A DNA stretch of 64,000 bases, taken from Ignisphaera sp. Lineage in GTDB: Archaea > Thermoproteota > Thermoprotei_A > Sulfolobales > Ignisphaeraceae. The notes below the pieces were generated by a model. That model made no database searches. It was not told the origin of the DNA and saw only the letters and a list, made by a program, of their open reading frames with translations. Positions 1 to 64,000 of the stretch are shown here, piece after piece. How positions within the stretch are numbered: position 1 is the first letter of the stretch; each line of letters opens with the position of its first letter. The stretch covers positions 279,764-343,763 of the forward strand of contig JAWAHS010000001.1 of NCBI GenBank assembly GCA_038889075.1, in the 5' to 3' direction. Made by a program: the position numbers and the translations under genes.

Positions 1-118
1 CACCTGCTATCTGCATACCGTGTGTTACAGATCTTAACGAAGTAAGAAACAGGTAGCTATATAAAGACTTTTAAGCGTACACTATAGAATGTCTTAGCTG
101 TATTAGGTTGGAGAAACC

Positions 119-787
119 ATGTCTAGTGCTACAAGAAAGTTTAGATTAACTGGTAGGGAGAGGTGGAGAGTAAAGAAGTGGTATAGTATACTGGCTCCAC
201 CAAGCTTCGGCTCAGTAGTAGTTGCTACAACACCTGCTGATGAACCCTGGAAGCTTCTTGGAAGAAACACTGAGGTGACGCTATACGATCTAACAGGCGA
301 TATAACCCAGGTTCACATCCATCTATACTTCCAGATATGGAAGGTGGAGGGCGAAAACGCCTACACGATTTTCAAGGGACACGAGCTTGCTAGAGACTAT
401 GTAAGGAGTCTAACTAGAAGGAAAAGCAGTAGAATTACTGCAATCTTTAACGTTACTACAAAGGATGGCTATCTCCTTAGGCTAACAGTGATGGCCTGGA
501 CCACTTATAAGTGTAATACCAGTCAGCAACATGCAATTAGAAAGATTTTAATGGATGTAACATCAAATATAGCATCTACAAAGACCTTTGACGAATTTGT
601 TGTAGGTATAGTCTTTGGAGATTATGTACAGCAGATATTTAATGAGGCTAAGAGGATATATCCTCTAAGAAAGGTGGAGTTCGTTAAGTCAAAGCTTATT
701 GCAGTACCTACACCCGAGGGTCCTAAAAAGGCTGTGATAATTCCTAAGCCAGGGGCTTTAGAAGCTCCGTATGCTACAAGCCTCTAA
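119..787 (+). CDS. rps3ae: 30S ribosomal protein S3Ae (eS1)
   Basis: ERWRVKKWYSILAP, GRNTEVTLYDLTGD, DYVRSLTRRKSSRI and IYPLRKVE motifs of archaeal eS1. Confidence 0.97.
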   Translation: MSSATRKFRLTGRERWRVKKWYSILAPPSFGSVVVATTPADEPWKLLGRNTEVTLYDLTGDITQVHIHLYFQIWKVEGENAYTIFKGHELARDYVRSLTRRKSSRITAIFNVTTKDGYLLRLTVMAWTTYKCNTSQQHAIRKILMDVTSNIASTKTFDEFVVGIVFGDYVQQIFNEAKRIYPLRKVEFVKSKLIAVPTPEGPKKAVIIPKPGALEAPYATSL

Positions 788-855
788 TCTAGATTCTACC
801 TACCGGTTTTAAATTCTGTCGCAGAGTGTATTACAATATATTTGGTGTGTAGTCT

Positions 856-2106
856 GTGATAGGTATTTTGCTAGCTGCGGGTAGAGGTAGGAGACTCGCA
901 CCTCTTACAGAAACTAGACCCAAGGTTCTGTTACCCATAGCTGGTAAGCCCATTATATACAGACCTCTATTATTTTTAAAGCGTTTGGGGATATCCAAGG
1001 TGGTTGCCGTTGTCCATTACATGAAAGATATGGTTATAGATTACATTAGGAGGATATCAGATGAGCTTTATATGGATGTCGATTTTGTTGACCAGGGTGC
1101 TGAGCTGGGTACTGGTGATGCTGTTAGAAAGGCTATTGATAGAGAGCTAGACGATGCGGTTATTATCTATGGAGATCTCTATATAGATGTAGACAGCGTT
1201 GTACAGAGGCTTTCACAGGTAGTTGGTAGTGAAGCTAATATTGTTACAGGTGTATATGTAGATGATATATCTAGATACGGCTGTATTGTTGCTAGTGATG
1301 GTAGAGTTGTTGATTTAGTTGAAAAGCCTGCTGAGGGTGGTAGGGGAATCGCTAATGCAGGTATATACATACTGAAATCGCACATTCTCGAGCTTGTAGG
1401 TGAGATCGATATTTCTCCTAGAGGCGAATATGAATTTACAGATATTATTAGGTTGGGTAGGGCTAGGGGATACGAATTTAGCTGTATCACCATCGATTCC
1501 GAATCCTGGCACGATGTAGGCTATCCATGGGATCTTCTAAATGTTAATAAAATTGAGCTTAGCAAGCTTAGGGAAAAGATCATAAAGGGTGAGGTAGAAT
1601 CCTGTGCCACAATCAAGGGGTCTGTACACATCGATGAAGGAGCGTCCATAAAAGGCTGCTCATATATAGAGGGGCCAGTTTATATAGGTAGAAACGTCAC
1701 CGTAGGTCCAAACTCATACATAAGACCGTACACCACGGTCATGGATGGTGCATATATAGGATTCTCTGTGGAAGTTAAAGAGAGTATAGTAATGGAGAAT
1801 ACCCATGCAGCACACCTCACATACATAGGTGATAGCATACTTGCAGAAAACATAAACCTGGGAGCGGGCACCATAATAGCAAACCTCAGACTCGATGATA
1901 AAACTGTGAAACTCCTAATAGATGGCAAGAAAATTGATAGCAAAAGAATAAAAATGGGTGCTGTCATTGGAGGATACACAAAAACAGGTGTAAACGTATC
2001 TATAATGCCGGGGGTTAAAATAGGATCCCACTCAATCATCTACCCAGGAGTAACAGTATACAAAGATGTACCACCACATACCATCGTAAAAGAAAACTGG
2101 ATGTAA
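856..2106 (+). CDS. Bifunctional sugar-1-phosphate nucleotidylyltransferase/acetyltransferase (archaeal GlmU-like)
   Basis: N-terminal LAAGRGRRLAPLT..RPK, VEKP and SPRGEYEFTD motifs; C-terminal hexapeptide beta-helix repeats. Confidence 0.92.
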   Translation: MIGILLAAGRGRRLAPLTETRPKVLLPIAGKPIIYRPLLFLKRLGISKVVAVVHYMKDMVIDYIRRISDELYMDVDFVDQGAELGTGDAVRKAIDRELDDAVIIYGDLYIDVDSVVQRLSQVVGSEANIVTGVYVDDISRYGCIVASDGRVVDLVEKPAEGGRGIANAGIYILKSHILELVGEIDISPRGEYEFTDIIRLGRARGYEFSCITIDSESWHDVGYPWDLLNVNKIELSKLREKIIKGEVESCATIKGSVHIDEGASIKGCSYIEGPVYIGRNVTVGPNSYIRPYTTVMDGAYIGFSVEVKESIVMENTHAAHLTYIGDSILAENINLGAGTIIANLRLDDKTVKLLIDGKKIDSKRIKMGAVIGGYTKTGVNVSIMPGVKIGSHSIIYPGVTVYKDVPPHTIVKENWM

Positions 2107-2175
2107 AAACAAAGATAGAGATAAACACTTTTAACCAGAGCTTCTATCTCCAGAATACAAGTAGTAGACACACGA

Positions 2176-2254
2176 GCGGCGGTCGTCTAGCCTGGTCTAG
2201 GACGCCGGCCTGCCAAGCCGGAGATCCCGGGTTCAAATCCCGGCCGCCGCACCA
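2176..2254 (+). tRNA. tRNA-Gly(GCC), CCA encoded
   Basis: GCGGCGG/CCGCCGC acceptor stem, anticodon arm CCGGC-CTGCCAA-GCCGG, GGTTCAAATCC T-loop, ends ACCA. Confidence 0.98.
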
Positions 2255-2628
2255 AACAATAGAATGCACCCAACCTCTTTCAGATGCTTACTGAAGACAT
2301 ATTGCATGCGATGGACATCAGATACGCAAAGACGGGAGCATCTATCAGAGTCAACGATCTCTACAAATCCTAGGAATAGAAAGAAGCGGGCACTAGATAT
2401 AATTACTACTATATGTGCTTCCAGCTGATTTAGGTGACAAACCTATGCAGAATTACACCATATCCTAGACCTTCGGGTTCCGTGTATAGAGGGTTCGTTA
2501 TACCACTACTGCAGAAATTTAAAATTACTAGTGCTTTCCATAGACGTCTGTAGCTAGGTCAGGCCTACCTTTAACCCTTTCAACAATATTTGTATCTACT
2601 ATGATGTCTTTAATGTTTTTAACAATAC

Positions 2629-2895
2629 TTAAGGCAGAGTCTTGCAACTGTTTACTCCAAATAGTACGAGAAGTTTTCTATCATTGTACTCGACAACTAT
2701 TTTCCTATCTTTGGGATGGGTATTTGAAACACTCAGTATTTCTGTCAACACCTTGATTACTAGATATAGTTCGTAGAGTTTCCAAGAAAGAAACCTTAAA
2801 TAGTCTTTAACTTGTTGGCGAAGTTCCATATCTCTTAACATCCTCATGTGATCAATAACCGTCACTGCTTCATCTAGTTCATTAGAAATTTTCAA
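2629..2895 (-). CDS. Hypothetical protein, possibly a fragment
   Basis: 88 aa ORF only; no recognised motif. Confidence 0.35.
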   Translation of the reverse strand: MKISNELDEAVTVIDHMRMLRDMELRQQVKDYLRFLSWKLYELYLVIKVLTEILSVSNTHPKDRKIVVEYNDRKLLVLFGVNSCKTLP

Positions 2896-3119
2896 CCTTT
2901 TTACATAATTGAATTGATATTGAAACTCATTTCTGTTTTCATTTCCTTGCAGAGTCTCTTTGAACGATGCTGTCTAAACTAAGCAACTCTTTCTCGATGC
3001 TATCGCTCACCAATTCGGGTGAATCTATAGATATCCTTTATATATAATATATGCAAAGTAAAGAGCTTAACTTATGTGTAGCATATAGAGATCTGTAGTG
3101 ATTTATCGAACCTAGAGTT

Positions 3120-3260
3120 GGCTCCCCTCCCGACCTTACTTCACCCATACAAGGATGTCCATTCAGTAACCGATGTTCATATGTTACCAAGATTTGCTTG
3201 AAGGAATCTCCTCAAGTAAGATTTGGTGGTAGACTTGTCTACTGTCACATAGGAGGATGA
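3120..3260 (+). pseudogene. C-terminal remnant of an oligopeptide ABC ATPase (DppD/OppD-like)
   Basis: Manual translation GSPPDLTSPIQGCPFSNRCSYVTKICLKESPQVRFGGRLVYCHIGG* matches the Cys-rich C-terminal domain; the rest of the gene is absent. Confidence 0.8.
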
Positions 3261-4070
3261 GTACTTTGAAGGAGCTTTTAAAGGTTGAGAACCTCAGCAA
3301 GGTATTCATGATAGGCCTCTTTACCAAGAGAGTAGTAGAAGCTGTAGCTGGTGTCAGCTTTTCAATAAATGGGGGAAATAGTATCACTTGTAGGTGAGAG
3401 TGGCTCCAGCAAGACTACCACAGCTAAGATGATACTAAGGCTAGAGAGGCCCACCTCGGGAAGAATTCTGTTCAATGGAAAGGATGTCTGGAATGATCTC
3501 AGAACATATGAGGATGTTCTATGGTACAGGAGGATGGTGCAGGGCATTATCCAGGATCCTTATGGTGCTTTCAATGCCTTCTATAGGGTTGATCGAGTCT
3601 TTAAACAGATGTTTAAATTTCTCCCACAGGAGCTGGAACCTGAAAAAAGATGGAAGGCTACTGCTAAGGCTTTACGGGAAGTTGGGCTTAACCCGCACCA
3701 CATACTGGGTAAGTACCCCCATGAACTTTCAGGGGGTGAGAAACAGCGTGTAATGATAGCGCGAGCCCTACTCATTAATCCTATGCTTCTGGTAGCAGAT
3801 GAACCTGTGTCCATGCTTGATGCAACACTTCGCTCGGGAATACTGAAGCTATTGATGAAGCTACGTGATGAGAGGGGTTTATCGATACTCTTCATCACCC
3901 ATGACATGGGGCTAGCACACTATGTTTCCGATAGGATACTTGTTATGTATAAGGGAAGAATAGTTGAGGAGGGGACGCCTAATGAAATCATAGAGTCTCC
4001 AAAGCATCCATATACCAAGAGACTAATCTATGACATACCACTACTCTACAGAAAATGGGGTGACATATAA
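3257..4070 (+). pseudogene. Oligopeptide/sugar ABC ATPase (DppF/OppF-like), frameshifted
   Basis: MSTLKELLKVENLSKVF...AVAGVSFSI begins at 3257 and shifts +1 near the G5 run (~3371) into ORF 3369..4070; Walker A is GESGSSKT (G>S); LSGGEKQR and ADEP are present. Confidence 0.85.
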
Positions 4071-4415
4071 TACATTATTATTATGAAGAACTGTCTAGAG
4101 AATACCGAAACATTCTGTCACACTCTTATATCAAGCTCTATATCACTATATTCACTCTATCTGACATAGTGCTCAACACCTTCCATATATTAGCTCACCA
4201 TATGTTATATTATGGTGAATAGCAAATATAGCCAGAGTGAATGCGGCATCCGATATTTTAGTGGAAGGGAGTTGAGATAGATAAGTAAAAATCTTTAAAC
4301 TAGTGTGGAGGATTTCTGGAAGAGTTAAAAGAATAGCATCCTGATAAACTTTTTAAATATAGTAAAAAGGTTTAAAATATAATAAGAATCCGCATCCAGT
4401 AAGCGGAATATGTGA

Positions 4416-5291
<876 letters not shown>

Positions 5292-5409
5292 TTTGAGATG
5301 GGAAATCCCACACCAATTCAACTACCTATTTTTAAAATGGTTATAGCATTAGCGGAATTTCCTATTTAAAAGATAGACCTTGCTTATCCACAATAGAGAT
5401 TCCTTTCAG

Positions 5410-5820
5410 CTATTCTTCAAACTTGATTATCTTTTCAAACACTCTCACAATAGTAAACACCACAGCAAAGCTTACAACCAACCGTAGCACTGGTCCAAAT
5501 TCAAAGGCAACACTTAGCCCACTCCCTCCCAGAGGTAGTTCAATGACTCCTACACCTGCAATACTCAGTAGTAGGCCTATGCCTAGAAGAGATTGGAGCG
5601 ATACAAATACTACTCCTACCGGTGCCTTGACGCTAGATGCAACAATTCCAAATACTATGAATATGCATAATATGAATATGGTTTTAAGTGGATCAATAGG
5701 TAGCATAGGTACCTTTAAAACTACTGAGAAAAACCGTGGTAGCAAAATAACATACAATGTATAGTATGCTACGCCTTCTACGAATCCCAAGGCTATATTT
5801 TTGATACGCCTAGGAATCAC
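5410..5820 (-). CDS. Hypothetical membrane protein (about 4 TM)
   Basis: Hydrophobic 136 aa ORF; last gene of a three-gene minus-strand cluster. Confidence 0.7.
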   Translation of the reverse strand: MIPRRIKNIALGFVEGVAYYTLYVILLPRFFSVVLKVPMLPIDPLKTIFILCIFIVFGIVASSVKAPVGVVFVSLQSLLGIGLLLSIAGVGVIELPLGGSGLSVAFEFGPVLRLVVSFAVVFTIVRVFEKIIKFEE

Positions 5821-5842
5821 ACTTCAACTCGCCTATGTACTG

Positions 5843-6060
5843 CCTTGTGTAACTGTTTCTGATTTTATATCGGTTTATATCGGCTATAGAGCTTAAAACC
5901 GTTTCCACTATCTTCACTATTGAAATATAGTGATGTATTCGATGAGAGTACTAGGGCGCGCCCTTGAACGTCTTTAAGCCCGATGAGAACCCGAGAGAGA
6001 TGCGGGGAAACGATATGAAGCAATGACAAAAACCCGTATAAATCGATGCAAGAGCTGAAA
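5843..6060 (+). mobile_element. Mini-element copy C (degenerate non-autonomous IS607-like/omegaRNA-like element)
   Basis: Starts GCC|TTGTGTAACTGTTTC like copies A and B; contains AAGCCCGATGAGAACCCGAG (identical in copy B), ATGCGGGGAAAC and AGAGCTGAA. Confidence 0.75.
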
Positions 6061-6415
6061 ATCTCAGTCTATATAGTCCAGCTATGCTAAACTCTATCTT
6101 TTTTAAACCTTTCTCCAGCTCCTTCCTTGAAATAGCTACTTCTTTAACATGTTCTCCTCTAATTATACTGCCAAAAAGAATCTCCCTATCTCCGATACAT
6201 ATTCTAACCTCTTTTAGAGGTACATTTGAGCAGTAGCTAATATATATTCTAACCTCTATACTTTCATAGTCAACGGGCCTCTGCTCCACAACATCTATCT
6301 TAAAACATGCTGGATTTTCAAGTACACCAGATACAAACTCTATTAATGGTAGTAGAACCACTATCAGTGAAAATACCGCTACCAACATCAAGGTATATCT
6401 TAGAATTATAAACAA
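5951..6415 (-). CDS. Hypothetical membrane-anchored protein; C-terminus reads into mini-element copy C
   Basis: N-terminal TM helix; the last ~35 codons are the antisense of the inserted element. Confidence 0.65.
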   Translation of the reverse strand: MFIILRYTLMLVAVFSLIVVLLPLIEFVSGVLENPACFKIDVVEQRPVDYESIEVRIYISYCSNVPLKEVRICIGDREILFGSIIRGEHVKEVAISRKELEKGLKKIEFSIAGLYRLRFSALASIYTGFCHCFISFPRISLGFSSGLKTFKGAP

Positions 6416-6430
6416 GGCTCACCCCTACTA

Positions 6431-6742
6431 CTATCTGTATTCAATCCCAAATGTAGGTTCCTTAGCTTCAATTTTAAATGACTCTATACCATATTTCAGC
6501 AGAACACCTCCACCCCAGACCATTACACCCAGGAATCCGAGCCTTACAGTTATCTCCACCAGCGTATACATGAGCTTGGTAATGGTCTCTTCAAGAGAGG
6601 GGCTGGTGAACTCTGGAATTCTATAGCCATAGAATGATGCGCAGGCTATTACAGCTGCTACAACTATAATCATAGCACCTACTACTATAAGGCCAGTTCC
6701 GATATATCTATAAATAGGCTTTTCTAACATAGCGCCAACCAC
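6431..6742 (-). CDS. Hypothetical 2-TM membrane protein
   Basis: Two hydrophobic segments; operon-like spacing with the downstream genes. Confidence 0.7.
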   Translation of the reverse strand: MVGAMLEKPIYRYIGTGLIVVGAMIIVVAAVIACASFYGYRIPEFTSPSLEETITKLMYTLVEITVRLGFLGVMVWGGGVLLKYGIESFKIEAKEPTFGIEYR

Positions 6743-7049
6743 CTATAATAGTACAAAACCAAGTTATATACATACTTCAAATTCGTGATATTCTGTACAT
6801 ACTGAAGGCAGCTGTATTCAGAAAAGGATGGAAATATAATCACATATTACATCACGATACCAGTATATAGGTTTTTGAATCAATTTATATGATTCTCGAC
6901 AATCGTTATAGCACATAATTTTAGACGAATCAGATTTACACCAAAGGATCTCATAGAAAGAGCTACCTTAGCATGCAAAGCAGTGCTAGATAGTATACAG
7001 CTTTTTAAGACGAGGTCCTAATAAAGTAGTTTTTCTAGGGATTTAGTAT

Positions 7050-7349
7050 ATGTCTATGTGTATAGATACACAATTGAACTATTTTGGCTCGAAGATAAGG
7101 GTCAGCGTATATACAATCTCTACAACTATCTGTGAAGAGGTGAAGAATTTGATAGAAAGTGGAAGATGGCAGTTCGATGGTTTACTAAAAGTTGCAGAAA
7201 CTCATGATGGATGCCTCATCGGCTCGGAGAAACCATTAGAGGTAAATACACATGATGGAGCTGTAAAGATTGTTGCAGAACCGGGAAGCCTCTTTATAGA
7301 TTTGTACTGGGGTTCGGTAGTAGATAGGGTACATAGTGTGTGTCGCTAA
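7050..7349 (+). CDS. Hypothetical protein
   Basis: 99 aa ORF preceded by a TATA-like TTTTTAAG. Confidence 0.55.
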   Translation: MSMCIDTQLNYFGSKIRVSVYTISTTICEEVKNLIESGRWQFDGLLKVAETHDGCLIGSEKPLEVNTHDGAVKIVAEPGSLFIDLYWGSVVDRVHSVCR

Positions 7350-7409
7350 ACCATAGTCTATCATAGGTAAAAGTAGAACGGCAACGCTTATACGTGTAAA
7401 ACACAACTA

Positions 7410-8105
7410 TATGCAGTAAATCTACCTAATGGATAGCATGAGAAGGAACTCATTAGTAGTATAGAATTGAATGAAGCTAAATCCATATGAGGCAACGATG
7501 AGACAACAATAGAATTAACCAGAATGACTGTCCATAGACAGGGGATAGGAAATGTTTTAACCGAAGGTGTAACCAGAGTATTAAAGATTATAGGCAAGGA
7601 CTCTGTATACTACATCCCCCATGTAAAAGAATTCAAAGTTTCAGCACATGGGGCCAATCACCTTAGACCCCTCACTACATTAGATAAACCGGGAGCTATA
7701 GAAATATAGCTATTGAACGGTTTGAAGCTGGAGTAATTAATGACATGTGTAGTAGGTTATCTGAAAAGCATAATGGGTTTATAGCAAAGGATCAGGAAGA
7801 TCTCTTCGCACTAGCGGATTCCATTATAATGTACAAATATGGTACAGTGTGGTCTCCTATGTACTATTTTAATTTCATGACTAGACTTCTCTATCCTCTA
7901 ACATATATTGAAGAGTTGAGAAGTATAAGATACTTGAAGCAAGCTGAATTGTCAATTTGAAGAGGTGCTTTAATCTTAGAAAGGGTATTGGAAGAGAATC
8001 TCTAGACGCTTTGCTGAGGAACCTATGCCCATAGGCCCTCCTAAAGGTCGTGTCTGTAATCTAGAGCCTATGCTTAGAGAACACTACTTGTATAGACGCT
8101 GGAAT
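7410..8105 (+). pseudogene. Decayed aldehyde:ferredoxin oxidoreductase (AOR family), C-terminal half
   Basis: Fragments GNDETTIEL..HRQGIGNVLTEGV..HVK, GANHLRP, QEDLFALADS and FNLRKGIGRE..RRFAEEPMPIGPPKGRVCNLEPMLREHY..RRW, separated by stops and frameshifts. Confidence 0.8.
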
Positions 8106-8326
8106 GTTTTGCTAGAAAATATAAAGAGGGTTGTAGAAAAGTACCGTTAGGTATGTGATTGTATTAGTTAATGGAGAGGTTATGTATATCGATGTAGAAA
8201 TCTCTAGATGAAAATGAAGCTATCTATAGAGGTATTCTAGACCGTGGAAAATCCTCAGCAGCTAGCAATAGCATAAAAAATTCTCAATTTATTACATTTT
8301 TATCAATCCATTAACTATAGCAGATA

Positions 8327-9214
8327 CTAGCTCCCTGATTCCATCGTAGCACTCATCACTACATTTTCAAATGTACATACAAGTTTATATCCTCCTCCAG
8401 TAAGTATTTTTACTTCTAATAGCACGCTCCAGTACATTCCATCCCTAAACATATCTATAGTCCTTTCCACAACTACACCCCTAGACAGCTCGTCGATTAC
8501 ACTTAGTGTTACCACTCTTCTACTGGTATTGCTGGTGTCGAATATCCAAATCCAAACCCATGCTACAGTTGGAGATACTCTACCTACTAGCATTGAATAG
8601 GATCTAGTTGAGTTCTGGGCAACTATCCAGCCATCAGTATGCTCAGGCTTGATTCCAATAACTCTAATACAGGGTAGGGTTTCAACATCTAGAACCGAAC
8701 TATCATTAAGAGCCTCACTGTGTTCAAGAAGTAGCCTCAAATGAAATCTGCCAGTACCACCGGCATACCATCGCATAATGAATGTAGCGTTATACACCCC
8801 TTCTTCAGTAGTTAACGGTACATCGTAGCCCGGTATCACCATTAATATCCTATAGCAGGGCTCTCCTATTGCCACCAAACACGGCATTGCTATCCTATAG
8901 CTATTTGTGATGGAGTCTAGCTGTAGCTCGCCACTTAGAAGAAGTGTAAAGTTCCCTTCATAGCTAACTAGATCAGCCTTAACAATCGTATTGCCTCTGG
9001 ATATATAAACATTACCTAGATTCACTATCTTCTCTCCCCTTCTATCATCTATATCAATGTCAACGTCTATCACAGTAACATTCGACTTAACATTCACGGT
9101 ACCTCTTACATTAACTTCAAGTATATATTTTAGTTGTAGAGCTATTGTTACCAGGCTTGCTGTGGCTATAACCGCTACCATTAGGATTATACACACGAAA
9201 GCTTCCCTTCGCAT
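8327..9214 (-). CDS. Hypothetical membrane-anchored or secreted beta-rich protein
   Basis: N-terminal hydrophobic helix; 295 aa. Confidence 0.7.
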   Translation of the reverse strand: MRREAFVCIILMVAVIATASLVTIALQLKYILEVNVRGTVNVKSNVTVIDVDIDIDDRRGEKIVNLGNVYISRGNTIVKADLVSYEGNFTLLLSGELQLDSITNSYRIAMPCLVAIGEPCYRILMVIPGYDVPLTTEEGVYNATFIMRWYAGGTGRFHLRLLLEHSEALNDSSVLDVETLPCIRVIGIKPEHTDGWIVAQNSTRSYSMLVGRVSPTVAWVWIWIFDTSNTSRRVVTLSVIDELSRGVVVERTIDMFRDGMYWSVLLEVKILTGGGYKLVCTFENVVMSATMESGS

Positions 9215-9538
9215 AATATATCGCCTAGATTTATTCCGTATCTCTTTCTATCTATAACTCTAATCTCTACACACCTCTGTTCAGTAAACTGAACACTCCT
9301 TACATAGAACACAAATTCTACTAAAATTTTGAAGAACTGTAGATATCCATTAAAATGTAGTATGGATGTATATCTAAACATTTGCAAGAAAGAACATGGT
9401 AGCAAAAGTGAAAGAATTCATTAGCTGTTGGTAGGCTTTGAAAGGCTTCTTCAGGTTTCCAACGATCTCGTAGTTGTTAAAAAGAAGTTGCACAATGGAA
9501 TTGCCTTATAGAATGTAAAATGTGCATGAAGATTGGTA

Positions 9539-10627
9539 CTATAGCCGTACTATTTTCTGCAGCATCTCTATCGCACATTCTATTGTTTCAATTTTTGATG
9601 GAGGGTGAAATTCTAGGTAGAGCATGAAACCCCCTCTAGGATCTCTAAAAACGTTAACAACATTCCTCAAATAGTCCTCCACCTCTGATGGCGATCCAAA
9701 CGCTAGCAACCTTCTGTCAATATCTAGATCAATACATACTCTATTCTTTAGTTTAACTATATTCTCTATTCTATTGGGCCTATCTTGAATGTTTAGAATA
9801 TCTACCCCCGTCCCCAATATTAAATTCCATAGCTCAACTATCCTACCATCTGAGTGGAGGCGTACTAGTGAACCTCCAGCCTTCACCTCATTAAAGAGCT
9901 TTATATACGCTGGATATAGAAATTCCTTGAATTGTGCTGGACTTATTAATGGTCTATCCTCTGCTCCTAGATCATCACCAAAATAGAAAACATCTATACC
10001 ACTAAACCCCGTTCTGTAGATTCTTACCAACTCTATATAGTAGTCTGCAAGCATATCAATAAGTTTATACAATTTATCTATTCTCTTATACATATCAATG
10101 GCCAGATTCCTAAAACCACGTAGATATAGAAGCCTTAGAAAGAGGAAACCGTGGGGAAGCCAAGCTACTACAGGGAGTCCTCTCTCCCTAGCCCTTTCCA
10201 TATTGCTGAAAATCTCATCCCAAGGTACCACAGTCTTAGGTTCACCACTCTCGGTAGGCACACCTATATGGGGATCGGGTAGCTTAAAATCCTCAAGATC
10301 GCCCCAACTACCCAAAGGATGTTTAATAACTTCACCAATATAACCATCTATTCGTGTTCTCCAAACACATCCAAATGCATCAACCTTATACCTATCAATT
10401 AGAGATGTTTCATACTGATGCTCATATTCTTCAATACTACCTCCACAAAAGAATATAGGATGCTTTACTACTATGTTCTTAAGTCTCTCTCTATACAAAC
10501 TCCAAACAGGACGAAATATGGATATAAGGGTAGGTATAAATCTAGGATAACTGAACCTCGCTGCTCTTAAGTAATTATCCCTGAGATTCAGATTGGCAAT
10601 ACTGTTCATGTTATCTAATTTACCCAC
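9539..10627 (-). CDS. UroD/MtaA-CmuA superfamily protein
   Basis: DAFGCVW, LRGF, FGDDLG, LISP..FKEFLYP and HSDG motifs. Confidence 0.85.
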   Translation of the reverse strand: MGKLDNMNSIANLNLRDNYLRAARFSYPRFIPTLISIFRPVWSLYRERLKNIVVKHPIFFCGGSIEEYEHQYETSLIDRYKVDAFGCVWRTRIDGYIGEVIKHPLGSWGDLEDFKLPDPHIGVPTESGEPKTVVPWDEIFSNMERARERGLPVVAWLPHGFLFLRLLYLRGFRNLAIDMYKRIDKLYKLIDMLADYYIELVRIYRTGFSGIDVFYFGDDLGAEDRPLISPAQFKEFLYPAYIKLFNEVKAGGSLVRLHSDGRIVELWNLILGTGVDILNIQDRPNRIENIVKLKNRVCIDLDIDRRLLAFGSPSEVEDYLRNVVNVFRDPRGGFMLYLEFHPPSKIETIECAIEMLQKIVRL

Positions 10628-10651
10628 TAGTGTGATGTACCCTATATCTAA

Positions 10652-11332
10652 CTAATCCTTAACCTCCTTCTCCTCTACTAGTTTTCTGCATATTTCTACT
10701 GCTTTGTATGCGTTTTCTCCATATGCATCTGCACCTATCTCTCTAGCAAATTTCTCTGTTATTGGTGCACCACCAACAATTATCTTAACCTTTTCTCTTA
10801 GACCTTCCCTCTTAAGGGCATCTATAACACTCTTCATATGCATCATTGTTGATGTTAGTAGTGCTGACATTCCAACTATGTCAGGGCTGTACTGCTTTAT
10901 AGCCTCTACAAATTTCTGTGGAGGTACATCAACACCCAGATCTATAACCTCGAAACCATTTGCCTCTAGAAAGGTTGCAACAAGATCTTTACCAATACTA
11001 TGAATATCACCGTACACCGTTCCTATGACAATCCTACCTAAAGGTCTAGCATACCTCTGCTCTAGAATTCTAGGCTTTAAAATAGCCATAGCCTCCTTGA
11101 AAATTTCGGCAGCAACAATTAGATCAGCAACAAAATACTCACCCTTCTCATACCTTTCACCGACAATCCTCATACCATCTGCAAGAGCATCAACAATAGA
11201 TTTAACATCAATATTGTTATTCAAAGCTTCACCAACATAACCTAAGGTTGAATCTAGATCAAGATTAGCAAGCGAATCCCTAATTCTATCCAACAGATTA
11301 ATCATATAAATCACTACCGAATCTCTCACCAA
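10652..11332 (-). CDS. Corrinoid (B12-binding) protein, MttC/MtaC-like
   Basis: GTVYGDIHSIGK (DxHxxG), DLGVDVP, MSALLT and IVGGAP motifs. Confidence 0.93.
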   Translation of the reverse strand: MVRDSVVIYMINLLDRIRDSLANLDLDSTLGYVGEALNNNIDVKSIVDALADGMRIVGERYEKGEYFVADLIVAAEIFKEAMAILKPRILEQRYARPLGRIVIGTVYGDIHSIGKDLVATFLEANGFEVIDLGVDVPPQKFVEAIKQYSPDIVGMSALLTSTMMHMKSVIDALKREGLREKVKIIVGGAPITEKFAREIGADAYGENAYKAVEICRKLVEEKEVKD

Positions 11333-11341
11333 TTTAAGAAT

Positions 11342-12598
11342 TTAAGTTTTTACTGTGTATTTTCCGTATTTGTATGCTGTTGTGTATATTGCTATTATGT
11401 TTTGTGGTGGTGTGTTTGGCTGTATGTTGTGTACTGGTGCATATATATATCCTCCTCCCGGTTTGAATATCTCTATAAGTTTCTTCACATGTTCAATAAC
11501 CTCCTCCTCTTTTGCAAATGGTAGAATATGCTGTGTATCCACACCACCACCCCAGAAAACAATCTGCTCACCAAAATCCCTCTTAAGCACCACAGGATCC
11601 ATACCCCTAGCAGAAATCTGAACAGGATCTATGGCATCTAGTCCAATATCTACGAATTCCTTTATAAAAGGATGTATAGAACCACAACTATGTATACGTG
11701 TAAATGCTTTTGAATATTTTTTCACATAGCTTATGATTTCCTCGTACCTATGTTTGTAGAATTCTCTAAATGTCTGTACCGATATCTGTGGACCCTCTTC
11801 AGTTCCAAGATCATCGTATGCAACTATAGCAACATTTACATATTCACCTAGAGCATTTAAAATTCTCTTTATATTATATCTATAGAGCTCCATGATGTAG
11901 TCTAATACAGCTTCTGCCAACGGTTTCCTAATCCTTAGATCAGATAGCCATCTATCCCAACCTCTTAAACTTTGGCCACCTGCATCATGGAGCCCACCGA
12001 TTTTCGTTACCCCTGGTAACACTATAGCGTATTCTGTGTTCCTGTATAGCCACTCTGCCTTTTTTCTAAGATTTTCTATCTCTTCATCTGTGAACTTATA
12101 CTGATCCCAGTTAAAGTCTTTAATGTCTTCAATAGTTTTTGCATCTGCTAAAGGAGGTTTTATACCCGCATGAATACCCCACCAAAAGTAGTAGCCATCT
12201 TTAGGCATTCTACCGCTATACAAACCCCTTAAATATGCCTTGTAGTACCCCGCTTCTTCAACAATTTCTAGATGCTCTGGAAACTCTATATGTATTCCCT
12301 GCGGATTTCTCCAAATCCGCCAGCCCATCCTATTTACATCAGGATGGCAGGGCTCGAGAACCCTATCAATCCTTACAACATCTATATTGAGGCGTTCCAG
12401 AACCTCTTTTTCAACCTCAGCAAGCATCTGGCTGTAATCAGCAACCCTAATAGGTTTTTCAGATAAACCCATCAATCTTCTAACACCATGATATACATTT
12501 ACATGGATCCCGGTAACACCACTACCCCCTAAATCAATAGGCACCCGATCAGCTTCCTCATGTCTTAAAGCTAAAATAATACGGTTACGAGGTGTCAG
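11342..12598 (-). CDS. UroD/MtaA-CmuA superfamily protein
   Basis: DDLGTEEG, HSCG, DPVQISA, FWGGGVDTQ and PVHNIQ motifs; homologous-looking N-terminus TPRNRIILALRHEEADRVPIDLGG extends to a CTG at 12598. Confidence 0.9.
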   Translation of the reverse strand: MTPRNRIILALRHEEADRVPIDLGGSGVTGIHVNVYHGVRRLMGLSEKPIRVADYSQMLAEVEKEVLERLNIDVVRIDRVLEPCHPDVNRMGWRIWRNPQGIHIEFPEHLEIVEEAGYYKAYLRGLYSGRMPKDGYYFWWGIHAGIKPPLADAKTIEDIKDFNWDQYKFTDEEIENLRKKAEWLYRNTEYAIVLPGVTKIGGLHDAGGQSLRGWDRWLSDLRIRKPLAEAVLDYIMELYRYNIKRILNALGEYVNVAIVAYDDLGTEEGPQISVQTFREFYKHRYEEIISYVKKYSKAFTRIHSCGSIHPFIKEFVDIGLDAIDPVQISARGMDPVVLKRDFGEQIVFWGGGVDTQHILPFAKEEEVIEHVKKLIEIFKPGGGYIYAPVHNIQPNTPPQNIIAIYTTAYKYGKYTVKT

Positions 12599-12699
12599 AC
12601 GACCTTCACCAAAGATTTACAGATGTTCGCCTAAGAATATGAACATTCATGCCCAAAAACAATTCATCTATTTAATAAGTACTTCGCCAATTTCTATGA

Positions 12700-13110
12700 T
12701 TGTAACTAAGCCTTCGTTCCAGCATCAGTGACTTCGACCTATTCCTTCCAATAATCAATTCTATTATCAATCAAACTTTTGCAAATAAAGCTAATTACAT
12801 ACCCTATATTATAAGAGCGGGTAAGTGGAAACCCGTGTAGCAACAGCGCAGCGATTTACTAAAAGTTATTATCATATCTATAGCAGCATACCAGTATAGA
12901 TACATAAAATGTTATTACTACAAGCTCCCCCTTCTCCTCAATATCAACAGGCTCTCCAGTCCTTGGATCAACCACCTCAACCAAAGCTAGCAACTCTATA
13001 AATATTCCACGATCTTTTTCTGTAAGCTCATCTGGTGGATAGTCGTAGTTTGCAAACGGATAGTATATATCCAACTCACGTGGAACCAGCTGGAGCCTGT
13101 ATAACATGAG
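12700..13110 (-). pseudogene. Remnant of a phenylacetate-CoA ligase-like gene
   Basis: VEVVDPRTGEPV...EKGELVVIT motif within a broken ORF. Confidence 0.6.
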
Positions 13111-13278
13111 TTAGTCATACTCCTAATATGATTAATACTTTATATGATTGGTCTGTATTTTAGCTAGAGCAATACTGTGCTGCTGAGCTCTAATATTAAT
13201 GGCGATGCCCGTTCAGATTTGGAATAGTGTAGATGAGAGGTTACTTAAAAAATTGGAAGCCTGTATACGTATTTTTGT

Positions 13279-14814
13279 CTATAGTGTATATCTCCAGACA
13301 CCCTTTCCTCTATAGTTATAGATTATACTCTTGTACGCTGTTACATACTCTATTGAATACCCTATGCCCTCTCTCCCTATCCCTGACTCCTTTCTTCCTC
13401 CAAATGGATAGTACCCTACACCGTGTCTAGGCATGTCATTTATATATATAGCTCCAAACTCTAGAAGCCTAATGAGTTTTCTAATTTTTTCTATGTTGTA
13501 TCCAAAGATGGATGCGTCAAGGCCGTATCTACGTCCATTTGCAAGCTCTATAGCCTCATCGAGCTGCTTAAAGGTTGTTATAAGGGATACCGGCGCAAAG
13601 ACCTCATCTCTATAGAGTCTTAACCTCTTCATATTAGCGCCATCTAAAAACTCAATTAATGTCGGTTCAATATATGTTCTACCCAATCTTCTTCCCCCAT
13701 ACAGTATTCTACCACCTAGTTTAACAGCCTCACTAATGGCATCCATTGCAGTATCCGCTGCGGTCTCATCGATCAAGGGACCCACTACTGTTTTTTCATC
13801 CCTAGGATCGCCAACAACTACTTTTGAGAGTTGCACAATAAGTAGCTCCTTCAATTTTGTGTATATAGACTCCTCGGCAATAACAAGCTTTACTGCATCA
13901 CATCTCTGGCCTGCATAGCTATATATACCTGCTGCTATGGCCTGTGCCGCAAACTCTAGATCAGCGTCATCTAGTACTATAGCAGGATCACCTCCACCGA
14001 GCTCCATGACGAACTGCTTTATCCCAGCTGAGGCTAGAATCTTTTTTCCTGTTTCACTACTTCCTGTAAAACTTATGACATGTATTCTACTATCCGATAA
14101 CAGCCTATCAGCTCCACCGCCAGGAATTGTTATAACTGCAAATGAGTCCCTAGGTACACCAGCTTCTATAGCCAGTCTAGCAAATAGTATAACCGGTAGA
14201 GGGTCTGCTGAGGAGGGCTTAATGATGACTGCATTGCCAGCTACAATACTGTAGGCAAATTTTGAGACGGTGTCAAATAGCGGATAGTTGAATGGTATTA
14301 CGGCTAGTACAACACCATATGGCTCCCTCTTAACAATAGCTTCCGTTTCGATAGTCGTTGGGTCCCAATCACCGGGTAGATAATCACCATATACTTTTCT
14401 AGCGTCTAGGTCAGCTCTTCTAAGTCTATCAATAGATGCATTTATTTCCCCAATAGCTTGAGCTCTAGTCTTTCCACTATTAATAACTAGAACCTCTACT
14501 AAGGAGTCTCTATGCTTCTCCATGAGGTCAGCCACCTTCTCTAGAATCTCAAGTCTCTTCCAACCAGGTACATCTCTAATACTCCACCTACCCGCACTAT
14601 AGACCCTCTGTACTATAGCATCTACCTCACTCCATGAGAGTTTTGGCACCTTAGCGATAATACTTAGATCTATGGGTGATTTAACATCCATATACTCTTT
14701 GCCAGCGATCCACTCTCCAGCACCATAAACTTTAAAGTACTGTAGTCCATTCCTCACCTCAAATATATCCGTAAATAGATCATCCTTTAAGTTAAGGCTA
14801 ACCACTCTACTCAC
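13279..14814 (-). CDS. gapN: Non-phosphorylating glyceraldehyde-3-phosphate dehydrogenase (GAPN, ALDH family)
   Basis: PFNYP, FTGS, MELGGGDP, YAGQRCDA, EVFAP and archaeal GAPN tail PRHGVGYYPFGGRK..YKGKGVW-like. Confidence 0.93.
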   Translation of the reverse strand: MSRVVSLNLKDDLFTDIFEVRNGLQYFKVYGAGEWIAGKEYMDVKSPIDLSIIAKVPKLSWSEVDAIVQRVYSAGRWSIRDVPGWKRLEILEKVADLMEKHRDSLVEVLVINSGKTRAQAIGEINASIDRLRRADLDARKVYGDYLPGDWDPTTIETEAIVKREPYGVVLAVIPFNYPLFDTVSKFAYSIVAGNAVIIKPSSADPLPVILFARLAIEAGVPRDSFAVITIPGGGADRLLSDSRIHVISFTGSSETGKKILASAGIKQFVMELGGGDPAIVLDDADLEFAAQAIAAGIYSYAGQRCDAVKLVIAEESIYTKLKELLIVQLSKVVVGDPRDEKTVVGPLIDETAADTAMDAISEAVKLGGRILYGGRRLGRTYIEPTLIEFLDGANMKRLRLYRDEVFAPVSLITTFKQLDEAIELANGRRYGLDASIFGYNIEKIRKLIRLLEFGAIYINDMPRHGVGYYPFGGRKESGIGREGIGYSIEYVTAYKSIIYNYRGKGVWRYTL

Positions 14815-14997
14815 CAGAATTATGAGAACCGATCAAAATTTTTTATAGTTCTGGTTATGAAAGACATTACATATTTTCAAGAGTCGTAAAGTACAGACCC
14901 TATAAAACTTCTTTTAATAAGTTACATCCTATACTATGTCATCTTAGCTCTACATATACCGTACTTTGTTAGAATTAAAACTAAATATTGTTGCAGA

Positions 14998-15278
14998 GGG
15001 GTTTAGCTCTGGTATAGGTTTATATTGGTTTCATCGCCTCATCCCTGTTTCCCCTGCATCGGTCTTGGATCTGCATCGCCCTTGGAGGTGTTTAGGGCGA
15101 CCCCGGGCACCCCACATCTTGAGTACCTCGGGGAGAGCCTTCATCGAGAGCATCACAGCGGCTCTCGAACCCCTCATCGAGATGTATCCACGTACCACTA
15201 CGCATAGAGTATTTATAAGCGTTTCTATCAATATCAACCAATGCGAACAGATATGAAAACCAAAACAGTTGTACAAGG
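14998..15278 (-). mobile_element. Mini-element copy A (non-autonomous IS607-like element with promoter and omegaRNA-like scaffold)
   Basis: Reverse complement aligns end to end with 60846-61119, from (CC)TTGTACAACTGTTT through AGAAACGCTTATAAA and CAAGATGTGGGGTGCCCGGGGTC to AGAGCTAAACCCC. Confidence 0.88.
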
Positions 15279-15484
15279 CTATAACGATACCTAATAATAA
15301 GCTGCTAAATGTTGGGAAGGGGTTGTAATACGGCCCTTATCGTAAATGGAGTACTAGTGGTATCGGTGAATTCTATTTGAAGATTGATAAAAATTGAATC
15401 TGAGTATAGCATTGACCCTTACTATGGTAATGATGCGCTGACTCTCTGTGGCAATATTAGAGGGCTTAGAATAGTTGAGGGCCT

Positions 15485-15646
15485 TTACCCTTCACCAGCA
15501 ACTAGAGCTACACCTATGGCAGCACCTCTTTTCAAAGTCCTGTCAGTAATATAAACTACCTCTCCATCAATTACCACAACTATATATCTATAGCACCTCT
15601 CTACAACTCTTTTTATATTTTCTGAAAGCCCGTGGTGGTCAGGCAT
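15485..15646 (-). CDS. Small hypothetical protein (53 aa, weakly DUF5678-like)
   Basis: MPDHHGLSENIKRVVERCYRYIVVVIDGEVVYITD...; a paralogous broken copy lies at ~8114-8190. Confidence 0.4.
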   Translation of the reverse strand: MPDHHGLSENIKRVVERCYRYIVVVIDGEVVYITDRTLKRGAAIGVALVAGEG

Positions 15647-16280
15647 TGATACTGACTACCCCGAAGGAGCTCCATTTCAGGAATGGCGGCTTAGCAATAA
15701 TGGAGCTATAACCAGTGTAACAGATACTAACAGCGGTAGTTTAGTTATTTTAAAGAGTTCTTCTCTTGGCTTAGGAAAGACGAAATACTCAACTAAATAA
15801 GCCTATGATATAGATCTGGAGTCCAGCTAGAATTTCAGAATATTTTGTAATTAGAAGAAAGAAGGCAAAAAGTGCTGGTAGAAAACCTAAAATAATAATT
15901 ATTAACGAATCTACAGTGTGTCTAAAAATGGTAGGCCCACTATAAACTTTAAAAAATATAAAGGGATTACTATCAAAATTCAGCTGATAAAAACCGGTTC
16001 CTAAGACCATTTCAATAGAACAGACATAGGATACCGGATGAGTAATAAAGTCTAGACTTAATTCAGATGAATTAGTGAACCGAAAATTAACTACAGCTTA
16101 ATTAAACCACCATCATACCTGTAGTAACCATTAATGTGGTGCTTAAATGTTTATCGCACCATGTTTTATGGTCTTTATGTGGCTGTCATTCTTCCCTCAC
16201 TCTTAAACATTCAAAGACTAGTGGAATCTATTTCTATGTATAGCCGGGCTATTGTATTCAATTCACCTGCTATATAGTAT

Positions 16281-17516
16281 TTACAGCCCTCTTAATCTAT
16301 GATAATATAAGTGTTCAAGATTTTTCCTTATAGACTCTATAAATTCCTCTGTTGTAGCCACTAGACTTGGTTGTCCCTCCATTACCTTTGCAATATCTTG
16401 TGTAACTACCCTATCTACTTCTATAGTTTTTTTCACTGCCTCCTCCAGTGTATGGGCAAATTCTATAAGTTCACTCGAACCATCTAGCTCCCCTCTCCTC
16501 TTTAGGGCTCTACTCCATGCAAATATGATTGCTGTTGGATTTGTAGATGTCTTTTCCCCCTTTAGATATCTATAGTAGTGTCTTTGCACGGTCCCATGTG
16601 CAGCCTCCGACATATAATGAGCTTCTGGAGAGAGAAGCTCTGATGTCATCATGGCTAGGCTTCCAGAGTATGCGGCCGCTATCATATCTGACAGTACATC
16701 GCCATCATAATTTTTAGCTGCCCAAACAAACCCTCCCTCAGATCTAATAGCCCTAGCATACGCATCATCGATTAGGTAGTATTCGTACTTTAGCCCCTTC
16801 TCATTGAAAATCTCTTTGAATTCCCCCTCAAATACCTCCTGGAATACCTCTTTAAATCTAGCATCGTAGACCTTAGATATCGTCTCTTTGGCTGCAAACC
16901 AGACATCTAGGTTATTCATAAGGGCGTATTTAAATACCGCTCTTGCAAAACTCTCTATAGATCTATCAAGGTTATAGTATGCTTGAAGCACACCTGGTCC
17001 TGGAAACACCCCTATCTTAACCCTTATCTCCCTACCTAATCTAGATCTGTATACAATCTCCGCCTCTCCAATATCATCAAATCTTATACCGGTGCCAGAA
17101 TATATATCTCCAAAGGCATGTCTAGCTACAACTATAGGCTTCTTCCAAAACCTTACAGCGGGAATAACACTTCTAATAACTATAGGGGCTCTAAATATTG
17201 TACCATCCAAAATCTCTCTAATTGTTGCATTAGGACTCCTCCACTCCCTTTTAAGACCATACTCTTTAACCCTTTCAGCATTAGGAGTAATGGTGGCACA
17301 CTTTACACCAACACCTACCCTTTTAATAGCCTCTGCCGCCTCTATTGTAATCCTATCGTTGGTTTCATCCCTAATCTTTATGTGAAGATCGTAGTATTCA
17401 ACCTTTAACTCAACAAAAGGCTCTATAAGTCTTTCCTTAACCCAGTGCCATACAATCCGAGCCATCTCATCACCATCAATCTCAACAATTGGTTTAATCA
17501 TAGATACCCTCTCCAT
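16281..17516 (-). CDS. icd: NADP-dependent isocitrate dehydrogenase, type II (eukaryote/Thermotoga-like)
   Basis: GDEMAR, KCATITP, WRSPNATIR, RHAFGDIY, KNYDGDV, EAAHGTV and STNP motifs; GGTGA ribosome-binding site before ATG 17516. Confidence 0.95.
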   Translation of the reverse strand: MERVSMIKPIVEIDGDEMARIVWHWVKERLIEPFVELKVEYYDLHIKIRDETNDRITIEAAEAIKRVGVGVKCATITPNAERVKEYGLKREWRSPNATIREILDGTIFRAPIVIRSVIPAVRFWKKPIVVARHAFGDIYSGTGIRFDDIGEAEIVYRSRLGREIRVKIGVFPGPGVLQAYYNLDRSIESFARAVFKYALMNNLDVWFAAKETISKVYDARFKEVFQEVFEGEFKEIFNEKGLKYEYYLIDDAYARAIRSEGGFVWAAKNYDGDVLSDMIAAAYSGSLAMMTSELLSPEAHYMSEAAHGTVQRHYYRYLKGEKTSTNPTAIIFAWSRALKRRGELDGSSELIEFAHTLEEAVKKTIEVDRVVTQDIAKVMEGQPSLVATTEEFIESIRKNLEHLYYHRLRGL

Positions 17517-17627
17517 ATCATTCACCAAGGACGCTATTCTCAGAGAGCTAGATATGGTAAGGGGTTTATATGCTGGATGTCTAAACATTGAAGTAGAAAC
17601 TATAAGACATGATTTTGCTAGAAGGCT

Positions 17628-18029
17628 TTAGCCGTTAATTCGCTTTCTACTGATATATATCCGGTAGAGCCGGTCTACAACCCTACTATTAACATATGCA
17701 CCGTGCCCCCTAAGACCTCCGGAGAACTTAAATGGTATATGGAGTAGCTCGTGTATCAATACCTTTATCTGTTCATCTCTCCCGAGCTTAGAGAAATTCT
17801 CGTCCACAACCTCTATAGCATACATAGCCTCCTTTCCCAGTACATACCGCCATATTGATGGAAGAGCGTGTATCCTTGCCAATGCCTTTGTCTTAGAGCC
17901 GTAGCTTCTAACTACAACAACTCTGTCGATTAGTATATAGCTAAATACATCATCTAACGTAGTCACAATATCCTTTAATACATCATATATATTCCTATCA
18001 ATTATGTACCTAAGCATGAACAGCACCAA
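17628..18029 (-). CDS. Putative metallopeptidase (HExxH)
   Basis: ARIHAL...VLIHELLHIP..FSGGLRGHG, a conserved archaeal small protein pattern. Confidence 0.8.
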   Translation of the reverse strand: MVLFMLRYIIDRNIYDVLKDIVTTLDDVFSYILIDRVVVVRSYGSKTKALARIHALPSIWRYVLGKEAMYAIEVVDENFSKLGRDEQIKVLIHELLHIPFKFSGGLRGHGAYVNSRVVDRLYRIYISRKRING

Positions 18030-18088
18030 GAGGGTTTTATATACTGATTATGCTTCAGTATATTTAGTGTTGCTAGGGGTGCATCTAT

Positions 18089-19663
18089 ATGGAAAGGTAC
18101 ATTATGGTTATAGACCAGGGAACTACTGGAACTAGAGTAGTCATAGTTTCATCTGATGGTCTGCCCGCTAAAGGAGGGTGGTGCTACCGTGAACACACAC
18201 AAATATACCCTAGACCTGGTTGGGTTGAACACAATCCTCTAGAAATATGGGAAAAGACAAAACTCTGTATGGAGGAGATCCTTAGAAAAACCCGCATTAA
18301 TCCAAGAGATATTTTAGCTATTGGTGTAACTAACCAGAGAGAGACAGTAGTCGTATGGAATCCCAAGACAGGCCTCCCCCTATATAATGCAATTGTCTGG
18401 CAGGATAGAAGAACAGCTAAGTATGTTGATCTATTGAAGGAGAGCTATATAGATACAATAAAGAGTAAGACAGGTTTAACACCAGATAGCTACTTCTCAA
18501 GTGTGAAGATATGGTGGCTTATAGATAATGTTGAAAAGGTTCGGGAACTTATTAAAAAGGGTGAGGCTGTATTTGGTACAATAGATTCGTGGCTCGTATG
18601 GAACTTGACTAGAGGTTCTAGAGATGTGCTAACTCTAGAAAAAATGGGAGCACATGTCACAGACTACTCAAATGCTTCAAGAACGATGCTCTTCAATATA
18701 CATAAGCTTGAATGGGACAGCGAGCTTCTAGAGATACATGGAGGGATCCCAAGAGAATCCCTTCCTCTACCAAGACCATCAAGCGATAGGGAATTCTATG
18801 GATATATAGGGACTGAGGTAAGCGGCATCCTAAATGGTGTAGATATACCAGTTGCTGCGGCTATTGGCGATCAGCAAGCTGCCTTGTTTGGTCAAGTCGG
18901 ATTCGATATAGGAGATGTTAAGTGTACCTATGGAACTGGTAACTTCATATTAATGAATACAGGAAGCAGCGCCATTAATTCAAAATATGGATTGCTTACA
19001 ACAATCTACTACTCACTAGAACCTGGTAAAGCTCTATATGCTCTTGAGGGAAGCATATTTATAACAGGCGCTGCCATCCAGTGGTTAAGAGATGGTCTAA
19101 AGATTATAGAGGTTTCGGCTGAAGTAAATCCATTAGCTGAATCCACACCTGATACAGGTGGAATATATTTTGTACCTGCATTTGTTGGACTCGGTGCCCC
19201 ATACTGGGACCAGTATGCTCGAGGACTTATCATAGGAATTACAAGAGGTACAGAGAGAAGGCATATTGCTAGAGCAACGCTAGAAGCCATAGCATATCTA
19301 ACAAGAGATGTTGTAGAGGCCATGAAAGCGGATGTAGGAGAGGAGATAAAGGTTCTAAAAGCTGATGGTGGTGCATCGAAGAGTGATTTTCTCCTACAGT
19401 TTCAAGCAGATATTCTTGGAATAAAGGTTGTTAGACCTGCAATTCCAGAAACAACATCGCTTGGAATAGCATATCTTACTGGGATTGCAGCTGGTGTATG
19501 GAGAAGCTTAGACGAAATTAGAGGTATTTGGAGAATTGATAGGGAATTCGTGCCCGGGATGGATCCTGCAACCAGAGAGAGGCTGTATAGTGGATGGAAG
19601 GCAGCTGTTAAGAGGGCTATTGGATGGGCAAGGGAGGTTCCTTGGGCATACGGATATGAGTAG
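18089..19663 (+). CDS. glpK: Glycerol kinase
   Basis: IDQGTT, TNQRET, VWQDRRT, GDQQAAL, KCTYGTG, GLGAPYW and DGG motifs. Confidence 0.97.
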
Positions 19664-19686
19664 TACTGCAACTAGGTAGATTTAAT

Positions 19687-21192
19687 TTGAAGAAGTTTAA
19701 GGTTGCTATAATCGGTGCCGGAATTGTTGGAGTAGCTGTAGCACGAGTACTGAGTATGTATGAGAACTTCGATATTTCTATTGTCGAGATGGAACCCGAT
19801 GTTGGATGGGGTGTCAGTAAGGCAAACACGTCCATCATACATCCATGTCACGAAGAGGATCCGGATAGATATCCTCTAAGAGCAAGGCTGTGTAGGGAGG
19901 GAAACTCTATATGGAGAAGCTGGGTAAAGGAACTGGACATACCAGCTAAATGGCCAGGAGAGCTAATGGTATTCTATAGTAGTGAAGAGGAGAGGGAGGT
20001 GAGGAAATACATATGGTTTGCAGCTAGAAATAGTGTTCCTGGAATACGGATTATATATAGGGATGAACTTCCTAGCTATGAGCCAAATATAAGTCCAGAG
20101 GCAGAGGGAGCACTATATGCACCAACAGCTGGAACCATTTCACCATTCGAAGCGGTAATAGCCATTGCGGAGAATGCTACTGAGAATGGAGCTAGACTTT
20201 TTGCAGATACAAAGGTACTAAACATTAAGGTCGAGAATTACAGTATAGCTGGTGTGGAGACGAATAGAGGTTTTATTAATGCTGATATTGTCATTAATGC
20301 TGCTGGTCTATATGCTGATCATATATCACACTTAGCTGGTGTTGCACTTGACTTTTTTATAAAACCTAGAAGGGGTGAGTACATAGTCTTCGATGAAGAT
20401 ATTGATGTAAAGCCTACGAAAATTTTACATACAGTGCCGACATCTATAACTAAGGGGGTATATGCTATAACAACCGTCCACGGCAATCTTATGATAGGAC
20501 CTACTGCCGAGGATTTGTCCACAGATGTTAGGGAAGATAGAGCAACAACAGAAAGTGGCTTTACCTACCTACTTTCAGAGGGTAGAAGACTATTAAAGAA
20601 GCTACCACCCTTATCAAAGATTATAAGAAGGTTTGCAGGCCTTAGACCTGAACCGCCATATGGCAATTGGCTCATAGACGTCTATACTGATCCGTGGGGT
20701 TTTATCAATGTTGCTGGAATTAGATCTCCTGGCTTAACAGCAGCTCCTGCTATAGCTAGATATGTTTTAGAGCTACTTGTAGAGAAATATGATGTAAATC
20801 TTGTTGAGAAAAGTGGCTGGATTCGTTATAGAAAGGGTATAGAGAGTATCAGAAACCTTAGTATAGAAAGGTTGGATAACCTAATAAAGGTAGATCCAAG
20901 CTATGGTAGAATAGTGTGTAATTGTAAAGCTGTTTCAGAGGCTGAGATAGTAAAAGCTGCTGACAATATAGTGAAGATAGGAGCTAAACCTACTATAGAC
21001 GGTATTAAATTTAGAACTACGGCAGGTTTTGGAAAATGTCAAGGATCATTCTGCAGATGGAGGATAGCCCTACTACTATCACATAAACTTGGCATACCAC
21101 TACATAGTGTTATTGTCAAGAGAAGCGCATACGGCTTAGGGGATATAAAGTTTCTATTAAGTAGAAATCAGAGTGAGGTAGAACGTTCTTGA
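19687..21192 (+). CDS. FAD-dependent glycerol-3-phosphate dehydrogenase-like protein with BFD-type [2Fe-2S] domain
   Basis: GAGIVG, SKANT, SPGLTAAPAI; C-terminal CNC...GKCQGSFC; follows glpK. Confidence 0.9.
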   Translation: MKKFKVAIIGAGIVGVAVARVLSMYENFDISIVEMEPDVGWGVSKANTSIIHPCHEEDPDRYPLRARLCREGNSIWRSWVKELDIPAKWPGELMVFYSSEEEREVRKYIWFAARNSVPGIRIIYRDELPSYEPNISPEAEGALYAPTAGTISPFEAVIAIAENATENGARLFADTKVLNIKVENYSIAGVETNRGFINADIVINAAGLYADHISHLAGVALDFFIKPRRGEYIVFDEDIDVKPTKILHTVPTSITKGVYAITTVHGNLMIGPTAEDLSTDVREDRATTESGFTYLLSEGRRLLKKLPPLSKIIRRFAGLRPEPPYGNWLIDVYTDPWGFINVAGIRSPGLTAAPAIARYVLELLVEKYDVNLVEKSGWIRYRKGIESIRNLSIERLDNLIKVDPSYGRIVCNCKAVSEAEIVKAADNIVKIGAKPTIDGIKFRTTAGFGKCQGSFCRWRIALLLSHKLGIPLHSVIVKRSAYGLGDIKFLLSRNQSEVERS

Positions 21193-22442
21193 TTGAGGAG
21201 AAGAAAGAGGTTGTTGTTATAGGTGCAGGTCCTGCTGGAATAGCAGCTGCTATTAGGGCAAGGCAGCTTGGTCTTGAAACGATTCTTATAGAAAGTAGGG
21301 ATGTTTTGGGTGGTATACCTCTTCAGTGCATACATCCAGGGTTTGGAATACATTACTTTGGAGAGGATTTAACGGGGGGTGAGTTCATCCAAAGGCTAAT
21401 CGATAAAATGCATGGAATTGGCGTTAACTATATTTTAAATGCATATGTTCATTCAATAGAGATAGATTCCTATATAGAGAAAATGGTTAACGTAGTAACA
21501 CCAAATGGGGTACACAAGATTTGTACAAAGACAATAATATATGCAGCTGGTGCTCGAGAGAGACATCTATTCGAACTCAATATATTTGGTGAGCGTCCAG
21601 ATGGTATCTACACAGCAGGTGAAGCGCAAACAATCATGGATCTCTATGGGGTATTGCCTGGAGAAAATATAGTTGTCATTGGCTCAGGTGACGTCGGTCT
21701 TATAATGGCAAGAAGATTTGCCTTAGAAGGCGCTAATGTTAGAGCTGTCATAGAGATCATGCCATACCCTGGAGGCCTTATGAGAAATATTGTACAGTGT
21801 TTAAGAGATTTCAACATTCCTCTATATCTAGGCCATGCAGTAACAGAGATTATTGGAGGTAGAAGGGTTGAAGCCGTAAGAGTGGCTAAGGTAGATGAAG
21901 ATATGAGACCCATCAAATCCACCGAGTTTGAAATACCGTGTGATACCATAGTAATAGCAGCTGGATTAACACCAAATATAGATCTCCTTGAAAAAATAGG
22001 TATCGCAATCGACTATAGGACAAAGGGTCCTATCGTAAATGAATTATTTGAAACAAGCATTCCAGGGCTATTCGTAGCTGGAAATGCTCTTGTTATAAAT
22101 GATCTTGTGGATTATGCTGCTGAACAGGGAGAGGTAGCTGCTGAGGGGGCTAAAATATTCGTTGAAAATGATGGTATTCCTACAAAGAGTTGGAAAAGGA
22201 TTGAACCTGGTAGAAATGTAAGATTTGCTATACCACATTATATCAGTGGAGAGAGAGATGTGATGTTATATGCAAGGGTTCAGAAACCTGAAAACGATGT
22301 ATACATATCTATTGCAAATCTTAAGATTAAAATGCATAATGTGAGACCAGCAGAAATGATTAGGGTGAAAATCTCTACGAAAATCATTGCAGAGAGCCGC
22401 AACACTGTAATACCAGTTGAGGTTATACCACATGAATTCTGA
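21189..22442 (+). CDS. FAD/NAD(P) pyridine nucleotide-disulfide oxidoreductase (G3PDH-associated)
   Basis: GAGPAG, QCIHPGFG, GSGDVGLIMARR motifs; overlaps the upstream gene. Confidence 0.9.
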   Translation: MIEEKKEVVVIGAGPAGIAAAIRARQLGLETILIESRDVLGGIPLQCIHPGFGIHYFGEDLTGGEFIQRLIDKMHGIGVNYILNAYVHSIEIDSYIEKMVNVVTPNGVHKICTKTIIYAAGARERHLFELNIFGERPDGIYTAGEAQTIMDLYGVLPGENIVVIGSGDVGLIMARRFALEGANVRAVIEIMPYPGGLMRNIVQCLRDFNIPLYLGHAVTEIIGGRRVEAVRVAKVDEDMRPIKSTEFEIPCDTIVIAAGLTPNIDLLEKIGIAIDYRTKGPIVNELFETSIPGLFVAGNALVINDLVDYAAEQGEVAAEGAKIFVENDGIPTKSWKRIEPGRNVRFAIPHYISGERDVMLYARVQKPENDVYISIANLKIKMHNVRPAEMIRVKISTKIIAESRNTVIPVEVIPHEF

Positions 22443-22806
22443 AGAAAAAGAATTGATTTGCATTATCTGTCCAGTAGGATGCTCCATAAAAGTAAATAAA
22501 ACTATGGATAATATTAGCGTCAAAGGAGCTTTGTGCAATAGAGGTATTGAGTACGCAAGACAGGAAATACTAGACCCTAGAAGAATTGTCATGACGGTTA
22601 TAAGAGTTAAAAATGGTAACTTACCAGTGGTCTCTGTAAAGACAAGTATCCCTATACCAAAGAAATGCATTGATAAGGTATTGAAACTAACAGCCTTAAT
22701 CGAGGTTGAGGCACCTATAGAAATCGGACAAGCTATTGCTAAAGATATATGTGGAGCAGATCTGATTGCTACCAGGAGAATCGAAGTAAAAATTTCCAAA
22801 CTATAG
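22432..22806 (+). CDS. DUF1667 family small Cys-rich protein
   Basis: CIICPVGC...CNRG.EYA..E..DPRR...VSVKT..PIPK; standard third gene of this G3PDH cluster. Confidence 0.88.
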   Translation: MNSEEKELICIICPVGCSIKVNKTMDNISVKGALCNRGIEYARQEILDPRRIVMTVIRVKNGNLPVVSVKTSIPIPKKCIDKVLKLTALIEVEAPIEIGQAIAKDICGADLIATRRIEVKISKL

Positions 22807-22940
22807 ATATACCATATAGTGTTCACATATATGGAAAACAGCACAATATACTTTAAAATTTTTAGAAAACAATTCTATGTAAAGTTGAGGTTCTGTGCTA
22901 CAAGGATAGATAAGATTTAAATATCCGATGCGTATGAGAA

Positions 22941-24002
22941 ATGCTGGTATTAGCAGGGGGAATACAAATGAGTAGAGGTATCAGGTTTTCCCCAATCGTT
23001 GTAGATGGTCTAGATACTGTTTTCTATTGCTGGTGTAGAATAAAGAGTTCAATGGTAGATTTTGAAGAGAGTTTTCGCGTCTGCAAGCCCCAAGACTTTT
23101 GGCTGTTTACTAATGAGGAGAAGAGGTATACGGAATTTGTATCTAGATACGTTAAGCCTGCTAAATATATTACTGTGTCTTTGAGGTCTAGGGAGTTATT
23201 TAGATGGGGTGTTTTTGAAGTTAGAGCTAAGCTTCCGAGGGTTTCAGGTGGACCTATGTTTTGGTTCGGCTTTGAACTTGATGATCTTTTTGGAGGTGGT
23301 GTAATTCATTTTATGTGGCATTGTGATAGAGGTGTTTTGAAAGCTTTTGCCGGTAATTTTATTTCGAGAGTTGAAATGGATTTGACAAGATATCTACCTA
23401 ATGATATAAGCAGTAATTATCATTTCTATAAAATTGTGCATAGAGAGGGTTTGGCTCTATGGTATATAGATGAAAAACTTAGAGCCATGGCAATTTTAGG
23501 TACAGGAAGTACGAGAGAGTCAACAATACTATATAATGGAAATCCGTATACAATAGGATTCACAAAAGATGTTCCATCATCAATGTTACCAATTCTCCTA
23601 GATATAGATGGAGGTGACATAGAGAAGTCCTTTGAATGGCCAGACATACATCCATGGGATTTAAGGGTATCCGAAGGAAACCCGAGAACCACATTGTACT
23701 TGGATTTATTCGTAGATCACAGCGATACTACATTAAGAAACCATCATGTCGAGAAGGAAATAGTTTCAGCACCATTTCCTGGAACATTGGAGCAAAAAGA
23801 GATTCTATTTGCTGCAGAGGATGGGGGTCTCTTGATAATCGAGAATTTTGCTAATAATCAATGGTTTGAATACGAAACAGTTAGAATAGAAGGAAAGAAG
23901 CTGTACAGCATTCCTATAAGAGACAAAGGTATTATGAATAGAATAGTATTCAAATCAAGTGTTCCAACAAAAATTATAGAATCACAGGCAATATTACAGT
24001 AA
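22941..24002 (+). CDS. Hypothetical protein with GH16/ConA-like jelly-roll features
   Basis: FRWGVFEVRAKLP...FW...ELD and YHFYKI...LWYID resemble GH16 scaffolds. Confidence 0.6.
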   Translation: MLVLAGGIQMSRGIRFSPIVVDGLDTVFYCWCRIKSSMVDFEESFRVCKPQDFWLFTNEEKRYTEFVSRYVKPAKYITVSLRSRELFRWGVFEVRAKLPRVSGGPMFWFGFELDDLFGGGVIHFMWHCDRGVLKAFAGNFISRVEMDLTRYLPNDISSNYHFYKIVHREGLALWYIDEKLRAMAILGTGSTRESTILYNGNPYTIGFTKDVPSSMLPILLDIDGGDIEKSFEWPDIHPWDLRVSEGNPRTTLYLDLFVDHSDTTLRNHHVEKEIVSAPFPGTLEQKEILFAAEDGGLLIIENFANNQWFEYETVRIEGKKLYSIPIRDKGIMNRIVFKSSVPTKIIESQAILQ

Positions 24003-24151
24003 AAGAACTGCCTACTAAACTCGTAACAATTACATTGATCTTTAGAGATCAAAAGTATTTTATAAATGGATAGCGCTGTCTCTAAGACCGTTTAGGTTCT
24101 GATGCCTCCTCTACAATTCCTGCATTATGTTTTTAAAAAAATATTTATTCT

Positions 24152-25135
24152 CTACAAATTTTGGAGATCTACCCTTACGAATTCGTAGTGCGGTTCCAGC
24201 TGATACCAATAAGCAACACTACTATAGTCTGCTAAAACCTCATCCCATTCTCCATGGTGTATCCTTACAATAAGTTCCTTTTCAAATGGTATAGGATCTG
24301 GAATATGAAATCTATATGCAACTATTTTAAAATTCTCTGAATCCTTTATTAAGAGTCCGTGGAATGGTGCGTTGAACGTCCCCTTTATGAAATACCATCC
24401 ACTTAGAAAGTAATCCTCTGTACCTGTTGATCCATATGCTAGCTCTCCATCTGAAATTATTTCCATGTTACCTTCTAGAAAACCTAGACCTCCAAATACC
24501 TTATGTTTTTCATGTCCTTCCATAGCAAGTAGTGTGCCCACGTAGTGACCTCTGCCCCTTGCTATAAGTATTGTATATGGTTCACCTAGTTTTGTATACT
24601 TTTCTCTACGCCAAATAGCATGGAATCTTGCCATATTATCAGTATCTTCGGTAGTTGTATAGCCAATCATATAGTATAAGAGATCGATATCTATATCGCT
24701 CATATTAGCGAGTTTAATTAAGGCTCGATTGAATGGCATTGGAAAATAGGTATAATAGCCACCACTTGTAGAACCTATTGGAAGAGACCAGAAGTGTATG
24801 TATTTACCTAAACCTATGGGAATGTTTTGCCCAAGATGGGTATATTCCCCCATGTTGCCTGCCGAACCAAAGAAGTCCCCTACAGGTACTTCGACACTTG
24901 GACTGGTCTCGCCATCCCAGTAGATTCTAAGTATTGCTCTTCTCAGTATATTTTTATCACGTGAACCAATTGTCATCCATAGACTTACAATCATCCCTGG
25001 TCCTTCAATTTCAGCTATGGTATATTCGCTCTTTGCTGAAACTGTATAGAAATCCTGATGCTTTTCACCAACCTTATGTGTACTGGATACATATCTCATT
25101 CTAGTTTTTTTCAATCTGGGAAGCTCTAAGAGCAC
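24152..25135 (-). CDS. DUF2961 / GH172 family glycoside hydrolase
   Basis: RIYWDGE..PSVEVPVGDFF, YFPMPF, GHYVG, TGTEDYF, YRFHIPDPI and SSVAYWYQ motifs. Confidence 0.92.
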   Translation of the reverse strand: MLLELPRLKKTRMRYVSSTHKVGEKHQDFYTVSAKSEYTIAEIEGPGMIVSLWMTIGSRDKNILRRAILRIYWDGETSPSVEVPVGDFFGSAGNMGEYTHLGQNIPIGLGKYIHFWSLPIGSTSGGYYTYFPMPFNRALIKLANMSDIDIDLLYYMIGYTTTEDTDNMARFHAIWRREKYTKLGEPYTILIARGRGHYVGTLLAMEGHEKHKVFGGLGFLEGNMEIISDGELAYGSTGTEDYFLSGWYFIKGTFNAPFHGLLIKDSENFKIVAYRFHIPDPIPFEKELIVRIHHGEWDEVLADYSSVAYWYQLEPHYEFVRVDLQNL

Positions 25136-25205
25136 GATAGTTCAACCCAGAGCTTTTTTGTACAGAGAATAAATATAAGTATGGTCTCCTGTTGATAATA
25201 TGCAA

Positions 25206-26606
25206 CTAAGTGATGTAGATTGGATTGGTTAAGGCGAGTAGCTCTATGATAGTGTTAGGTTCTAGGGAATACGGATCTTTATAGCGTCCTACTTCCACCC
25301 TAATGAATTTGGTGCCGTCATCTACATTAATTGTATCTACGAATCTGGATAATTTACCCCTAATATTGTATACCTTAATAACCTCCCTAGACGTGATAAT
25401 CCTTAGAACAGCTTCATTTACGTACTTGTCTATAATATCTCTAGTCACCTCTACATCTATTGAAATCTTAAGCTGTTTTCTAGCATTTTCTATCCTATCT
25501 CCAATATAGTATCGTTTATCACCTTGGTATACACCCATATCCACCTTCGGCCCTTCAGGTCCTCTCGATATAAATGCCCTTCCCCTTCTGATGCCCTCGA
25601 GCATACTCTCCATCGTTAACTCATTAACATAGATCCATGTTGTAGGATTGGCGAGTTCCACATCGCTTCCGCCATGGTAATCGCTTCCTCCGATAATCGG
25701 TATAGTCATCCCTTTAGCAAGTAGGTTATGCCACCAATTAAGAGCGTAAGCATTCCAGGTCACTGGCGTTGGACCGTTCCATACTTCAATAGAATCAAAT
25801 CCTATCAACTCTTTATACTTAAAATCACATCCAATACAGTTAACATCAAAATTGAATGGGTGGTTTAGAGAGGCCAGTAAGCCCTCTCTATGTATCTCGT
25901 CAATGAGACTCTTAAAGTCACTAATATCCTTCCTTCTAAAATCAAACCACCTCCTGCCCCATGTATTTATATGTCCATAATATGTCGAGATTTCAATCCC
26001 TGGTATCACCAATATCTCTGGACACTTCGCTGTTTCTATTTCGGTTATTTGACTGATGGTATTATGGTCGGTTATAGCGATATAATCTAGACCTAGTTTT
26101 ATGGCCTTGAGAATTAAGCTACATACACCATCCTTACCATCGCTATGGATGGTGTGCACATGGAGATCCCCCTTAATCCATCTACCATTTGCAGTACGCC
26201 TCGCTTCCTCCCTGCATACACATGTTTCTCCACTTGAAGTTCTACTTCTATGCTTGGACATCCTAATAACAATTCTATATTTACATCCACAATCTGTAAT
26301 CTTAGCCAGACCTAGTACCACCGTCCAAGTGCCTGGATACATTTCCCCAGCTATGTAGCCCGGTGTAGCTGAAGTATCATCTATATGGATTTTTGTTTTA
26401 GATGATCCGCTCCAGCCCCTAAATAAATTTCTAGCATCGAAAATGCCTATATCTAGAATGCAGCCATCTTCCTTATTAAAGTTGTACTCGAGCTCTATAT
26501 TATTATAGCCTTCAGGTAGGTTGAAGTTTATATACGTATAGTCTGATTCTTCCTTATTGCTGGGATAGAGAATACCATTGAACTCTTTTATAGTGTATTC
26601 CTCCAA
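25206..26606 (-). CDS. CehA/McbA-type PHP-domain metallohydrolase
   Basis: GDLHVHTIHSDG, ITDHN, NHP and GGSDYH motifs. Confidence 0.88.
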   Translation of the reverse strand: MEEYTIKEFNGILYPSNKEESDYTYINFNLPEGYNNIELEYNFNKEDGCILDIGIFDARNLFRGWSGSSKTKIHIDDTSATPGYIAGEMYPGTWTVVLGLAKITDCGCKYRIVIRMSKHRSRTSSGETCVCREEARRTANGRWIKGDLHVHTIHSDGKDGVCSLILKAIKLGLDYIAITDHNTISQITEIETAKCPEILVIPGIEISTYYGHINTWGRRWFDFRRKDISDFKSLIDEIHREGLLASLNHPFNFDVNCIGCDFKYKELIGFDSIEVWNGPTPVTWNAYALNWWHNLLAKGMTIPIIGGSDYHGGSDVELANPTTWIYVNELTMESMLEGIRRGRAFISRGPEGPKVDMGVYQGDKRYYIGDRIENARKQLKISIDVEVTRDIIDKYVNEAVLRIITSREVIKVYNIRGKLSRFVDTINVDDGTKFIRVEVGRYKDPYSLEPNTIIELLALTNPIYIT

Positions 26607-26767
26607 TTACCCCACCAAAGGCGCACAGATGTAATCTTTCAAAATTATGGCCGAAGTAAAAAACTTTCCACATTAATAACCGCTACAGTTGCAGGAAATT
26701 GTTTAAATTTCATCTAGCAACTAATAATTAAAAACTTAAATATCCTCCTCCAGCAAGCAATTTATTA

Positions 26768-27577
26768 ATGGGTGCTAAAATGCTACCTCGTATAGCACTA
26801 CAACTGTACTCCCTAAGATACGAACTCCAGGAAGATTTTGAAAATGTACTTGAAAAGATAGCGAGTATAGGATTTGAAGGTGTCGAATTTGCTGGTTTTT
26901 ATGGTAAAGAGCCTGATAAACTAAGAGAATTACTATATAGACTCGGTTTAGATGTAGCAGGTGCCCACATTCCTATCAACGCTTTTATTGAATCAGAGAT
27001 AGAGAAAACGATAACCTTTAATCAATCCCTTGGGAATAGATTTCTCATTATACCTGGTCTTCCTGAAGAACTAAGGAGAACAAAAGATGACTGGGTAAAA
27101 TTTTCAGAGACTCTGAATAGCATTTCTAAGAAGCTTGCATGCTATAAAATGAATGTAGGTTATCATAATCACAGGATAGAATTTACCGTAATTGAAGGTG
27201 AAAGACCGTGGGACATAGTATTTAGTAGAACATCCAAAGAGATTATCATGCAGCTTGACATAGGGCATGCCCTTGCTGCACAGCTTAGCGATGATGAGAT
27301 CATAGACCTTATTAAAAGGTACAGAGGAAGGGCTGTAACCGTTCATGCCAAGGAGTACTCAAAGAAAAAAGCAGAAATGTTTAAAGATATCCATAAGGGG
27401 TACGAAGTGGTTATCGGTGAAGGAGAAACTAAATGGATAGAAATACTAAAGGCTTTGAGAGACTATGGCAAAACCGAGTGGATTATAATTGAACAAGAAA
27501 CATATCCCTATAAACCACCTATAGAATCCGTAAAAAGATCATTTCAATTTCTAAGCGATATACTGACAACATTATAG
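26768..27577 (+). CDS. Sugar-phosphate isomerase/epimerase (xylose-isomerase-like TIM barrel)
   Basis: LQLYSLR, GVEFAG, YHNH..EF, QLDIGH, HAKE and IIEQE motifs. Confidence 0.9.
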   Translation: MGAKMLPRIALQLYSLRYELQEDFENVLEKIASIGFEGVEFAGFYGKEPDKLRELLYRLGLDVAGAHIPINAFIESEIEKTITFNQSLGNRFLIIPGLPEELRRTKDDWVKFSETLNSISKKLACYKMNVGYHNHRIEFTVIEGERPWDIVFSRTSKEIIMQLDIGHALAAQLSDDEIIDLIKRYRGRAVTVHAKEYSKKKAEMFKDIHKGYEVVIGEGETKWIEILKALRDYGKTEWIIIEQETYPYKPPIESVKRSFQFLSDILTTL

Positions 27578-27751
27578 AGTACTACTCTTTACAACACTAT
27601 CAAAAATTTTTATGGTTAATTAGACTGTTAATCAGAAAGTGGTACATTATTAATTCATCTAGGGCACCACAATTTGTTAGTATTAAACAATAGAGAGGAT
27701 ACGACACAATTATTAGGCTCGTAAAAGTTTTTAGTTTAACTCACTATAAAG

Positions 27752-28678
27752 TTGTTTGGCGGTATTTGCATGAGGTTCAAAGTTGAGGGTATATTAACAG
27801 CACTACTAACACCATTGACAAAAGATGGTGATCTATGTGTAAAGTGTATTGAGTCTATGATAGAGTTCCAAGTAAAAAATGGCGTTGCAGCTTTGTTTTT
27901 AACAGGTACATATGGAGAGGGCGTCATACTTTCTAATACTATTAGACAGAAGGTCTATAGATATGCTCTTGAATACTCACCTAGCAGTCTCTCCCTTCTT
28001 CCGCATGTTGGCGGAGCTGATCTAGAATCCGTGGCTTTCTTAGCTAAAAGTGTTAGGGATCTCGGCTATAAGGTTGTTAGCATTGTTGGTCCTATATATC
28101 ATAAACCTACCAAGAGGGGTTTAGTAGAATTTTTTAACTATGTAGCATCTAAAGCTGATGTTGATATAGTGATATACAATAATAAAGGTAGACAGGGCTA
28201 TAATATATCACCAGACGATTTTGAATACATAGCTAGAGAGGTACCCGCTGTTATAGGCGTAAAGGATACAAGCTATGATATTGAACAGATGATCGAGTAT
28301 GTTAAAAGATTTAAAACAAGCTATTTTATAGGAGGAGCTGGTGACAACCTCCTATATGTTACCTTTGCTATAGGTATGCATGCACATATATGTGGAATAT
28401 CAAACGCATTTCCAGAAATTGCCATAGAATTGTATAAAGCTATGAGAAACGGGGATCATACTAAGGCTCTGAATCTACAGTACAAGATTACCAGGATTAG
28501 AAAAATATTGACAAAATTCAATCTCGAGACTCAAGAATTGCTAAGAGAGATACTAAGGTTTAGGGGCTTGGATCCAGGATACCCCCCTATCCAAATGCGT
28601 GAAGGTCTAAGCAGTGAACAGATCACAGAGCTTAGAAAGTCCCTTGAACCAATTGCTGGAGAGTATTTTGTAGGGTGA
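27752..28678 (+). CDS. DapA/KDG-aldolase family lyase
   Basis: ALLTP, GTYGEG, IYN and GVKDT (Schiff-base Lys) motifs. Confidence 0.9.
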   Translation: MFGGICMRFKVEGILTALLTPLTKDGDLCVKCIESMIEFQVKNGVAALFLTGTYGEGVILSNTIRQKVYRYALEYSPSSLSLLPHVGGADLESVAFLAKSVRDLGYKVVSIVGPIYHKPTKRGLVEFFNYVASKADVDIVIYNNKGRQGYNISPDDFEYIAREVPAVIGVKDTSYDIEQMIEYVKRFKTSYFIGGAGDNLLYVTFAIGMHAHICGISNAFPEIAIELYKAMRNGDHTKALNLQYKITRIRKILTKFNLETQELLREILRFRGLDPGYPPIQMREGLSSEQITELRKSLEPIAGEYFVG

Positions 28679-28684
28679 TTTAAA

Positions 28685-29689
28685 ATGGGTATAAGAATAG
28701 GTATTGTAAATTCAAAGTCTTTTGGCGTATATACTAATGCCATAGATAGGCTGGCAAAGGTAGGTGAAGTTATAAAGATTGATGTTCCTAAGAATACGAG
28801 GGGTATAGAACTTGCTGAGAAACTAAGAGGCATACACTTCATTATAGCAAGTGTCACACCGCTATATGATAGAGAATTCTTTGAAAATAATGATGATGTT
28901 GTTATGATTGTAAGGCATGGTATAGGCTATGATAATATTGACGTCAAGGCCGCTGAAGAACACGGTGTTATAGTTGCTAGGGTGCCTGGATGGAGAGAAA
29001 GAGAAGCAGTAGCCGAACTCACCATAGCATTAATGCTGGCTGCTCTTAGAAAGGTTGTCGAGGCTTCTAATAGTGTAAAGAGTGGAAGATGGCATGAAAG
29101 AGCAAAGTATGTGGGTAGGGAGCTGCCGAGCCTAACTGTAGGTATTATAGGATTTGGCAATATTGGATCTAGAGTTGCTGGAATTCTTGTAAATGGCTTT
29201 AATGCAAAAGTTGTTGTGTACGATCCGTATGTTTCTAGAGCATATGTAGAGAGACTTGGATGCTTATATGTGGAAAAGCTTGATGATCTGCTAGGACAAA
29301 GTGATATAATAACCCTTCACACTATACTAACCGAGGAAACTAAGTACATGATTAATAGAGAAGCGTTTGAAAAGATGAAAGACGGTGTGATAATAGTTAA
29401 TACGGCTCGAGGAGAACTTATAGATACCTCAGCCCTTATTGAGTACATCGAAAAGGGAAAGGTAGCAGCTGCCGCACTTGATGTTGTCGAGGGCGAGCCT
29501 ATAGATGAAAAACATCAATTACTAAAATATTCGAACGTCATTATAACACCTCATATAGGGGCATACACATACGAATCCCTCATAGGAATGGATGAGGCCG
29601 TTGTTGAAGCCATTGAATGCTATATAAATAATAAACCTATTGATGGAATTGTCGTCATGCCTAGAAGAAGAAGAGTATTGAAAATATAA
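28685..29689 (+). CDS. D-2-hydroxyacid dehydrogenase
   Basis: RHGIGYDNID, GFGNIG, NTARG, LDV and TPHIG motifs. Confidence 0.93.
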   Translation: MGIRIGIVNSKSFGVYTNAIDRLAKVGEVIKIDVPKNTRGIELAEKLRGIHFIIASVTPLYDREFFENNDDVVMIVRHGIGYDNIDVKAAEEHGVIVARVPGWREREAVAELTIALMLAALRKVVEASNSVKSGRWHERAKYVGRELPSLTVGIIGFGNIGSRVAGILVNGFNAKVVVYDPYVSRAYVERLGCLYVEKLDDLLGQSDIITLHTILTEETKYMINREAFEKMKDGVIIVNTARGELIDTSALIEYIEKGKVAAAALDVVEGEPIDEKHQLLKYSNVIITPHIGAYTYESLIGMDEAVVEAIECYINNKPIDGIVVMPRRRRVLKI

Positions 29690-29864
29690 CACCAAAAGAA
29701 TGGTGATCATTAGGAATACTTTACGACACTTTTAATTCTATGTTCTCTATATAAGAATAGCCCCTGCTGGAGCCCCCAACTCTAATCCACATCGATATAG
29801 ACTACAGAATGCCAATAGATATCCATAATTAGAAATATTCTTTAGATGTGGTAGGCTTAGTAGT

Positions 29865-31091
29865 TTACGACTTTCTATTGCCAACTAACTCTTCTATAAA
29901 ACTCTTAAGCCTTTCAATACCCTCAATAATAGCATTTTCGCTTAGTGCAAAGCTTATTCTAATAAATTCTGCTCCAGCCTTTTCGGGAAATACCGAACCT
30001 GGTAGTACAACCACGTGTTTTTTCTCAATAAGTTTTTCTACAAACTGTTCTGAAGACATGTTTGCAGTTTTTAGCACACTGCCTATATATGGAAAGAGAT
30101 AGAATGCTCCTTTGCATGGCCACACCTCAATATCTTTGATCTCTCTCAATTTCTCTACTGCTATATTTCTCCGCCTCTCAAAAAGCTTTATCATATTCTC
30201 AACAGGATCCCATGATCCTTTTAAAGCTGCTACACCTGCCTTTTGTACAAAGGAGGTTGCACATGACCATATGTTTACTGCTAATCTGGTTATTTTGGAT
30301 GCTACCTCACCTCTAGTTACAAGATATCCAAGCCTCCATCCGGTCATTGAAAAGGTCTTTGAAAATCCATTTACATAAAGTATGTGGTCTCTCCAATCAG
30401 TGAAGCTTATGAACGACTTTAGCCTGTTCCCATCATAGAGAAAGTTATCATATATTTCATCAGCTAAAATTAGAAGACCGTGTTCTATAGCAATCCTATA
30501 TATTTCTTCAATCTGCTTCGAATCGAAAACCGCTCCTGTAGGGTTATGGGGATTGTTTATAACAATCATTTTCGTTTTAGATGTTATAGCATTTTCTATA
30601 GCATTAAGATCTATTTCGAATCCTCCATCCCCTCCAAGCCATTTCAACGGTACATACACAGGTTTTGCCCCAAGAAATCTGACTATCTCCGGATATGCTG
30701 GAAAGGATGGTTCGGGAATAATAACCTCGTCGCCAGGCTCTATATAAGATGCAATAGCTAGAAAGATGGCAGGCTTGGCACCCGGTGTAACTATAACTTC
30801 ATCAGCTCTAACATCAGCTCTATATTTGCTATTTAAATACTCCGCTATAGCTATCCTCAGCTCTGGTATTCCCGGGGTTTCTGTATAGCCTGTGAAACCA
30901 CTATCAAGAGCTTTTTTAGCTTCATTAACAATATGTTGAAATGTGGGGATATCTGGTTGTCCTACGCCAAAGTTTATTACCTTAAAACCGGCTCTAACCA
31001 TCTCCCTTGCCTTAGCTATATATCGAAACCCTGCTTCACCACGAAGTGAGGTAATGACATCTTTAAACATCTTTATTGTTGGCGGTATCAT
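29865..31091 (-). CDS. PLP-dependent class I aminotransferase (aspartate aminotransferase-like)
   Basis: GQPD, NNPHNPTG, DEIY and SKTFSMTGWRLG motifs. Confidence 0.93.
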   Translation of the reverse strand: MIPPTIKMFKDVITSLRGEAGFRYIAKAREMVRAGFKVINFGVGQPDIPTFQHIVNEAKKALDSGFTGYTETPGIPELRIAIAEYLNSKYRADVRADEVIVTPGAKPAIFLAIASYIEPGDEVIIPEPSFPAYPEIVRFLGAKPVYVPLKWLGGDGGFEIDLNAIENAITSKTKMIVINNPHNPTGAVFDSKQIEEIYRIAIEHGLLILADEIYDNFLYDGNRLKSFISFTDWRDHILYVNGFSKTFSMTGWRLGYLVTRGEVASKITRLAVNIWSCATSFVQKAGVAALKGSWDPVENMIKLFERRRNIAVEKLREIKDIEVWPCKGAFYLFPYIGSVLKTANMSSEQFVEKLIEKKHVVVLPGSVFPEKAGAEFIRISFALSENAIIEGIERLKSFIEELVGNRKS

Positions 31092-31181
31092 AAAGCCGTA
31101 CCTATTACATTAATGTCTATTAGATCAAGAATAAAAAGGTTTCTAGAGTATTAAGTATAAGTACAGCTAGGTGGGGAATAG

Positions 31182-31979
31182 ATGGTATGGAATATCGGAA
31201 TAGTGGGTTTTGGAAGGATGGGTAAAGCTATAGCCATGGGACTTATAAATAGCGGTATGAACCCTTCCACTATTGCTGTATATGATAAGGAGGCTAGCAC
31301 CCTCCAACACGCTAAAACACTAGGTCTAAAAATAACTTCGAGTAACACCGAGACTATTCTAAATAGCGATATAGTTATATTGGCTGTAAAGCCTAACGAT
31401 ATAATAAAGGTTGTCAATGAGGTTTCCTCTGTAGCAGAAAATAGAATTGTAGTCTCTATAGCAGCTCTAGTTCCCTACAAAACAATCAAAAGCTATTTAC
31501 CCAAATCATATGTATATAGAGCTATGCCAAATATTGCCGTAGAAGTTAATAGTGGTTTTATAGCACTAACCCCCCATGGCGAAAAAGATGCGGAGGTTGA
31601 ACGATTGTTTAGATTTTTAGGCGATGTCGTATGGGTTGATGAGGAGGTGCTAGACATACTTACACTCATATCTGCATCGACTCCAGCCCTACTAGCTGAA
31701 ATAGCCGATACATTTATATTGGCATCACTAAAATCAGGTGTACCCTATTCAATTGCTAAAAAGGTCGTCTCTTCACTATTCAAGGGCGTTGGTGAACTAC
31801 TTAATCACAAGCCCTTAAGCGATATAAGAGATAGTGTTATAACCCCTAGAGGAGTTACTATAAAACTAATAGAAAAATTCTATATCCATAATGCAAAATC
31901 AAAATTACTAGAGACATTATCGATTGCCATCGAAGAATATCTATCCATGCTAGATGAAGTTAGAGATAAATATAAATAG
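31182..31979 (+). CDS. proC: Pyrroline-5-carboxylate reductase
   Basis: GFGRMG, LAVKP, RAMPN and VITPRGVT motifs. Confidence 0.88.
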   Translation: MVWNIGIVGFGRMGKAIAMGLINSGMNPSTIAVYDKEASTLQHAKTLGLKITSSNTETILNSDIVILAVKPNDIIKVVNEVSSVAENRIVVSIAALVPYKTIKSYLPKSYVYRAMPNIAVEVNSGFIALTPHGEKDAEVERLFRFLGDVVWVDEEVLDILTLISASTPALLAEIADTFILASLKSGVPYSIAKKVVSSLFKGVGELLNHKPLSDIRDSVITPRGVTIKLIEKFYIHNAKSKLLETLSIAIEEYLSMLDEVRDKYK

Positions 31980-32025
31980 CTCTCATTGCTATAACAGTAT
32001 TGCCCCCTGGTTATAGAGTTGCGGT

Positions 32026-32265
32026 GTGAAAATGCCTGTCATGTATAGATGTTCAAATTGTGGAAAACTACTTTACTACTATATAACAGGTCTTAATGAT
32101 GATTCAACGGGAATGAGATCTGTTAATGATATTGTCAACCTTTATATAGGCATGTGCCCCCACTGTGGGAAACCTCTATTAAAGGATAAACTCTACATCA
32201 ATAGCATTGATATAAAGGCCGTTGAGCAAATCGTAGAAAAAAGAAAAAACGTAAAAAAGATATAA
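32026..32265 (+). CDS. Small zinc-ribbon protein
   Basis: YRCSNCGKLLY...CPHCGKPL. Confidence 0.75.
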   Translation: MKMPVMYRCSNCGKLLYYYITGLNDDSTGMRSVNDIVNLYIGMCPHCGKPLLKDKLYINSIDIKAVEQIVEKRKNVKKI

Positions 32266-32406
32266 AGTAGGAAGCTATATAATGAGCTCCTCTTATAAAG
32301 CTTAACTATCCAACATGCTACAGAGTACATTGTTATTTATTATTATAGAATACATATTCGTAAAGCAACCAAAACTATTAACTGGATTTTTAATGCTAAA
32401 CCTACT

Positions 32407-32462
32407 CAAGATGATGAGTGGGACCCTCTATGATTGATGAAGATGGTTAGAGATTCTGATCA
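32407..32462 (+). ncRNA. C/D-box guide sRNA
   Basis: C ATGATGA (32411), 12-nt guide, D' ATGA, C' TTGATGA (32434), guide, D CTGA (32456); intergenic. Confidence 0.8.
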
Positions 32463-32582
32463 TCAAACACCCTTGAGACCTATCTGCACATCCGATTGAA
32501 GGTCGTTACTAATGGTCCAAAACATCATTTGTGAAACATTTAATACGGGCTCGATTATAATATACAAAGGATGTCGTGTTAA

Positions 32583-33392
32583 TTACACTAACACTAGTTG
32601 TGTAGTTTGACTTTGCACTTTCTTTATAACATTTCCTAAACCTATATACGAAAGAATCCAAGCTGTTAATGTAAGAATTGCAGTAGCAATGGCAATAAAT
32701 ATCCCTATAAGTGGTAAGGCTGCCATCAGACCCATGATGATTAGTAGTATAAAGAGTATGGCTGCTATTAAAAGTGGTACTTCATTGAATACACTATGGA
32801 ATCTAAGGAAGAGTAATATTAGTCCAATATTTCCAACAAGCCATAGAAGACCTCCTATCAATATTATTGCTAGACCTCCAAATAATGGTGCTAGAAATCT
32901 TAGAAAATCCATAGGATTTGAAAATGTTCCTCTACCACCTATTGTGGGAAGTAATGTTATAGCTAGCACAATCATTATTCCAATTCCAAATATGATAAGT
33001 ATTAAACCTCCTATATAACCAATCTTCATGAGTGTTGAAGGTGTTGAAAAGTCCTCTCTCCACTTCTTTAGTTTATTTGACCCAGGAATAAATTTTATAT
33101 AGATTGCGTATACTGTAAGGATTAGAGAAACTATACCGAATACTCCCATAATTGCAGCCACCGTAATTAACGAGCCTAGAATATCTAACGATTTTAGTAG
33201 ATCTATGGAAGGTGCTGCCCTACGCATTACCGTGCCGAGCGGTAGTACTGATAAATATGGAAACACAAATACGATGATCAACACCGTTGCCGTTAGTGAT
33301 AACCCATTTGCTATTATCATAGCCAACGATCCTTTTCTGAAATCCTCAATACCTTTTAGGGCGAGATTTCTAATGTTTTCACTAATGCTCAA
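32583..33392 (-). CDS. Multi-pass membrane protein (DUF973-like)
   Basis: About 6 TM helices; typical crenarchaeal pattern with GIEDFRKG start and LSYIGLG end. Confidence 0.7.
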   Translation of the reverse strand: MSISENIRNLALKGIEDFRKGSLAMIIANGLSLTATVLIIVFVFPYLSVLPLGTVMRRAAPSIDLLKSLDILGSLITVAAIMGVFGIVSLILTVYAIYIKFIPGSNKLKKWREDFSTPSTLMKIGYIGGLILIIFGIGIMIVLAITLLPTIGGRGTFSNPMDFLRFLAPLFGGLAIILIGGLLWLVGNIGLILLFLRFHSVFNEVPLLIAAILFILLIIMGLMAALPLIGIFIAIATAILTLTAWILSYIGLGNVIKKVQSQTTQLVLV

Positions 33393-33597
33393 CTACATCT
33401 ACCCACAGTACACATATTTCCAAACAATTATAAGTGTTTCAGAACGATATTAAAACTCAGTAGATATAGAACTTAGATTAGAATATATTTACAACTAACC
33501 CTCTTCTCTAAATTCAACATAAAACCTAAATAAATAAACCTTTCATCTCTACTCTTTACGTAAAGATCTCAGTGTAAAGCTTAATTATCTTTGCTAA

Positions 33598-35022
33598 GTG
33601 ATAGTGAGCAAGGGTGGCGGTATGTCGATAATGGATAGGGATATTGAGAGTGCCGTAGATACCATTACAAAATGTATTGATGAGAATAAGCTTGAAGAAG
33701 CTGCTAAGCTATTCGACGCTCTCGATCCTCCTAGAGCCATGGATGTTATTCTAAGGCTTGATAGTGACGAAAGGATGAAGCTATTTACGGCAGCTGATCT
33801 CAATAACCTGCTCGAGGTTCTAGCCCGTTTACCTGATGAAATTATATATGAGATTGCTTCTGTTAAAGGGGTCGATGACATGGCTAAGACGATAGTAAAG
33901 CTACCCATTGATGAGATTGCCGATGTTCTTTTCAAACTTCCTTCGAAAATGAGGATTGAGATTCTAAGAGTTCTACCAAGCGAGCTTTCATCAGAGGTTG
34001 TAAAGGTTATGAAATTTCCTCCCGAGAGTGTCGGAGGTATAATGACTACCCAAATACCTGTTTTTGAAGAGAATGTCACCGTAGGTGAGGCACTCGATAC
34101 CTATATACATAGGACTAAGCTTGGTCTCTACGATAAACATAACTACATATATGTTATTGATAGAAATGGAAAACTTGTTGGTCACATCGACACAAAGGTT
34201 CTCTTAACTAAACCAAGGAATTTGAAGCTAGGTAATTGTATAGAGAAAGTACGGGTAACTGTAGACCCTTTTAGTGATCGTGAAGAAGCCTCTAAAATAG
34301 CTGTAACCTATGATCTTATAGAGGTTCCTGTTGTAGATATGGATGGTAGATTTCTAGGGATTGTATCGCTGGACGATCTTCTAGATGTTATGGTCAGCGA
34401 GTATTCTGAAGATCTATTAAAGTACGGAGGTTTTATAGAGACTATAAAAAGCAGCTATATAGCTACAAATCCACTTAAACTTGCTTTAAGAAGAGTTCCT
34501 ACATTAGTATATCTCTATCTCATAAATATAATCACAGGTGGAATTACGGCCATATTCGAAGATGTTATACAGAGAACGGCCATACTTGCTGCCTTCATGC
34601 CTATGCTAGCCGACAATTCAGGTAATATAGGTTCACAAGCTTCCGCATTAATTTTAAGAGGCCTCGTCACAGGCGAAATTAGGCTATCTAAGAGTGACAT
34701 AGTGAAAATATTAGTGAAGGAATTTGCAACAACAACAATTATGCTTATACTTTTAGCACCTCTATCATTCATCATAGGATTCGTCATACCCTATACAACA
34801 AAATGGGATCTGGAATACGCTTTAGGGATAGCATCTGTTGTCACCATAGCTCTAGCTGTCTCATGTTACGTCGCTGATATAGTTGGATCACTACTTCCAA
34901 TACTATTAGCTAGGATACGAATAGATCCCGCAACAGCATCAGCACCCGTTGTAACAAGTATAGGTGATATAATTACAGTATCAGTCTACTTCACCGTAGC
35001 TTCCCTATTATTTAGACTATAA
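33598..35022 (+). CDS. mgtE: Magnesium transporter MgtE
   Basis: N domain, tandem CBS domains, GNIGSQ and DPATASAP..T..GD motifs. Confidence 0.95.
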   Translation: MIVSKGGGMSIMDRDIESAVDTITKCIDENKLEEAAKLFDALDPPRAMDVILRLDSDERMKLFTAADLNNLLEVLARLPDEIIYEIASVKGVDDMAKTIVKLPIDEIADVLFKLPSKMRIEILRVLPSELSSEVVKVMKFPPESVGGIMTTQIPVFEENVTVGEALDTYIHRTKLGLYDKHNYIYVIDRNGKLVGHIDTKVLLTKPRNLKLGNCIEKVRVTVDPFSDREEASKIAVTYDLIEVPVVDMDGRFLGIVSLDDLLDVMVSEYSEDLLKYGGFIETIKSSYIATNPLKLALRRVPTLVYLYLINIITGGITAIFEDVIQRTAILAAFMPMLADNSGNIGSQASALILRGLVTGEIRLSKSDIVKILVKEFATTTIMLILLAPLSFIIGFVIPYTTKWDLEYALGIASVVTIALAVSCYVADIVGSLLPILLARIRIDPATASAPVVTSIGDIITVSVYFTVASLLFRL

Positions 35023-35243
35023 ACATATCAACCCTTCACTAGTACGGAATGCCAAACCATTGAAAACAACAGAAAGCTGTTCAACAGGTAATGCAATAGG
35101 GATATATTCACTTCACTACAGTACAATAGTTCCTTCACATGTATTTTATCAATCGAATTGAAATTGATACCTATCCAAATCCGTTATAAACATACTAGAA
35201 GACATATAAAATTAGCTACTATAATCCTAATGTACATAACTTA

Positions 35244-35861
35244 TTGCCTAATATAGTGAACACTATGGTAGTTGTAGTTATATTGGCGGGGGGTATGTCA
35301 ACCAGATTTTTAGCGGGTGACAAGCTACTTTATCCAATTAAAGGAAAACCTATGATCAAGTATGTGATAGACTCTATATCGAGATGCAAACATATAACGA
35401 AGGTCGTAGCTATCTCTTCACAGTCAAATATAAATAGTGTTAATGAGTACGTAGAAACATTACAGGATCCATTTCAAATTGGTCCCTTAGGAGCTGTATA
35501 CATAGCTTTAAAGACGTTCAGTGAGGCTCTTATTATAGGAGGAGACATGCCTTATATAGACTGTACGTGTCTAGATATCATATTAGAGCACTGTAAAAAC
35601 AGTAGAAACATCTTTGCATGCATGCCCCAATACGACGACTATCTAGAACCACTCTTATCACTATACAGAAGATCTATGCTAGATGCAATAGAATATGGTA
35701 TAGCGAACGGAATACTGAGTTTACAGAAGCTTATAAAGGTGCTAAAAATACCCATCAAGACTATTAGTATCTATAACTTACATATATTAAAGAAATGTCT
35801 CACTAACGTGAATTCTATTGATGATATACGTTACTGTGATCTTCATCAGATACTAACCTAG
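35244..35861 (+). CDS. mobA: Molybdenum cofactor guanylyltransferase
   Basis: ILAGGMSTRF..DK, GPLGA, GDMP, EPL and NVN motifs. Confidence 0.88.
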   Translation: MPNIVNTMVVVVILAGGMSTRFLAGDKLLYPIKGKPMIKYVIDSISRCKHITKVVAISSQSNINSVNEYVETLQDPFQIGPLGAVYIALKTFSEALIIGGDMPYIDCTCLDIILEHCKNSRNIFACMPQYDDYLEPLLSLYRRSMLDAIEYGIANGILSLQKLIKVLKIPIKTISIYNLHILKKCLTNVNSIDDIRYCDLHQILT

Positions 35862-35899
35862 TGAATTGTAGCAATCGAATAGTAAATTAATTGTATTAA

Positions 35900-36676
35900 T
35901 TACTCTTGCATCGAGTAGACGGTGAGCCTTACATTTTCATCTCTATTTATCTGACTAAATTTCTTTAAAGCTTCCTCACCAAGAAGCCTTAAATTGCTAC
36001 TCCATACTACTAACGATGGAGTGAATTCTTTCCTATCTAGATCTACGGCTATACTGAACATCCAATCTCCACTAAGTAATAAAACGACGTACTTTCCATT
36101 TCTATATTTAGAATATAGATAATCAATTAATTCAAGTACGTCTCCTAATTCGCCTAGTTTAATTATCTTTCTCTCGACTATAGGGTATTTTATTGCTGCC
36201 GAAATTGCTGTCACCTCAGCAAATCCATCAAGAAAAGATTCGAATGCTCTACTCATTTTAAATATTTGATGAGCTGTATTGCTGCTGCCCTTCTTTTGTG
36301 TCTCGTATAATCTAATACCTCTTTTAATCGCATCCAAAATCGATGAACATAGATGACTGTATTCCTTATTAATACACTCAAGATACCATTCACTACCCTT
36401 CGGATGGAGCCTTGCAAATGCTTCTAGAAACCCTTCATCTGTTAGAATTCCAAAAACGAATACATTGCTTCCAACCATGTATATCTTTACATTGTATTTC
36501 ATTTCAAATTTCTTTATAAAGCCTTTTTTAGTACTAATTACAATGATGCCGTCTGCATTATTTATGGGAAACCCTAGTCTAGCAAATAGTTCATACATTT
36601 CGTCTACTGTAGTTATCGGCAGTATACCACTGTGTACTTTTACCATTGACATATCTAACGACCATCTCATCTGCAT
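35900..36676 (-). CDS. Hypothetical protein
   Basis: 258 aa ORF with normal composition. Confidence 0.7.
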   Translation of the reverse strand: MQMRWSLDMSMVKVHSGILPITTVDEMYELFARLGFPINNADGIIVISTKKGFIKKFEMKYNVKIYMVGSNVFVFGILTDEGFLEAFARLHPKGSEWYLECINKEYSHLCSSILDAIKRGIRLYETQKKGSSNTAHQIFKMSRAFESFLDGFAEVTAISAAIKYPIVERKIIKLGELGDVLELIDYLYSKYRNGKYVVLLLSGDWMFSIAVDLDRKEFTPSLVVWSSNLRLLGEEALKKFSQINRDENVRLTVYSMQE

Positions 36677-37002
36677 CAGTATTCTTCTTCCTATACTATT
36701 GTTTTATTGCTTAACTGACTAATAAATACTCATCTTATATATTCTCTCCGCACCATATTTAGTAGTAAAGAGTTTTTACATATCGGATAGTTACGTCAGA
36801 CCATACATTTCTGTCTTTTACACTCAAGTTTTCCCATCGATAAAGTATCGAATTGATATTTCATTGAAGATCGTATAGCTATTGCCATAAAGATAGCCTG
36901 CGAGAGATAAAGCACATACCTTTCATCCTTGACTACCATCAAGCATAAAGCTCAACAATAATAGCAACTAAAATCTATTTATTAAAAGAATTCTAACCTA
37001 GG

Positions 37003-37374
37003 TTAACCATTTTCATAGCCTCTAAAGATTCCTAGTCCAACTCTACAGGGCTGTCCACCAAGGCTTTCTATCATAAGTAGCCTCTTTTTTAAATGATCAG
37101 CTCTACGACCATTCACTGTATACCCTCCTAGTTCTCCATCAGATTTTACTACCCTGTGACATGGTATGGCTATAGGATTTCTGTTTTCCTTAAGGATTTT
37201 AGCTACGTATCTTGGGGTTATTCCTAAAACTTTAGCTATCTCACTATATGTTGTTACACATCCAATTGGTACTAACTGAATTAATGCATATACAATTTCA
37301 GCTATATCATCTTTCGTAGCCCTCCTTATAATAATAGTGTTACTATTGTGAATCTCGATTACTGGAATTGACAT
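37003..37374 (-). CDS. MGMT/Ogt-family DNA alkyltransferase (C-terminal domain only)
   Basis: IPIG.VTTY-like HTH, NP..IPCHRVV active-site motif. Confidence 0.88.
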   Translation of the reverse strand: MSIPVIEIHNSNTIIIRRATKDDIAEIVYALIQLVPIGCVTTYSEIAKVLGITPRYVAKILKENRNPIAIPCHRVVKSDGELGGYTVNGRRADHLKKRLLMIESLGGQPCRVGLGIFRGYENG

Positions 37375-37381
37375 GATATAG

Positions 37382-38500
37382 CTAGCCTATGAAATCCTTT
37401 ATAAATCTACCATTTTCATATATAAGATCTCCATCAGCATATACCTTGCCTTTTCTCATATCTTTAATCATATCCCAGTGAATAGAGGATTTATTTACAC
37501 CACCTGTTTTCAGATATGCTGATCCTAATGCTAGATGTATGGTACCACCAATTTTTTCATCAAATAGAATCTCCTTTGTAAATTTCGTTATATCGTAATT
37601 GAGACCAAATGCTAGCTCACCAACTCTTTTTGCTCCGACATCTACCTCTATTAGCTTCTTTAGAAATTCTTCACCTTTTAAAGCTGAAGCGGCTACCACT
37701 TCCCCTCTTCTAAACTCTAATCTAATGCCCTCAACTTCAACTCCACTATATACTGCAGGATAGTTGAATACTATTCGTCCCTCAATGCTATCTTCGTGAG
37801 GTGCTGTAAAAACTTCGCCTCCAGGCATATTATTCTTTCCATCATCATTAATCCAGTTTCTTCCTCCAATTTTTACCGTCAAATCCGTATCACTATTAAT
37901 AATCCTAAGCTCGTCAACCTTACTTAGAAGATTTATAACCCTTTCCTGCATTTTACCCTGTCGAATCCATGCATCAATAGGGTTCTCTGTGTGAAGTTTG
38001 ATAGCCCTATAGACAAATTCCTCGAATTCAATGATAGACATACCTGCCTCCTGCGCCATCGCTCTAGTTGGATACGGTGCTATAACCCACTGTAGCTCCC
38101 CCATACCATCCCTTCTCAAAAATGTTTCCCTGATCTCACTTAGCGCTTTAGATCTAATCTTTATCCTATTAGGATCTATGCCTACAAGAGGCTTTGAGTG
38201 AGTAGGTGATAGAATACTTACCATTACATCTACTTTTTCCATTATAAACTTATCTATTGGTGACACGTATTCTAGAAGTTCCTGCATAGCATACCTATAC
38301 AGAATTTCAGTTAAAATGTCCTCCACCACTATAAACCTCGGATACCCCCCTCTCAATACCACACCCTTCCATACCTCTCTTACTAGTGGAAAAGCCTCGA
38401 TAGACGCTTGTATCACTACCTCATTGAACTTCCTAATATTTACACAGTAATCTAAAATGAGATTAGAATACGTATCTAAATTCAATTCCCAGTCCCTCAC
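37382..38500 (-). CDS. M29 family aminopeptidase (AmpS/AmpT-like)
   Basis: NMPGGEVFTAP, GELAFG, LFDEKIGGTIHLALG and SSIHWD motifs. Confidence 0.93.
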   Translation of the reverse strand: MRDWELNLDTYSNLILDYCVNIRKFNEVVIQASIEAFPLVREVWKGVVLRGGYPRFIVVEDILTEILYRYAMQELLEYVSPIDKFIMEKVDVMVSILSPTHSKPLVGIDPNRIKIRSKALSEIRETFLRRDGMGELQWVIAPYPTRAMAQEAGMSIIEFEEFVYRAIKLHTENPIDAWIRQGKMQERVINLLSKVDELRIINSDTDLTVKIGGRNWINDDGKNNMPGGEVFTAPHEDSIEGRIVFNYPAVYSGVEVEGIRLEFRRGEVVAASALKGEEFLKKLIEVDVGAKRVGELAFGLNYDITKFTKEILFDEKIGGTIHLALGSAYLKTGGVNKSSIHWDMIKDMRKGKVYADGDLIYENGRFIKDFIG

Positions 38501-38939
38501 CTATAGCATTTCTAATCCCAATCATATAAAGTTTTACTAAATAGTATGTTAACATTAATCTTAAATAGTTAGCTATCGATTAAATGAGTAATATTTCTCT
38601 ATTTAGCTGACTAAGATAACTTGCCCACCTAGTTTCCTAATGATTCTAGCTGATAGTATAGTCTATCCATAATATAGCAAATATTTACTGTCAAGGATAC
38701 GACAATACCACATGAGAATTCTGATAGATACACCAATTCTGTTTCTGTACAATTATTAAATTTATAAATTCTAACAGATACACTAACCTACAATGATATT
38801 TGCCTCCGAAACCAATGTATTAGAGGTATCATGGTGCCATTATGATTCCATATATAGAAAAATTCTAAACCGCTACAAGGATTAGGAGAATAATGATACC
38901 CATTCAGATACTTAACTATATAGTCTGTGGATTGATTGT

Positions 38940-40007
38940 ATGAGCATCCACATACTCTATACCGATGTTTTTCATCTCCATAAACCACCATCTGGAACTT
39001 ACCATCCTGAAAATCCAAATAGGCTAAACATCGCAATTAATGCTATAAAGAGAATCTATTCACCCCAGAGAATGATTATAGATAGTAGAATAGATTTTGA
39101 GACCAGCAATCTACACTATATAGTTAGAGCCCATGATAGAAGTTATGTAGAGTTCATTAATAGTTTTTGTAACACTGGCGATATTTACATAGATGGCGAT
39201 ACCTACATTTCGAAAAATACATGTAGCGTTGCCGAGATGGCTACAATAACATCTATAAAATCCATTGAGATTGCACTATCACAGCATGAAGTATTAGTAT
39301 TTGCATTGGTTAGACCTCCAGGACATCATGTAGGTAAATATGGTAGAGCAATGGGTGCACCTACACAAGGTTTCTGCATATATAATAACATTGCCATAGC
39401 TGCCCTATATGCTATAGATAGAGGCTATTCACCATTTATCATAATGGATATAGATGTGCATCATGGTAATGGAACACAGGAACTATTTTGGTATGAACCA
39501 AGAGTAATCCATATTGATGTTCACCAGTATGGTATATATCCAGGGACAGGCTCTATAGATTCCATTGGTGGTGGTGAAGCCAAGGGAACAAAAATCAATA
39601 TACCTCTCTCACCGTATTCTAAGGATGACGATTACATATACGTTGTCAGTGAGATATTCATACCAATTATAGAGACTGTTAAACCTAAAGCCATAGCGGT
39701 TTCAGCAGGCTTTGATGCATACAAAAATGACGGTCTTAGCGAAATGGAGGTTACCCAAAAATTCTACATTTTTTACGGTACTTTACTTAGGGCATTGAGT
39801 AGGAAAATGGGCATCGGTATTGCTGCAATTCTTGAAGGAGGCTATAGTGTTGGTCTAAGAGAAGGTATACCATCCTTTATGCTAGGCTTTCTTAACGATT
39901 TTAGTAAATATGAAGAGATGTGGAAAAGTATTTCACCCTCTAAAAGAACAGTTGAAATTATTACAAAAGTTAAGAATGTCCTGAAACCATTTATACGATT
40001 CGACTGA
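38940..40007 (+). CDS. Histone deacetylase family amidohydrolase
   Basis: HPE, RPPGHH, GFC, DIDVHHGNGT, SAGFD and LEGGY motifs. Confidence 0.95.
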   Translation: MSIHILYTDVFHLHKPPSGTYHPENPNRLNIAINAIKRIYSPQRMIIDSRIDFETSNLHYIVRAHDRSYVEFINSFCNTGDIYIDGDTYISKNTCSVAEMATITSIKSIEIALSQHEVLVFALVRPPGHHVGKYGRAMGAPTQGFCIYNNIAIAALYAIDRGYSPFIIMDIDVHHGNGTQELFWYEPRVIHIDVHQYGIYPGTGSIDSIGGGEAKGTKINIPLSPYSKDDDYIYVVSEIFIPIIETVKPKAIAVSAGFDAYKNDGLSEMEVTQKFYIFYGTLLRALSRKMGIGIAAILEGGYSVGLREGIPSFMLGFLNDFSKYEEMWKSISPSKRTVEIITKVKNVLKPFIRFD

Positions 40008-40096
40008 GTAGTAGTTCTATTCAAAGTTGTATCTCAAATTACAATGTATAGAACACACTACGGAAAGATTTCCTATTAAATTCACTATTAGTTGCC

Positions 40097-40597
40097 TTAC
40101 TGTCTTTTTAACTCGTATATGGCATGCGGTGCCATTAGACATATTATTTCATCTAATGCGAGTCTTATTGCATTTGGATTGCCTGGTACTATAAATACAA
40201 TTGTATCTTTAACGATATATGCAGTTGCCCTAGAAAGGTATGCAGCAATACCTACTTCTTTATAGCTAAGGAGTCTAAATAGTTCCCCGAAACCAGGTAG
40301 CTCCCTCCATGCTATTTCTCTAATAGCTTCAATACTTACATCTCTACGGCTTATACCTGTACCTCCGGTGACGATAATAATGTCGCATCCCTCCGTGCAT
40401 TCAATGACCCTTCTCTGAATTTCTGCAATATTATTTGGAACAATTTGATAGCTTGAGAGTACTGCTCCCTTGCAGAAGTTAGCTATACTATCGGCAATAG
40501 GTTTCACATCATCGTCTCTAAGCCCTCTATACACAGAGTCGCTTGTTACTATGAAACATATTCTATAGCTTTCTACGGTATAATTTCTATGATTCAC
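40097..40597 (-). CDS. moaB: MoaB/MogA molybdopterin adenylyltransferase
   Basis: VTSD, TGGTG..RDVS.EA, PGFGELFR, SRA and PG motifs. Confidence 0.9.
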   Translation of the reverse strand: MNHRNYTVESYRICFIVTSDSVYRGLRDDDVKPIADSIANFCKGAVLSSYQIVPNNIAEIQRRVIECTEGCDIIIVTGGTGISRRDVSIEAIREIAWRELPGFGELFRLLSYKEVGIAAYLSRATAYIVKDTIVFIVPGNPNAIRLALDEIICLMAPHAIYELKRQ

Positions 40598-40606
40598 AGT
40601 ACATCA

Positions 40607-41962
40607 CTATATAGGTCCTGGTACCATTGGTGGTATAGTGTATAAGGACTCTTCTACAACCATCTCTCTATCCTTGTTAACAGCTATATAAAGTGCTATC
40701 ATAGTTATTATACTACTTGAATATGAAAGTGGTGCTACTATGCTTCTACCCGTTTCACCCGCCAAATCCTTCGATGATATATTGACATCGTAAGCTACGT
40801 TTCTATCGACACCTACAACAATGCTCCACATAGGCGAGATTTTTAAAACATCTGTTATAATTCTTCCACTGAAATGTGTGAGAACTCCATTAACATCGTA
40901 TATGGCTATACCGTTAATCTTAACGGTTATTGGTACCCCTTGTTCTGATCGCACCAATATCGTATCTGAAAGTATTCTTTGCGTTGATGGAGGTCCATTT
41001 AAGAGGCCGGTCCAGTAAAGTCTGTTAAAAATAACCCTTGGATCATCTTTGGAGGGAGCTATTCTATCCCTTGTTAGTGGTGCATAAGCTGCTTGATCTT
41101 CACTGTAGCTTTCTCGATCTATATTCCAAACTCTTATATCAACTACATATGCTCCTCTCAAGTTCGGCGCTACTAAACCTGAGTATATACCTCCAAACAT
41201 AACGGCTACTAGCAGTATAGCTAAAATGATTTTTATAGTCTTTCCCAAGCCTACTTGCTGTGACCATGCGATGTATACTCTGAATAATCCGTAATCCTCT
41301 ACGAAATTCTTAGACCTCTTTCTAAACAGCATAAATATGGTAGCAATGCCTGCTACAAAACCCCCTACATGTGCAAAGAATGCGACGCTTCCAAACCTTA
41401 GATAGCCATAAATAACTTGTAGTGCAAACCAAAATACCAAAAATGCTGAGGCAACCGTAGTAAAGCATAGAGGTATTATGAAGAGAAAGTAGCATAGGGA
41501 TAGTCTTCTTCTAGGAAATAGCATAAGGTATGCACCAAGAATACCACTAATAGAACCTGAGGCTCCGACAGCTGGTATAATGAGATTAAGCGGCCCCCAG
41601 AGAGGAATAAAGCCTGTGTGGAAAATTATCGCTGACAACCCAGATATGAGATAAAGTAATGCAAATTTAGCACCTCCCAACACATTCTCTAACTCTTTAC
41701 CGAACATATAGAGGAACCACATATTGAAGAATATATGGAATATATCGCCATGTGTAAACATGCTCGATACTATTCTATACCATTGTTCCGGATACTGAAG
41801 AAGAACCGGGACGTAGGCTAATACATCTATCCAATCCTTAGACGTAGAGTAGAAAAAACTATTAGAAGATGTTATTAAATACACAATGGTGTTTAAAGCA
41901 ATGAGTAGATATGTAATCCATGGCCTCCTTCTCTTCTCCCACCATATCAAGTCATACGGCAT
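40607..41962 (-). CDS. Rhomboid intramembrane serine protease with C-terminal extension
   Basis: SMFTHGDIFHIFFNM, GASG and AHVGG motifs. Confidence 0.93.
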   Translation of the reverse strand: MPYDLIWWEKRRRPWITYLLIALNTIVYLITSSNSFFYSTSKDWIDVLAYVPVLLQYPEQWYRIVSSMFTHGDIFHIFFNMWFLYMFGKELENVLGGAKFALLYLISGLSAIIFHTGFIPLWGPLNLIIPAVGASGSISGILGAYLMLFPRRRLSLCYFLFIIPLCFTTVASAFLVFWFALQVIYGYLRFGSVAFFAHVGGFVAGIATIFMLFRKRSKNFVEDYGLFRVYIAWSQQVGLGKTIKIILAILLVAVMFGGIYSGLVAPNLRGAYVVDIRVWNIDRESYSEDQAAYAPLTRDRIAPSKDDPRVIFNRLYWTGLLNGPPSTQRILSDTILVRSEQGVPITVKINGIAIYDVNGVLTHFSGRIITDVLKISPMWSIVVGVDRNVAYDVNISSKDLAGETGRSIVAPLSYSSSIITMIALYIAVNKDREMVVEESLYTIPPMVPGPI

Positions 41963-42053
41963 TTAGTGCATACCTCTATAGCTCATTGTTACCTAGTATA
42001 TGCTTAAGCTGTATAAAAATATTATCACCACTCCTATTTACACAAAAGTAGTA

Positions 42054-42968
42054 CTACGTATGAATGATTACGGCAGGTTTTCCTAGTGGTACTCCGCTAT
42101 TCATTGAAACCGGATTACATTTAGCAACAAACATATATATAATTGGTTTTTCTATAAGATGCTCAACCTCAGTGAGATACTCATAGTTTGCCATCCCCTT
42201 TGAAATAATTACATCAGCACCCCATATAGCATCTACCACCTCTTTCTTGACATCGCTAAGAAATATGCTAGAGTCATCAGAACCTGTATCTATTACACTA
42301 CTAAAACTTTTCTCTAATTCCGCATAATATACATCATTTACTGAAACATCGTTTTGAAAAGCTCCACCTTTAATGATTGCAACCACATTTTTACCCTTAT
42401 TCCTAAGAACTTCAGCTAGTAACCTATCTAGAACAGCTTCACCTGCATTATCAAGAATCATCACCACATTCTCTGCCTTTTCAATAAGTTCTAAAGCTCT
42501 ACTGACGTCCCCATATATCTGTAGCTCTATCGCTTCTTTTAGTAGACGATCTACCTCAGGAGGCCTGTAGTTCACAACACCCATATCCAGCATATTTCCA
42601 ACCAGGGAAAACCTTAACGCCATCAATATTCTATCCCTAAATCCTCCTAACCTTAGGATAAATTCCCTGGCCTCTCTATAAACGTCCATAAGCTTTCTGT
42701 GAGCATCTATCTTAGAATTTATATAGGGATCTGTAATACCAGTACTTCTTTTAACTATTCTAAATAGTTCTGTTGCAATATATGTTGGTACACATCTAGG
42801 ATCATTCCGATTGATGCAGAAGGACGTAAGCTTATTCAATTCTTCAACTATTTTTCTCATCACTTCAATACGTTCATTTTCATTACTAAACATCATTGCT
42901 ATTTCCCTATACCTAACCTGCAACTGGCATGTTATACATTCAGCATAGAGCTTCAATGATTTAGCCAC
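42054..42968 (-). CDS. DUF89/ARMT1-like damage-control phosphatase
   Basis: ECITC, DPY, GNMLD, DNAGE, ND, SKGMANYE and KC motifs. Confidence 0.92.
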   Translation of the reverse strand: MAKSLKLYAECITCQLQVRYREIAMMFSNENERIEVMRKIVEELNKLTSFCINRNDPRCVPTYIATELFRIVKRSTGITDPYINSKIDAHRKLMDVYREAREFILRLGGFRDRILMALRFSLVGNMLDMGVVNYRPPEVDRLLKEAIELQIYGDVSRALELIEKAENVVMILDNAGEAVLDRLLAEVLRNKGKNVVAIIKGGAFQNDVSVNDVYYAELEKSFSSVIDTGSDDSSIFLSDVKKEVVDAIWGADVIISKGMANYEYLTEVEHLIEKPIIYMFVAKCNPVSMNSGVPLGKPAVIIHT

Positions 42969-43223
42969 CTCAACGCATTAGTTCAAAACTTAGCAGATAT
43001 AAATCCGAGCTTATATTTTCCAAATTACTACAGCTATACGATTTAAAATATATATTCAAGTTAGAATTCTTTTACAATAACGAAAGTAGACATCAGTTTT
43101 TATTTAAATCCCCTTTTAACTATATGGCCTTTTAAGGTAAACCACATTAAGCTTTAATACTTTAGCAATTAGTACGAGCAGATACGACTACAGATGCATC
43201 TTTAATAGTATAATGGTATATAG

Positions 43224-44624
43224 GTGTACATATTGAATAGAGCTAGTGACAGTCTCATCAATGTGTATAGAGATAAAATATTACACGGCCCGATATATCG
43301 GGTTCTAATCTGGCTTGGGCTACCTGTAGTTTTGGTTCAACTTGTCAATATATCCTACAATATTGCTGATGCATTCTGGCTCTCACAATACTCAACAGTT
43401 ACTTTAGCGGTACCAAGGCAGGTTTGGCCAACGTTTATGGTTTTTCAAGCGCTAGCCATAGCCTTAGGTGCAGCAAATCAAAGCCTTATTTCACAGTATA
43501 TTGGTGCAAAAATGTATAATGAGGCAGCTAGGGTCATCAAACAATACATTACCGTTTCAACATCGTTCGGCATTATTTTTGGCACATCCTACTACCTGCT
43601 TAGGCCCCTACTATTTTCATCTATAATGACTGTACCGCAGGAAATCTATAATGATGTGCTGAGCTACTCCAGTGTAATTACAATAGATCTTACAACAAGT
43701 TACTTTGGACTGTGTTTTACTACGATTCTTCAAAGTATTGGCGATACCAGGAGGCCTGCCATAATTAATGGCATATCAGCCTTAGTTAACATTATTTTAG
43801 ATCCCTTTATGATACTGGGTATAGGACCTTTTCCTAGAATGGGTGTAATGGGTGCCGCAATAGCAACCGTTGTAGCACGTATATCTGGAGGTGCAATTCT
43901 TGTTTACATGACCATCAAAAGGTTTTCGTTTTTAGGAATGCCGTTTACTAGTAGCATAGATGTATTCTGGATTAAATCGATGATCCGCATAGGTCTTCCA
44001 ATTCTAATAATGAATGTACTTAACAGTACAGCATTCATGTTCCAACTCAGACTCATTAATACTTTTGGTATTGCTGCCTCTACTGCCTGGGGTATAGGAT
44101 TCACTGTTATAGATCTGGCTGACGCTGTAATGTGGGGATTAACACAGGCTACAGCCATTGCCATAGGACAGTGTCTTGGAGCCCAGGAAATCTCCAGAGC
44201 TAAATTAGTTGCAAAAGCTTCAAACATAATCATAGGTTTAAGCCTTATGATTGGAAGCATACTAACATATATAGTTAGGAGAAATATCGTATCTCTATTC
44301 CTATCCAATGACGATCCACTTTCGTTAGCTATATACATTGAAACTGAGAAATTCCTTCTATGGGCACTCGGAACATTACCATTCTTTGGATTGTTCTTTG
44401 TCGGTATGTCCGTTGGAAGGGGATCCGGCCATACACTCTATCCAACCATAATAGGTATTGTACGACTCTGGATTATAAGAATAGGCCTTGGATATATACT
44501 TTCCTCCTACTTAGGATCGAGTGGAGTATGGATAGCATTTGGTCTAAGTAACATATTCTCAGGTGTAGCCTCCCTTATATGGGTCAATGGTGGAAAATGG
44601 GCAAAACCGATTATAAAAAGATAG
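43224..44624 (+). CDS. MATE family efflux transporter
   Basis: YNIAD, GDTRRP..N..LDP and GAAIAT motifs; about 12 TM. Confidence 0.93.
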   Translation: MYILNRASDSLINVYRDKILHGPIYRVLIWLGLPVVLVQLVNISYNIADAFWLSQYSTVTLAVPRQVWPTFMVFQALAIALGAANQSLISQYIGAKMYNEAARVIKQYITVSTSFGIIFGTSYYLLRPLLFSSIMTVPQEIYNDVLSYSSVITIDLTTSYFGLCFTTILQSIGDTRRPAIINGISALVNIILDPFMILGIGPFPRMGVMGAAIATVVARISGGAILVYMTIKRFSFLGMPFTSSIDVFWIKSMIRIGLPILIMNVLNSTAFMFQLRLINTFGIAASTAWGIGFTVIDLADAVMWGLTQATAIAIGQCLGAQEISRAKLVAKASNIIIGLSLMIGSILTYIVRRNIVSLFLSNDDPLSLAIYIETEKFLLWALGTLPFFGLFFVGMSVGRGSGHTLYPTIIGIVRLWIIRIGLGYILSSYLGSSGVWIAFGLSNIFSGVASLIWVNGGKWAKPIIKR

Positions 44625-44726
44625 TGATACCTCTAACTTGAACAAAATGGTAGTGTCGAAAGTTGAATGGAGTCCCTCCTAAGAATGGAGTAGATTAAAA
44701 TTCCTGCAATACTGCTTATAAACTGA

Positions 44727-45578
44727 TTGTTATGCTATTCTGATACCCTGGTGCAGGGTTTGTCATCATATGATGCATGGATATTAACATTGGGTACAGA
44801 GGTTGTTCAAGGGAGAGTTATAAATACAAATGCATCATACCTTGGCAGAAGACTTACACTACTCGGTTTTAGAGTTGTCGGAAATGTGTCACTAATAGAT
44901 GATGTTAATATCATTGCTAAATACATAACGATAATTTTAGATGAGAAACCTAGTGTTATAGTAACAACGGGAGGTCTCGGTCCTACATATGACGACAGAA
45001 CATTAGAGGCTATAGCTAAAGCATTGAATAAAGAGCTCGTTTTAAACAGCGATGCCTTCAATATGGTTAAGAAAAAGTATGAGACTAGAAATCTACCCTT
45101 AACTGAGGAGAGAATTAAAATGGCCTACCTACCTAACGGTGGTATTGCTATACCAAATCCTATAGGTACTGCACCTGGATGTTGGCTTGAGATAGGAAAT
45201 TCCATTATAGTTTCACTACCAGGTGTACCTCAGGAAATGGAGGCAATGTGGGAATCGTGGGTTGAACCAAGAATTAGATTAATCGGTCCTCCAGTACGTG
45301 TGGCTGAAATCCTACTAAAGATTATAGGTGTTCCTGAATCGTCTCTCGCACCAATAATAAAGAATGTACTTAAGCAAAGCCCATCTGAAGTCTACATAAA
45401 ATCGCATCCAAAAGGCGAAGAACTAGGAAAACCTGTAATAGAACTTTATATAATGTCTTCGAATAGAGATAGAGAAAGAGCTGTAGAAATTGCTGAAAAT
45501 ATAGCTAATAGAATATTAGATAGTATAAGAAAGGGATTTGAGGCCTCAATAGAAATCCTGTATAGAAATATAACATAG
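44727..45578 (+). CDS. CinA N-terminal-like (molybdopterin-binding domain) protein
   Basis: GTEV..G..INTN, TGGLGPTYDD, NPIGTAPG and LPGVP.EM motifs. Confidence 0.88.
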   Translation: MLCYSDTLVQGLSSYDAWILTLGTEVVQGRVINTNASYLGRRLTLLGFRVVGNVSLIDDVNIIAKYITIILDEKPSVIVTTGGLGPTYDDRTLEAIAKALNKELVLNSDAFNMVKKKYETRNLPLTEERIKMAYLPNGGIAIPNPIGTAPGCWLEIGNSIIVSLPGVPQEMEAMWESWVEPRIRLIGPPVRVAEILLKIIGVPESSLAPIIKNVLKQSPSEVYIKSHPKGEELGKPVIELYIMSSNRDRERAVEIAENIANRILDSIRKGFEASIEILYRNIT

Positions 45579-45887
45579 CAATCCAACTGATGCCTCAAAA
45601 TTTGATGGTGAAGAACCATTAAGTTAGCAAATCCCAGAGATATATCACTAAAGTTCTACATGTTATTGGAAAATTATGAGCTACGCATAGTTGTTCTCTA
45701 AATATAGGCTAGAAAAGTTATGCTTAGACCTTCTGCACGGATTAGGGATTAATATGAGGATAGGAAAATCCGTCAATGGAGCTATACAGAAATGTGTACA
45801 CTACACCTTCACCTTTAGGATACTATTGTTATAAACCATAGCAAAATTTTTATAGTCTATCATTACATTTATTAATAGGGTAAGATA

Positions 45888-46427
45888 ATGGAGCCGCAAA
45901 AATATACTGAATTGTATATAGAATTCCTCAGAACTAGAAGAAGCATTAGAAGATATAGAGAAGAGCCTGTCCCGATGGATTTAATATACAAAATCCTTGA
46001 TACTGCTAGATACGCTCCTAGTGCAAGGAATACGCAGCCATGGGAATTTATAGTAGTTACAGACAAAGAAGTTAAGGATAGACTCGCAGGAGTTTATTCC
46101 TGGCCTCAGCCAATAAGAGGAGCTCCTGTAGGAGTAGTAGTCGTATGCGACTCTAAATTATCGCCGTATACATATCAACAGGACTGTGCAAATGTAATAA
46201 ACTATATAATGCTTGCGGCACATGCATATGGACTTGGAACGGTATGGCAAGGTCTATTGAAAGATGAAGAGAAGTTGCAAGTTCAGCAGATTCTAAATAT
46301 ACCACGTGAAAAGATACCAATAGCAATAATAGCCCTAGGTTGGCCAGCTGAAAAACCTGAAGCAAGACCAAGGAAACCGCTAGAGGAGATTACATACATT
46401 AATCTATATGGTAATAAACTGAAGTAG
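45888..46427 (+). CDS. Nitroreductase family protein
   Basis: RRSIRRY, APSARNTQPW, LAA...GLGT and RK motifs. Confidence 0.93.
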   Translation: MEPQKYTELYIEFLRTRRSIRRYREEPVPMDLIYKILDTARYAPSARNTQPWEFIVVTDKEVKDRLAGVYSWPQPIRGAPVGVVVVCDSKLSPYTYQQDCANVINYIMLAAHAYGLGTVWQGLLKDEEKLQVQQILNIPREKIPIAIIALGWPAEKPEARPRKPLEEITYINLYGNKLK

Positions 46428-46688
46428 TGATTTTAACCAATATAATCTGACATATTTTTATTATACTTATCGCATCTGTATACTTCTAATATTTAGTAGG
46501 AGTTTTCGGATTGTTTATAGAAATGCTTGTGGTTAAATAGTAATTGGAAGTAATTGGATGTTAATTTTACATTTTAAAGAATATGGAATTCTTTTGTAGA
46601 TGGTTCTTATTGATTTGAAAAATTTTATATCTCTGGAGACCCAAAGTATAATGAACTCGTTAATGAGCAGTTACGTTACGGTAAGAAC

Positions 46689-46970
46689 ATGAAAACTGTT
46701 AAAATAATTGTAAGGGGCGTACTCAGAGGTACAGGTTTTAAGGCTCATATATACTTGCTTGCTAAGAAACTTAGATTAAGAGGCTATATAGTAGATGAAG
46801 ATGAAGATAGAGAGCTCATATGCATTGAAGGTGAGGAAGCTCAAGTTGATGAATTTTTAAAAAATATCGACAGGGGACCTCCATTTACATTGATCAACAG
46901 CATAATTGTTTTAGAGGCTAAGGAATCTTGCAATACTCCAACATTTGAAGCGTACTATAGGGAGTTCTAG
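46689..46970 (+). CDS. Acylphosphatase-fold protein with degenerate active site
   Basis: V.G..GTGF...A..L.LRG...IEG...GPP pattern. Confidence 0.75.
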   Translation: MKTVKIIVRGVLRGTGFKAHIYLLAKKLRLRGYIVDEDEDRELICIEGEEAQVDEFLKNIDRGPPFTLINSIIVLEAKESCNTPTFEAYYREF

Positions 46971-47211
46971 ATGCTATCGAATTAAATTTAAATTAATTTT
47001 CTAGCTATAATCTGCGCTATAAGATCTACTTTTCCTTCCTACTTCTATAAGAGGTTTAAAATTGATCTCTATAGAATAAGATCTTCAGGATCTATGCCTA
47101 GTAAAATTCATCATAGCAACTCATCTAATATATCCTAGTAGAGAATTTCTTTGTGTACGGACTATAGCTGAAGGAAGGCTTCTCTATATCCTCAAGCCAA
47201 ATCTTGTGACT

Positions 47212-47490
47212 CTATTTTTTTCTCGCTACCCTTTTTCTACCTCTACCTCTTATCGTGGATGTTGAAACTTTTGGCTGTAAAATTAAACTGTTATAGAGGT
47301 TGTCCAACATTTTCTTAGCTTCTTCAATATTTATTTCATTACTTACTAGTTTATCCCAAATCTCACCACGAGTTAGAAAAAACTCCAATTCCAATGGACT
47401 TAGCTCTATAAGTTCTATTTCCTCAACCTCTTCCTCAGCTTGCGGTTCACTTGGAATCTCCTCTGCTATTGTATGTTCCTCTTCATACAT
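47212..47490 (-). CDS. rpo13: RNA polymerase subunit Rpo13
   Basis: Acidic N-terminus, EIWDKLV...INIEEAKK core and basic tail, as in Sulfolobus Rpo13. Confidence 0.85.
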   Translation of the reverse strand: MYEEEHTIAEEIPSEPQAEEEVEEIELIELSPLELEFFLTRGEIWDKLVSNEINIEEAKKMLDNLYNSLILQPKVSTSTIRGRGRKRVARKK

Positions 47491-47844
47491 ATAGTATGCA
47501 CCACATAAATATTAAATGATAGTGATGTCATATAGTAACTTTCAACAGGCCCTTTAAAGTTTTATGAAGTTTGGATTTTAAACAGCTTTGTACCTTAACA
47601 ACAAGTAGTGATTATACTATTTAAGCTTTAATTTCAAAATATTTAGTAACTTAGATTAAAGTGATTCGCTGAGGTATGGATCATGGGTGGCAAACAGAGA
47701 ACTAGTCTATTCATTGTAAAAAATGTTCAAGGGGAAGAGAGGGAAAAAGCTAAAAAGCAGAAACAGAGCAGTAAGTAATCTACATAGTATAGAGCGTCTA
47801 TAAGCGAATGTTATGTCTAAAAATGTAGCTGAAGGTAGAAAAAC

Positions 47845-48870
47845 ATGGCTCATAGAAAAACGAGTGCACCTAAACGTGGTAGCCTTGGTGTAAGACCTAG
47901 GAAACGTGCTAGCGAATTCATACCTACTATTAAAAGCTGGCCTAATATCAACGTTAATAATCCGCTACTTCTAGGCTTCTTAGGATACAAGGTCGGTATG
48001 ACACATGTAATTGTGATAGATGATAGACCAGGGTCACCTACCGAGGGGAGAGAAATATTTATACCTGTTACAATAGTAGAGGTACCTCCTATGATACCCA
48101 TAGCTCTAAGAGTATATGGTGCAAATGGTTATGGAGGTTTGCGTGTTATGCAAGATGTGTGGATTGAACCTCCTGAAGAGCTCGAAATATGGCGTCGTAT
48201 CTCCACATACAGGCCTACTAGTAACATAGATGATAGAATTGATATTATTAAAAATAACATTGGGTCGATAAAACGAGTGAGCTTAGTATTAGCATCAAAT
48301 GTCAAAAATGCAGGGGGCTTAGACAAGAAAACTCCAGATATAGTTGAGATATGTGTAGGTGGTGGAAATATGGATGAACGGGTTAATTATGCTATCAATT
48401 TATTGGGTAAGCATGTAACTGTGGATCAAGTATTCCAGGCTGGACAGTTCGTAGATGTTATAAGTATAACTAAAGGTAAAGGATTCCAAGGAGTTGTAAA
48501 GAGATTTGGTGTTAAAGAGCTACCCAGATGGCACAAGCATAGGAAAGGAAGCAGAAGAATTGGTAGTAGAAGCCCAACAGTTGGAGCTCTATCTGAAGTA
48601 CCCCAACCGGGTCAGATGGGATTCCATAGAAGGACCGAATATAATAAGAGGATAGTAATGATTGGTGAAGATGGCTACACAATTACTCCAGCTGGAGGCT
48701 TTCCACACTACGGTGTTGTTAAATCCAGATGGCTTATGCTATGGGGAAGTATACCGGGAGTTCCCAAGCGTCCAATTGTTTTAAGATGGCCTATAAGACC
48801 CCCTACATGGAGGCCTAAAGCAGCACCACAAGTAATTTACATTAGTTTAGGAGGCAAAACTGCGGGGTAG
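47845..48870 (+). CDS. rpl3: 50S ribosomal protein L3
   Basis: PKRGSLG.RPRKR, GYKVGMTH, TKGKGFQG and GQMGFHRRT motifs. Confidence 0.98.
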   Translation: MAHRKTSAPKRGSLGVRPRKRASEFIPTIKSWPNINVNNPLLLGFLGYKVGMTHVIVIDDRPGSPTEGREIFIPVTIVEVPPMIPIALRVYGANGYGGLRVMQDVWIEPPEELEIWRRISTYRPTSNIDDRIDIIKNNIGSIKRVSLVLASNVKNAGGLDKKTPDIVEICVGGGNMDERVNYAINLLGKHVTVDQVFQAGQFVDVISITKGKGFQGVVKRFGVKELPRWHKHRKGSRRIGSRSPTVGALSEVPQPGQMGFHRRTEYNKRIVMIGEDGYTITPAGGFPHYGVVKSRWLMLWGSIPGVPKRPIVLRWPIRPPTWRPKAAPQVIYISLGGKTAG

Positions 48871-48874
48871 GTTT

Positions 48875-49693
48875 ATGAAAGAGGGATATTTATTGATGTA
48901 TCCTATTGCAAAACGTCAGGCATCGCTATTCGACTTAAATGGCGATTTTATAGAGTTTATAGAGCTACCTCTAATCTTTAGCTATCCCGTGAGAATTGAT
49001 ATAATAAGAAGGGCAGTTCATTCAGCGTTTACTGCAAAAATACAGATAAAGGCTAGGGATCCTTTGGCTGGCAAGAGGAGAGTTGGTGAATCGTGGGGAA
49101 TAGGATATAGCGTTGCTAGAGTACCTAGATTAAGCAATGGAAGAGCCGTGCTAGCACCTAATGTTGTTGGTGGAAGAAGACAATTTGCACCAACCGTATT
49201 TGAAAGGATACATGAAGAGATAAATAGAAAGGAAATGAGGTTGGCTATAATATCGGCCCTGGCAGCCCTTGCAGATAGGGGCTTTGTCTTAAAACGTGGC
49301 TATATATTGCCAGATAAAATAAGGACTGTTCCAATAGTCGTAGTTGATGATTTTGAAAATCTCGCCACAACAAAGCAAGTAAAAGAATACCTTAAAAAAT
49401 TAGAACTTTGGAATAACATTGTAAGGGCTCAGAAAAGAATAAGAATAAGAGCAGGTAAAGGTAAGATGAGGGGTCGGAGATATATAACACCTAAAAGTCT
49501 TCTTTTCATAATTTCATCAGCTAAAAGCCCAGTAACACGAGCTATACGTAACCTGCCAGGGGCAGATTACCTTACACCTGATAATCTGAATATACTTAAA
49601 CTAGCGCCTGGAGGACTACCAGGAAGATTAGCTATAATCTCTCAAAAAGCATTAAAGCTTATAGAGAGAAGATATGTGGTTGAAAAACCATGA
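48875..49693 (+). CDS. rpl4: 50S ribosomal protein L4
   Basis: ESWG.G..VARVPR, RAGKGKMRGR and LAPGG.PGRL motifs. Confidence 0.97.
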   Translation: MKEGYLLMYPIAKRQASLFDLNGDFIEFIELPLIFSYPVRIDIIRRAVHSAFTAKIQIKARDPLAGKRRVGESWGIGYSVARVPRLSNGRAVLAPNVVGGRRQFAPTVFERIHEEINRKEMRLAIISALAALADRGFVLKRGYILPDKIRTVPIVVVDDFENLATTKQVKEYLKKLELWNNIVRAQKRIRIRAGKGKMRGRRYITPKSLLFIISSAKSPVTRAIRNLPGADYLTPDNLNILKLAPGGLPGRLAIISQKALKLIERRYVVEKP

Positions 49694-49965
49694 GTAATGA
49701 AAACAGATCTGCAGCAACCAATACAATAATAAGCATTGTTACAACTGAAAAAGCGTATATTCTTGCAGAAAAGTATAACTATCTCACAGTAAAAACCTAT
49801 AGAAACCTCAATAAAAAGCAGCTAAAAGATTTTATAGAAAGATCATATAATGTAAAGGTAGTTAAAGTAAATACTCTCATTGATAGGGATGGTTATAAAA
49901 AAGCTTACGTAAAGCTAGCACCTGAGAATCGAGCCCTAGATATCATTGAGAGAGCATCGAGGTGA
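49690..49965 (+). CDS. rpl23: 50S ribosomal protein L23
   Basis: TEKA, VKVVKVNTL and GYKKAYVKL motifs; follows L4. Confidence 0.95.
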   Translation: MSNENRSAATNTIISIVTTEKAYILAEKYNYLTVKTYRNLNKKQLKDFIERSYNVKVVKVNTLIDRDGYKKAYVKLAPENRALDIIERASR

Positions 49966-49992
49966 CAATGATACTGTAATCTCCTAAAAGAA

Positions 49993-50050
49993 GTAGATGA
50001 TGTTTCTGCCGAGTACTGAATAAATGATGAAAGGATTCCCTAACTGAAAA
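49993..50050 (+). ncRNA. C/D-box guide sRNA
   Basis: C-like ATGATGT (49997), D' CTGA (50016), C' ATGATGA (50024), D CTGA (50044), with 12-13 nt guides. Confidence 0.75.
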
Positions 50051-50055
50051 CTCAT

Positions 50056-50352
50056 ATGGTTTGTGAAATGCCGGATAAGAATTCAAGGACGCAATACATT
50101 AATGTATTCCTATTATGCGCTGATGCTAGTATAATTAAGGCATTAAGTGATGCTATAAACAAATTATGTATGGACAATACGTGTACATATAGTATTATAC
50201 AGAGCAAGGTTGTGGATAAATTTTTCTATATAAAGGTACAACCATTAGCTATGGAAGATCTTGAAAATATAAGAAAATCGCTATCGTTACTCATGAACGA
50301 GCATAAAGATTCTGTGTCTTGGTATAAAATTGAAGTAGTAGAAATTAGATAA
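50056..50352 (+). CDS. Small hypothetical protein
   Basis: 98 aa ORF; alpha/beta pattern possibly ferredoxin-like. Confidence 0.6.
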   Translation: MVCEMPDKNSRTQYINVFLLCADASIIKALSDAINKLCMDNTCTYSIIQSKVVDKFFYIKVQPLAMEDLENIRKSLSLLMNEHKDSVSWYKIEVVEIR

Positions 50353-50385
50353 ATAAGAATAAGAAATTTTAATTCGTATACACAT

Positions 50386-50562
50386 TTACTGTGATTCATT
50401 TCCATCAATGACTACGAAAACCAGAGATAGTATTACCACTCCAATTAATAGAGGAATGTGAATATACAATTCCTCACCACTTATGTTGAAAAGCATTGAT
50501 AAAAATAGTAACAGTATAATTATGTTAAACACGATTATTCTTCTTCTTAGATCTTCGAGCAT
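50386..50562 (-). CDS. Small 2-TM protein, CedA2-like by position
   Basis: ATG overlaps the cedA stop (TGATG); 58 aa with two TM helices. Confidence 0.6.
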   Translation of the reverse strand: MLEDLRRRIIVFNIIILLLFLSMLFNISGEELYIHIPLLIGVVILSLVFVVIDGNESQ

Positions 50563-51965
50563 CAGAGAAGCACCCGAATTTTGCCTGAAGCCCCAATAAG
50601 TCTTGATAATCCCCAACTAATTGATGTAAGTAGCGATAAGAACATCAATGATGCAATTAGATCGATGTACGCTATTCTAGCAATTTCATTTAACATGTCT
50701 GCAAAGAAAGCATTATCTACAGAAAACATCTGCTGAATAGTAGCATATGAATATGCTTCGCTAGGCTCTACGAATAATCTGTCATTTAATCTCATCTTAA
50801 TTTCAATAATGTGCGATCCTTGTGGTATGTTTATAATGTAGGTACTTCCCATTAGATCATACCAATACCACTGATATGAAGTGAAACCATCCATAGAGGC
50901 ACTGGTAGCATTATCTATGGTAACCTCTATGATGCTATATGCATCAACAATGGATATAAATAATTCTGAATCGAATTGCGAATCTATAGTCAACTTTATA
51001 TATTCCCCTGTAAAGATTGCGAGTGAAACATTGCTTACCTTAGGCAATATGTGAAGTGCTATTCCATTGCTATACATTATTAGACCTTTTACCTGTATAT
51101 CAATCCTACACAAATCTAGATAAAATTCTCTATCAATGTTTTGAAAACACACATCGTGTAAGTTAATGTTACTTATATTTGTATAGAATTGATGACCAAC
51201 TACATCGAAGTATATAGTTGTAGGTGAGGAAAGCATCTTAGAATTGGTTGTAAAAAAAATGTAGTTACTAGAATATAGCGGTACTGGACCTATATAAGAA
51301 TCCTTTATCTCAATACCTATGTATCCATCACTAATTGGCTGTCCAAATTCATTTATTATAGAACCATAGATTATGGGTGTTTCTAGTGGTGTTGACGGGG
51401 AATAGAGCAATATTCGATAGAAGCTAGGATATAGAGGAAGTGCAATATAGAATACTAGAGCAAAGGAAAATATGAATGCACCAGCATTTCTAGCTATCCT
51501 AAATGGTATAGCCATTAAAAATATCCCCAGTGATGATAGTAGCCATATACCTCTGTAAACCACTGTAGCAATGGAATATAGCAACATATTAGAATACAAT
51601 GAAGTGAGAATGGGATTTGTTATCAATGTTATGAGTCTATTTATGCCTGGCAGAAATTTAGAAAAAATGTTACTGAATATGCTAAATAGGAAAACTATCA
51701 CAGTTCTAAATGCTATTACCGACTTTATCTGCAATAGAAAAGCTTCCCAGCTACCACCAGCTAAAGCTCTGAGGTATTCAGCAACATTTACTATTGTATT
51801 CAATGAAAGGGTTAAAATGGCTATAAAGAATGCATCAGTTATTAATTTTGGCCCCCATTTCTTTAAACCAGTAAGTGGTATTGGCAACGCATATATGAGT
51901 ACCCCCAGATAGAATGTAAGTATCGATAGATAATAGGCTATGAGTAGTAGGTGCATTTCTACCAT
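50562..51965 (-). CDS. cedA: CedA-like DNA-import membrane protein with long C-terminal domain
   Basis: TFYLGVLIYALPIP..GLKKWGPKLITDA and LG..LMAIPFRIAR..GA..Y.ALP match crenarchaeal CedA. Confidence 0.85.
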   Translation of the reverse strand: MVEMHLLLIAYYLSILTFYLGVLIYALPIPLTGLKKWGPKLITDAFFIAILTLSLNTIVNVAEYLRALAGGSWEAFLLQIKSVIAFRTVIVFLFSIFSNIFSKFLPGINRLITLITNPILTSLYSNMLLYSIATVVYRGIWLLSSLGIFLMAIPFRIARNAGAFIFSFALVFYIALPLYPSFYRILLYSPSTPLETPIIYGSIINEFGQPISDGYIGIEIKDSYIGPVPLYSSNYIFFTTNSKMLSSPTTIYFDVVGHQFYTNISNINLHDVCFQNIDREFYLDLCRIDIQVKGLIMYSNGIALHILPKVSNVSLAIFTGEYIKLTIDSQFDSELFISIVDAYSIIEVTIDNATSASMDGFTSYQWYWYDLMGSTYIINIPQGSHIIEIKMRLNDRLFVEPSEAYSYATIQQMFSVDNAFFADMLNEIARIAYIDLIASLMFLSLLTSISWGLSRLIGASGKIRVLL

Positions 51966-51980
51966 CGAAGCACTATATTT

Positions 51981-52262
51981 CTATGATATTTGCGGCATAG
52001 GTGGTTGCGGATATGCATTGCCTAAAAACGATGAGATGTACGTTATTAGCCAGAATACTGAAGTTCCTATAGCTACCCAAAATGCACCCCATATAGCATC
52101 TTCAATAAGTCCTTGACCTATCCTCCGAGTTTTCCCCATCGGTATTGGAGACCCCTTAATAGCCCAGCCTATAATCCATGTTAATAAAAAGAGGAGCCAA
52201 GACACCATAACAGTTTTATTTATAAGATCTTTTATTAAATTTATGATATCCATAGATAGCAC
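51981..52262 (-). CDS. cedA1: CedA1 pilin-like DNA-import protein
   Basis: WIIGWAIKGSPIP...RRIGQGLIEDAIWGAFWVAIG signature; directly upstream of cedA. Confidence 0.88.
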   Translation of the reverse strand: MLSMDIINLIKDLINKTVMVSWLLFLLTWIIGWAIKGSPIPMGKTRRIGQGLIEDAIWGAFWVAIGTSVFWLITYISSFLGNAYPQPPMPQIS

Positions 52263-52311
52263 CCATAGTAAAACTGAATTAATAAAACGTTAAATGGCTA
52301 TATCTATATGA

Positions 52312-55185
52312 CTATCTGTCGTTCCAATACTTATGTGTTCTTAGAAACACTTTCTCTTGTTCAACAATATTATAAATAAGCGACTCTAGATCGCTAGATC
52401 TAGCTAGGATACGTTTTGCTGCTTCCACACCTATGCCACGTCCTTGTAGAGCTATTATGCTAGCTATACCATTTTCCATAATTAAATGCATTTCTTTAAC
52501 TATTTTTTCAGCTAGACTTTTCTCCTCAGGTTTCAGCTTTGATACATCAGTAAATTTCCTTAATTTTTCTAATATCTTCTTTATTTCAGTTAACTGCTTA
52601 TCGTTAGCCAATATCAACGCTTTGGATCCGCACTTTGGACACATAATATGACATTCGAATACATTTTGACATCTACTGATATATTCAGAGATGTTTATAG
52701 TTAGCACAGTATAGCATAGTGAACAGAGCATCCTTACTTCATTAGATATAAGTCTCCTTTTAGCAGTCTCTATCAGTATATCTCTTGGCATAATAGATTG
52801 CTTTACTATATATCCAATAGATCCTAGAGATGAGATTTCTAATAGGAAAGGCGAAGCCTTTGTTGTAACAATGATTTTTATCTTTTTCCTTTTTAGAGCT
52901 ATCTCTCTTAAAAACTTCTCTAGGGATTCTATATCTACCTTCTCTATAAGGAGCTCTCTTAAAGCTTCATCAACTAGTGTAGGAATATTTAGAAGAGAGG
53001 ATGCAATTCGTCTAACTTCGGATAGCTCACCATCTTTGCTAATTATACCAAATCTTTTAGCAACATCGATGAGCCGTTTCTTAAATATCGATGAATTCAT
53101 TAATTCTTTACTTACTATGCTCCCTATACCCCCATCATTAAGATGTTGTAGTAGACCTTGTAGTACTTTAGCGATATCATTGGCTTTTACTTGAGCACTT
53201 GTAAGAATTACAGAACCCAATTGATGTGCCCTATATGATGTACTGATACCAAGAAGACTTCTAAAAATACTACTTATTGCTAAGGCGAAAGCTTCTGAGC
53301 CCTTTGTACCTAGGCAGTGGTAAAATGAAATAATACTTCCGCTCAACTCACTCGAATTATGTAGCTCTATGATGAATATGTCGTCACGTGGAAAGAGCTT
53401 GCAAAGCTTCTCTCTATTCTCTAAAAGAAACTGTGTAACGGTACTATTAATGCGGTATTCTTTTACTAGATTTTCGATACAGTAATCAGCTGTACAGCTA
53501 CAGAATCTCCTTATAAGTGAACATTCTTCACGTGCAACATTTCTATGAACGGGAATGTTATCTCCAACCCATTTTGGTAATATAACAATATCTGACTTAG
53601 TTGGTGGCGAAAGCCACACAACTCTATTTTCTAAATCTATCCCTTCTATTTTCCATGCTTTTCCAGCTAGTATTATTATATCACCTTCATTGCAGGTTGC
53701 AACAAAATCTTCATCGAGAAGGCCTATTACATTATTATCCAGTACAGATCTTGCTTCAATGTGATTTGTATCGGGAATCATATTCGTAGTTAGATAGTAT
53801 ATTAGACCTCGTTTAGTTGGTGCACAAATGCTATCCCTACATTTAAGAAGATTTATTGAATCTAGAAAGTTGATTACAGACTGTAACTTTTCTATAGATA
53901 GTGATGAGAATACAGATGCCTTCGATATCATATCCAAAACCTCTTTAATTCCTATAGAACCTCGCTCTATAGCTATGCCTACAACTTGATGTGCTAAAGC
54001 GTCGAGAGGTTCCATGTGTATGTTTACAGGCTCTAAGATTCTATTTGCGGCTCTCCTAGCTATAACTATGGATTCTATAAGCTCTGTAATGATTGGGGGT
54101 ACGACGATAGCACCCCTAGATACATTTTCCTCTCTATGGCCAGCTCTACCAACTCTTTGGATAAGTTTTGTAGCTTGTCTCGGAGAGAGATATTGAATTA
54201 CAAAATCTATTCCACCAATATCTATGCCTAATTCAAGACTTGATGTAGAGATAGCGACCCTTATGTCACCCTTCTTAAACATTCTCTCAGTATACTCTCT
54301 TAAACCCCGTGAAAGAGAACCGTGGTGAATACCTATACTACTATCTAGGTTAAGGATTTTTCCTAGAGCAAACCCTATTTCCTCAGCTGCTATACGTGTA
54401 TTTGTGAATATGAGAACTTGATTATTAGCATAGACTAGCTTCTTTATAGTTTCCATAACAGAATTTGCATCAAAAATTCCATTCCGATATTTCATATCAG
54501 ATAGAATTACATCTATTGAGTACTGTTTTGGAGTAGGCGATTCAACTACATCAAATCTTCTCTGACCAAATAAGTATTGAGCAACAAGATTGATATCTCT
54601 AATGGGTGAAGATATAGCAATTCTTCTAACATGTCTATTGACGATAGAGTCTATTCTTTCTAATGAAACAATGAGCTCTGAACCTCTTTCACTTGAAATC
54701 ACTTCCTGAAGCTCATCCACTACAATAGCATAGAGATTGTTTAGGAATGTTCGGAATTCCTGCTTAATTAAAAGTATTTGAAGGCTTTCAGGTGTTGTTA
54801 TGAGGATTGATGGTGGATTTTCGATAATCTTTCTTCTTGAACGATGTGGTGTATCTCCATGCCATATATCGACAGATAATTGAAATAGCGATGCTATTTT
54901 CTTTAATCTTTCAGCCAAATCTCTATTTAGAGCTCTTAGAGGTGTTATATATATTACAAGAATGCCCTTCTTGATAGTATTCCCTTGTAAAATTTTCCAT
55001 AATATCGGTATAATTGCAGCTTCAGTCTTTCCACTTCCTGTAGGTGCCGATATCACGAGATCTGTTTCTGAATTAATAATCTTAGGAATAGCTTGCTGTT
55101 GAATTTGTGTAAGTTTATGAAAACCTAGCTTTCTAAATGTCTCCACAATCTCCTCTTCTTTACCTAGTAGATTCACTAACTGCAA
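52312..55185 (-). CDS. lhr: Lhr-family SF2 DEAD/DEAH helicase with C-terminal zinc ribbon
   Basis: APTGSGKT, PLRALNRD, TTPESL, DELQ, HHGSLS, ELGIDIG, QRVGRAGH, WVG and CSLC..CPKC motifs. Confidence 0.9.
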   Translation of the reverse strand: MQLVNLLGKEEEIVETFRKLGFHKLTQIQQQAIPKIINSETDLVISAPTGSGKTEAAIIPILWKILQGNTIKKGILVIYITPLRALNRDLAERLKKIASLFQLSVDIWHGDTPHRSRRKIIENPPSILITTPESLQILLIKQEFRTFLNNLYAIVVDELQEVISSERGSELIVSLERIDSIVNRHVRRIAISSPIRDINLVAQYLFGQRRFDVVESPTPKQYSIDVILSDMKYRNGIFDANSVMETIKKLVYANNQVLIFTNTRIAAEEIGFALGKILNLDSSIGIHHGSLSRGLREYTERMFKKGDIRVAISTSSLELGIDIGGIDFVIQYLSPRQATKLIQRVGRAGHREENVSRGAIVVPPIITELIESIVIARRAANRILEPVNIHMEPLDALAHQVVGIAIERGSIGIKEVLDMISKASVFSSLSIEKLQSVINFLDSINLLKCRDSICAPTKRGLIYYLTTNMIPDTNHIEARSVLDNNVIGLLDEDFVATCNEGDIIILAGKAWKIEGIDLENRVVWLSPPTKSDIVILPKWVGDNIPVHRNVAREECSLIRRFCSCTADYCIENLVKEYRINSTVTQFLLENREKLCKLFPRDDIFIIELHNSSELSGSIISFYHCLGTKGSEAFALAISSIFRSLLGISTSYRAHQLGSVILTSAQVKANDIAKVLQGLLQHLNDGGIGSIVSKELMNSSIFKKRLIDVAKRFGIISKDGELSEVRRIASSLLNIPTLVDEALRELLIEKVDIESLEKFLREIALKRKKIKIIVTTKASPFLLEISSLGSIGYIVKQSIMPRDILIETAKRRLISNEVRMLCSLCYTVLTINISEYISRCQNVFECHIMCPKCGSKALILANDKQLTEIKKILEKLRKFTDVSKLKPEEKSLAEKIVKEMHLIMENGIASIIALQGRGIGVEAAKRILARSSDLESLIYNIVEQEKVFLRTHKYWNDR

Positions 55186-55199
55186 CCTCCTTTAATATT

Positions 55200-55220
55200 T
55201 TGTTTAAATAACTTAAACAA
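55200..55220. promoter_or_regulatory. Perfect 8-5-8 inverted repeat upstream of lhr (candidate operator)
   Basis: TTGTTTAA-ATAAC-TTAAACAA, 15-35 nt upstream of the lhr start. Confidence 0.4.
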
Positions 55221-55377
55221 TACTACTAATAGTATAGGCCAGCAGAACTTATATTGCTTATTCCCAGTTCTTGATGCAATGAGCATGCGATTAGAACGCT
55301 GGATTTATTAATTCTAACTGCTAAGTTGCATATTAAATACAGATGAACTTACAGTCATTAGGATAGGTAATGGAATA

Positions 55378-56088
55378 ATGGTTAGGAAAAGAAAGGATTT
55401 TGTGAAACTTTTAATAAAGTTGTATGTAGTAATATATGGTCTGTTACTTCTGATCTTAACCCAATCAGTTCCATTGCATTTAAATATGTATGTATTGATC
55501 CTCTCTCAACATCCTATACTGTATCTAACATCATCTATTTTTGAAATAGCATCCATAGCTGAAAGGTATATCATCAATATAGTTGTGATACTGCCCCTGC
55601 TCTCAATTGAGATCGTTAGAACTTTAATCTGTCGTAAACTAGGTATTCTGATTCTAGAAATAGTGATATTTCTTCTAATTACAGGTAATATAGTATTTAC
55701 CTCCATGTACAGTATTTTAACATTAGTTTTAGTTAAATTTCTAAGAGCTTTTCTTTTTCCACAGAATAGATATAGGGAAGGATACAATAAAATAGATTGC
55801 GATGTCAAACATTGTAAAACGATAGTAGCTGAGGAGATTCGTAGAAGCCAGAGATACGCTATGATGCTTATATCAATGGGTGTATCAATTCTAATCAATA
55901 TAGCTTTAATCACCATCTTCAAAACTGTTCTTTTTCTAATTTCCGTACTAATTTATGTTGTTATAATAGCGATAACCTATATCCATAGCTCTATAAGCTA
56001 TGGGTCAACTGCTATCACTACACTAATTGGACAGGCGGTAATAGCTGGTATACCACCCTATGGTGTGCTCTCTAACATTAAATGTTGA
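55378..56088 (+). CDS. Hypothetical multi-pass membrane protein
   Basis: Highly hydrophobic 236 aa ORF, divergent from lhr. Confidence 0.6.
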   Translation: MVRKRKDFVKLLIKLYVVIYGLLLLILTQSVPLHLNMYVLILSQHPILYLTSSIFEIASIAERYIINIVVILPLLSIEIVRTLICRKLGILILEIVIFLLITGNIVFTSMYSILTLVLVKFLRAFLFPQNRYREGYNKIDCDVKHCKTIVAEEIRRSQRYAMMLISMGVSILINIALITIFKTVLFLISVLIYVVIIAITYIHSSISYGSTAITTLIGQAVIAGIPPYGVLSNIKC

Positions 56089-56303
56089 CCATCAACAACT
56101 ATGTAATGTTGTAACGGTATTTTTGTAAGCTTAATTTAGTTTAGGATATAGCATTAGCAAGATAGACAAAACAGTGTTATCCATAACTGCGTCGTTCTAT
56201 ATCAGCAAATTCAAATAAATTATGAATTGAGAATACGAAATATAAACTTATAAGCTATACAATACTCTAATAGTTAGCCTCAGAGTCTATTGTGTGAGCT
56301 TTT

Positions 56304-56741
56304 ATGAGCAAACAGTGCCTTGAATTACCAGCTGAATGGAAAAAATACCGGTATAGGAATAAGACTTTGGAAGAGCTCGTAGATATGCCCATGGATGATT
56401 TAGTAAAGTTGCTACCTGCTAGAGCTAGGAGGAGTCTCAATAGAGGATTCTCACCTAGGCAAAGAAGATTGCTAGAGAAGGTTATAGAAGCCCGTCAAAA
56501 ACTTTTAAATGAATGCAAAGAGAGTATAATAAAGACTCATGTGAGAAACATGCTAATACTACCAATAATGGTTGGATTAACAATAGCTGTACATAATGGT
56601 AAAGAATTTGTGCCGGTAAGAATAACGCCTGAAATGATAGGACATTATTTAGGGGAATTTGCACTAACAACAAAACAGGTAAAACATGGAGAGCCGGGGC
56701 TTAAAGCGACTAGAAGTACACTATTTGTAGCTCTCAAATGA
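56304..56741 (+). CDS. rps19: 30S ribosomal protein S19
   Basis: [33 protein letters not shown] and ATRS motifs. Confidence 0.97.
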
Positions 56742-56789
56742 TATTACCACATACTAATTTTCGCTATACAATTGAAGTAGGAGATCATC

Positions 56790-57512
56790 ATGGGTAAAAG
56801 AATTTTATCCCAAAGAATGGGTAGAGGGACACAAGTATTTAGAAGCCCTAGTCATATGAGGATTGCACCTGTAAGGTATCCTCCCCTAAATAGGGAAACC
56901 AAACGTGGGATTGTTGTGGAGCTGCTCCATGAACCTGGGCGAAGTGCACCTGTAGCTTTAATAAAACTTGAAGATGGCAGTGAATTCTATAATATAGCAG
57001 TTGAAGGTTTAAGAATAGGACAGATCATAGAAATAGGAAGTGGTGCACAGCCAAATGTTGGAAACATTGTTGCATTAAGGAATATCCCCGAAGGTACTAG
57101 GATATGTAATATAGAATTGAGACCGGGAGATGGTGGGAGGTTAGTCAAAACCGGAGGCTCGTATGCCATACTGATAGGTAAATCATCTACACATGCAGTT
57201 ATAACGCTTCCTAGTGGAAGACAAAAGTCTGTACTGCTTGATGCTCGTGCAACTATAGGAGTAGTGGCTGGTGGTGGTCGGCTTGAAAAACCGTTGCTTA
57301 AGGCTGGTAATGCATACTATAAATGGAGAGCTAAGGCTAGAAAATGGCCACGAGTTAGAGGCGTAGCCATGAATGCAGTTGATCATCCCCACGGTGGAGG
57401 TTCGCACCAGAGTGAATCAAAACCTACAACTGTATCCAGGAGAGCTCCACCTGGCAGAAAGGTGGGTCACATAGCAGCTAGAAGAACTGGTAGAAGAAAA
57501 GGTGCACACTAA
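56790..57512 (+). CDS. rpl2: 50S ribosomal protein L2
   Basis: MGKRI..QR.GRG, HEPGR.AP, WPRVRGVAMNAVDHPHGGG and APPGRKVG motifs. Confidence 0.98.
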   Translation: MGKRILSQRMGRGTQVFRSPSHMRIAPVRYPPLNRETKRGIVVELLHEPGRSAPVALIKLEDGSEFYNIAVEGLRIGQIIEIGSGAQPNVGNIVALRNIPEGTRICNIELRPGDGGRLVKTGGSYAILIGKSSTHAVITLPSGRQKSVLLDARATIGVVAGGGRLEKPLLKAGNAYYKWRAKARKWPRVRGVAMNAVDHPHGGGSHQSESKPTTVSRRAPPGRKVGHIAARRTGRRKGAH

Positions 57513-57518
57513 AATTTT

Positions 57519-58973
57519 CTACACGCCATAGAATTTTCTTAACATTTTCTCAACAGATTCGTATCCCTCATTAGTTACTTCAAGTATTTTTGTCCTATAG
57601 TCTAATTCGGCTTCGATATCATCCTTTAAGAGCCTTCTAGCGAGTCTTTTCATTGTATAGCTATTCATTATCAAATTGGTATCGGGATCGTATATCTCCC
57701 TCCATCCATTATCAATACGTTCATACACTTTCCATACCCTCCGTTCAATTTTATGACCTATTCGTAGTCTTGAGATAAGTATCACGAGAGCGGTATTTAG
57801 TGATAACATATAATACAAATCTTGCGGAAGAAGATTTCTTAAAGCCATTTCATATTCTTCAGATGTTGACGCGTGAAATGTTGTAACAGAACCGGAACCC
57901 GACGCAACAGCTCTAACGAGCGCTGTTATTTCACGTCCTCTAACTTCACCAACTGCTAAAATATCAGGTCTATATCTAAGTGCTGTAAAGCATCTTTGCA
58001 ACATGTCTTCTGAAGTTTCACCGTAGAATTGTAGGAATCTTGACCTCATGGGAAGCTTTATTTCAGGAATATCTTGAACTACGATTATCTTCCAGTTAGG
58101 ATTGCTGAGTTGAAGTACAGCATTCAATAACGTAGTTTTTCCCGAGCCACTTCCACCTATTATTGAATAGAACATTTTCGCATCATTTATAAGCCAAAGT
58201 AGTGCAGCTATTTGCGGTTCTACCACCCCGCTCTTTATTAATTTAATGATATCTATTGGTATGGAGGGGAGTTTTCTTATATTAAATGTCGGACTGTGGC
58301 TAATAGGTTCACCAAGTGTTGCAGCAATCCTATATCCCTCTGGCAGTGCAGCGTGGAGCTCAGGTTTAACTAGTGAAACTGCCTTGCCACTCCTTATAGC
58401 AAGCCTTTCAAGATAGCTTCTAATCTCTTCTTCACTACTAAACTGAATATTTGTAAGCAAAGCTTCATAACTTAGAAAGTCTTTATGGACGACTGTAATT
58501 GGTTTCCGCCAATCAGATAGCTCTATATCTTCTATACCAGGATCCTTTATAATAGGATCCAAGATTCCATAACCGAAGGAATCTCTGGTAATATAGTAAA
58601 GTAAGCTGTTGTAATATTTATGAAGTTCTTCCTCGAACCCAAAGTTATGAGCAATATTCTCGATAGCTTTCTTCAGATCCTCAGCATCATGTATTATAAA
58701 GTAGGATGTATAGAGATAATCCATTATAATACTGTATAGTCTTGATCCAGCTTCATCTAAATGAGGCTCCGTAACAATATACCTAGCGGTTCCATATTTA
58801 TCAACACATATTGTGACAGCGACTTCACCAACATTATAGTTTCTCAGAATCTCTAAGCATAGATCGTTTATATCCTCCATATGTATTCTATGAACATTCT
58901 TTCTAATCAAAAGACCTCCAGTATTGGAACGAGGATCTGTTTTCGTAAAGATATCGAATTTCATAACCCCCAT
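57519..58973 (-). CDS. Type II/IV secretion (VirB11/FlaI-like) ATPase
   Basis: GYGILDP..D..IEDI, FNIRK, Walker A GGSGSGKTT, LRYRPD...VGEVRG and TTFHA motifs. Confidence 0.9.
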   Translation of the reverse strand: MGVMKFDIFTKTDPRSNTGGLLIRKNVHRIHMEDINDLCLEILRNYNVGEVAVTICVDKYGTARYIVTEPHLDEAGSRLYSIIMDYLYTSYFIIHDAEDLKKAIENIAHNFGFEEELHKYYNSLLYYITRDSFGYGILDPIIKDPGIEDIELSDWRKPITVVHKDFLSYEALLTNIQFSSEEEIRSYLERLAIRSGKAVSLVKPELHAALPEGYRIAATLGEPISHSPTFNIRKLPSIPIDIIKLIKSGVVEPQIAALLWLINDAKMFYSIIGGSGSGKTTLLNAVLQLSNPNWKIIVVQDIPEIKLPMRSRFLQFYGETSEDMLQRCFTALRYRPDILAVGEVRGREITALVRAVASGSGSVTTFHASTSEEYEMALRNLLPQDLYYMLSLNTALVILISRLRIGHKIERRVWKVYERIDNGWREIYDPDTNLIMNSYTMKRLARRLLKDDIEAELDYRTKILEVTNEGYESVEKMLRKFYGV

Positions 58974-59012
58974 ATATAGTACTTTAATAAAGGTTACAGT
59001 ATTAGTTATTTA

Positions 59013-59075
59013 TTATCAGCATTTCCGGCTCTCTTCATCGAAAAATACTCAAAAGACCCTCTGATCATCATATGC
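59013..59075 (-). ncRNA. C/D-box guide sRNA directly downstream of tRNA-Gln
   Basis: Minus strand reads ATGATGA-tcagagggtctt-TTGA...TCGATGA-agagagccggaaatg-CTGA. Confidence 0.75.
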
Positions 59076-59088
59076 AACTCTAAATCGT

Positions 59089-59164
59089 TGGTAGCCGGGC
59101 GGGGATTCGAACCCCGGTCACGGGGGCCAAAGCCCCGCATCCTTGGCCGCTAGACGACCCGGCT
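59089..59164 (-). tRNA. tRNA-Gln(TTG), CCA encoded
   Basis: AGCCGGG/CCCGGCT acceptor stem, anticodon loop CT-TTG-GC, GGTTCGAATCC T-loop, ends ACCA. Confidence 0.97.
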
Positions 59165-59249
59165 ACGCTGTAGTTTACAGCAATCTGATACAGCTTATAA
59201 ACATTTATAAATGTTAATGTTCATAATATAATTTCTAGTATCTGACCGA

Positions 59250-60695
59250 TTAGCTAGGAGGACCATCATCTATAATAGCTGGAATACGTAGAAGTACATT
59301 ACATATGAAAGACATACTATTTGCTAAATAGAGTGGGCATTGCATATTGAAATGATGATTCCTAGACCAGACGGAGATCTTAGATGAAGAGTGGTTGCCT
59401 GCGTCGCTTATTTGGGTTTGTTTAGGTGTTTTGAATATCATGGGTATATTCGACACGGGCTTCTCCCTCATCACCTGCTCACCTGTTGCAGGGTCATCGG
59501 GAGCTACATCGACGGACACCACTGGGCCCACCGCGTGGTATATGTATCCCCCGCCTCTGATGGCTACCCAGCCATCATTGAGGCGGGAGAAGAGGTTTAG
59601 GCAAGCTACGTAGTGTGAGTTAAACTCGAATCCGCATTTCTTGCACTCGAATCTGTCACCGTTTCTGTTCTCCTTGTCCACGTACCTGCAGGATGGGCAT
59701 GTTATAGAGGTTTTCTTAGCATCAACTTTAACGACGTTCAAACCTCTCTCGTACGCTTTGTACTCAAGGTTGAATATCATCTTTCTGTATGGAAATGTCT
59801 GAAGCCTGTAGTTTAGCTTCCTACTACCTTTCCTACCGTTCATCTTCATGTCCCTCAGGTTCTCTCTAACAATGTCCGCTTTGTTCACTCTGGTGATTTC
59901 AGCTATAACAGTTGTAACCTTCTTCACTCTATCTTCAACTCTACTCCTCTCTCTAGCACCGAGCTTCTCCAGCAACTTGTTTCTCTCGTAGGTGTTATCC
60001 ACTTTTCTCTGAATAGATCTCCGAATCCTCCTGTAGTTCAATCGTAACCTACTTACGTCGTAGTTTATCGTGAAGAGTACAGCTCTACCTTTCTCATAGT
60101 CTACGAGGAGGCATGCCATGTTGTCCTCGTTGATATCGATCACCAGCTTATTCCTGTGCTCAAACACTTCAACATTCTTTCTGATGGTTAGGAGAATATA
60201 TAGGGCATCCCTATCTACGATGATCTTCGAGTTAGAGACTTTAGCATTACTGAGCTCTCTCAACGCATGGTCATAAACCAGCATGATAAACTTAGCGTAC
60301 TCACCACTACCAATAGATAACCTGAGGATCTTGGAGCTGTTTTCTTCCTCGATTCTGAACGTATCGATGTGTAGATCAACCACTCTGTTTGCATCAACGC
60401 TTGGCGGTGAAGGTGAATTCCCTCGCTTATACTTCATCCACTTTCCTAGAAGCTTCCTGTAGCTCCTGTACACTACGAGAGCTCTCTTGTAGGCTTCTTC
60501 AACATACTTGTTGTGGAGATGCGGATACCTTTCTCTAAGATACCTGTAGCAGAGCTCGTGAGCCTTCTTCCTGCTCCTCACATTGTTTTTAACTACTATG
60601 TTCAAAGCATCCATGAGAATGTTTGTGTAATCGCTTAGCAAGCTGTGTACAAGAACCTTATCTCTCTTGGAGAGTGGTACAAGCTTAATCTTCAA
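59250..60695 (-). CDS. tnpB: TnpB-family RNA-guided protein; ORF reads through the element end
   Basis: RuvC-I VIDINE, RuvC-II IVRENL, LEYKA...TSITCPSC...FECKKCG; RuvC-III reads NSHYVACLNL. Confidence 0.9.
   Translation of the reverse strand: MKIKLVPLSKRDKVLVHSLLSDYTNILMDALNIVVKNNVRSRKKAHELCYRYLRERYPHLHNKYVEEAYKRALVVYRSYRKLLGKWMKYKRGNSPSPPSVDANRVVDLHIDTFRIEEENSSKILRLSIGSGEYAKFIMLVYDHALRELSNAKVSNSKIIVDRDALYILLTIRKNVEVFEHRNKLVIDINEDNMACLLVDYEKGRAVLFTINYDVSRLRLNYRRIRRSIQRKVDNTYERNKLLEKLGARERSRVEDRVKKVTTVIAEITRVNKADIVRENLRDMKMNGRKGSRKLNYRLQTFPYRKMIFNLEYKAYERGLNVVKVDAKKTSITCPSCRYVDKENRNGDRFECKKCGFEFNSHYVACLNLFSRLNDGWVAIRGGGYIYHAVGPVVSVDVAPDDPATGEQVMREKPVSNIPMIFKTPKQTQISDAGNHSSSKISVWSRNHHFNMQCPLYLANSMSFICNVLLRIPAIIDDGPPS
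59348..59402 (+). ncRNA. C/D-box sRNA candidate (tRNA D-loop guide); D box appears damaged at the IS607 right end
   Basis: C ATGATGA (59352), guide TCCTAGACCAG complementary to tRNA-Gly 2192-2202, D' CGGA, C' TAGATGA; D position reads CTGC. Confidence 0.6.
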
Positions 60696-61317
60696 AGTCT
60701 TCTGAATAGTCTTGGTAGCCGTTTCCCACCACCTCTTCTATGGTGTTTTTTTATCTTCCTAAACTTCTGGGATCGCTTACCGTATATCCTGGCGGCGAAC
60801 GATGTTACTATCGCAACGAAGTCCTCCACTAGTTCATCCATGTAGCCTTGTGAAGCTGTTTCGTTTTTCATATTTGTTCGTATCGGTTGATAATGATAGA
60901 AACATTTATAAACACCTTATACACTAATATGCGTGAAGGTACCTCGATGAGGGATCGAGAGCCCTCGGCAAGGGCTCTCCCCGAGACACAGCAAGATGTG
61001 GGGTGCCCGGGGTCACCCTGAACGCCCCTAAGCCCGATGAGAACCCGAGCGGAATGCAGGGGAACAAGAGATGAGGCGATGACATCAACCAACAAAAACC
61101 CACATCAGAGCTGAACCCCCTTCTCGCTCTCCTCTACAACCTCTACTCTAACACCGTGCGACTCGAAGAACCGAGCGAGGTACTCGAAGCCAAACCTGGT
61201 CAACCTATCGCGGAACTCTACAACCACAACACTTATCTCGTGTTTAACCGCCATATCGAGGAGTTTCTGTAAACCACTACGCTTCTCATTCAAACCACTC
61301 GCAACATCTGTTACAAT
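60686..61317 (-). pseudogene. tnpA: IS607 TnpA serine recombinase: 5'-truncated, interrupted by mini-element B, frameshifted
   Basis: IVTDVASGLNEKR..VVEFRDRLTRFGFEYL..EESEK | GYMDELVEDFVAIVTSFAARIYGKRS; apparent extra A in an A7 run near 60750. Confidence 0.9.
60846..61119 (+). mobile_element. Mini-element copy B (non-autonomous IS607-like element with promoter and omegaRNA-like scaffold)
   Basis: Removing 60848-61119 exactly restores tnpA codons AAG|GGC TAC; CC at both junctions; homologous to copies A and C. Confidence 0.92.
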
Positions 61318-61355
61318 CCCGAAAGCCTCGTCCTTTAGGGCGGGGAGGAGGTCAG
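61315..61355 (+). mobile_element. Solo IS200/IS605-type end hairpin (PATE-like)
   Basis: TTAC|AATCCCG-AAAG-CCTCGTCC-TTTA-GGGCGGGG-AGGAGG-TCAG, the IS605/IS608-type end architecture. Confidence 0.75.
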
Positions 61356-61379
61356 TTAATTTCTCTGGTTAAACTTTCA

Positions 61380-61868
61380 TTATTCAGAGATTCTTAAAGT
61401 CTTTAAATACTCTATTAAACCCCCAGCTTTTAAGATATCAAGAGCCATTCCCGCTATACCTTTACATTTAATTACTTTATCATCTACTATGACCTCACCA
61501 CTTTCGATATTGATTTTAATTGTATCATTTTCATTGACTTCCTTAGTTATATTGGGACATACTATAACAGGAAGTCCATTATTTATAGCGTTTCTATAGA
61601 ATATCCTCGCAAAGGATTCTGCTAAGATAGCCTTAATACCTGCAGCTTTAATTGCTATAGCAGCTTGCTCTCTTGAAGAACCCATGCCAAATACCTTACC
61701 AGCTACTATAATAGCTCCCTTTGCCTTTCTATGAAATTCAGGATCTATAGGTTCGAATACATGCTGGGCTAGATATTCTGGATCCGTATACTTGAGATGT
61801 TTAGCTGGGATGATAATATCTGTGTCTATTTTGTCACCAAGCTTAATTACACGTCCTTCTATAATCAT
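61380..61868 (-). CDS. leuD: 3-isopropylmalate dehydratase/homoaconitase small subunit
   Basis: [32 protein letters not shown] and GGL motifs. Confidence 0.9.
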
Positions 61869-63112
61869 ATTACATCCCCAGGTTCAGCTATTTTACCTAA
61901 GACAGCAGTTGCTGCAGCTATAGATGGCCCCGAGAGATATATTTTTGCTTGAGAACTACCCATCCTACCAATGAAGTTTCTATTCGATGTTGATACGACA
62001 ACCTCATTTGGTGCTGCAATACCAAAATGTCCACCTATGCATGGACCACATGTTCCATAGGTGACTATGCATCCAGCTTCTACAAGGGTCTGTATATAAC
62101 CAAGTTCCATAGCTTTTCTAAATATACTCCAAGAAGCTGGAATAACTATGCATCTAGTCTTAACTTTTCTACCCTTTACTATTTTTGCGGCAATCTCAAG
62201 ATCGCTCAACCTGCCATTCGTACAAGAACCTATGAAAACGTAATCTACATCTATACTGGAAACCTCCCTCACACTTTTAACATTATCAACACTATGTGGT
62301 GCTGACACCAGGAGATCTACTTTATCGAGCTCTATTGTATACACATCAACGTATTCAGCATCATTATCAGGTGAGATTGCCTTTGGCATCAGTCCTCTCA
62401 TATCAGTTATGTAGTTGATAGTAATTTCATCCGGCACGAACATCAGTGCATCAGCATTCATTTCAATACCCATATTAGCAACGGTCGCCCTATAATCCAT
62501 TGGAAAACTCTTTGGCTCTTCTATAAAGACCTCTATTGCCATACCGTTAAAGTAATCTGCTTTAAAAACCCTTAAAATTTCTAGAGCCACATCCTTTCCT
62601 GTTACCCAATTTCCCAGCCTTCCGCTCAACACTATTTTGAATGGATATGGTACCGTCATCCACGTCTTTCCAGTAATTATTGTAGCAGCAACATCGCTTG
62701 CACCCATACCTTGCGAAAAAGCACCTAGTGCACCAGATGTAGTTGTATGGCTATCTGCAGCTATAACGATATGTCCGGGTAGTACATATTTTTCTAGTAG
62801 GATTTGATGCAAAATACCATAACCAACATCGTGGAAGTTTCTGATCTTAAGAGCCTTGGCGAAACCTCTTATATATTGCTGTATCTCAGCACTCCTTACA
62901 TCTGGAGGAGGAGCTAGATGGTCAAATGCTATGACAAGTGAGTTCGTATCGTGAATTTTCAACATGTTTGCCCTTTCCATAACTTCGATAACGTGGTACC
63001 CAGTTAGATCATGAAAGGCAACAATATCGACATTAGTTTCTATGACATCCCCCGGGGATACGCTCTTTCCAGAGCCTCTGCTTAAGATTTTCTCGGTTAG
63101 TGTTTTGCCCAT
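61865..63112 (-). CDS. leuC: 3-isopropylmalate dehydratase/homoaconitase large subunit
   Basis: [26 protein letters not shown] and NRNF.GRMG motifs; GGTGA ribosome-binding site before ATG 63112. Confidence 0.92.
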
Positions 63113-64000
63113 TTTATCACCACGATCTATTAGATAGACCAAACTTGGATGTTGATATTAAATATGCTCACATAAATGGTAAGATATAAGCGAACATGCT
63201 CCATAAAGCTCCATATATCAATTGAATTTATTATATAGATGCGTGAGATTGGAATTCGCTTTGATATAGATTTATATTAAGTCAATGTCAGCTTCACTGC
63301 TCCATCTTGTTTCTCCTGCATCCTTTTCAAGTTTTTGTCTAGATTAGGAGTGTTTAGGAACATCTACATCTTACGTAGTGTATGTTGACGCTGCATTCTC
63401 CTATAGAACTAAAGGAAGTTAGCTGAATGACATTGTAATAGAGCCTTACAAAGTCAACCAGATTCTCATAGCCATTGCTACTCTTGCAGAAGCTGTTCTC
63501 CGATTACCATTGAACAGCTTCTAGGTAAAGGTTAGTGAAATAGAGTTGAATTGTTTAGATTAATGTTATGTATAGGAATAGAGGCTACAAACACTATATA
63601 TTGAGGGTAATAGAGAAAGAGCTAGGTAGCTATATAAAACGAAGTACATATATTGCTCATCAGAAGAGTAACCCAAAGTACAGTGTGAAACTCACAATAG
63701 TTTCGCAAAGCAGCTCGTTATTACTAATTAATACAAGATTGTGAAATTGAATAATAAAGTTAGAACTGCATCCAACCGTATAGTTCAAAGCTATGATGTA
63801 ACATCTTTGATCTCATTAAATATGAATTGATTTAATAGTGTTCCTAGGATGTCAGCTAATGTATCTTAAATCAATTGCCGAAATTTACAATTCCGTATGT
63901 TCTAGAATTCCACGGGGTATATCCAAATGTTCTTAATGGGATGCAAATCCTTGAATTTATAATACAAAGATGTGTAGAAATGCGATATTAAAATGATGCG

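What the first reader, a model, noticed from the sequence alone, without database searches (positions are those of the whole stretch)
14998..15278. Family of protein-free mini-transposons that appear to express only a TnpB-type guide RNA
Seen: three non-coding copies, A (14998-15278, -), B (60846-61119, +) and the more degenerate C (5843-6060, +). All start GCC|TTGT.. followed by ~10-nt-period T-rich repeats and end with ~10-nt A/C-rich repeats plus AGAGCT(G/A)AA; A and B finish in CCCC. A and B carry a BRE/TATA promoter (AGAAAC..TTATAAA) and then a GC-rich structured ~190 nt region. Its hairpin GAGAGCC..GGCTCTC is conserved while the loop length differs, and in B GATGTGGGGT can pair with ACCCACATC. 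Knowledge: IS607 ends carry short repeats, insertion uses a GG/CC core without target duplication, and the TnpB omegaRNA is encoded at the right end with its guide taken from flanking DNA. Inference: these are mobile stand-alone omegaRNA cassettes. Each new insertion would create a new guide for a TnpB supplied in trans, forming a dispersed guide repertoire.
Basis: partly seen in the sequence, partly recalled or inferred. Interest (0 to 1): 0.9.

Follow-up and report, generated by a model that had tools for sequence, protein, structure and literature searches.

The report
Gene-less IS607 mini-transposons carrying TnpB guide RNA
The three repeats are protein-less miniature copies of an archaeal IS607-type jumping gene that keep only its ends, a promoter and the guide-RNA scaffold of the TnpB nuclease, which is a clear example of a kind of element that is already described.

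Summary
A (14998-15278, -), B (60846-61119, +) and the degenerate C (5843-6060, +) belong to a family with 18 BLAST matches in this 1.95-Mb hot-spring archaeal genome and matches in 12 of 16 other genomes of its genus.

Each copy is an internal-deletion derivative of a 1.5-kb tnpB-only element. It keeps the left end, the tnpB promoter, about the first 25 codons with a conserved hairpin, then the last ~20 codons, the 3' scaffold and the right end.

The ends match an IS607-type element (serine-recombinase tnpA plus tnpB) on another contig. An empty site in a related genome shows insertion at a CC core without target duplication. 29 of 32 left flanks read G before that CC.

Covariation in the scaffold is moderate. 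A second, independent mini family in the same genome keeps every RNA stem. Transcription is only hinted at, and loading by TnpB in trans is untested.

Stand-alone mobilised omegaRNAs, PATEs and Sulfolobus RNA-257 are already in print. This scan also reported such elements earlier on other DNA. Verdict: new member of a known kind.

The parts
14998..15278 (-). Copy A: complete 281-bp 'alpha' mini-element. It runs G+CC core, left end, promoter, tnpB 5' remnant, scaffold, right end ending CCCC.
15227..15278 (-). Left end of A, with subterminal motifs (GGTTT.., GGTTGAT) that recur inverted at the right end
   Evidence: I1: 14 nt, 86% complementary; I4 TTGGTTT/AAACCAA; LE identity 0.87 among 8 minis
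15210..15226 (-). BRE/TATA-like box of A (AGAAACGCTTATAAATA). It is homologous to the box upstream of tnpB in full-length elements.
15126..15181 (-). Remnant of the first ~25 codons of tnpB, forming the conserved GAGAGCC/GGCTCTC hairpin
14998..15121 (-). Last ~20 codons of tnpB, 3' tail and right end. This is the predicted omegaRNA scaffold of A.
14978..14997 (-). Flank 3' of A's right end: predicted guide. Family similarity stops here.
60846..61119 (+). Copy B: complete 274-bp alpha mini, inserted in the tnpA remnant of a different IS607-type element
60898..60914 (+). BRE/TATA-like box of B
60943..60986 (+). tnpB 5' remnant and hairpin of B; the loop is 12 nt shorter than in A
60992..61119 (+). 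Predicted omegaRNA scaffold and right end of B; 91% identical to the 3' end of the full-length element on contig C9
61120..61139 (+). Predicted guide of B; this is antisense tnpA sequence of the host IS607 relic
5843..6060 (+). Copy C: degenerate mini. The left end is kept. The TATA box, hairpin and first scaffold stem are lost, and the terminal CCCC is lost.
63242..63377 (-). Heavily decayed scaffold and right-end relic of the same family
59250..61347 (-). Context: 5'-truncated IS607-type relic ('gamma'). The tnpA fragments at 61126-61347 and 60692-60845 are split by B. The tnpB ORF is 59250-60695.

Best explanation
A, B and C are non-autonomous (MITE-like) internal-deletion derivatives of a 1.5-kb tnpB-only IS607-family element. 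Shown: each consists of the left end, the tnpB promoter, the first ~25 codons of tnpB, then directly the last ~20 codons, the 3' tail and the right end. No conserved reading frame remains. They sit at a CC core without target duplication, and G precedes that core in most copies. Inferred: they were moved by a serine-recombinase TnpA supplied by an autonomous IS607 relative with matching ends. Inferred: the retained tnpB promoter transcribes a ~215-nt RNA whose 3' ~125 nt are the omegaRNA scaffold and which runs on into the right flank, the guide. Inferred: TnpB made by the two full-length copies in the same genome loads this RNA in trans and cuts the empty site (HGCC followed by the right-flank sequence) left by excision or present on incoming DNA. 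Recombination with a filled copy would then restore the mini-element. On this reading it is a hitch-hiker on both the transposase and the homing nuclease of its parents.
For: Parentage. The full-length element C9:16878-18376 (-) carries the same left end, promoter, 5' hairpin, 3' tail and right end around a 414-aa ORF. That ORF hits PF07282 at E=1.9e-15. It aligns to solved TnpB/Cas12f chains through the region that holds the VLENL (RuvC-II) and DRD..A..N (RuvC-III) motifs; I read the AIDVN (RuvC-I) motif in the translation. A second full-length copy is 86% identical (356 of 414 residues). The two scaffold types (GCCC..GCGG and GGGC..GACC) each occur in one full-length copy and in several minis.

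IS607 type. There are 2 PF00239 hits and 0 PF01797 hits in the genome. The contig C5 tnpA+tnpB element shares the first ~45 nt of the left end and the AACCAA/AAACC..ACCCC right-end motifs. The ends carry subterminal inverted motifs and no terminal repeats. The empty site in L082 reads CATGTA-ACC-CTTCTC, against CATGTA-GCC-[element]-CC-CTTCTC in the window.

Left flank. G precedes the CC core in 29 of 32 distinct left-end flanks. Among those 29, the base before the G is never G.

Constraint. Among 8 minis the hairpin (0.82), scaffold (0.79) and right end (0.84) are better kept than the TATA-to-hairpin spacer (0.63). For a 15-pair model on 32 sequences, 90.6% of cells pair against 83.7% in shuffles. 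35 cells changed on both sides against 11.6 (0 of 500 shuffles reach it). The covariation score is 0.246, against 0.159 for the best slid control.

Recurrence. An 'alpha2' mini with a different junction occurs in relatives. A 'beta' mini family derived from the C5-type element keeps the left end with its TATA box and all predicted stems, and deletes ~68 nt of coding sequence between stems. Stem 1 carries three compensatory pairs relative to the parent.

No conserved ORF was found in the 9 minis.

RNA hint. In metatranscriptome run X18, contigs lie on 15025-15139, while the unique flanks 14712-14913 and 15318-16500 have depth 0 and three DNA runs cover those flanks.

Precedent. 60-bp ends suffice for IS607 TnpA excision, and TnpB cuts the donor joint (passages). 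Stand-alone omegaRNAs work in trans (passage).
Against: No intact serine-recombinase gene was found in this 99.6%-complete, 25-contig assembly. One copy is split by a 1.3-kb insertion; the other is truncated and split by B. Present-day mobility here is therefore doubtful.

Copies are 65-92% identical, so none is recent. No contig of three DNA metagenomes joined across the whole element.

Three of 9 minis have a degraded TATA box (CTATAGG). Three of 9 have GGATGT in place of GGGGTG in the first stem. Seven of 9 have CAGAGG where both full-length copies have CAGGGG.

RNAalifold alone found only 9 pairs. My 15-pair model was drawn from the same sequences. The count of pairs with a change on both sides is no better than in shuffles (5 against 4.4; 235 of 500).

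The RNA-library contigs are mostly 90-95% alike (32 of 37), so they come from sibling copies. Contigs cannot show strand, start or end.

In the one empty site, the base before the CC is A, not G.
Confidence: 0.6

Rival explanations
1. These are plain decaying MITEs. They were mobilised in the past through their ends. The promoter, hairpin and scaffold are passengers left by one ancestral deletion, and any RNA made has no function.
For: All alpha minis read share one deletion junction, in this genome, in G010 (L029), in G011 (L031) and in L063. Retention could therefore be historical. No intact tnpA was found. Several copies are damaged: C and C14 carry deletions, 3 of 9 have a degraded TATA box, and 3 of 9 have a broken first stem. 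The relic at 63242-63377 shows how copies decay.
Against: The spacer evolves faster (0.63) than the hairpin and scaffold (0.79-0.82). Compensatory changes occur. Minis with two other junctions (alpha2, beta) kept the same modules although ~60 bp of each end suffices for transposition. Independence is clear for beta and only likely for alpha2.
Confidence: 0.25
2. They are transposon-derived regulatory RNAs that act by base pairing, like RNA-257 of Sulfolobus solfataricus. They would act as sense or antisense partners of tnpB mRNAs, or of host mRNAs whose ends overlap IS copies.
For: Martens et al. 2013 (PMC3674436; passages read) describe four intergenic, promoter-bearing, transcribed RNAs. Their core derives from the distal tnpB of an ISC1904 (IS607-family) element, and they regulate an mRNA through its 3' UTR. 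One mini's right flank matches a gene on contig C12 at 19 of 20 positions.
Against: The conserved parts are intramolecular stems rather than a target-complementary stretch. The elements keep both transposon ends, which a regulator does not need. The 19-of-20 match lies in the flank, not in the element.
Confidence: 0.1
3. They encode a C/D-box or other K-turn sRNA, as suggested by the repeated GATGA and CTGA motifs, or a small protein.
For: GATGA-like motifs recur (D2 and D3). A weak Rfam match to a C/D snoRNA model has E=5.1 and 13.3 bits against a gathering score of 75.
Against: No Rfam family reaches its threshold. The motifs fall inside tnpB-derived sequence. ORFs differ in frame and length between the 9 copies.
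Confidence: 0.03

Closest known systems
Stand-alone mobilised omegaRNAs of OMEGA systems (attributed to Altae-Tran et al. 2021 in Altae-Tran et al. 2023, PMC10691335; passage read)
   Same: Guide-RNA loci that are evidently mobilised and lack both effector and transposase. They lie in genomes that also hold effector-bearing copies, and they are reported to work in trans.
   Different: Those were described mainly for IS200/IS605-type systems in bacteria. Here the carrier is an IS607-type element of a hyperthermophilic archaeon, with the tnpB promoter and a tnpB 5' hairpin retained. I did not read the 2021 paper itself.
PATE-like gene-less IS200/IS605 elements of Geobacillus stearothermophilus (Meers et al., PMC10055086; passages read)
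   Same: Protein-less elements with both transposon ends that 'often encode omegaRNAs' needing TnpB from other IS copies.
   Different: PATEs use Y1 (HUH) TnpA and subterminal palindromic hairpins. No Y1 transposase was found here. The ends carry short subterminal motifs and a CC core typical of serine-recombinase IS607.
RNA-257(1-4) of Sulfolobus solfataricus (Martens et al. 2013, PMC3674436; passages read)
   Same: Intergenic, promoter-bearing RNAs derived from the distal part of the tnpB gene of an IS607-family element (ISC1904) in a crenarchaeon.
   Different: Those were described as remnants of rearrangements that gained a promoter by point changes, and were shown to act as antisense regulators. 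The copies here keep both transposon ends and the original tnpB promoter.
CboIStron / IS607 TnpA_S-TnpB homing system (Zedaveinyte et al., 10.1101/2023.11.20.567912; passages read)
   Same: A serine recombinase excises a circle and restores a donor joint. The core dinucleotide lies inside a 4-nt target/TAM motif (TGGG there, HGCC here). A mini-IS without genes is excised, and its omegaRNA works with TnpB in trans.
   Different: That mini-IS was engineered and the element carries a group I intron. Here the minis are natural, intron-less and archaeal, and the core reads CC on the guide-RNA strand.

Membership tests
IS607-family insertion sequence (non-autonomous derivative) | An autonomous relative with matching ends encodes a serine-recombinase TnpA with an N-terminal DNA-binding domain | tested here: met
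   The C5:38325-41578 element shares the left end and has a PF00239 hit. An HTH-like N-terminus is seen in the translation, but the gene is interrupted. An intact IS607-type TnpA (HTH_17 + Resolvase) was confirmed by Pfam only for the unrelated 'gamma' element L082.
IS607-family insertion sequence (non-autonomous derivative) | No terminal inverted repeats; short subterminal motifs at both ends | tested here: met
   the inverted motif pairs lie 20-45 nt inside the ends (A: 14 nt at 86% and 7 nt at 100%; B: 16 nt at 75%). The termini themselves (GCCTTGT / AACCCC) are not inverted.
IS607-family insertion sequence (non-autonomous derivative) | No target-site duplication; the same 2-bp core at both ends and in the target | tested here: met
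   One empty site was found, L082, 93% identical in both flanks. It holds a single CC where the filled site has CC at each junction. Only 1 of 20 elements tried gave an empty site.
IS607-family insertion sequence (non-autonomous derivative) | Mobilised by TnpA through a circular double-stranded intermediate | not testable with these tools
   No intact tnpA in this assembly. Needs an excision assay.
TnpB omegaRNA | Encoded at the 3' end of tnpB, overlapping its last codons and running to the right end | tested here: met
   The retained 3' block starts at the codons for ..YSRCGVPG and ends at the right end in both full-length copies.
TnpB omegaRNA | Conserved secondary structure supported by covariation | tested here: inconclusive
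   Alpha scaffold: 35 cells changed on both sides against 11.6 in shuffles (0 of 500), but pairs with such changes number 5 against 4.4, and the model was hand-drawn from these sequences. RNAalifold found 9 pairs. The long-range GATGTGGG/CC.A.ATC helix shows 86.8% pairing with no two-sided change. The beta family shows three compensatory pairs in stem 1, but on only 5 sequences.
TnpB omegaRNA | The guide is the flank 3' of the right end; a fixed adjacent motif (TAM) lies at the left junction | tested here: met
   Similarity ends at CCCC in all aligned copies. G precedes the CC core in 29 of 32 left flanks. This is a sequence-level expectation only; cleavage was not tested.
TnpB omegaRNA | Transcribed and bound by TnpB | not testable with these tools
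   Only contigs of one RNA library were available. They show family-level presence, with no strand, ends or binding.
PATE (IS200/IS605-derived palindrome-associated element) | Y1/HUH TnpA partner and subterminal palindromic hairpins at both ends | tested here: not met
   0 PF01797 hits in the genome. The only strong hairpins are internal: the tnpB 5' remnant and the scaffold.
Curated RNA family (Rfam 15) | Match at or above a family's gathering score | tested here: not met
   Whole window: 2 tRNAs only. B region at E<=10: two chance-level hits. Full-length loci L023 and L024 at E<=1: none.

The most novel reading that the evidence does not exclude
The minis are hyperparasites that use TnpB as a weapon between transposon families. 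B sits inside the tnpA of a different IS607 family, so its predicted guide (the flank after CCCC) plus the GCC motif would direct a trans-supplied TnpB to every intact copy of that rival transposase gene. Each such copy would be converted into a B-carrying, dead allele. The retained tnpB 5' hairpin, kept with shrinking loops in minis with two different junctions, would be an added functional module of this archaeal guide-RNA transcript and not a leftover.
Probability: 0.15. Interest if true: 0.7.

Novelty: new member of a known kind. Interest (0 to 1): 0.33.

Why it matters
These minis act as a natural deletion series. Minis with three different deletion junctions in one genus keep the ends, a promoter and every predicted RNA stem of a TnpB element and discard the protein. 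That marks the minimal guide-RNA unit of two thermophilic archaeal TnpB systems not represented in Rfam. It also gives a candidate HGCC target motif. This could guide tests of heat-stable TnpB editors, and of how protein-less elements exploit both the transposase and the homing nuclease of their parents. It does not change the current picture of OMEGA systems.

Tried and rejected
RNAalifold on 32 scaffold sequences gave only 9 pairs and -6.9 kcal/mol. I therefore drew helices by hand and tested them.

Empty sites. A search of 17 genomes of the genus with A and its flanks found only the left-hand gene at 67-81% identity and no empty site. A flank search for 20 elements against all held loci and the own genome found one empty site only, that of B.

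Read laying. No contig of 3 DNA runs joins across the whole of A. Only two 90-nt skips inside the element were listed. The contigs end at the repeat. One RNA-library contig (X18 record 16, 15079-15139) runs from the scaffold over the mini-specific junction, but it has only about 14-18 letters beyond it, under the 31 the tool asks for bridging.

Second targets. For 14 elements, an 18-nt guide search with up to 3 mismatches found no second site next to GCC. The single 19-of-20 match lacks the motif.

Rfam searches at gathering and E-value thresholds found nothing. The C/D-box or K-turn idea was dropped for that reason and because the GATGA motifs lie in tnpB-derived sequence. A small-protein reading was dropped because ORFs are not conserved.

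Viral contigs. A 14-mer of the right end matched 71 IMG/VR stretches, and 0 of the 71 hold the scaffold by nhmmer at E<=1e-3. These are chance matches.

Literature. Searches for an IS607-derived natural omegaRNA MITE listed none under those terms. This says nothing about papers outside the held library, and paper supplements were not seen.

Full report
What is there. I read the three stretches and aligned them (341 columns, 73% mean column identity). A (14998-15278, minus strand) and B (60846-61119, plus strand) are complete. C (5843-6060) keeps the left end and the last ~110 nt but has lost the TATA box, the hairpin and the terminal CCCC. The window lies in a 1,951,966-base, 25-contig, 99.58%-complete genome. 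Relatives of the element's TnpB come from hot-spring MAGs labelled Ignisphaera sp., Desulfurococcaceae, Sulfolobales and Thermoproteota. B finds 18 places in its own genome at E<=0.001. Across 41 genomes searched, 15 have a match at E<=1e-5, including 12 of 16 other genomes of the genus. An alignment of the nine full-length mini copies with 30-nt flanks shows sharp borders: GCC(T/A).. on the left and ..AGAGCTGAACCCC on the right. Profile searches give 24 left-end and 31 right-end hits at E<=0.1 in the genome. These comprise about 13 paired minis, three gene-bearing elements and many solo ends. One decayed relic lies in the window at 63242-63377.

What the copies are made of. Matches that cover only the 3' half of the mini led to two gene-bearing elements. 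One is C9:16878-18376 (minus strand, ~1.5 kb). The other is C1:444705 to the contig end. The C9 element reads, in order: the same left end; ~150 nt; a GAGAAAAGATTATAAG box; a 414-residue open frame whose 5' end holds GGAGAGC..GGCTCTCC; and a 3' end identical in layout to the mini's last ~125 nt. The frame is a TnpB. It hits PF07282 at E=1.9e-15. It matches TnpB/Cas12f chains in the PDB; the best chain is 8hr5_A at E=4.2e-10. The AIDVN motif is read in the translation. The VLENL and DRD..A..N motifs stand at the RuvC positions of the alignment. The two copies are 86% identical (356 of 414 residues) and differ most in the last 14 residues, where the scaffold types differ. An alignment of 22 full-length and 11 mini 5' regions shows that the mini's promoter box, leader and hairpin are homologous to the tnpB promoter and first ~25 codons. 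It also shows that all alpha minis read, in this genome and in L029, L031 and L063, share one junction, CCCC(G/A)AG(G/A)|T(A/G)C.CAAGATG. The 'GC-rich ~190 nt' of the finding is therefore a tnpB 5' remnant (~75 nt) fused to the tnpB 3' end and tail (~125 nt). ORFs in the nine minis differ in strand, frame and length, so 'protein-free' holds.

Which transposon family. The genome has no Y1 (IS200/IS605) transposase hit and two resolvase-domain hits. One is in C5:38325-41578, an element with tnpA, a 445-aa TnpB (PF07282, E=7.8e-15), a left end matching the minis over ~45 nt, and a right end built from the same AACCAA/AAACC motifs and ending ACCCC. Its tnpA is split by a 1.3-kb insertion. The other hit is at window 61126-61347, directly beside B. 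It belongs to a 5'-truncated IS607-type relic of another subfamily ('gamma'), whose tnpA B has split. A 92-93% identical, intact gamma element in a related genome (L082) has TnpA with HTH_17 plus Resolvase and a 436-aa TnpB. It provides the empty site: CATGTA-ACC-CTTCTC, against CATGTA-GCC-[TTGTG...GAACC]-CC-CTTCTC in the window. Removing the element and one CC restores the frame E-K-G-Y-M. There is thus no target duplication, and one CC is shared by target, left junction and right junction. This is as reported for IS607, where the core is GG (passages read). Subterminal inverted motifs link the two ends.

Left-flank motif. Among 32 distinct left-end flanks from this genome and relatives, the base before the CC core is G in 29. 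Among those 29, the base before the G is A in 15, C in 8, T in 6 and never G. This parallels the TGGG target/TAM of the Clostridium botulinum IStron, in which GG is the core. The right end reads (A)ACC before its CC, so a TnpB that needs G there would spare filled sites; this is inference. In the single empty site the base is A. That could be a synonymous GGT/GGC difference between 93%-identical orthologues, or it could mean the G travels with the element. I cannot tell which.

Is the retained RNA constrained? Among eight full minis, pairwise identity is 0.87 for the left end, 0.75 for the BRE/TATA box and 0.63 for the spacer after it. It is 0.82 for the hairpin, 0.79 for the 5' part of the scaffold, 0.84 for the right end and 0.26-0.31 for the flanks. 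RNAalifold on 32 scaffolds was weak (9 pairs). A hand-drawn 15-pair model has two pseudoknotted stem pairs: columns 9-14 with 23-28, 18-21 with 34-37, 42-43 with 60-61, and 53-55 with 69-71. It gave 90.6% paired cells against 83.7% in shuffles. 35 cells changed on both sides against 11.6 (0 of 500 shuffles). The score was 0.246 against 0.146, and at most 0.159 when slid. The number of pairs with two-sided change was no better than in shuffles (5 against 4.4), and the model came from these same sequences. In full-length elements the hairpin in the tnpB 5' end shows GGAGAGC/GCTCTCC changing to GAAGAGC/GCTCTTC in several relatives. That couples a Gly-to-Glu change with a synonymous Leu change, although some sequences carry a mismatch instead (read by eye). 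I rate the structure evidence as moderate.

Recurrence. Relatives hold an 'alpha2' mini with a different junction (CCCCAAGGGCAGCA(A/G)C|CCAAGATG) and a 5-nt hairpin loop. In G005, 14 of the 18 scored matches start at query position 103-126, as this form does; I read only one G005 copy (L047), and three further copies from two other genomes. In the window's own genome a 'beta' family has copies at C4:33727-34035, C1:356587-356873, C12:42314-42623, C2:~97255-97573 and a shorter one on C6. It derives from the C5-type element. It keeps the left end with a TTTATAAGG box, a 9-bp stem taken from the zinc-finger codons of tnpB, and everything from AAGATGTGGGGG to the right end. It deletes ~68 nt of coding sequence between them. 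Relative to C5, stem 1 carries three compensatory pairs (CCCATCCAC/GTGGATGGG against CCTGCCCAC/GTGGGCAGG) (five sequences). About 60 bp per end suffices for IS607 excision. Repeated retention of a promoter and all stems therefore argues that the RNA matters.

Expression. Of 24 public runs listed for a 3-kb stretch around A, one is an RNA library (X18). When laid as contigs, X18 covers the neighbouring gene (13500-14699) and, within the element, chiefly 15015-15115 (summed depth 224, against 16-39 in the other element bins). Depth is zero on the unique flanks 14712-14913 and 15318-16500, which three DNA runs do cover. Of the 37 X18 records laid, 32 are only 90-95% alike, so they stem from sibling copies, possibly full-length ones. 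Contigs show no strand or ends. This is a hint, not proof.

What it most likely does. The parts fit the homing model worked out for IS605 and IS607. The mini would be moved by a TnpA supplied in trans and transcribed from the old tnpB promoter. Its RNA would be loaded by TnpB from the full-length copies; one copy of each scaffold type is present. TnpB would then cut the vacated HGCC-plus-flank site so that recombination refills it. Guides of 14 elements match only their own flank, as homing predicts. A 'repertoire' aimed at other targets is not supported. Against current activity: no intact tnpA was found, copies are 65-92% identical, and several are damaged.

Comparison with what is known. 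Altae-Tran et al. 2023 state that stand-alone, evidently mobilised omegaRNAs without effector or transposase occur beside effector loci and function in trans (passage read). Meers et al. state that PATE-like gene-less elements often encode omegaRNAs that need TnpB in trans (passages read). Martens et al. 2013 describe promoter-bearing RNAs derived from the distal tnpB of an IS607-family element in Sulfolobus (passages read). The element here works like these, but it is not a PATE because the Y1 transposase and end hairpins are not met. No Rfam family matches. My five literature searches listed no natural IS607-derived omegaRNA mini-element. Earlier follow-ups of this scan, however, reported the same design in other archaeal genomes and judged it known (I did not check these). 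I file it as a new member of a known kind, interest 0.33.

Noticed in passing
window 59250-61347 (-): A 5'-truncated IS607-type relic of a different subfamily. Only resolvase profile positions 24-102 remain of the tnpA N-terminal part. The 481-aa tnpB ORF reads H (..SHYVACLN..) where the C9 TnpB has the RuvC-III Asp, and it runs on past the presumed right end. An intact 93%-identical element exists in a related genome (L082).
   Followed up: partly
window 61120-61139 (+) and L082:1690-1720: B's predicted guide is antisense tnpA sequence of the host relic. The intact orthologous site in L082 differs by A for G before the CC core and by one base at guide position 7.
   Followed up: partly
G000 C5:39800-41100 (L019:350-1480, +): The tnpA of the C5 IS607 element is split by a ~1.3-kb insertion. 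The insertion encodes a 376-aa protein with no Pfam match at E<=0.01. Its sequence contains GVDVNTDRLN and VALENP motifs that look RuvC-like.
   Followed up: partly
G000 C4:33727-34035, C1:356587-356873, C12:42314-42623, C2:~97255-97573, C6:~61770-61970: A second, independent family of ~230-310-bp gene-less minis derived from the C5-type IS607 element. It has a richly structured 3' region (alifold -78 kcal/mol on 5 sequences).
   Followed up: partly
G000 C12:25890-25911 against the flank of the mini at C1:207113: The 20 nt after the right end of one mini match a protein-coding gene on contig C12 at 19 of 20 positions (BLAST E=6e-5 within a 1.8-kb subject). The site is not preceded by GCC. This may be chance or a captured fragment.
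   Followed up: partly
G005 (many contigs), L047, L035, L048, L033: An 'alpha2' mini form with a 5-nt hairpin loop and another deletion junction. 14 of the 18 scored matches in G005 start where this form starts.
   Followed up: partly
window 59092-59164 (-): A tRNA gene (Rfam, 56.7 bits) lies about 90-250 nt beyond the end of the tnpB ORF of the IS607 relic. The relation to the element's right end was not examined.
   Followed up: no
G000 C12:19463-21963: A solo left end (C12:19505-19463, -) and a right end with scaffold (C12:21829-21963, +) flank a 674-aa open frame that has only a weak PF07282 hit. The arrangement was not resolved.
   Followed up: no

What the first reader, a model, noticed from the sequence alone, without database searches (positions are those of the whole stretch)
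60842..61140. Mini-element inserted inside another IS607's transposase: predicted guide targets intact tnpA
Seen: deleting 60848-61119 perfectly restores tnpA (..GAG AAG|GGC TAC ATG GAT.., E-K-G-Y-M-D). The sequence just 3' of the scaffold is CTTCTCGCTCTCCTCTACAAC, which is tnpA DNA, and the left flank is TAGCC. The scaffold differs from the 3' tail of the neighbouring tnpB, so two different element families are involved. Inference: the omegaRNA from B would direct its cognate TnpB to any uninterrupted copy of this tnpA (motif and target are contiguous there). That could drive homing into sibling elements or suppress them, an RNA-guided conflict between transposons that could benefit the host.
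Basis: partly seen in the sequence, partly recalled or inferred. Interest (0 to 1): 0.85.

Follow-up and report, generated by a model that had tools for sequence, protein, structure and literature searches.

The report
Guide-RNA mini-transposon nested in transposase gene
A 272-base mobile element with no protein gene but a TnpB guide-RNA cassette sits inside an already dead IS607 transposase gene of a hot-spring archaeon; its guide matches that gene simply because of where it landed, so this is a clean but largely ordinary example.

Summary
Window 60848-61119 is a real, scarless 272-bp insertion in a serine-recombinase (IS607-type) tnpA. Removing it restores the frame. Uninterrupted alleles with the flanks contiguous exist in a congener, in 13 public contigs and in hot-spring metagenomes.

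The insert belongs to a MITE family with about 10 copies in this genome. Each copy has a left end, the tnpB promoter, a 5' tnpB remnant, an omegaRNA-like scaffold and a right end. B's scaffold is 116/128 identical to the 3' end of an intact tnpB-only element on contig C9. The family is IS607-like, not IS605-like: the genome has no Y1 transposase, the left flank is GCC in 19 of 23 elements, and the right end is ...ACCCC.

That the guide matches tnpA follows automatically from the insertion site; this is the known "restorative homing" design. I found no evidence of an ongoing conflict. The host tnpA is also 5'-truncated and frameshifted. The genome holds no target. The insert occurs at this site only in this genome. 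A relative with a perfect target and the same element families is unoccupied. Interest is modest.

The parts
60848..61119 (+). Mini-element B: a 272-bp non-autonomous IS607-type MITE (equally 60846-61117 because of the CC ambiguity). GC is 50% against 38% for the window.
   Evidence: Natural empty sites.
60848..60900 (+). Left end (TTGTGAAGCTGTTTCG..TTTCATAT..). Carries the LE signature shared with the MITEs, the C9 tnpB-only element and the C5 IS607. Presumed TnpA-binding region (inference).
60905..60912 (+). TATA-box-like TTTATAAA. It corresponds to the box upstream of the leaderless tnpB start in the C9 element and is the presumed promoter of the B RNA (inference from sequence).
   Evidence: sequence comparison by eye.
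60940..60991 (+). Remnant of the first ~20 codons of tnpB, including the hairpin GAGAGCCC..GGGCTCTC (60957-60979). The internal-deletion junction lies at about 60991/60992.
60992..61119 (+). OmegaRNA-like scaffold and right end (..CAGAGCTGAACCCC). 116/128 identical to the tnpB 3' end plus RE on contig C9.
61120..61143 (+). Predicted guide template (CTTCTCGCTCTCCTCTACAACCTC). It is tnpA DNA, and the RNA would be antisense to tnpA mRNA.
   Evidence: Identical in 5 of 13 public intact alleles.
60845..60847 (+). Left-flank GCC, the TAM-like motif. Its CC is the presumed crossover core.
   Evidence: GCC in 19 of 23 credible LE flanks of the genome.
61120..61314 (-). tnpA fragment (Resolvase positions 28-101, about residues 83-147 of the intact ortholog). 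It is 5'-truncated at 61314.
60692..60847 (-). tnpA C-terminal fragment, with a 1-nt frameshift in the T-run near 60746.
   Evidence: table 4.
59391..60722 (-). Neighbouring IS607 tnpB. Homology to the G013 element ends at 59391, which marks the right end. Its RuvC-III position reads H instead of D.

Best explanation
B is a non-autonomous member of an archaeal IS607-type family of tnpB elements. It is an internal-deletion derivative that keeps the left end, the tnpB promoter and first codons, the omegaRNA scaffold and the right end.

It most likely entered as a double-stranded circle, by serine-recombinase (TnpA) crossover at a CC dinucleotide (target GCC|C), into the tnpA gene of an IS607 of a different subfamily. 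This step is inferred.

If transcribed from its own TATA box, it would give a ~190-nt scaffold RNA that reads out into the flank. Its guide is therefore the empty-site sequence, which here happens to be tnpA. A C9-type TnpB encoded elsewhere in the genome could use that RNA in trans. Transcription and loading are also inferred.

The match between guide and tnpA is an automatic by-product of the insertion site (the restorative-homing design), not an evolved weapon. In this genome it has no target. The host IS607 is a triple-dead relic, and no intact TnpA is present, so the whole family is currently immobile here.
For: - Scarless insertion and natural empty sites.
- Family membership: 17 BLAST matches in the genome, about 10 of them carrying both ends and the same deletion architecture. 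A further 12 near-full copies lie in G026.
- Scaffold 116/128 identical to the 3' end of the C9 tnpB. C9 TnpB hits PF07282 and solved TnpB/Cas12f chains, and it keeps D186, E280 and D-x-x-A-x-x-N.
- Structure: 95.3% of cells paired against 90.3% in shuffles (0 of 500 shuffles reach it). The covariation score is 0.216 against 0.130, and all slid controls are 0.086 or lower. The structure was derived from the same alignment.
- IS607-type, not IS605-type: 0 PF01797 hits in a 99.6%-complete genome. The only transposase candidates are 2 Resolvase loci. The C5 IS607 shares the LE signature and a ..AAACCCC right end.
- Left flank GCC in 19 of 23, and right end ..ACCCC. This parallels the TGGG TAM against the TCGG scaffold end in a bacterial IS607, where position -3 discriminates (passages).
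- Generic design: PATEs often encode omegaRNAs used in trans (passages). Restorative homing is also reported for IS607 (passages).
- Both tnpA loci of the genome are interrupted.
Against: - No direct evidence that B is transcribed. The metatranscriptome contigs over the scaffold are 90-95% relatives and could be DNA carry-over.
- B's LE differs from the family consensus at 2 positions, and B is only 72-77% identical to the other full MITEs. It may be an old, inert copy.
- The consensus fold is weak (-7.3 kcal/mol). The single-sequence fold is not better than shuffles (z=-1.28).
- There is no Rfam match on the insert at E<=1.
- The core is CC with a GCC flank on the tnpB-sense strand, unlike the GG/TGGG of characterised bacterial IS607. 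Mobilisation by a serine TnpA is inferred, not shown.
- Two of two tnpA loci in this genome carry nested elements, more than a naive uniform-target expectation. Some targeting or local-hopping bias is therefore not excluded.
Confidence: 0.8

Rival explanations
1. One reading: B RNA plus the C9-type TnpB form an active RNA-guided system that cuts any intact copy of this IS607 tnpA. A chromosomal copy would be converted to the B-bearing allele by homing. A copy arriving on a plasmid or other incoming DNA would be destroyed. B would then be a hyperparasite or accidental 'spacer' that keeps this IS607 subfamily extinct in the lineage.
For: - All parts are present in one genome: B, an intact C9 TnpB and a GCC flank.
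- Intact alleles identical over GCC plus 24 nt exist in related archaea: 5 of 13 public empty sites, with complete 218-219-aa TnpA ORFs in L062, L068 and L069.
- They co-occur in the same metagenomes as this strain's allele.
- The genome holds no intact copy of this tnpA.
- B belongs to a different element lineage from its host, so it does not destroy its own transposase supply.
- Restorative homing by TnpB is established for IS605 and reported for IS607.
Against: - There is no evidence of spread. The B-in-tnpA arrangement is seen once, in 1 of 26 family genomes plus 3 further genomes.
- G026 has the perfect target and the same families, but the site is empty.
- The congener's site differences are synonymous and at background rate.
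- The host IS607 is dead for two independent reasons, so its absence needs no RNA-guided explanation.
- Expression and cleavage are untested.
- Nested IS insertions are common because they are neutral (general knowledge).
Confidence: 0.12
2. B is an IS200/IS605-type PATE, moved as single-stranded DNA by a Y1 (HUH) TnpA that inserts 3' of a TAGCC tetra- or pentanucleotide.
For: - Most tnpB-only elements described belong to IS200/IS605.
- There is no TSD, and the element sits 3' of a short conserved flank motif.
Against: - 0 PF01797 matches in a 99.6%-complete genome, while the control genomes ring.
- Only positions -3 to -1 (GCC) are conserved, and the motif is GC-rich rather than AT-rich.
- The same CC occurs at the LE junction and the RE terminus, as for a serine-recombinase core.
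- The LE signature is shared with an element that encodes a Resolvase-type TnpA.
Confidence: 0.04
3. B is not a transposed MITE. It is the in-situ remnant of a full-length tnpB element that lost its interior after inserting into tnpA.
For: - B's 3' half is much closer to the full-length C9 element (91%) than to the other MITEs (72-80%).
Against: - B has the same architecture and the same deletion junction (..CTCTCCCCGAG | ..CAAGATGTGGGG) as at least 8 other protein-less copies in this genome, and more in G026.
- B's 5' half, with its TATA box and hairpin, resembles the MITEs rather than the C9 left region, which holds a 47-aa ORF absent from B.
Confidence: 0.06

Closest known systems
IS607-family elements with TnpB/omegaRNA and serine-recombinase TnpA (e.g. 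the Clostridium botulinum IStron 'mini-IS'; bioRxiv 10.1101/2023.11.20.567912, passages read; review PMC13565253, passages read)
   Same: - Scarless excision and insertion with no TIR or TSD.
- An identical core dinucleotide at the LE junction and the RE terminus.
- The TAM abuts the LE and the guide abuts the RE, so the RNA matches the donor joint.
- The scaffold's last bases resemble the TAM except at position -3 (here GCC against CCC; there TGGG against TCGG).
- A protein-less mini element can be moved in trans.
   Different: - The core is CC and the flank GCC on the tnpB-sense strand, instead of GG/TGGG.
- The host is a hyperthermophilic archaeon.
- B is a natural, multi-copy MITE family with its own promoter, not a laboratory construct.
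- Its TnpA partner (C5-type) is itself broken in this genome.
- None of the activities has been tested.
PATE-like non-autonomous IS200/IS605 elements that encode omegaRNAs used in trans (Meers et al. preprint PMC10055086, passages read)
   Same: - Protein-less elements bounded by LE and RE.
- They keep the omegaRNA and depend on TnpA and TnpB encoded elsewhere.
   Different: - Those are moved by a Y1 HUH transposase as ssDNA, with AT-rich TAMs and terminal hairpins.
- This genome has no Y1 gene, and the ends look like serine-recombinase ends.
SMN1, a 320-bp MITE of Sulfolobus islandicus mobilised by the ISC1733 transposase (stated in PMC3718332, passages read; the primary paper, Berkner & Lipps 2007, is not held)
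   Same: - A crenarchaeal non-autonomous element of similar size that depends on a transposase in trans.
   Different: - I could not see SMN1's sequence or ISC1733's family assignment. That ISC1733 is IS605/IS607-like is my recollection only.
- No guide-RNA content was described there, as far as I could read.
Homing endonuclease genes and group I intron homing (review PMC13565253)
   Same: - The hypothetical behaviour is the same: cut the insert-free allele, repair from the insert-bearing allele.
   Different: - Recognition here would be RNA-guided, and the nuclease would be encoded by a different element.
- No sign of such spread was found.

Membership tests
IS607-family non-autonomous element | Scarless insertion without terminal inverted repeats or target-site duplication, with a precise empty site | tested here: met
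   a 272-nt skip in X2, X6 and X20; 13 empty sites. Only a 2-nt CC ambiguity remains.
IS607-family non-autonomous element | Same core dinucleotide at the LE junction and at the RE terminus | tested here: met
   CC precedes the LE (22 of 25 at -2 and 23 of 25 at -1). The RE ends ..ACCCC in most copies.
IS607-family non-autonomous element | Ends homologous to an autonomous element that encodes a serine-recombinase TnpA | tested here: met
   The C5 element (HTH plus Resolvase TnpA) has the LE GCC|TCACGCAACTGTTTCGGGTTTCATAT and an RE ending ..AAACCCC. Scaffold similarity to B is only marginal (85/136 against a shuffle maximum of 82).
IS607-family non-autonomous element | GG core and G-rich TAM on the tnpB-sense strand, as in characterised bacterial IS607 | tested here: not met
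   Here the motif is GCC/CC. Bacterial elements use GG, TGGG, AGGAG or GAGGG. This is why I call it IS607-type rather than canonical IS607.
IS607-family non-autonomous element | Excision and integration by a serine TnpA in trans | not testable with these tools
   Needs an excision assay. No intact TnpA exists in this genome.
TnpB omegaRNA cassette | Scaffold derived from the 3' end of tnpB and running to the right end, with the guide taken from the flank | tested here: met
   116/128 identity to the C9 tnpB 3' end plus RE. The flank differs in every copy.
TnpB omegaRNA cassette | Cognate TnpB with intact RuvC D-E-D available in the same genome | tested here: met
   C9 ORF of 399 aa: PF07282 at E=1.8e-15, PDB TnpB/Cas12f hits, and D186, E280 and DVVACIN.
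TnpB omegaRNA cassette | Conserved secondary structure supported by covariation | tested here: inconclusive
   17 pairs, 5 of them with compensatory changes. The covariation score is 0.216 against 0.130 in shuffles. However, the fold energy is weak, the structure came from the same alignment, and the sequences are related.
TnpB omegaRNA cassette | Match to a curated RNA family | tested here: not met
   No Rfam hit on 60848-61119 at E<=1.
TnpB omegaRNA cassette | Transcribed, bound by TnpB, and directing TAM-dependent cleavage | not testable with these tools
   Only metatranscriptome contigs of 90-95% relatives were seen.
IS200/IS605 PATE | Y1 (HUH) TnpA present to mobilise it | tested here: not met
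   0 PF01797 matches in a 99.58%-complete genome, while the controls ring.
IS200/IS605 PATE | AT-rich 4-5-nt TAM 5' of the left end | tested here: not met
   Only GCC is conserved.
Homing / gene-drive element acting on IS607 copies | The same insert at the same site in several copies or genomes, or depletion of matching intact alleles | tested here: not met
   There is a single occurrence. 5 of 13 public intact alleles match perfectly.

The most novel reading that the evidence does not exclude
B is a functional hyperparasite. It is a protein-less guide-RNA element that borrows one IS family's TnpA to move and a second element's TnpB to cut. Having landed in the transposase gene of a rival IS607 subfamily, it now programmes that TnpB against every intact copy of the rival. 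Copies within the chromosome would be converted (homing), and copies arriving by gene transfer would be destroyed. B would thus work as an accidental, heritable 'spacer' that keeps the autonomous element extinct in this lineage.

Three results allow this reading: the perfect 24-nt plus GCC match to intact alleles circulating in the same hot-spring communities, the absence of any intact copy in this genome, and a second tnpA disrupted by another TnpB-like element.
Probability: 0.1. Interest if true: 0.7.

Novelty: new member of a known kind. Interest (0 to 1): 0.33.

Why it matters
The locus gives an unusually well-documented natural example of a guide-RNA-only transposon derivative. The occupied site, the natural empty sites, the donor-type TnpB and the likely transposase family are all identifiable.

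It extends the IS607/TnpB logic to a hyperthermophilic archaeal lineage that uses a CC core and a GCC flank.

It also offers a ready-made test pair, because intact alleles with a perfect match exist in nature. That pair could test whether omegaRNAs of protein-less elements are used in trans, and whether such elements can drive themselves through, or exclude, other transposons.

As it stands, nothing requires more than a neutral nested insertion.

Tried and rejected
- **Rfam.** The scan of 58900-61500 at E<=1 gave nothing on the insert. It gave only a tRNA, weak C/D-box hits and a sub-threshold HgcC hit at 61258-61365 (29 bits against a gathering score of 50).
- **Single-sequence fold.** The fold of B RNA is not better than shuffles (z=-1.28).
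- **Target in own genome.** The search for the empty-site motif found 0 hits with up to 2 mismatches. The 3 hits at 3 mismatches are B's own right junction and two unrelated sites.
- **IS605/Y1 reading.** Rejected.
- **Seed-mutation idea.** The congener's two differences are synonymous third-position changes and are expected from background divergence.
- **Survey of tnpA copies in the genus.** Of 30 loci, several overlapping, 9 are contiguous and near full length (L031-L034, L041-L044, L048). L047 and L053 are each matched as one contiguous stretch that starts at query residue 26 or 31. Several others are frameshifted or fragmentary. Nested LE/RE motifs inside tnpA occur only in the two loci of this genome. 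Fragments whose other half lies beyond the 1.5-kb flank could hide insertions.
- **Left end of the host-type IS607.** I tried to define it from a syntenic empty site. Only the rpl3 flank aligned, so there was no result.
- **Sequencing runs.** X1 covers 60876-61600 identically, but its contig starts inside the LE, so it says nothing about the left junction. Parts without cover in any run are not evidence. X20 is an RNA library, but its contigs are 90-95% relatives. I do not count it as expression of B.
- **Literature.** Searches for a described case of an omegaRNA-bearing MITE nested in a tnpA, or of RNA-guided conflict between transposons, returned only the IStron intron/guide-RNA conflict paper and general TnpB papers. 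Supplementary files were not opened and may list such elements.

Full report
**Observation**

The window is G000:C1:279764-343763. On the minus strand, 59250-61314 holds the remains of an IS607-type element. It consists of a Resolvase-type tnpA (PF00239, E=1e-10 for 61120-61353) followed by a tnpB (PF07282, E=2.8e-15).

The 272 bases at 60848-61119 interrupt tnpA. Joining 60847 to 61120 restores one open frame. An intact ortholog in congener G013 reads the same peptide..VVEESEKGYMDELVEDF.., inside a 217-aa TnpA with HTH and YARVSS (L020 ORF 1009..1662). The G013 DNA aligns to the two window flanks at 92% and 93% identity with the flanks abutting.

The junction is ambiguous by the dinucleotide CC. 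The insert has 50% GC against 38% for the window.

Independent empty sites:
- Contigs of two hot-spring metagenomes and one metatranscriptome skip exactly 272 nt, 60845 to 61118 (X2 1 contig; X6 3 contigs with 71 nt on the shorter side; X20 1 contig, plus 2 contigs with the cut drawn 3 nt further). These contigs are about 90% like the window, so they come from relatives.
- Thirteen public contigs contain the contiguous site.

**State of the host gene**

The host tnpA is dead three times over.
- It carries the insert.
- Homology to the ortholog stops at 61314, so TnpA residues 1-82 are gone.
- An extra T near 60746 shifts the C-terminal frame (table 4).

**What the insert is**

BLAST of the insert against the genome gives 17 matches. 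About ten have both ends and the same architecture, including window 15003-15283 (minus strand) and a degenerate copy at about window 5845-6065.

The architecture is:
- a left end, TTGTGCAACTGTTTCG..TTTCATAT..;
- a TATA-like box;
- the first ~20 codons of tnpB, with a GAGAGC..GCTCTC hairpin;
- directly after that, the last ~128 nt of a tnpB element, ending ..CAGAGCTGAACCCC.

Matches restricted to the 3' half lie at the ends of full tnpB genes on C9 (399-aa ORF) and at the end of C1.

B's 128-nt scaffold is 116/128 identical to the C9 copy. Its similarity to the neighbouring tnpB's tail is at shuffle level (78/142; shuffles mean 71, maximum 85).

C9 TnpB is related to solved TnpB/Cas12f structures (best 8hr5_A, E=3.9e-10). 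It keeps the RuvC residues D186, E280 and D in DVVACIN.

An alignment of 20 scaffolds from 11 genomes shows modest structural support:
- 17 consensus pairs, 5 with compensatory changes;
- 95.3% of cells paired against 90.3% in shuffles;
- covariation score 0.216 against 0.130 (0 of 500 shuffles reach it);
- slid controls 0.086 or lower.

Three caveats apply. The structure was derived from the same alignment, the rows are related, and the fold energy is weak. Rfam has no match on the insert.

**Which transposition system**

The genome is 99.58% complete and has no Y1 transposase (0 PF01797 hits; controls positive). It has only two Resolvase loci, the window and C5.

The C5 element has an HTH-Resolvase TnpA and a 447-aa TnpB. 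It carries the same LE signature, GCC|TCACGCAACTGTTTCGGGTTTCATAT, and an RE ending ..AAACCCC.

Of 25 LE-signature hits in the genome, 23 are credible. Their left flanks read GCC (19), ACC (2), CGC (1) and CAC (1). Positions -4 to -6 are not conserved. The conserved motif is therefore GCC, not TAGCC.

The same CC stands before the LE and at the tip of the RE. This is the pattern of a serine-recombinase core dinucleotide, as shown for a bacterial IS607 (GG core, TGGG TAM, scaffold ending TCGG, discrimination at position -3, passages). Here the corresponding trio is a CC core, a GCC flank and a CCC scaffold end.

I therefore file B as an IS607-type non-autonomous element of an archaeal lineage with a different core. 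It is not canonical IS607 and not an IS605 PATE.

The G013-type host IS607 shows no LE-signature match upstream of its tnpA. Its TnpA is only 39% identical to the C5 TnpA. So B sits in the transposase gene of a subfamily other than the one whose ends it shares.

**How it most likely works**

Shown: the anatomy, the family, the empty sites and the availability of a matching TnpB.

Inferred:
1. Entry by TnpA-mediated crossover at CC.
2. Transcription from the retained TATA box (60905-60912), giving a ~190-nt scaffold RNA that reads into the flank.
3. Use of that RNA by C9 TnpB in trans.
4. Recognition of GCC followed by CTTCTCGCTCTCC.. .

Because the guide is whatever lies 3' of the RE, every copy is programmed against its own empty site. 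This is the published restorative-homing design. Protein-less elements with omegaRNAs used in trans have already been noted for IS605. That B's guide equals tnpA is thus a by-product of where it landed.

**Test of the conflict hypothesis**

Evidence that leaves it possible:
- Among the 13 public intact alleles, 5 are identical to B's flank motif plus 24 nt of guide (L062, L068, L069, L070, L073).
- L062, L068 and L069 carry complete 218-219-aa TnpA ORFs. L070 and L073 are cut by the ends of their contigs.
- Of the other alleles, 3 differ at guide position 7, 1 (L061, the G013 record) also has TAACC, and 4 differ at positions 16 and 19.
- Such alleles occur in the same metagenomes as exact matches to this strain.
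- This genome has no intact copy and no target (0 hits at up to 2 mismatches).

Evidence against:
- The B-in-tnpA arrangement is found in this genome only, among 26 genomes of the family and 3 more reached through loci.
- G026 has a perfect target, 12 near-full MITEs and two 92%-identical C9-type scaffolds, yet the site is empty.
- The congener's two site differences are synonymous and expected (P=0.61 for 2 or more differences in 26 nt at 7.7% divergence).
- The host element's extinction is explained by truncation and frameshift.

No call shows transcription or cleavage. I put the active-conflict reading at about 0.1.

**A point in favour of some bias**

The other tnpA of the genome (C5) is also split, after ..RLTRFG. 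The interrupting element is 1324 bp and carries a 376-aa ORF in reverse orientation. The ORF has RuvC-like motifs but no zinc ribbon and no Pfam hit. This element's predicted guide would again be tnpA sequence.

Two of two tnpA loci hit is more than a uniform target model predicts. But insertions in dead or selfish DNA are the ones that survive, and other tnpA copies in the genus are mostly contiguous.

**Comparison and novelty**

The closest knowns are:
- IS607 elements with TnpB/omegaRNA;
- PATE-like omegaRNA carriers of IS605;
- the Sulfolobus MITE SMN1. Its primary paper is not held, and its family assignment is my recollection.

B is a new member of this kind, in an archaeal lineage with a CC/GCC variant of the end rules. 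My searches found no description of an omegaRNA-bearing MITE nested in a tnpA. Supplementary files were not seen.

**Verdict**

Interest is modest, at 0.33.

Noticed in passing
L018 (G000:C5:37800-41800); nested element at G000:C5:39785-41108: The genome's only other IS607 tnpA is also interrupted, after ..RLTRFG. The interrupting element is 1324 bp and holds a reverse-oriented 376-aa ORF with TnpB-like RuvC motifs, no zinc ribbon and no Pfam hit. Short derivatives (5' ~150 nt plus 3' ~75 nt) lie at C2:274208-273986 and C8:3277-3052.
   Followed up: partly
window 59250-60695 (-); L020:1619-2929; L018:480-1820 (-): The TnpBs linked to a tnpA lack the RuvC-III aspartate of the D-x-x-A-x-x-N motif: H in the window and G013 copies, Q in the C5 copy. 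The tnpB-only C9 protein keeps it. They may be nuclease-dead or rearranged.
   Followed up: partly
window 61311-61356: A 45-nt GC-rich repeat sits exactly where tnpA homology stops. This genome has 2 full copies. Other genomes of the genus have dozens of ~90% copies, and depth in the metagenomes is very high, with loose ends on both sides. In one X1 contig, a + and a - copy lie about 130 nt apart. A sub-threshold Rfam HgcC hit overlaps it (61258-61365, 29 bits). Its nature is unexplained.
   Followed up: partly
L005:2809-2952 (+), inside the left region of the C9 tnpB element: A 47-aa ORF lies divergent from tnpB. It is conserved at 83-96% at C22, at the end of C1 and at C14, has no Pfam hit, and is absent from the MITEs.
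   Followed up: partly
window 15003-15283 (-) and about 5845-6065 (+): Two further copies of the same MITE family lie in the window: one full copy (left flank ATAGCC) and one degenerate copy (left flank CTGCC).
   Followed up: yes
window 60848-61119 compared with other copies: B looks chimeric. Its 5' half resembles the MITEs. Its 3' half is 91% like the full-length C9 element but only 72-80% like the other MITE scaffolds. This suggests gene conversion between MITE and tnpB elements, or an independent sub-lineage.
   Followed up: no
G000:C1:387228-387376: A solitary 149-nt copy (85% identity) of the right-end scaffold of the host-type IS607, away from any tnpB match in this search.
   Followed up: no
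G026 (genome of L062): This genome holds 12 near-full copies of the MITE family and 10 partial scaffold copies, beside one intact IS607 of the host type. The family is much more abundant there.
   Followed up: no
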